Source: Candidatus Thorarchaeota archaeon (GTDB lineage: Archaea > Asgardarchaeota > Thorarchaeia > Thorarchaeales > Thorarchaeaceae). Taken from it: DNA of 17,363 bases. The number at the start of each line of letters is the position of its first letter. The first letter of the stretch is position 1. This document shows, in pieces, positions 1 to 17,363 of the stretch. Location of the stretch: NCBI GenBank assembly GCA_048884785.1, contig JBHLQM010000067.1:1-17363 (forward strand), given 5' to 3'. A model generated the notes under the pieces. It saw only the letters and a program-made list of their open reading frames with translations, had not been told where the DNA came from and did not search any database. The translations under genes and the position numbers were made by a program.

Positions 1-28
1 TCATGAACATTCACTGAAAGACCTAGAT

Positions 29-1027
29 TCATTTCCTGTCCCTCCTTGCCATGATTTCATTGAATATGTCTATCATGGCTCCTCTCCAATCTCCTGAGAA
101 TGGTGGTCCCAGAACAACTTCAGTGATTCCAGAGCCAACTATCTGCTCAAACATGTCCACCATATGATTGAGACTACCGCTTATAGCAAATGTATCAATC
201 ATCTCCGTGTCCACATAAGGTATACCTGCATCTGGACCATTCTTTGCAACTGCCTTTTTCAATAGCGCAATCATCTCTTGATTTACACTTAGCATATCAA
301 GTACTTGCTGAGGCATATCGGCAACCACAATGGCTACCACTTTCTTGGCGAGTTTCTCTTTTCCTCCCTTAAAGGTCGGTATGGTGGGGAGCCATGCAAC
401 TTTCTCAATGTCTTGTCGTTTACGTCCAACACTCTCTGCTGCTTGATCGATCTCTTTGACTGCATATCGTAGATAGTCAGGTGGTCCGGAGAGAATCACT
501 CCATCTGCAGCCTCTCCAGATAACCTCAGCATCTGAGGTCCCCTAACCCCAAGGAAGATTGGAATAATGATTTTTTCTGGAATACGCAATTGATACCGAT
601 TCAGTTGAAACAGTTCGTTACTGGCAGTTACCTCTTCTCCTGCCCATAAAGACCTTAGGACGTCAATTGTCTGTCGAAGCGTAGTAACGGGTCTTTTCAG
701 ATTTATACCGAGCTTCTTAAGATCCTGAAGACCCCCAACACCAGTTCCAAGTATAAAACGTCCTTTGGCAATCTCTTGAAGACTCAATGCAGCCCGTGCA
801 AGTGTTGCAATATTGTGGACACTCATCGGCACGATTCCCGTTGCCACTCGTACATTTGATGAATTCAGCAGTGTGGATGCAGCAAGTACAAAGACTTCTT
901 GACCTATACCAATATCCTCTCCTATCCAAATGCTATTGACACCTAGGTCATCAGCATGCTGGGCTATCCATGAGGTCGCTGAATGTTTCATGTTTGTAGT
1001 AATCCCAACGCTCGCCTTGTACGTCAT
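29..1027 (-). CDS. LLM-class (luciferase-like) flavin/F420-dependent oxidoreductase, Mer (methylene-H4MPT reductase)-like
   Basis: 332-aa ORF with LLM-family motifs: ADDLGVNSIWIGED, VRVATGIVP, LQEIAKGRFILGTGVG, PIFLGVRGPQMLRLSGEAADGVIL. The C-terminal GITEVVLGPP resembles Mer. Substrate not assignable. Confidence 0.8.
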   Translation of the reverse strand: MTYKASVGITTNMKHSATSWIAQHADDLGVNSIWIGEDIGIGQEVFVLAASTLLNSSNVRVATGIVPMSVHNIATLARAALSLQEIAKGRFILGTGVGGLQDLKKLGINLKRPVTTLRQTIDVLRSLWAGEEVTASNELFQLNRYQLRIPEKIIIPIFLGVRGPQMLRLSGEAADGVILSGPPDYLRYAVKEIDQAAESVGRKRQDIEKVAWLPTIPTFKGGKEKLAKKVVAIVVADMPQQVLDMLSVNQEMIALLKKAVAKNGPDAGIPYVDTEMIDTFAISGSLNHMVDMFEQIVGSGITEVVLGPPFSGDWRGAMIDIFNEIMARRDRK

Positions 1028-1137
1028 CTTATTCTTGGTAGGATAAATCCTTCAGACTAAAGAATGATTTCAAATGGCTAAAAACTCCCAAGGATTAGAT
1101 ATTTCAACTTCAATTGCAATACAATTAATGAGGAACA

Positions 1138-1689
1138 TTGAAACGTATTCTTTGGGGCATAACTGGATCTGGTGACAGGATCAATGAGGTCCTGCAAATC
1201 ATGATGAGTTTCCAAGAGCGACAAGATTCCAAAGTCTATGTCATAGTATCAAAGGCCGCAGAACAGATGTTAAGAAGATACAATCTCTGGGATGAATTGA
1301 ATGCAAAGTTTAAGAAAGTGGAAAAAGAGATCAATTCAAACGTGCCCTTTGTAGCGGGGGCCCTTCAAATTGGGCACTATGATGCATTTGTGGTCGCACC
1401 ACTAACAGCCAATTCGACAGCAAAAATAGCTCATGGTATTGCTGATACGCTTGTCACCAATGCAGTTGCCCAGACCTTGAAAGGGTCAACACCAGTCATT
1501 GTATTTCCAGTCGATCAGAACCCTGGTGAGGTCGAAACTCTTGCCCCAGATGGCGTGAAATATAGAATTCGAACTAGGAAAGTTGACCTTAACAACGCTC
1601 AGATTCTTCGGGAGATGGAGGGACTCCATGTTGTATCTTCTCCAGAAGATATTCCTAGGGTGATTTCTGACTTGCTTGACCTTGAGTAG
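1138..1689 (+). CDS. afpA: Archaeoflavoprotein AfpA-like FMN-binding flavoprotein (HFCD superfamily)
   Basis: RILWGITGSG N-terminus, APLTANSTAKIAHGIADTLVTNAVAQ and FPVDQ motifs. No ferredoxin-type Cys cluster. TTG start with GAGG upstream. Confidence 0.8.
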   Translation: MKRILWGITGSGDRINEVLQIMMSFQERQDSKVYVIVSKAAEQMLRRYNLWDELNAKFKKVEKEINSNVPFVAGALQIGHYDAFVVAPLTANSTAKIAHGIADTLVTNAVAQTLKGSTPVIVFPVDQNPGEVETLAPDGVKYRIRTRKVDLNNAQILREMEGLHVVSSPEDIPRVISDLLDLE

Positions 1690-1703
1690 GCTGGCCTGCA
1701 ACC

Positions 1704-2381
1704 ATGTCAGTAGATCCCGAAAGAAGCATCATGAGAGCTGTCAGGCAAGCCATCATTAGATGGCATCGTTCATCTGGAAGGGAATATCCTTGGAGAGCAA
1801 CATCGAATCCCTTCCATATTCTTGTTGCTGAAGTGTTTTTGCGTAGAACAACTGCTGCCGCAGTCATGCGTGCCTATCCTGATTTTCTTGAAAGATTTCC
1901 TGATGCCCATACATTATCCGAGGCAAGTATCAGTGAAATTCGTAAGTATGTTGAAGCACTAGGACTGCAAGCTCAGCGGTCTAAGCATCTTCACGAGTTG
2001 GCAACGAAAATTGTGAACGACTTTGACGGAGTTGTTCCAACTAACAAGGAGAGCCTACTAGCGCTCCCTGGGATAGGTAGATATTTAGCTGCAGCAATTC
2101 GAAACTTTGCTTTTGGTCAACCTGAGCATATGGTCGATGGGAATATTGTCCACCTAATCAACAGACTCTTCGGACTCCAGTTATCTGGAGCTGAAGACAT
2201 GCAAGCTTGGCAATTTGTCAGAGTCCTTGGTGGCCAGCAGCAAGACAAGCAGTTCTACTGGGGTATGATTGATCTTGTCGCTCTCAGATGTCTAAGAAAA
2301 AATCCACGGTGTACACAGTGTCCAGTACATCGTTATTGCTCATTCTTTAAAGGCAGAACCAGAATTGATAATTCTCAATAG
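1704..2381 (+). CDS. HhH-GPD DNA glycosylase with [4Fe-4S] cluster, Mig (T/G mismatch)/MutY-like
   Basis: GREYPWR...NPFHILVAEVFLRRT, HhH LLALPGIGRY, VDGN catalytic Asp, and C-terminal CX6CX2CX5C (CLRKNPRCTQCPVHRYC). No MutY C-terminal NUDIX-like domain. Confidence 0.85.
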   Translation: MSVDPERSIMRAVRQAIIRWHRSSGREYPWRATSNPFHILVAEVFLRRTTAAAVMRAYPDFLERFPDAHTLSEASISEIRKYVEALGLQAQRSKHLHELATKIVNDFDGVVPTNKESLLALPGIGRYLAAAIRNFAFGQPEHMVDGNIVHLINRLFGLQLSGAEDMQAWQFVRVLGGQQQDKQFYWGMIDLVALRCLRKNPRCTQCPVHRYCSFFKGRTRIDNSQ

Positions 2382-2455
2382 AGCCGTCTGGTCGAGTTTG
2401 AGAGCAAGACGAGAGTTCGAGAAACCATTGAACCCTATTCTTTCCTAGTCTTAGC

Positions 2456-2830
2456 TTAGTCCAAATCAGGTATGTTGATGTCCACAGAAAACTCGGTGCC
2501 ACACGGACACTTCGCATTTATTGGGTATTTTTCTGGTGTGTCAATCGTAATTGACGCTCCCTGCATGGCAGCCTTGTCAATCATTGTCTGCATGTTATGA
2601 ACCATATACTTGGCAAAGCCAGTCACAACATCAGGTATTGATATGTCATTAATCCAATAGACATAATGGCTGCAATCAGGATTTGGGCACGATGCAAGTA
2701 GAACCCTTGTGCCATCCCCGCACGAATTACAGGTCAAATCAGTGTGATGATAGTCAGGAGCATTTGGCGCAGGAAGTTCAAGCCTGTTTTCTGCACCGCA
2801 CCGATAACAGAAATATGTGAAATCAACCAT
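2456..2830 (-). CDS. Cys-rich putative double zinc-ribbon protein (124 aa; ORF track extends it to 2905)
   Basis: Four Cys pairs: CYRC, CNSC, CPNPDC, CPC. The ATG at 2830 directly precedes the first knuckle and is my preferred start. Confidence 0.7.
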   Translation of the reverse strand: MVDFTYFCYRCGAENRLELPAPNAPDYHHTDLTCNSCGDGTRVLLASCPNPDCSHYVYWINDISIPDVVTGFAKYMVHNMQTMIDKAAMQGASITIDTPEKYPINAKCPCGTEFSVDINIPDLD

Positions 2831-2992
2831 GCTTCTTTCATCCTTATGTTCATCTGGCAGGTAATGATTCTGCAGACATTGCTCCCAAATAACCTTACCC
2901 TCCATTGAAAAGGGTGTCTAGTACTGCGGACTCTGAGTTTCTAAGGTGCTAATAAGGCACCATACTGAGATTCTCTTGGGTATGATAGAATA

Positions 2993-3184
2993 ATGCAGGT
3001 CCAATCTTCCAGAATCAATCTCGTATCACTCCTGCTAGTCTTCCTATCAGAGAACTATGAGAATAGGGTAGGATCATGCAGTTCGTGCGAAACGAGCACT
3101 CCCCAGTTTGGCAAAGTATTCTTGATTTGCCACAAATGGATATGTGTCGATTGTGTTATTAGACGTATCAATGGATTGGAATGA
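2993..3184 (+). CDS. Possible small or degenerate zinc-finger protein
   Basis: Lies in an otherwise empty ~400-bp intergenic gap. Contains CSSC...ICHKWICVDC. The N-terminal half is unconvincing. Confidence 0.25.
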   Translation: MQVQSSRINLVSLLLVFLSENYENRVGSCSSCETSTPQFGKVFLICHKWICVDCVIRRINGLE

Positions 3185-3236
3185 ATCATTCAGATACAAA
3201 GCCCAACAGTGAAAAGCAGGTTATGCACATCACTTT

Positions 3237-4013
3237 TTGGTGATTACTCTGAAACGGAGAATTCAGCCTCATATTAGAGTTGGAGAAGGCGACGTTCATG
3301 AGATTGTTCTCATTGCAGGAAATCCCGATCGGGTGCCCATAATTGCATCGAAAATGAAAGATGGGGAAGAGGTTGCAAGATATCGAGGGTTTCTTACATA
3401 TCGGGCCTATACTCCTGGTGGGATACCAGTTACCATCTCTGGAACCGGTATAGGAACTCCGTCGACTCACATCTGCATCGAAGAGTTTGCAAATCTTGAT
3501 GCTAAGGTATTCATTCGTATTGGCACCTGCGGCGGAATCGACCCATCATTAAAGACTGGGGACGTTGTTGTTCCAACAGGTTGTGTGAGAGATGAACGAA
3601 CCAGTTTGAATTATGCTCCAATGGAATACCCTGCAGTTGTATCTCCAATCTGGTATAATGCCATCTATGAAGAGATACAGAAACTCCTTCCTCCAAATCG
3701 TGTACATACTGGGATTTGTTGGACTAGTGATGTCTACTACGTACCGGAAGAAAAGAGCCAACTGGATATCTGGACACGTGCCAAGGTGAAATGTGTAGAG
3801 ATGGAGAGCTCATTACTCTTCATCTTTGCCCAAACGAAGGGATTACATGCTGCTACAATTGTAGCATGCGACGGTAATCTGCACACTGGGCAAAAAGCTG
3901 AACAGACAGATGAGTCCGAGAAGAGCGGTGAGCAAGACCCCTTGCTTGTTGAAGCTGTAGAGAAAGAAATCGAGGCAACTGTAAAAGCTATTGACAGAAT
4001 ATACAACAAATAG
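3237..4013 (+). CDS. Nucleoside phosphorylase (PNP/UDP-1 family, uridine phosphorylase-like)
   Basis: QPHI, GNPDRV, GTGIGTPSTHICIEE, IRIGTCGG, SDVYY and VEMESS motifs. Confidence 0.9.
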   Translation: MVITLKRRIQPHIRVGEGDVHEIVLIAGNPDRVPIIASKMKDGEEVARYRGFLTYRAYTPGGIPVTISGTGIGTPSTHICIEEFANLDAKVFIRIGTCGGIDPSLKTGDVVVPTGCVRDERTSLNYAPMEYPAVVSPIWYNAIYEEIQKLLPPNRVHTGICWTSDVYYVPEEKSQLDIWTRAKVKCVEMESSLLFIFAQTKGLHAATIVACDGNLHTGQKAEQTDESEKSGEQDPLLVEAVEKEIEATVKAIDRIYNK

Positions 4014-4187
4014 GGTCAATCCCAAACGAGTCAGCTACCAAGAATCGAAGACATAGTTCGTATCCTTGGAGTATTCCAGGAATGAGAAGTGATAAGGTCC
4101 TAAATTAATGGTCCTTTAACATTAAACATATATCTAGTCCTGAGATGGCCGAATAGTGGTACTCACTTTGCAGCTGGAGTATGGAGG

Positions 4188-5420
4188 ATGCATTCTGCGT
4201 TGGATTACGACATAGTTGTAGTCGGAGCCGGTCCCGCTGGATCGATAGCTGCATATGAAACGGCAAGAGCAGGTCATAATACGCTCCTTCTAGAGAAATT
4301 CAATCTGCCACGAGAGAAGCCTTGTGGCGGTGCAGTCATGTATCGAGGACTGCAAATAATACATGGTGAAATACCATTCAATCTTATAGAGCGACCAATC
4401 TACGGGATGCGTTTCGTGCTCCCTTCAGGAGATGAGCCAGAGTTTGTTTCTGAGAAACTTATCGGGATAACTGTTTGTCGAAGCAAGTTTGACGAATATC
4501 TGGCAAGACGAGCTGAAGCTGCTGGCGCAGAACTGCTTGAAGGGGCTCGTGTTGTGGATGTATCTACGAGTGCAGATTATGCAAGAGTGAAAACACAAGA
4601 TGACCAGGAGTTTACATCAAAGATTATTGTTGGGGCGGACGGTGTGAACTCAGTTGTGAGCCGTGCTTTGGGTCTGCGTCCCGAAAGAAAGGATCCGTAC
4701 AAAGTAGGACTTGGAATGGAATCGGATTTCTACGTTGGTGCTGATGGTGTCATGAAAGCCATGAATGGCAATCCGGGTATTCTTGAGATCATTCCTGTGG
4801 ATGGCCGAGTCAGCTATGGATGGGTGTTTCCAAAGCGAGAGCACCTTGCGATTGGCATTGCTGGTTCCAGTGTGCATATGCATCCCCTAAGACCGCAATT
4901 CGAGTCTTTTCTGAAGCAAATGGAAACGCGTCTAGGTCTCTCCCTGAAACCTGAAAGAAGACGAACCTACTTCCTAGGGGGCGACGGACTGGGGAGTCAG
5001 AACGTTGTGAGTCGTGCACTTCTGATTGGTGACGCAGCGGGTTTTGTAGATCCTCTGATGGGTGAGGGAATAGCGTATGCCATGAGGTCAGGACAATTTG
5101 CAGCTCATGTTATTGACCGATGTCTGAAAGAGAATCGGTTTGATGAGAAGATACTAATGAATTATCAAAGACTCTGCAATGATGAATTTGCATCAAACTT
5201 TGCATTGGCTGCATGGGCAGGTATCAAAGGCACATCATTAGCAGCATCAATGCTACCGCGGGTCAGTGGTCACAAATTGGCCTCTGATATTATGGCTGGT
5301 TTGGCCCGAGGTGAGCTAGGGTACTCTGACATTCCTGCTACTATTTTCAGAAAGCTACCGCGTGAACTGCCCAACATAATACGCCGAGTGGTCCAAGCTC
5401 GGATGATTAATGGCTCCTGA
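4188..5420 (+). CDS. Geranylgeranyl reductase family FAD-dependent oxidoreductase
   Basis: YDIVVVGAGPAGS, REKPCGG, GADG, YGWVFPK and LLIGDAAGFVDPLMGEGIAYA motifs. Confidence 0.9.
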   Translation: MHSALDYDIVVVGAGPAGSIAAYETARAGHNTLLLEKFNLPREKPCGGAVMYRGLQIIHGEIPFNLIERPIYGMRFVLPSGDEPEFVSEKLIGITVCRSKFDEYLARRAEAAGAELLEGARVVDVSTSADYARVKTQDDQEFTSKIIVGADGVNSVVSRALGLRPERKDPYKVGLGMESDFYVGADGVMKAMNGNPGILEIIPVDGRVSYGWVFPKREHLAIGIAGSSVHMHPLRPQFESFLKQMETRLGLSLKPERRRTYFLGGDGLGSQNVVSRALLIGDAAGFVDPLMGEGIAYAMRSGQFAAHVIDRCLKENRFDEKILMNYQRLCNDEFASNFALAAWAGIKGTSLAASMLPRVSGHKLASDIMAGLARGELGYSDIPATIFRKLPRELPNIIRRVVQARMINGS

Positions 5421-5464
5421 AAAGGTTCATAGGGCGCTAGAAGTAAACGAAGTGTTGTGAAACC

Positions 5465-6463
5465 ATGAGAGCCGCATTTCTCACCCTACTAATCATACTA
5501 CTATCACCGATTCCTATGATTCCCTCGCAGACTCCATATTCTCCTATGTTTGATGGTGAGAATGCATTCAGCTATCTCACAGCACAGTGTGAATTCGGAC
5601 CCAGACCGCCAGGATCAGAGAATATCTCGTTGGTTCGGGGATATATATCTGACATTCTCAGCGCTCAAGGATGGGTTGTGTTTCTACAGAACTTTACCTA
5701 CCAAGAAGTCGAATGTGCCAATATTGTTGCTGTATGGCCCGAGCGAAACACATCCACATTAATCCTAGGTGCCCACTATGACACTCGCCCTAGGGCAGAT
5801 CAGGAGTCTGACCCTACCAATAGGATGATGCCAGTACTTGGTGCAAATGATGCTGCCAGTGGGGTTGCAGTGCTACTTGAGCTCGCTCGTATTCTGCCAG
5901 AAGAGTCTCGCCCATTCATTGAGATTGTACTGTTTGATGCAGAGGACTCTGGAAATATCAATGGATGGAACTGGATTGTTGGCTCCACATACTATGTCGA
6001 CCAAATGTCATCTTCGAAACGAGAGGATGTAACAGGTATGATTCTTCTCGATATGGTTGGAGACATCAACCTACGAATTCCTAGAGAAGGATATTCCACA
6101 CGCAGTCTACAGGATGCTATTTGGATAATTGCATCAGAACTTGGTCACGATGACATCTTCTTGGATACTCCGGGAGCCTCTATTCTCGATGACCATAGAC
6201 CATTCCTCTTGGCTGGCATCCCAGCAGTAGATCTTATCCACACGCCCTTTCCTTGGACTTGGCATACTCTATCTGACACTCCTGAGCAATGTAGTTCAGA
6301 TAGCCTTCAAGCTGTAGGAAGAGTGGTGGAGGCTTTCATAGTGGAAACGACAGGTGTTGAAACAACTTTCACAACAGAACCTCCCCCAGACTATATTCCC
6401 ATAATACTCATAGTTGTTCCAATTCTTCTATTGGTTCTGGTGGTATTCCTCAAACGAAAATAG
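5465..6463 (+). CDS. Secreted, C-terminally membrane-anchored M28-family Zn enzyme (glutaminyl-cyclase-like)
   Basis: N-terminal hydrophobic signal. GAHYDTRP, GANDAASG, FDAEDSG, LLDMVG, DDHRPF and WHTLSD motifs. C-terminal TM helix followed by KRK. Confidence 0.85.
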   Translation: MRAAFLTLLIILLSPIPMIPSQTPYSPMFDGENAFSYLTAQCEFGPRPPGSENISLVRGYISDILSAQGWVVFLQNFTYQEVECANIVAVWPERNTSTLILGAHYDTRPRADQESDPTNRMMPVLGANDAASGVAVLLELARILPEESRPFIEIVLFDAEDSGNINGWNWIVGSTYYVDQMSSSKREDVTGMILLDMVGDINLRIPREGYSTRSLQDAIWIIASELGHDDIFLDTPGASILDDHRPFLLAGIPAVDLIHTPFPWTWHTLSDTPEQCSSDSLQAVGRVVEAFIVETTGVETTFTTEPPPDYIPIILIVVPILLLVLVVFLKRK

Positions 6464-6522
6464 ATGTTACACACTTTTTAACCTGCAAACGCATATTCAA
6501 TGTGAAGCTACGGTGATATGTC

Positions 6523-7413
6523 TTGGAAAAGAATGTGATATACCGACCAACTGGCAGACATCCTCCGCCCCTCACAAATGTGGCAGTTAGTCCAAACGGA
6601 AATCGAATCGCATGTGGAACAGCAGATGCGAACATCCTTATCATCAACTCCAAGACTGGAAAACCGATTAGAGCGCTGACCGGACATGAATCAATTATTT
6701 CTGCATTGATGTTTATCCAAGGCGGAAGTCATATACTCTCCTCAAGTTGGGACACTACTGCACGCACATGGAGTAGTACGAAAGGAATCCAAGGCGAAAA
6801 CACACTCAGCCATACAGCAGAGATCAAGGCACTTGCTGTTCATACTGAAACAAGTAGAGGTGCTGCGGGGACCCGAGATGGGCTTGTGAAAGTGTTTTCG
6901 CTTGATAGTCTAAAATGCATACGAAATCTATTAGCTCATCAAAAGGATGTTTCAAATTTAACATTCACGACTGATGGATCTCAGCTCGTTACGGCATCTT
7001 GGGATGGCTGGGTGAAACTCTGGGACATGAGCAGCTACGAGATTTTGAAGAATGTTATGAGACAAAAAGAGCGCATTAGATCAATGGTCCTGTCCCCAGA
7101 CAATGCACGAGTCTATCTTGGGCTTCACAATGGTGTCATCAGAACGGTATCGCTGAGTAATGCACGAGATAAGAGCGACCTTCATGGCCACAAGGATATA
7201 GTGAGTGCTTTAGCGATAGATCCCTCAGGAATGTATCTTGCCTCCGGCAGCTGGGACCGAACTCTAAGAATCTGGAATCTCGATGATGGAAAAGAGATTA
7301 TCATGCAGAAACTTGGTACTGGTGTTTCCGATCTTGCCTGGAATCCGAAACAGAGATACATATACTCTACAGATTTTTCTGGATCACTCATCGAATGGAG
7401 CATGAGCAACTAG
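6523..7413 (+). CDS. Stand-alone WD40 repeat protein (~7-bladed beta-propeller)
   Basis: Repeats such as GHESIISAL...SSSWDTTARTW, AHQKDVSNL...TASWDGWVKLWD and GHKDIVSAL...SGSWDRTLRIWN. GGTGA RBS at 6512-6516 precedes the TTG start. Confidence 0.92.
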   Translation: MEKNVIYRPTGRHPPPLTNVAVSPNGNRIACGTADANILIINSKTGKPIRALTGHESIISALMFIQGGSHILSSSWDTTARTWSSTKGIQGENTLSHTAEIKALAVHTETSRGAAGTRDGLVKVFSLDSLKCIRNLLAHQKDVSNLTFTTDGSQLVTASWDGWVKLWDMSSYEILKNVMRQKERIRSMVLSPDNARVYLGLHNGVIRTVSLSNARDKSDLHGHKDIVSALAIDPSGMYLASGSWDRTLRIWNLDDGKEIIMQKLGTGVSDLAWNPKQRYIYSTDFSGSLIEWSMSN

Positions 7414-8123
7414 CTTTTCAAAAGCCGAACATCAATATTGAGAAAGCCTTCTAGATTCCACTTCAGTCGCACTCTAGTGTACTTCTGTTTATTATCTACA
7501 ATCTGTTGCAGAACATCGGCATCCTTATTCCTGCTTCTTTTGTCGAAGGGTATTGACAACTCATTTCCTTGTGCTGTTAGAAGACTAATGCCTCTGTCAT
7601 CAATATCAACAAACATCCCTGAAACTATCATTGTGCCATATTTGAAGTATGGAGGTTTTTCTCGCATACTAACAATGATATTTGCCAGCTTTCTATACCT
7701 CGCCACCTCAGCAAAAGCAGTCCTAATCAAATCATCAACATACTGTGTGGCGAATCGAGTCGCAAACTCCTCCCGCATCTCCTCTGGGTTCATCTTCAGG
7801 TTTCCAGCTTCCTCTTTCGCCTCAGTGGTAGTCCTGGCAAACTTAGTCACAATAGCAAAGTTAAATCTGCGCCCAAAATCAAGAGCCTGCCTAGATTCTC
7901 CACTCTGAGTCACAAAAACGAACTTACTTACAATATCATCGAGAAGCAATTCAGAAGCTCTCTTTCTGCTCGTTAAGTGATTCTTGACAATTGTTTTCAG
8001 TGCAAAATTTGTCGCTTCAAAATACCTCCGAAGCTCCTGTGTCATGATATCCTGCTTCTCTCTGGTCAGTGTTACGCTTGCAAGCTTCAGGATGTCAACA
8101 GATGCCTCAGGCATTTTCTTCAC
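7410..8123 (-). CDS. Hypothetical protein resembling the N-terminal WED/REC lobe of TnpB/Cas12f, lacking RuvC
   Basis: Uninterrupted 237-aa ORF (alternative ATG at 8114). Segment order and residue pattern match my recollection of IS200/IS605 TnpB N-termini. No G[IV]D[LR]G RuvC-I motif and no CxxC zinc finger. The ORF is secure; the family call is by eye. Confidence 0.6.
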   Translation of the reverse strand: MKKMPEASVDILKLASVTLTREKQDIMTQELRRYFEATNFALKTIVKNHLTSRKRASELLLDDIVSKFVFVTQSGESRQALDFGRRFNFAIVTKFARTTTEAKEEAGNLKMNPEEMREEFATRFATQYVDDLIRTAFAEVARYRKLANIIVSMREKPPYFKYGTMIVSGMFVDIDDRGISLLTAQGNELSIPFDKRSRNKDADVLQQIVDNKQKYTRVRLKWNLEGFLNIDVRLLKS

Positions 8124-8176
8124 AGATGTTCAAAGAGACCTGAACACTTAATCAATCTAATCGTTTCAAGAACTAC

Positions 8177-9208
8177 TCAGAGTTGCTGAGCAATGAAGCG
8201 TGCTTCTCCAATCCCTCGCTGTACTCCCTCAGGCAATAGGTCGAAAGCGCCATATTGGAGCATCACTTGTTCATAGAATTCTGGTTCGAGTTCTCTGAGC
8301 TTGGCCATTAGCGCCTCATTCTCCTCAACTGGATTCCCATGAAGTGCAAGTAGTGCCATGCCGATCATAGAGATTGCTCGACGCATCTCTAGAATCGCCA
8401 GTTCGAAATCCCCATTCAGCGTCTGAGACTGAGCTCCATAGTAATATCTCTGTGCTTGAGTAAGGTGTGCACCAACTGGTGACTCAGGAGTGATATCTTC
8501 ACTCCGTTCGAACAAATCTATAGACTTCTCTAGCCACCCTCTCACATCTTCAAGTATTGCAAGGAGCTTTCCCTCGTCCAGTCCTTTCAACCTGAATGTC
8601 CGAAGAAATAGTTTGTATACAGTTGGGTCCAGCATTCTTACATCTGATAGTACTTCTGAAGGCTTGATTATGCTAAATACATTGTTTCTCATAAGGACAA
8701 GCCTTCCTAAATCAAAAATTCCTCTTCTCATCTCATGGACGGCACTCACAACATCACCAGATGCAAGTAGTTCATCAGAACGTTTTAGGCCATTCAGTGC
8801 CTTATGCTTCACATTCTCCATGTTTCTCTCAGTCCATCTGTATGTCGCCGCCTTCTGGAGCCATGCTTTCACAATCCCTTCTCTATCGAATTCCACGCGC
8901 GCGTCCTTGAGTCTACTAATCACTCCTGCCACGGTGAAGGGATGGTCTTCTTTATCATCGAATATCTCCTCGATTTTTGCTGGAGTTAGAAAATCCATGT
9001 CAACGACAACTCCCCTATGTTCAGCAAGCAATCGTGCAGGAGCCTCATCGCCAGCCCAGATTATGACTAGATCTAAATCCGAGTTGGTAGTGGCTGTCCC
9101 TTTTACAACTGACCCATAGGTGAATATCCCCTTGACTTCGCTTCGCTTCTTCCACTCATTCACTGTGTCCTTTAGTGCATTGTCAAACTTCCGGTGGAGA
9201 TCCATCAT
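8177..9208 (-). CDS. Pol-beta-superfamily minimal nucleotidyltransferase fused to two HEPN-like helical domains
   Basis: YGSVVKGTATTNSDLDL (GS-x9-SDxD) with a third Asp in VVDMDF. Duplicated helical unit: GDVVSAVHEMRR / GDFELAILEMRR. ATG at 9208 preferred; the ORF track starts at 9232. Confidence 0.8.
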   Translation of the reverse strand: MMDLHRKFDNALKDTVNEWKKRSEVKGIFTYGSVVKGTATTNSDLDLVIIWAGDEAPARLLAEHRGVVVDMDFLTPAKIEEIFDDKEDHPFTVAGVISRLKDARVEFDREGIVKAWLQKAATYRWTERNMENVKHKALNGLKRSDELLASGDVVSAVHEMRRGIFDLGRLVLMRNNVFSIIKPSEVLSDVRMLDPTVYKLFLRTFRLKGLDEGKLLAILEDVRGWLEKSIDLFERSEDITPESPVGAHLTQAQRYYYGAQSQTLNGDFELAILEMRRAISMIGMALLALHGNPVEENEALMAKLRELEPEFYEQVMLQYGAFDLLPEGVQRGIGEARFIAQQL

Positions 9209-9367
9209 CTTCAGTGAGCACTTCCAAATCAAATTCCGCTGTGTAATGTCTGCTATGAGATACTCCTGAGAATAAGAATCTACACCTTATTTACCCTTTC
9301 AATACCAGCGGGTAGGGAGCAATAAATGAAATTTTGTTTCAATCCACGAAATCTGGATCTATTATTC

Positions 9368-10285
9368 CTAGGTTTTGCAGGTTTCATCAATGCACTTAGC
9401 TGTGTAGCTAGTTGCGCAACCTTCATCACAAAATGTGTAGGCTTTGCCTTGAATTATCTTTGTAAGTGCAGAATCCAAATTGAGAGGGTCTCCGCAGAAA
9501 GAACATACAAATCTCATGTCCGCGTCTGATCCACAACACGGAGTCAGAACCATTTTCTTTAGGTTACGCTGAATTTCCAGAAATTCTTCATTATCTGATA
9601 GAAAGATGTATGACATTCCTGTGAGTAGATCACTTAATGCAGTAGCATCAAGATTGACCTCTTTGAGATGTGCAGCAAGGTACTCCGTTGCGTTGTCAAG
9701 CATTTCTATCTGATTTGAAATTAGAGTTTTGAACTCATTTTCTTTTTCAGCAGTCATGCCAACTTCGAAGCCCTTTCCAAACAAGGTCAGATACTGGTCT
9801 ATGATTTCACCACTCAATTTTGAACCTGAAACAACAAACACCTTTGCGGCCCGTCGATAATAGACACCACGCTTGCTTGAAAGCTCTTTTCCTTCAGCGT
9901 CAATCTCACGTTCAGGATATTGCTCAATAAGGCCCTGTTCAAGTAGTTTTGGGAGGTGGTAGTAACAATTGTATTTGAACTTCCTCTCATCTACCTCCTC
10001 TCCATCTATTTCGGCAATGAATTCCTTGACATACTTGACTATTTCAGGTACCGTCATCCAAAACCGTTTCTCTACCTTTTCCCCAACAACCTTGCTGGCA
10101 ACAATCTTTCCGTCCTTATCAACAGTTGCTTCTATAATCTGCTTAGTATCATCGGACCCGTGTCTTAGTGCAACCAGAATTGCACGTCTTACAGGGTCTA
10201 AGAACGAGTCTACTATTTCCGGATTTGTTATCGACATATAACTGCGAATTTTGGTCGCTGGCAGGTCAGGAACGGCCTCTGTCAT
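9368..10285 (-). CDS. ArsR-like winged-helix transcriptional regulator with C-terminal TRASH/YHS metal-binding domain
   Basis: DPVRRAIL...MTVPEI...YYHLPKLLEQGLIE...YYRRAAKVF wHTH pattern. C-terminal CSFCG-x-GKAYTFCDEGC is the TRASH/YHS signature. Confidence 0.75.
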   Translation of the reverse strand: MTEAVPDLPATKIRSYMSITNPEIVDSFLDPVRRAILVALRHGSDDTKQIIEATVDKDGKIVASKVVGEKVEKRFWMTVPEIVKYVKEFIAEIDGEEVDERKFKYNCYYHLPKLLEQGLIEQYPEREIDAEGKELSSKRGVYYRRAAKVFVVSGSKLSGEIIDQYLTLFGKGFEVGMTAEKENEFKTLISNQIEMLDNATEYLAAHLKEVNLDATALSDLLTGMSYIFLSDNEEFLEIQRNLKKMVLTPCCGSDADMRFVCSFCGDPLNLDSALTKIIQGKAYTFCDEGCATSYTAKCIDETCKT

Positions 10286-10309
10286 GTCTATTCTACTTTA
10301 GAAATATTT

Positions 10310-10328
10310 ACTTAATGGCCTATTAAGT
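10310..10328. promoter_or_regulatory. Inverted repeat upstream of the regulator gene (candidate operator)
   Basis: ACTTAAT-GGCCT-ATTAAGT, perfect 7-bp arms, 25 bp upstream of the regulator start and next to TTTAAA at 10335-10340. Confidence 0.4.
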
Positions 10329-10378
10329 TTACCATTTAAACCAATAACCAACAAAGTGTAAAATATTCTGACGGTCAT

Positions 10379-10412
10379 AAAAAACTTTATAAGTAAGTGT
10401 AAACTTTACACT
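10379..10412 (+). promoter_or_regulatory. Archaeal promoter (BRE + TATA) with adjacent palindromic operator
   Basis: A-run 10379-10384, TTTATAAG 10386-10393, then perfect palindrome AGTGTAAA-C-TTTACACT 10396-10412. An extra AGTGTAAA half-site lies at 10355-10362. Confidence 0.65.
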
Positions 10413-10481
10413 AATTGTAAGAAACAATGCGAGTCGTACACCAAGAGGTGTAGTTGACGCGCATCCTACGAGGTAAACAAA

Positions 10482-10601
10482 ATGGCATTAAGTATATCAA
10501 AACGAAAGAATCAGGGTCGTTGGGAGTGCGTCGAATCAAAGAGTCGCGAAGTACATGTCGCTGACACTTATGTCCGCCACGTCGGATCCTTTGTACGATA
10601 A
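10482..10601 (+). CDS. Small protein, 39 aa (MALSISKRKNQGRWECVESKSREVHVADTYVRHVGSFVR)
   Basis: Below the ORF-track cut-off. GAGGT RBS at 10470-10474, ATG at 10482, TAA at 10599-10601. Promoter upstream, hairpin and T-tract downstream. Confidence 0.6.
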   Translation: MALSISKRKNQGRWECVESKSREVHVADTYVRHVGSFVR

Positions 10602-10643
10602 TCTAAGACAATCTCTCTATCCCATCTAACCGAGTCAAATAAC

Positions 10644-10705
10644 GGGGGTTCTACTCTCTTCTACTCCGCAAGGGAGTGGAATCCCCCTAAACTACTTCAT
10701 TTTTA
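10644..10705 (+). terminator. Long stem-loop followed by T-rich tract
   Basis: GGGGGTTCTACTCTCTT (10644-10660) pairs with AAGGGAGTGGAATCCCC (10670-10686), 17 bp including G:U pairs, followed by CATTTTTATT. Confidence 0.55.
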
Positions 10706-10796
10706 TTCAGTCTTCAAATTATAGGGATCTTCATGGTCTTTTTTTCACCCGACATCCATTAATACCCGAAATCCTTCCACCAATCAGGTGTCCCTC

Positions 10797-11501
10797 ATGG
10801 CACGAAACGATGGAAGAGCAAACAATCAATTGAGACCAGTACAGATAACCAGAAACTATCTGAAGCATCCTGAGGGATCAGTGCTGATTTCAACCGGAGA
10901 TACAAAAGTAATCTGTACTGCTACGGTAGAGGAGAGCGTGCCGGGATGGCTCAATGGCTCCGGAAAAGGCTGGGTCACAGCAGAGTATGGTATGCTTCCA
11001 CGTTCGACAAATGAAAGAACTGGTCGCAACCGCGTTTCTGGACGAAGTCAGGAAATTCAGCGATTAATAGGAAGGTCTCTTCGTGCTGCTGTCTACCTGG
11101 AACGTATGGGCGAGAATACAATCAAGATTGATTGCGATGTGATTCAGGCGGATGGTGGTACACGAACAGCGTCGATCACTGGGGCGTATGTTGCCTTGGT
11201 TGATGCTCTGAATTATATGGTTGATATGGACCTGATACCTGATCTTCCCCTACGTGGAAATGTAGCTGCAGTCAGTGTGGGTCTTGTGAATGATGAGTGT
11301 CTTCTAGACCTATCCTATATTGAAGACGTAGATGCTCAAGTGGATATGAACATAGTCATGCTAGAAGATGAGTATGTTGAGATCCAAGGCACAGGTGAAA
11401 GCTCAACTTTTGACAGAGCCACTCTTGATGAGCTTCTTGGCCTCGCCAAGAATGGTATTGAAGAGCTCATCGCGATGCAGAACGCATCACTCATGAAGTG
11501 A
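10797..11501 (+). CDS. rph: Ribonuclease PH (bacterial type)
   Basis: [75 protein letters not shown] and EIQGTGE motifs. ATG at 10797 preferred over GTG at 10788. Confidence 0.92.
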
Positions 11502-11623
11502 GAGCATTATGTCTTGATGAAGAGCTGTGGGTGTGATAATCCAATTATACATGCAATGAATCTTACGTTGAACTTCCGGCTTAATAGATACTGATGCAGT
11601 GGTCCACATACTAACGTGTCAAG

Positions 11624-12688
11624 GTGGCCGACTTGCTGGAAAACGAAGTTCACCAATATGAGGTCAAGAAAATCAATGAAACGCTCATATCATATATCCG
11701 AATTGTTGCCAAGAGTCGAGTCGACTTAAAACAACCATTTCAGATGCTGAAGTCGGAGCTTGGTAGTCGAATTATAGGCCCGGGCATGACCATATTTCAT
11801 TATGACACGGGGGTCAAAGAGGGATTTGATGCTGAGGTAGCATATCCTGTTTCTGAGCCATTTGAATCCGGCAACATCAAGAGCAGAGTTCTTGAATGCA
11901 TTGATGCCTTCGTTCATACCTATCACGGTCCTTATGACAAGATGGCTCCAGTTTCCACGGATGTTCACCAATACAGAAATTCACGAGGTCTTGCTGCATG
12001 GCTCAGTCCGAGAGAGGTATATCTTCAAGGACCATTTATGGACAACCCGGAGGATAATGTTACTGAGATACAAGTAGGTATCCATGATTGGGAAAGGAGG
12101 TTTCTTCGGAGTCTTGATGACATCCTAGGTGAAGAGAAGAAAAAGGAAATTCTTCAGGGATATGAGAGTATATCACCCTATTCAACTGCTGAAGAACGGG
12201 CTTGTTGGCTCTCCGGAGCGGTAAAACGTCTAGATTCGATTGCTGACGAACCAGAGAAATATGAGGTAATAGCGCGATGCGCTCATGTTCATCCTCAGGA
12301 GAATATAGACCGCTTCAGAGTAATATATGAGAAGACGGGCGATCTCGATGAGGTAATCAAGTTTCTCAGAACTGACCTTCCCTTTGTTGAGGAACCATAC
12401 CGTGAGGGTAACATCATCTACACAAGCAAGCCTCCGGCAAATCCTGATGCCTACAAGGATGCCACGACTCAAGAAGAGATCATCAAGGCGTACTGTTTCT
12501 GTCCAGTAGTCAAAGCTGCTCTAGAAACAATGCCGCGTACATTCTGCTATTGTGGTGCAGGATGGGCTCGGCAATTCTGGCAAGGTGTCACTGGTAAACC
12601 CGTGGTCAAGGTCGATATACTTGAGACTGTTGTAGACCAAGGAAAGAAGTGCAAGTTTGCGGTTCATCTTCCAGTTGGGGCTACTTGA
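11624..12688 (+). CDS. GyrI-like small-molecule-binding domain fused to a Cys-rich V4R-like (DUF6144-like) domain
   Basis: N-terminal half: DAEVAYPV, HTYHGPYDKM, PREVYLQGP, VTEIQVGI (GyrI-like). C-terminal half: RCAH, YCFCP, FCYCGAGW...GKPVVKVDILETV...CKFAVHL. Confidence 0.75.
   Translation: MADLLENEVHQYEVKKINETLISYIRIVAKSRVDLKQPFQMLKSELGSRIIGPGMTIFHYDTGVKEGFDAEVAYPVSEPFESGNIKSRVLECIDAFVHTYHGPYDKMAPVSTDVHQYRNSRGLAAWLSPREVYLQGPFMDNPEDNVTEIQVGIHDWERRFLRSLDDILGEEKKKEILQGYESISPYSTAEERACWLSGAVKRLDSIADEPEKYEVIARCAHVHPQENIDRFRVIYEKTGDLDEVIKFLRTDLPFVEEPYREGNIIYTSKPPANPDAYKDATTQEEIIKAYCFCPVVKAALETMPRTFCYCGAGWARQFWQGVTGKPVVKVDILETVVDQGKKCKFAVHLPVGAT
12587..12688 (+). repeat. Direct repeat copy 1 (3' 34 codons of the GyrI-fusion gene)
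   Basis: Aligns without gaps to 14716-14817. The 53-bp core 12602-12654 is identical to 14731-14783. Confidence 0.95.
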
Positions 12689-12748
12689 TACGACTTCATC
12701 GATGAGATTTTTATATTACAATGCACTAACTCCATATGGTGCGAAGTT

Positions 12749-14620
12749 TTGTGGGGCAAATACAAATCGGAGATTACACTTACACGAGTCACTGTATCTG
12801 TCTTTCTTGTTTTTCTGATAATCCTTCCCTTCTCATGTGTTATTCCCGATGCCAATTTGTCTGTTGATGTTTCAGAAGCAAATCCAATCGAAACAACTGC
12901 AGAGCATACATCATCAGTCAAGGAGTGGGTGTCTGACGAGAATATACTTCTTCTAAACTCAACAGCCTTTGATGCAGTCAGGGAATTAACCTGGCCATTA
13001 ACCTATAGTCCTAATAGTGAACCTGAGCAACCTGGACCTTTTAGATTCCATATTCCATCTCCTATGCAATATGAATCGAAGGAATTTGGATATCGTGTTG
13101 TTATTGCAATTCAGGAGTACGCCAGTTTACAGATTCGAACGTTTTTTGAATTAGTACAGGGTCGAGTTAATGTCAGTCTAAGGGTATGGTATACCGGAAC
13201 AGAGCATCATATTAATTACTATGAAACCCAAACACAATTTGTATCGTTGGAACTCAATGGAGCAAGTTCAAAAACATCCCTTACAATTGATTCTCCTATT
13301 AGTGAAATCCTAGCCAATGATTCCTACTGGATTAGGTATGTGTATATCTTCGTAAGGTTTGATCCGCTAGAAGATTCAGAAGCAATCTTTCATAGTGTAG
13401 AGGTTGACGGAACTTCAACAAGTCCGCTTTGTCCGCTTACAGTAGATATACGCGACTCTGAAGGAACTAGTCTTTTCCAACATCCTTCTACGTCGCTTCT
13501 TAGACAATTTCCTGCCCTGAATATCACATCTAATAACAGATCGGTCCTCTTTATTCCAAATACAACTAATGATACTCTTTATGTAAGTCCTGGAAGCTAC
13601 CGAATTATCGAAGGTTGGTTTCTTGATTGGTTGGATGAAGATGATTTCGTACAATTCTGGGTATCTGATGTTGAGTTACATGGCAGTGAAGGAGCATGGC
13701 TAGGTTTCGAGCACCGGATGCCTCGCTTATTCATCAATGTTCAACCAAATGTTCCAAAAATAACAATCATTCTTAGAAGCCTGAATAATGAAGAATATCA
13801 CGACCCATATTGGGTAACTATGGCTGCACCACATTTAGATTTTCTATATCTTCCACCTGTCCATCTAGAGCTGAGCCTCTCAATTATAGTTGAGAGGTAC
13901 AGAACCGATATCTATTACAAGAGTTGGATTTTTCAGGAAAGAGTGGACTTTTCAGGAAGTACCGATTTCACACTTGGCATTGAGATTCCTGCATTCACCT
14001 ACTTCGGTCTAATCATAACTCCAGGTGATGTCCTGGTACTAGGAACTTGGATATTCTTTGTGTCTTTAATCTTCATGGAATTCGCTCGTTTATTAATTCC
14101 CAACTGGAGAGAAGGATTGGAGAAACGCTCACATAGTCTTCCTATGATGTTGTTAATCCTGAGTAGTTTCCTTCCTTGGTACCAATACAAAGACAGCTTA
14201 GCTATTACGCATTCAATATTCCCTGCATTTCTAACTGTTTTCCATCAGACCTCTGGAAGTACGATTATGTTGTCCTACATCAACTCGTACCTTTCCCTGC
14301 TTCTAGCTACTGCTATTACCATAATCGGAATCATCTATTGGGTGCCGATTCTTGGAACAAGATTCATCCGCCACAACTTCAGCTGTTTAATAGTACTACT
14401 CGCATCAACGCTAATTTCTGCTTGGGCAATACTTTATGCACCAGTGTTTTCTTGGAATATTGGTCTAGGACTAGTCCTCTCATTGTGTGCTTTACCGACA
14501 TGGCTTCTCATTCGAATCTGGGTAAACTGGGGAAATAACCGTCAGTTATTGCGTGATTATCGAAGAAATCCAAGGTTGATTTTTCCTAACAAAGTAATAC
14601 CTGATGAAAGCGGACAGTAA
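12749..14620 (+). CDS. Hypothetical membrane protein with large extracellular domain and ~5 C-terminal TM helices
   Basis: 623-aa ORF. N-terminal hydrophobic segment (VTVSVFLVFLIILPFS), beta-rich middle with several N-x-S/T sequons, and multiple C-terminal hydrophobic stretches. Start uncertain. Confidence 0.75.
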   Translation: MWGKYKSEITLTRVTVSVFLVFLIILPFSCVIPDANLSVDVSEANPIETTAEHTSSVKEWVSDENILLLNSTAFDAVRELTWPLTYSPNSEPEQPGPFRFHIPSPMQYESKEFGYRVVIAIQEYASLQIRTFFELVQGRVNVSLRVWYTGTEHHINYYETQTQFVSLELNGASSKTSLTIDSPISEILANDSYWIRYVYIFVRFDPLEDSEAIFHSVEVDGTSTSPLCPLTVDIRDSEGTSLFQHPSTSLLRQFPALNITSNNRSVLFIPNTTNDTLYVSPGSYRIIEGWFLDWLDEDDFVQFWVSDVELHGSEGAWLGFEHRMPRLFINVQPNVPKITIILRSLNNEEYHDPYWVTMAAPHLDFLYLPPVHLELSLSIIVERYRTDIYYKSWIFQERVDFSGSTDFTLGIEIPAFTYFGLIITPGDVLVLGTWIFFVSLIFMEFARLLIPNWREGLEKRSHSLPMMLLILSSFLPWYQYKDSLAITHSIFPAFLTVFHQTSGSTIMLSYINSYLSLLLATAITIIGIIYWVPILGTRFIRHNFSCLIVLLASTLISAWAILYAPVFSWNIGLGLVLSLCALPTWLLIRIWVNWGNNRQLLRDYRRNPRLIFPNKVIPDESGQ

Positions 14621-14715
14621 GCAATCACAATGGGAAATGAGACAATCTTGATGCTAAAACGATGATATAGCACCTACTAGCTCAACTCTCAACGAAGAAA
14701 TTTTTGGCTCATTGC

Positions 14716-14817
14716 GTCACTGGCAAACCAGTGGTCAAGGTCGATATACTTGAGACTGTTGTAGACCAAGGAAAGAAGTGCAAATTCGCGGTTCACCTAT
14801 CCGAGGGAGTTGTCTGA
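14716..14817 (+). pseudogene. Direct repeat copy 2: orphan 3' fragment of the GyrI-fusion gene (VTGKPVVKVDILETVVDQGKKCKFAVHLSEGVV*)
   Basis: Differs from copy 1 at 6 of the first 84 nt, all synonymous third positions. The stop is at the same relative position and abuts the stop of the convergent gene at 14818. Confidence 0.9.
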
Positions 14818-15516
14818 TCATCCTACCTCTATCATGAGAGCCTCATTGCAATTCTGACAGCGTACTGAATTTTCAGATATCAAGTGGGATTGCTTGTAGG
14901 TATACGTTGCCTTGCAGTAGGGACAGCGAATGCGACTCAAGGTCAACATCTCACTTTGAGAGCTCGCAAACTCCATTAAGATCTCAAACACACTCGAGCA
15001 GTTCTTGCATCTCACTGTATTACCATCAATATAATCATCTTTTCCATAGACATGGATTGATCCGCAATGAGGACATCTGTCGCCTGGAGAACTGGAGTCT
15101 GCAATCTCCGCCACCCCTCCCAAGATTTGAACCGCGCGGATTATTTCCTTAGTGAGTTTGCCTATGCTCTTCATCTGCGATGTGTAGGTACTGATACCAT
15201 CAAGTGCCGCACCCAAAAAATCCCTAGTATCCGGATTCTCCAATCCTGCTTGCAAATCATTGGGTGTAATAGTAATCCTGTATACAGGTCCTCTCTCATG
15301 ACATGAGAGAAGAATCTCTGCCCATGTCCAGATAGCCAGCTGGTTTTCTAATACCGTAAGTTTTGGAAATAGTCTAAAAGCAATCATTCGGCCCGATTTA
15401 TCATCAATTTTCACATCCCTCACGACGCCCTCTATCCTGTCGATGCCTGTTATCAATTTCTCAAGAGGTACTCCCTTCACGTGAATAATTGTTGGAATGA
15501 CCACTCGTCCCATCAC
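14818..15516 (-). CDS. Hypothetical protein with two tandem C-terminal zinc ribbons
   Basis: CPHC-x-VRCKNC and CPYC-x-VRCQNC, two similar units. AGGAG lies just upstream of the start on the minus strand. Confidence 0.8.
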   Translation of the reverse strand: MMGRVVIPTIIHVKGVPLEKLITGIDRIEGVVRDVKIDDKSGRMIAFRLFPKLTVLENQLAIWTWAEILLSCHERGPVYRITITPNDLQAGLENPDTRDFLGAALDGISTYTSQMKSIGKLTKEIIRAVQILGGVAEIADSSSPGDRCPHCGSIHVYGKDDYIDGNTVRCKNCSSVFEILMEFASSQSEMLTLSRIRCPYCKATYTYKQSHLISENSVRCQNCNEALMIEVG

Positions 15517-15716
15517 TCCTATTTACTTGTTTCAAAGAACAATATGCATGAACAATGATAACCATTTCCAACTGCGACTCAAAACTACCACATCTCAACA
15601 CAGAAATCTACCTGTCATGGACTAGAATTTCATGTACTTCTAGCCGGTTCATCTCCTAAGGCTCAGAATCCCATAGAACTGCGTTCTACCGAGGTCATAG
15701 GGCATTGGCACATTGC

Positions 15717-15727
15717 GTAAGCTTTAA
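15717..15727 (+). promoter_or_regulatory. Putative rRNA promoter P1 (BRE/TATA)
   Basis: GTAAGCTTTAA, identical to 15822-15832, containing a TTTAA TATA-like core upstream of the 23S gene. Confidence 0.55.
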
Positions 15728-15821
15728 TTGAGAATGATACGAAATTAATTTGCTCTCGTTGAGTAGAGAAGGTCTCTTGCGTCTTAAGATGCGGGGCTGT
15801 TCTGGTGAACCTCAACGCATA

Positions 15822-15833
15822 GTAAGCTTTAAA
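15822..15833 (+). promoter_or_regulatory. Putative rRNA promoter P2 (BRE/TATA)
   Basis: GTAAGCTTTAAA. GC-richer structured sequence begins about 20-25 nt downstream. Confidence 0.6.
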
Positions 15834-15849
15834 TTCCGTGCCAATTAGG

Positions 15850-16190
15850 CTGCGGAAGCACGCACCTGTAAAAGGGTGTGCACCGTCCGTAAGACCTCGT
15901 GAGAGGCTCCGCCGAGAAGGACACATCGCGTGTCTTCAATGAGGGGATCCATTGGGACAAGACTCCAAGAAGTCATTCGCAATGGAGGACAAGTCATCGC
16001 ATTACGCTCCGGGACTGTGTCCCGCCTGTCATCGACAGGAGGAGTTGAATGCTGAGGCTGCAGAGGATGATTAATGGCAAACAAATTACATACACTTAGT
16101 AATTAGACCGTATACATGAATTATTGTTACAATCCTTGGTGATAGTTTCGACTATACAACAGGCAATATTATGCCGGCTGTATGAGTAGG
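15850..16190 (+). ncRNA. Structured pre-23S rRNA leader (5' external transcribed spacer), possibly harbouring a discrete RNA
   Basis: Many nested helices: CCTC-GTGA-GAGG GNRA hairpin, a k-turn at 15908-15947, a multibranch domain at 15992-16072, and ATAGT-TTCG-ACTAT UUCG hairpin. Confidence 0.6.
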
Positions 16191-17363
16191 ACTACAAATG
16201 CTGTACGGTCGCTGGTGGATGACTTGGTTGGCGAGCCGATGAAGGGCGTGACAAGCAGCGATATGCCGTGGGTAGTCGCATGAAGACGTTGATCCATGGG
16301 TCCCCGAATTGGACTTCCTAATGTAGGCTAATACCCTGCATTACTCCAATGTCAAAGTTGGAGAGGGTACGCTCCGAATTGAAGCATCTTAGTAGGGGCA
16401 GGAAAAGAAAGAAAATTCGATTCCGCTAGTACTGGCGAAAGAACGCGGAAAAGGCCAAACTGAATCCCAGCGCGAAGAGTGCTGGGAGATGTGGTGTACG
16501 GGCCAATGCAATTGCCGACGCACCTAAGACAAAGTCCTCTGGGACGAGGCGGCGAAGAGGGTGAAACCCCCGTAGTTGTAAAGTGCGGGCATGCAATTGG
16601 ATCCAGAGTAGCGCGGGTTGGTGATCTCGCGTGAACGTCCCAGTCGCAATCTGGGAAGCCTAAATACTACGCCAAACCGATAGTAAACTATGTAGCGCGA
16701 GCGAAAGTTGAAAAGTGCCGCGGGAGCGGGGTGAAAAGCACCTGAAACCAGCGATCTAAACAAAGGATGCCGATTAAAAGAGAAGACTCTCGATGAACGA
16801 AAGTGGAGTGATCCACGTGTAGGAATCGAGGTGATCGAATCGGCGTCATCCGTCTTGAAACACGGGCCAGGGAGTTTACGGACGTGGCGAGAATAAGGTA
16901 AAAACCGTAAGCGAAGGGAAACCGAAAAGCCCGCAGCCTTCGGGTGAGGGGCTACGTGTGAAAGCGCGTGAAGTCACAGCCGTGATACGAGAAGCCAGTC
17001 GATCTAGGCCTGGCCAGGGTGAAGCCGGGCGAAAGCTCGGTGGAGGCCCGATAGGGTTATGACGTGCAACTCTTTCCGTTGAGCTGGGCGTAGGGGTAAA
17101 AGGCTTATCTAGACTGGTGATTGCTCGTTCTCCGCGAAGTTGGTCGCAGCCAAGCTCCACTGGAGGTATCATGTGGTGTAGAGCACTTTTGGATCGGCGC
17201 GGGGGGCGTCAAGCCCTTCACCATCCCAAAAACTCCGAAGCTGCATGAACTGTAGAAGGTGGGAGACGGGTGCCCGGGGTAAGCCAGGCAGGCCGAGATG
17301 GGGAGAACCGAGAGTATGGTTAAGGTCCCTAAGTGCCGGATAAGTGCGGTGAAGAAGGGCGTC
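16190..17363 (+). rRNA. rrl: 23S rRNA, archaeal type, 5' portion (runs off window end; 5' end approximate)
   Basis: Conserved LSU motifs GGTGGATG, GCCGATGAAGGGCGTG, GAATTGAAGCATCTTAGTA, GGGTGAAACCCCCGT, CGTCTTGAAACACGGGCCAGGGAGT and TAAGGTCCCTAAGT in the expected order. Confidence 0.97.

Follow-up and report, generated by a model that had tools for sequence, protein, structure and literature searches.

The window, that is, the whole stretch of 17,363 nucleotides of Thorarchaeal DNA analysed here, carries an intact gene whose product is almost certainly a domesticated homologue of the recognition lobe of TnpB, reduced to its WED and REC parts and devoid of a RuvC nuclease domain. This had been proposed from the letters alone, and structural and profile matches, single-copy syntenic occurrence and purifying selection now argue strongly for it. 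The broader explanation, in which the lobe protein binds nucleic acid and acts as a partner of the nucleotidyltransferase (NTase) encoded just upstream, stands in our judgement at about even odds.

Domestication of TnpB has given rise to Cas12 effectors, Cas12k, Cas12m, TldR and Fanzor. We know of no described case in which the RuvC fold, active or dead, was not kept. A lobe family without the nuclease half, maintained for as long as an archaeal family has existed, would demonstrate that WED and REC together form an autonomous and reusable module. At about 180 residues, it would represent a natural minimal form for scaffold binding, duplex reading and dimerisation. The literature that we searched contains no description of a RuvC-less lobe gene behind an NTase, and the uncharacterised NTase-lobe operon, located by genes for RNase PH and 23S rRNA, offers an entry to Asgard biology.

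The lobe gene and its product

The frame had been described as uninterrupted and is open throughout, with 237 codons counted from GTG 8123 (Table 1). The true start is probably ATG 8114, with a product of 234 aa, since homologues start at that position. The stop codon, TAG at 7410-7412, shares 4 nt with the 3' end of a WD40 gene that converges on it (6523-7413), an overlap already pointed out in the sequence-only reading, so that no downstream space is left for a guide RNA encoded in cis.

Table 1. Features of the lobe gene and its neighbourhood, in window coordinates.
Feature	Coordinates	Strand	Basis
Lobe-protein ORF, WED and REC without RuvC	7410..8123	-	Intact frame; homologue N-termini; fold
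Predicted first WED strand, residues 9-16	8076..8099	-	Model and alignment; runs into invariant L-S-V-T-L-T-R-E-K-Q
REC-like helical part, residues 21-152	7668..8063	-	Model; profile alignment to N-terminal helices of IS607-type Asgard TnpBs
Clade-specific REC insertion of ~56 aa, residues ~69-125	7749..7919	-	Alignment; extra helices in model; dN/dS
C-terminal WED beta-sheet, residues 153-237	7413..7667	-	Alignment, model, structure match
Near-invariant basic motif I-P-F-D-K-R-S-R-N-[KR], residues 191-200	7524..7553	-	Invariant alignment columns
Spacer, NTase stop to lobe gene	8124..8176	-	Orthologous loci mostly 20-60 nt
KNTase/ANT(4')-like NTase, upstream partner gene	8177..9232	-	Pfam, Foldseek, catalytic signature G-S...D-L-D...D
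WD40 beta-propeller gene, convergent	6523..7413	+	Stop overlaps lobe-gene stop
RNase PH, bacterial-type	10788..11501	+	Divergent from NTase operon, co-directional with 23S rRNA gene
23S rRNA gene, 5' part	16191..17363	+	Directly downstream of RNase PH in related loci

Scans of Pfam, NCBIfam and PADLOC returned no significant family for the lobe protein, and neither the OrfB_IS605 Pfam family nor PF07282 matches it. The lobe-family alignment contains 29 invariant columns. Many of these are Arg or Lys (R21, K23, R154, K195-R200, R217, R219 and R233), including those of the IPFDKRSRNR motif, a candidate nucleic-acid contact. A conserved hairpin closes the WED sheet: R-[VI]-R-L-x-W-N-x-E-G-F-x-[ND]-I-D-[VI]-R. 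The lobe protein bears the full family signature: a length of 176-257 aa, LSVTLTREKQ, IPFDKRSRNR, a C-terminal EGFxDIDIR, and a gene position downstream of a 340-aa NTase. Family members are strongly basic (pI 9.6-10.4 in 25 of the 25 checked), and we consider it likely that the lobe protein binds nucleic acid.

Fold and relationship to TnpB and Cas12f

The AlphaFold2 model (pLDDT 89.3, pTM 0.85) consists of a strand at residues 9-16, helices at 21-149, and six strands with two short helices at 164-235. This succession of strand, helices and strands agrees with the earlier assignment of the segments to the order of TnpB N-termini, and on the strength of the model the WED-REC-WED N-terminal recognition lobe of TnpB/Cas12f is predicted to be present. 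ISDra2 TnpB (PDB 8h1j/8exa) and AsCas12f (8dzj/8j12) have the same N-lobe order and fold. With VIA-align, the model matches AsCas12f residues 0-210 at Z 13.9 (rmsd 3.5, 169 aligned), Fanzor2 at Z 11.7 and ISDra2 TnpB residues 1-176 at Z 11.3; the best 31 matches are all Cas12, TnpB or Fanzor proteins, and the first unrelated one appears at Z 5.1. Foldseek gives a concordant picture: its best 39 matches are all Cas12f, TnpB or other Cas12 (probability 1.0, E down to 1.6e-6), the TM score by target reaches 0.64-0.65 for chains in which the N-lobe alone is built, and such N-lobe-only chains (8dzj_B, 9nzt_B) are among the best matches. Neighbours in the ESM Atlas are archaeal TnpBs with an MJ0013-type N-domain. 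The aligned portions of AsCas12f and TnpB are the stretch before RuvC-I, and the lobe protein stops there, right after the last WED strand, as the sequence-only reading had it.

At the sequence level, the likeness to IS607-type Asgard TnpBs is visible to profiles. The lobe-family HMM matches the N-termini of two full-length TnpBs from another Asgard family (E 3e-5), one of which adjoins an IS607-type serine recombinase, and hhalign aligns the lobe family with 10 Asgard TnpBs over 135 collinear columns (probability 91.8%, P 7.5e-7). The sequence-only reading had made its proposal depend on a structural or profile match to the WED and REC of TnpB; both kinds were found. A profile search of PDB sequences yielded a chance match only (E 0.27). 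Against 17 TNB-containing Thorarchaeal proteins, mostly IS605/IS1341-type TnpBs, the hhalign probability was at most 0.9%, which indicates that the lobe did not arise recently from elements resident there. The sequence similarity to TnpB is confined to the profile level and was seen with a single TnpB clade.

The remoteness of this similarity, together with the failure to find an intermediate with a degenerate RuvC, would suit a WED-REC module, independent or ancestral, to which RuvC had never been joined and which is related to the one taken up by TnpB. We regard such an origin as very improbable: the match spans WED and REC, interleaved as they are in TnpB itself, and the lobe family occurs in a single archaeal family whereas TnpB is ubiquitous, so that descent of the lobe from TnpB is the simpler direction.

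Loss of the nuclease half and conservation of the remainder

The lobe protein has no RuvC-like domain with its D-E-D triad, the sequence ending at the last WED strand. It differs from TnpB and Cas12f in lacking RuvC, the TNB zinc ribbon, a transposase partner and, apparently, an adjacent guide-RNA region. In the source assembly (91% complete), PF01385 has no match and PF07282 a single sub-threshold one, in a 62-aa frame. A search with the lobe-family alignment found no relatives of at least 416 aa, a result that the search itself rated as weak evidence. None of the close homologues is a full-length TnpB: the ~80 orthologues all share the same end point, in the same WED hairpin.

Within the GTDB family of the source, which comprises Thorarchaeota-type Asgard archaea, the lobe gene is found in 79 of 85 genomes. 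It occurs once per genome, except in the source assembly and in one genome in which two contigs each carry part of it. Among 315 other Asgard genomes the family HMM finds it nowhere, the weak matches to the two full-length TnpBs aside. In the 85 genomes of the family the copy number of TNB-domain genes, which stand for canonical TnpBs, varies between 0 and 43. Transposase and IS context is absent, as first noted from the lack of TnpA and IS ends, and the same neighbours return in every locus examined. Unlike an IS-borne TnpB, the lobe gene is a single-copy, immobile and vertically inherited host gene with one fixed locus. A dN/dS below 1 had been put forward as a check, and the values obtained lie between 0.09 and 0.26.

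Short clusters of the same fold, labelled 'transposase (fragment)', are common in databases and invite the reading of the gene as a decaying TnpB fragment, or as part of a split TnpB with its RuvC half at another place. Either version is effectively refuted, given a single-copy, syntenic gene with one end point in about 80 genomes and the dN/dS values above. Recent truncation or pseudogenisation was rejected on the same conservation and selection, and a split TnpB because no gene for RuvC or TNB exceeds the threshold in the source assembly.

Comparison with other TnpB domestications

TldR and other exapted TnpBs are likewise immobile TnpB derivatives that lost nuclease activity and became tied to a host gene (PMC10691335). 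These cases retain a degenerate or partly truncated RuvC and a guide RNA, which for TldR is adjacent and complementary to a host promoter, whereas the lobe protein is without the whole C-terminal half. They are bacterial regulators and lie beside flagellin, oppF or sigma-factor genes; the lobe gene is archaeal and lies beside an NTase gene. The GATase-associated mini-TnpB (~280 aa; PMC10691335) resembles the lobe protein in being immobile, in consisting of a subset of domains and in having no downstream space for a guide, but the reduction took the opposite course: the mini-TnpB keeps WED and an active RuvC and loses REC, while the lobe protein keeps WED and REC and loses RuvC.

A conserved putative operon with a nucleotidyltransferase

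Conservation of the neighbourhood, suggested as a check in the sequence-only reading, held fully for one gene and partly for the other. The NTase gene lies upstream of the lobe gene in every orthologous locus. The WD40 gene adjoins it in most loci and is missing at the most distant ones. In most orthologous loci 20-60 nt separate the NTase and lobe genes, consistent with a two-gene operon. RNase PH lies nearby in every locus, the most distant ones too. It diverges from the NTase gene, which the lobe gene follows, and this arrangement does not change even where identity has fallen to about 30%; NTase, RNase PH and 23S rRNA genes are adjacent in all loci checked.

The NTase likely starts at ATG 9208, which gives 343 aa. 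It matches Pfam NTP_transf_2 at 8.7e-9 and, with Foldseek, 6un8, 1kan and 3c18 (E 3e-6) and the Hailong protein HalB, 9dbj (5.5e-5). It has the pol-beta-type NTase fold, the G-S and D-x-D...D carboxylates and a helical domain of the substrate-binding type, and 26 of 30 orthologues retain its catalytic motif. The fold, the helical C-terminal domain and the G-S...D-x-D...D signature are shared with KNTase/ANT(4') and HalB, from which it differs by about 90 additional helical-domain residues. It also lies outside any defence island or resistance context, and the membrane effector of Hailong is absent. A Hailong-type defence system was accordingly rejected: there is no effector, the context is one of housekeeping genes, and the PADLOC matches concern the generic NTase core only.

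Two observations bear on how closely the two proteins depend on each other. Two of the three catalytic carboxylates of the NTase have been lost in one subclade, and both genes remain under purifying selection there, which implies that the role of the lobe is not strictly bound to NTase catalysis. The only available genome of a sister family has an NTase orthologue (E 2e-82) without a lobe gene, which implies that the NTase has no need of the lobe.

Ligand and possible role

The operon suggests, somewhat short of even odds, that the lobe protein is functionally coupled to the NTase. Judging from the neighbourhood, RNA and DNA have about equal claims as its ligand.

We propose the following scheme. 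The ancestor would have been a TnpB-type RNA-guided nuclease, from which RuvC and the zinc ribbon (TNB) were wholly lost and WED and REC were left. The lobe may then have been fixed in the ancestor of one Asgard GTDB family of the Thorarchaeota type, joining a pre-existing KNTase-like NTase as second gene of a two-gene operon beside RNase PH and the 23S rRNA gene, to be inherited vertically thereafter as a single-copy host gene. The strongly basic lobe would hold nucleic acid by the surfaces that, in TnpB and Cas12f, grip the TAM duplex and the scaffold of the guide RNA. In such a scheme a structured RNA would be a likelier ligand than DNA, and the lobe could serve the NTase as a partner for substrate recognition or scaffolding in RNA 3'-end metabolism. 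Its most specific form, re-use of the lobe as an RNA-recognition subunit that steers 3'-end tailing or repair of structured RNA (pre-23S rRNA, tRNA) by the NTase, with RNase PH, is speculative and rather unlikely to be correct as it stands. If true, it would place a TnpB-derived module in RNA processing instead of in action on DNA.

In TnpB and Cas12f, as in TldR, it is WED and REC that read the TAM duplex. The lobe protein might be a DNA-binding protein that works without a guide, for instance in transcription control or in chromatin, that recognises a short duplex motif by the former TAM-reading surface and has no functional link to the NTase. Its basic character would fit, and so would the sister-family NTase that occurs without a lobe gene and the continued selection on the lobe gene where NTase catalytic residues are lost. 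We nevertheless hold this to be unlikely, in view of an operon link that is invariant in about 80 genomes, the most divergent members included, of an RNA-related neighbourhood and of the absence of any identified DNA motif.

In Cas12f dimers, the second protomer, frequently ordered in its N-lobe alone, binds the sgRNA scaffold. The presence of such chains among the best structural matches, along with the conserved fold, leaves room for a protein that is still RNA-guided, in the manner of TldR or Cas12k without the RuvC scaffold, by an omega-like RNA encoded in trans, and that might bring the NTase to a target. Several features make this distinctly improbable: the lobe gene is followed by no intergenic space, Rfam matches at the locus are to rRNA only and no candidate guide RNA was found, and the RuvC helices and aromatic residues that grip guide and heteroduplex in TnpB/TldR are missing. 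Residues of the RuvC domain hold part of the guide scaffold in TnpB and TldR, as well as the heteroduplex (10.64898/2026.09.22.753285). The N-lobe alone is without that part of the RuvC platform, a point that we counted against our preferred explanation of a domesticated, nucleic-acid-binding partner of the NTase as well.

A clade-specific insertion in REC

The family is uniform in its end point and not in its length: the majority of members measure 176-199 aa, against 226-257 aa in a subclade that includes the protein studied here. The difference corresponds to the apparent insertion of ~55 aa that the sequence-only reading had placed in the REC-like part, with the echoes IVSKF, IVTKF and FATRF, which do occur in the sequence. 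The insertion is real and restricted to this one subclade (genera g1, g3, g4, g7 and g9). It is modelled as additional helices, with a lower pLDDT at residues 100-110. Inside the insertion dN/dS is 0.18-0.25, and this part of the protein is also under selection.

The lobe gene and its family

As proposed in the sequence-only reading, the ORF encoding the RuvC-less lobe is uninterrupted; it comprises 237 codons from GTG 8123, and its TAG stop and the last bases of the convergent WD40 gene share 4 nt. Since homologues begin at the position of ATG 8114, a 234-aa product is likelier. No significant family was assigned to the protein by Pfam, NCBIfam or PADLOC, and a profile search of all PDB sequences with the lobe family returned no match. 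Word-indexed and exhaustive phmmer searches recovered only hypothetical proteins of 176-240 aa, the named ones all from MAGs labelled Thorarchaeota or Hodarchaeota. Relatives of at least 416 aa, sought with the family alignment, were not found.

In our alignment of 25 family members (A1), 29 columns are invariant; among them are L-S-V-T-L-T-R-E-K-Q, which follows the first strand, the motif I-P-F-D-K-R-S-R-N-R and a hairpin at the C-terminus. All members stop no more than a few residues from this hairpin, except for one repeat-extended outlier. The suspected insertion of about 55 aa in the REC-like part corresponds to residues ~69-125 (~56 aa), present in one subclade and missing from the majority; the window's protein is another member of this long-form subclade. 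A distant member, P0040, is about 190 aa longer at its C-terminus; the extension is built of roughly 40-aa repeats (R-P-W-E-V-L...) and by eye is not RuvC-like, and the gene has NTase and RNase PH neighbours as in other lobe loci.

Coordinates of the features discussed (G000, the window's own assembly; other G numbers, genomes; C, contigs; L, loci)
Feature	Location	Coordinates	Strand	Remarks
WD40 gene	window	6523-7413		convergent to lobe ORF
Lobe ORF	window	7410-8123	-	intact
NTase	window	8177-9232	-	KNTase/ANT(4')-like
305-aa protein	window	9368-10285	-	
RNase PH	window	10788-11501		bacterial-type
23S rRNA gene	window	16191-17363 (5' part)		
Second locus copy	G000, C82 (L006)	4631-10417		
Short-form lobe gene	G000, C82 (L006)	7878-8486		
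Lobe member P0040	L067	5001-6134		377 aa
IS607-type element	L021	72-2010		other Asgard family
Distant NTase	L068	3270-4307		
Sister-family NTase and membrane ORF	L069 (G311:C23)	3841-5278		
Long TNB-domain ORF	G392:C42	187607-187840 (in part)		
Long TNB-domain ORF	G349:C343			
Long TNB-domain ORF	G330:C288			

Fold and relationship to TnpB

An AlphaFold2 model based on A1 (pLDDT 89.3, pTM 0.85) runs from one strand through a helical region to a beta-sheet, the order that had been read as that of a TnpB N-terminus. When the model was compared with 48,161 PDB representatives using VIA-align, the best matches were AsCas12f (Z 13.9; rmsd 3.5, 169 aligned; residues 0-210 of the match), a dCas12f (Z 13.8), RhCas12f in a chain with the N-lobe alone built (Z 13.4), Mimivirus Fanzor2 (Z 11.7) and ISDra2 TnpB (Z 11.3). 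The top 31 matches were Cas12, TnpB or Fanzor throughout, the first unrelated one scoring Z 5.1. The Foldseek comparison suggested by the sequence-only reading was equally homogeneous, with Cas12f, TnpB or other Cas12 in the top 39 places (probability 0.93-1.00, E down to 1.6e-6). Because the ISDra2 TnpB match spans residues 1-176 and the first catalytic Asp of that protein is D191, the lobe stops just before RuvC-I, where the earlier reading had placed its end. ESM Atlas neighbours were archaeal TnpBs with an MJ0013-type N-domain and short 'transposase (fragment)' clusters.

When the family HMM was run against six-frame translations of 400 Asgard genomes, it matched two ORFs of 444-459 aa from another Asgard family at their N-termini (E ~3e-5), both bona fide TnpBs carrying a TNB domain, one of them adjoined by an IS607-type serine recombinase. 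In the IS607-type element at L021, a 206-aa MerR-HTH serine recombinase lies next to a 444-aa TnpB whose N-terminus ranks among the nearest relatives in sequence that were found for the lobe. With hhalign, A1 matched ten aligned Asgard TnpBs of this kind (probability 91.8%, P 7.5e-7) over 135 columns, which run collinearly from the first WED strand across REC into the WED sheet. No signal with the lobe family came from the IS605/IS1341-type TnpBs resident in Thorarchaeal genomes; the derivation is therefore an old event, and its source was probably an IS607/MJ0013-type TnpB.

Distribution and selection

Of the 85 genomes in the window's GTDB family (Thorarchaeaceae), 79 have the lobe gene, almost all as a single copy; it was not found in the 315 other Asgard genomes, two weak TnpB matches aside. 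NG86 estimates of dN/dS from unsaturated pairs range over 0.09-0.26 in the core and 0.18-0.25 in the insertion. The alternatives that the ORF is a recent truncation or a decaying TnpB fragment are rejected on the basis of its occurrence, fixed gene order, dN/dS and lack of longer relatives. A split TnpB gene is likewise rejected, as G000 has no TNB-domain gene above threshold. The lobe gene is thus fixed as a host gene that has lost the nuclease half, under purifying selection and in operon-like linkage.

On contig C82, G000 repeats the locus in full, with GGR, M28 peptidase, WD40, short-form lobe, NTase and RNase PH genes, the contig ending in the 5' end of a 23S gene. As almost all other genomes are single-copy and bin contamination is 5.4%, this copy is probably not a paralogue but contamination by a contig of another Thorarchaeal genus. 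Across the 85 same-family genomes, the copy number of TNB-domain genes ranges over 0-43, with 65 genomes having at least one. Many Thorarchaeal genomes also harbour TNB-domain ORFs that, at 710-740 aa, far exceed TnpB in length; these might represent larger Cas12-like proteins or fused derivatives of TnpB.

According to a census of TnpB exaptation, derivatives keep a degenerate or partly truncated RuvC, and a WED+RuvC mini-form is known (PMC10691335); the nuclease-dead TldR also retains a degenerate RuvC (10.64898/2026.09.22.753285). A stand-alone WED+REC family is described in neither source, nor was one found by full-text searches combining TnpB with Thorarchaeota or RuvC-loss phrases. The lobe is therefore a previously undescribed form of TnpB domestication.

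Genomic neighbourhood

In every locus examined, RNase PH is divergent from an NTase gene (~340 aa) that is followed by the lobe gene, an order also kept by members of ~30% identity that have no WD40 neighbour. The 23S rRNA gene lies downstream of RNase PH, co-directionally, in all seven loci checked: directly so in L001-L003, L006, L067 and L068, and in the window after about 4.7 kb occupied by a GyrI-like fusion gene, a gene for a 623-aa protein without Pfam match and, on the other strand, a 232-aa ORF. In the interval that separates the NTase operon from RNase PH, the window also encodes a 305-aa protein that combines a weak ArsR-type HTH with a Cys-rich domain (zf-FCS/YHS-like) at the C-terminus; L001-L003 lack this protein at that position. 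In the only sister-family genome (L069), the gene after the NTase orthologue (E 2e-82) is a predicted 102-aa membrane ORF, not a WED+REC gene, and the orthologue does not adjoin RNase PH; the lobe gene was thus probably added to a pre-existing NTase locus.

Possible functions

The WED+REC lobe of the parent nuclease holds the guide scaffold and the TAM duplex. Because of this role, a uniformly basic pI (9.6-10.4) and Arg or Lys at many invariant A1 positions, we consider nucleic-acid binding, with reasonable confidence, the most likely activity of the lobe. Two points speak against an RNA-guided mode: the locus leaves no space for a cis guide, and the lobe lacks those RuvC elements that in TnpB and TldR contribute to holding the guide and the heteroduplex. 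The invariant operon and the adjacency of RNase PH and rRNA genes suggest, more tentatively, that the lobe might act with the NTase in RNA 3'-end metabolism.

The NTase model (pLDDT 88) resembles kanamycin/ANT(4') nucleotidyltransferases, an uncharacterised NTase-like protein (3c18) and Hailong HalB, and the G-S...D-L-D...D signature is intact in 26 of 30 orthologues. One distant NTase (L068) has S-Y-L-D in place of S-D-L-D, and a small subclade (L010, L011, L012) has D-L-N in place of D-L-D and N in place of the third D. In this subclade the NTase remains under strong purifying selection (w 0.08-0.14), and the lobe is under purifying selection too (w 0.16); the carboxylate-losing NTase may be a non-catalytic or altered-chemistry form.
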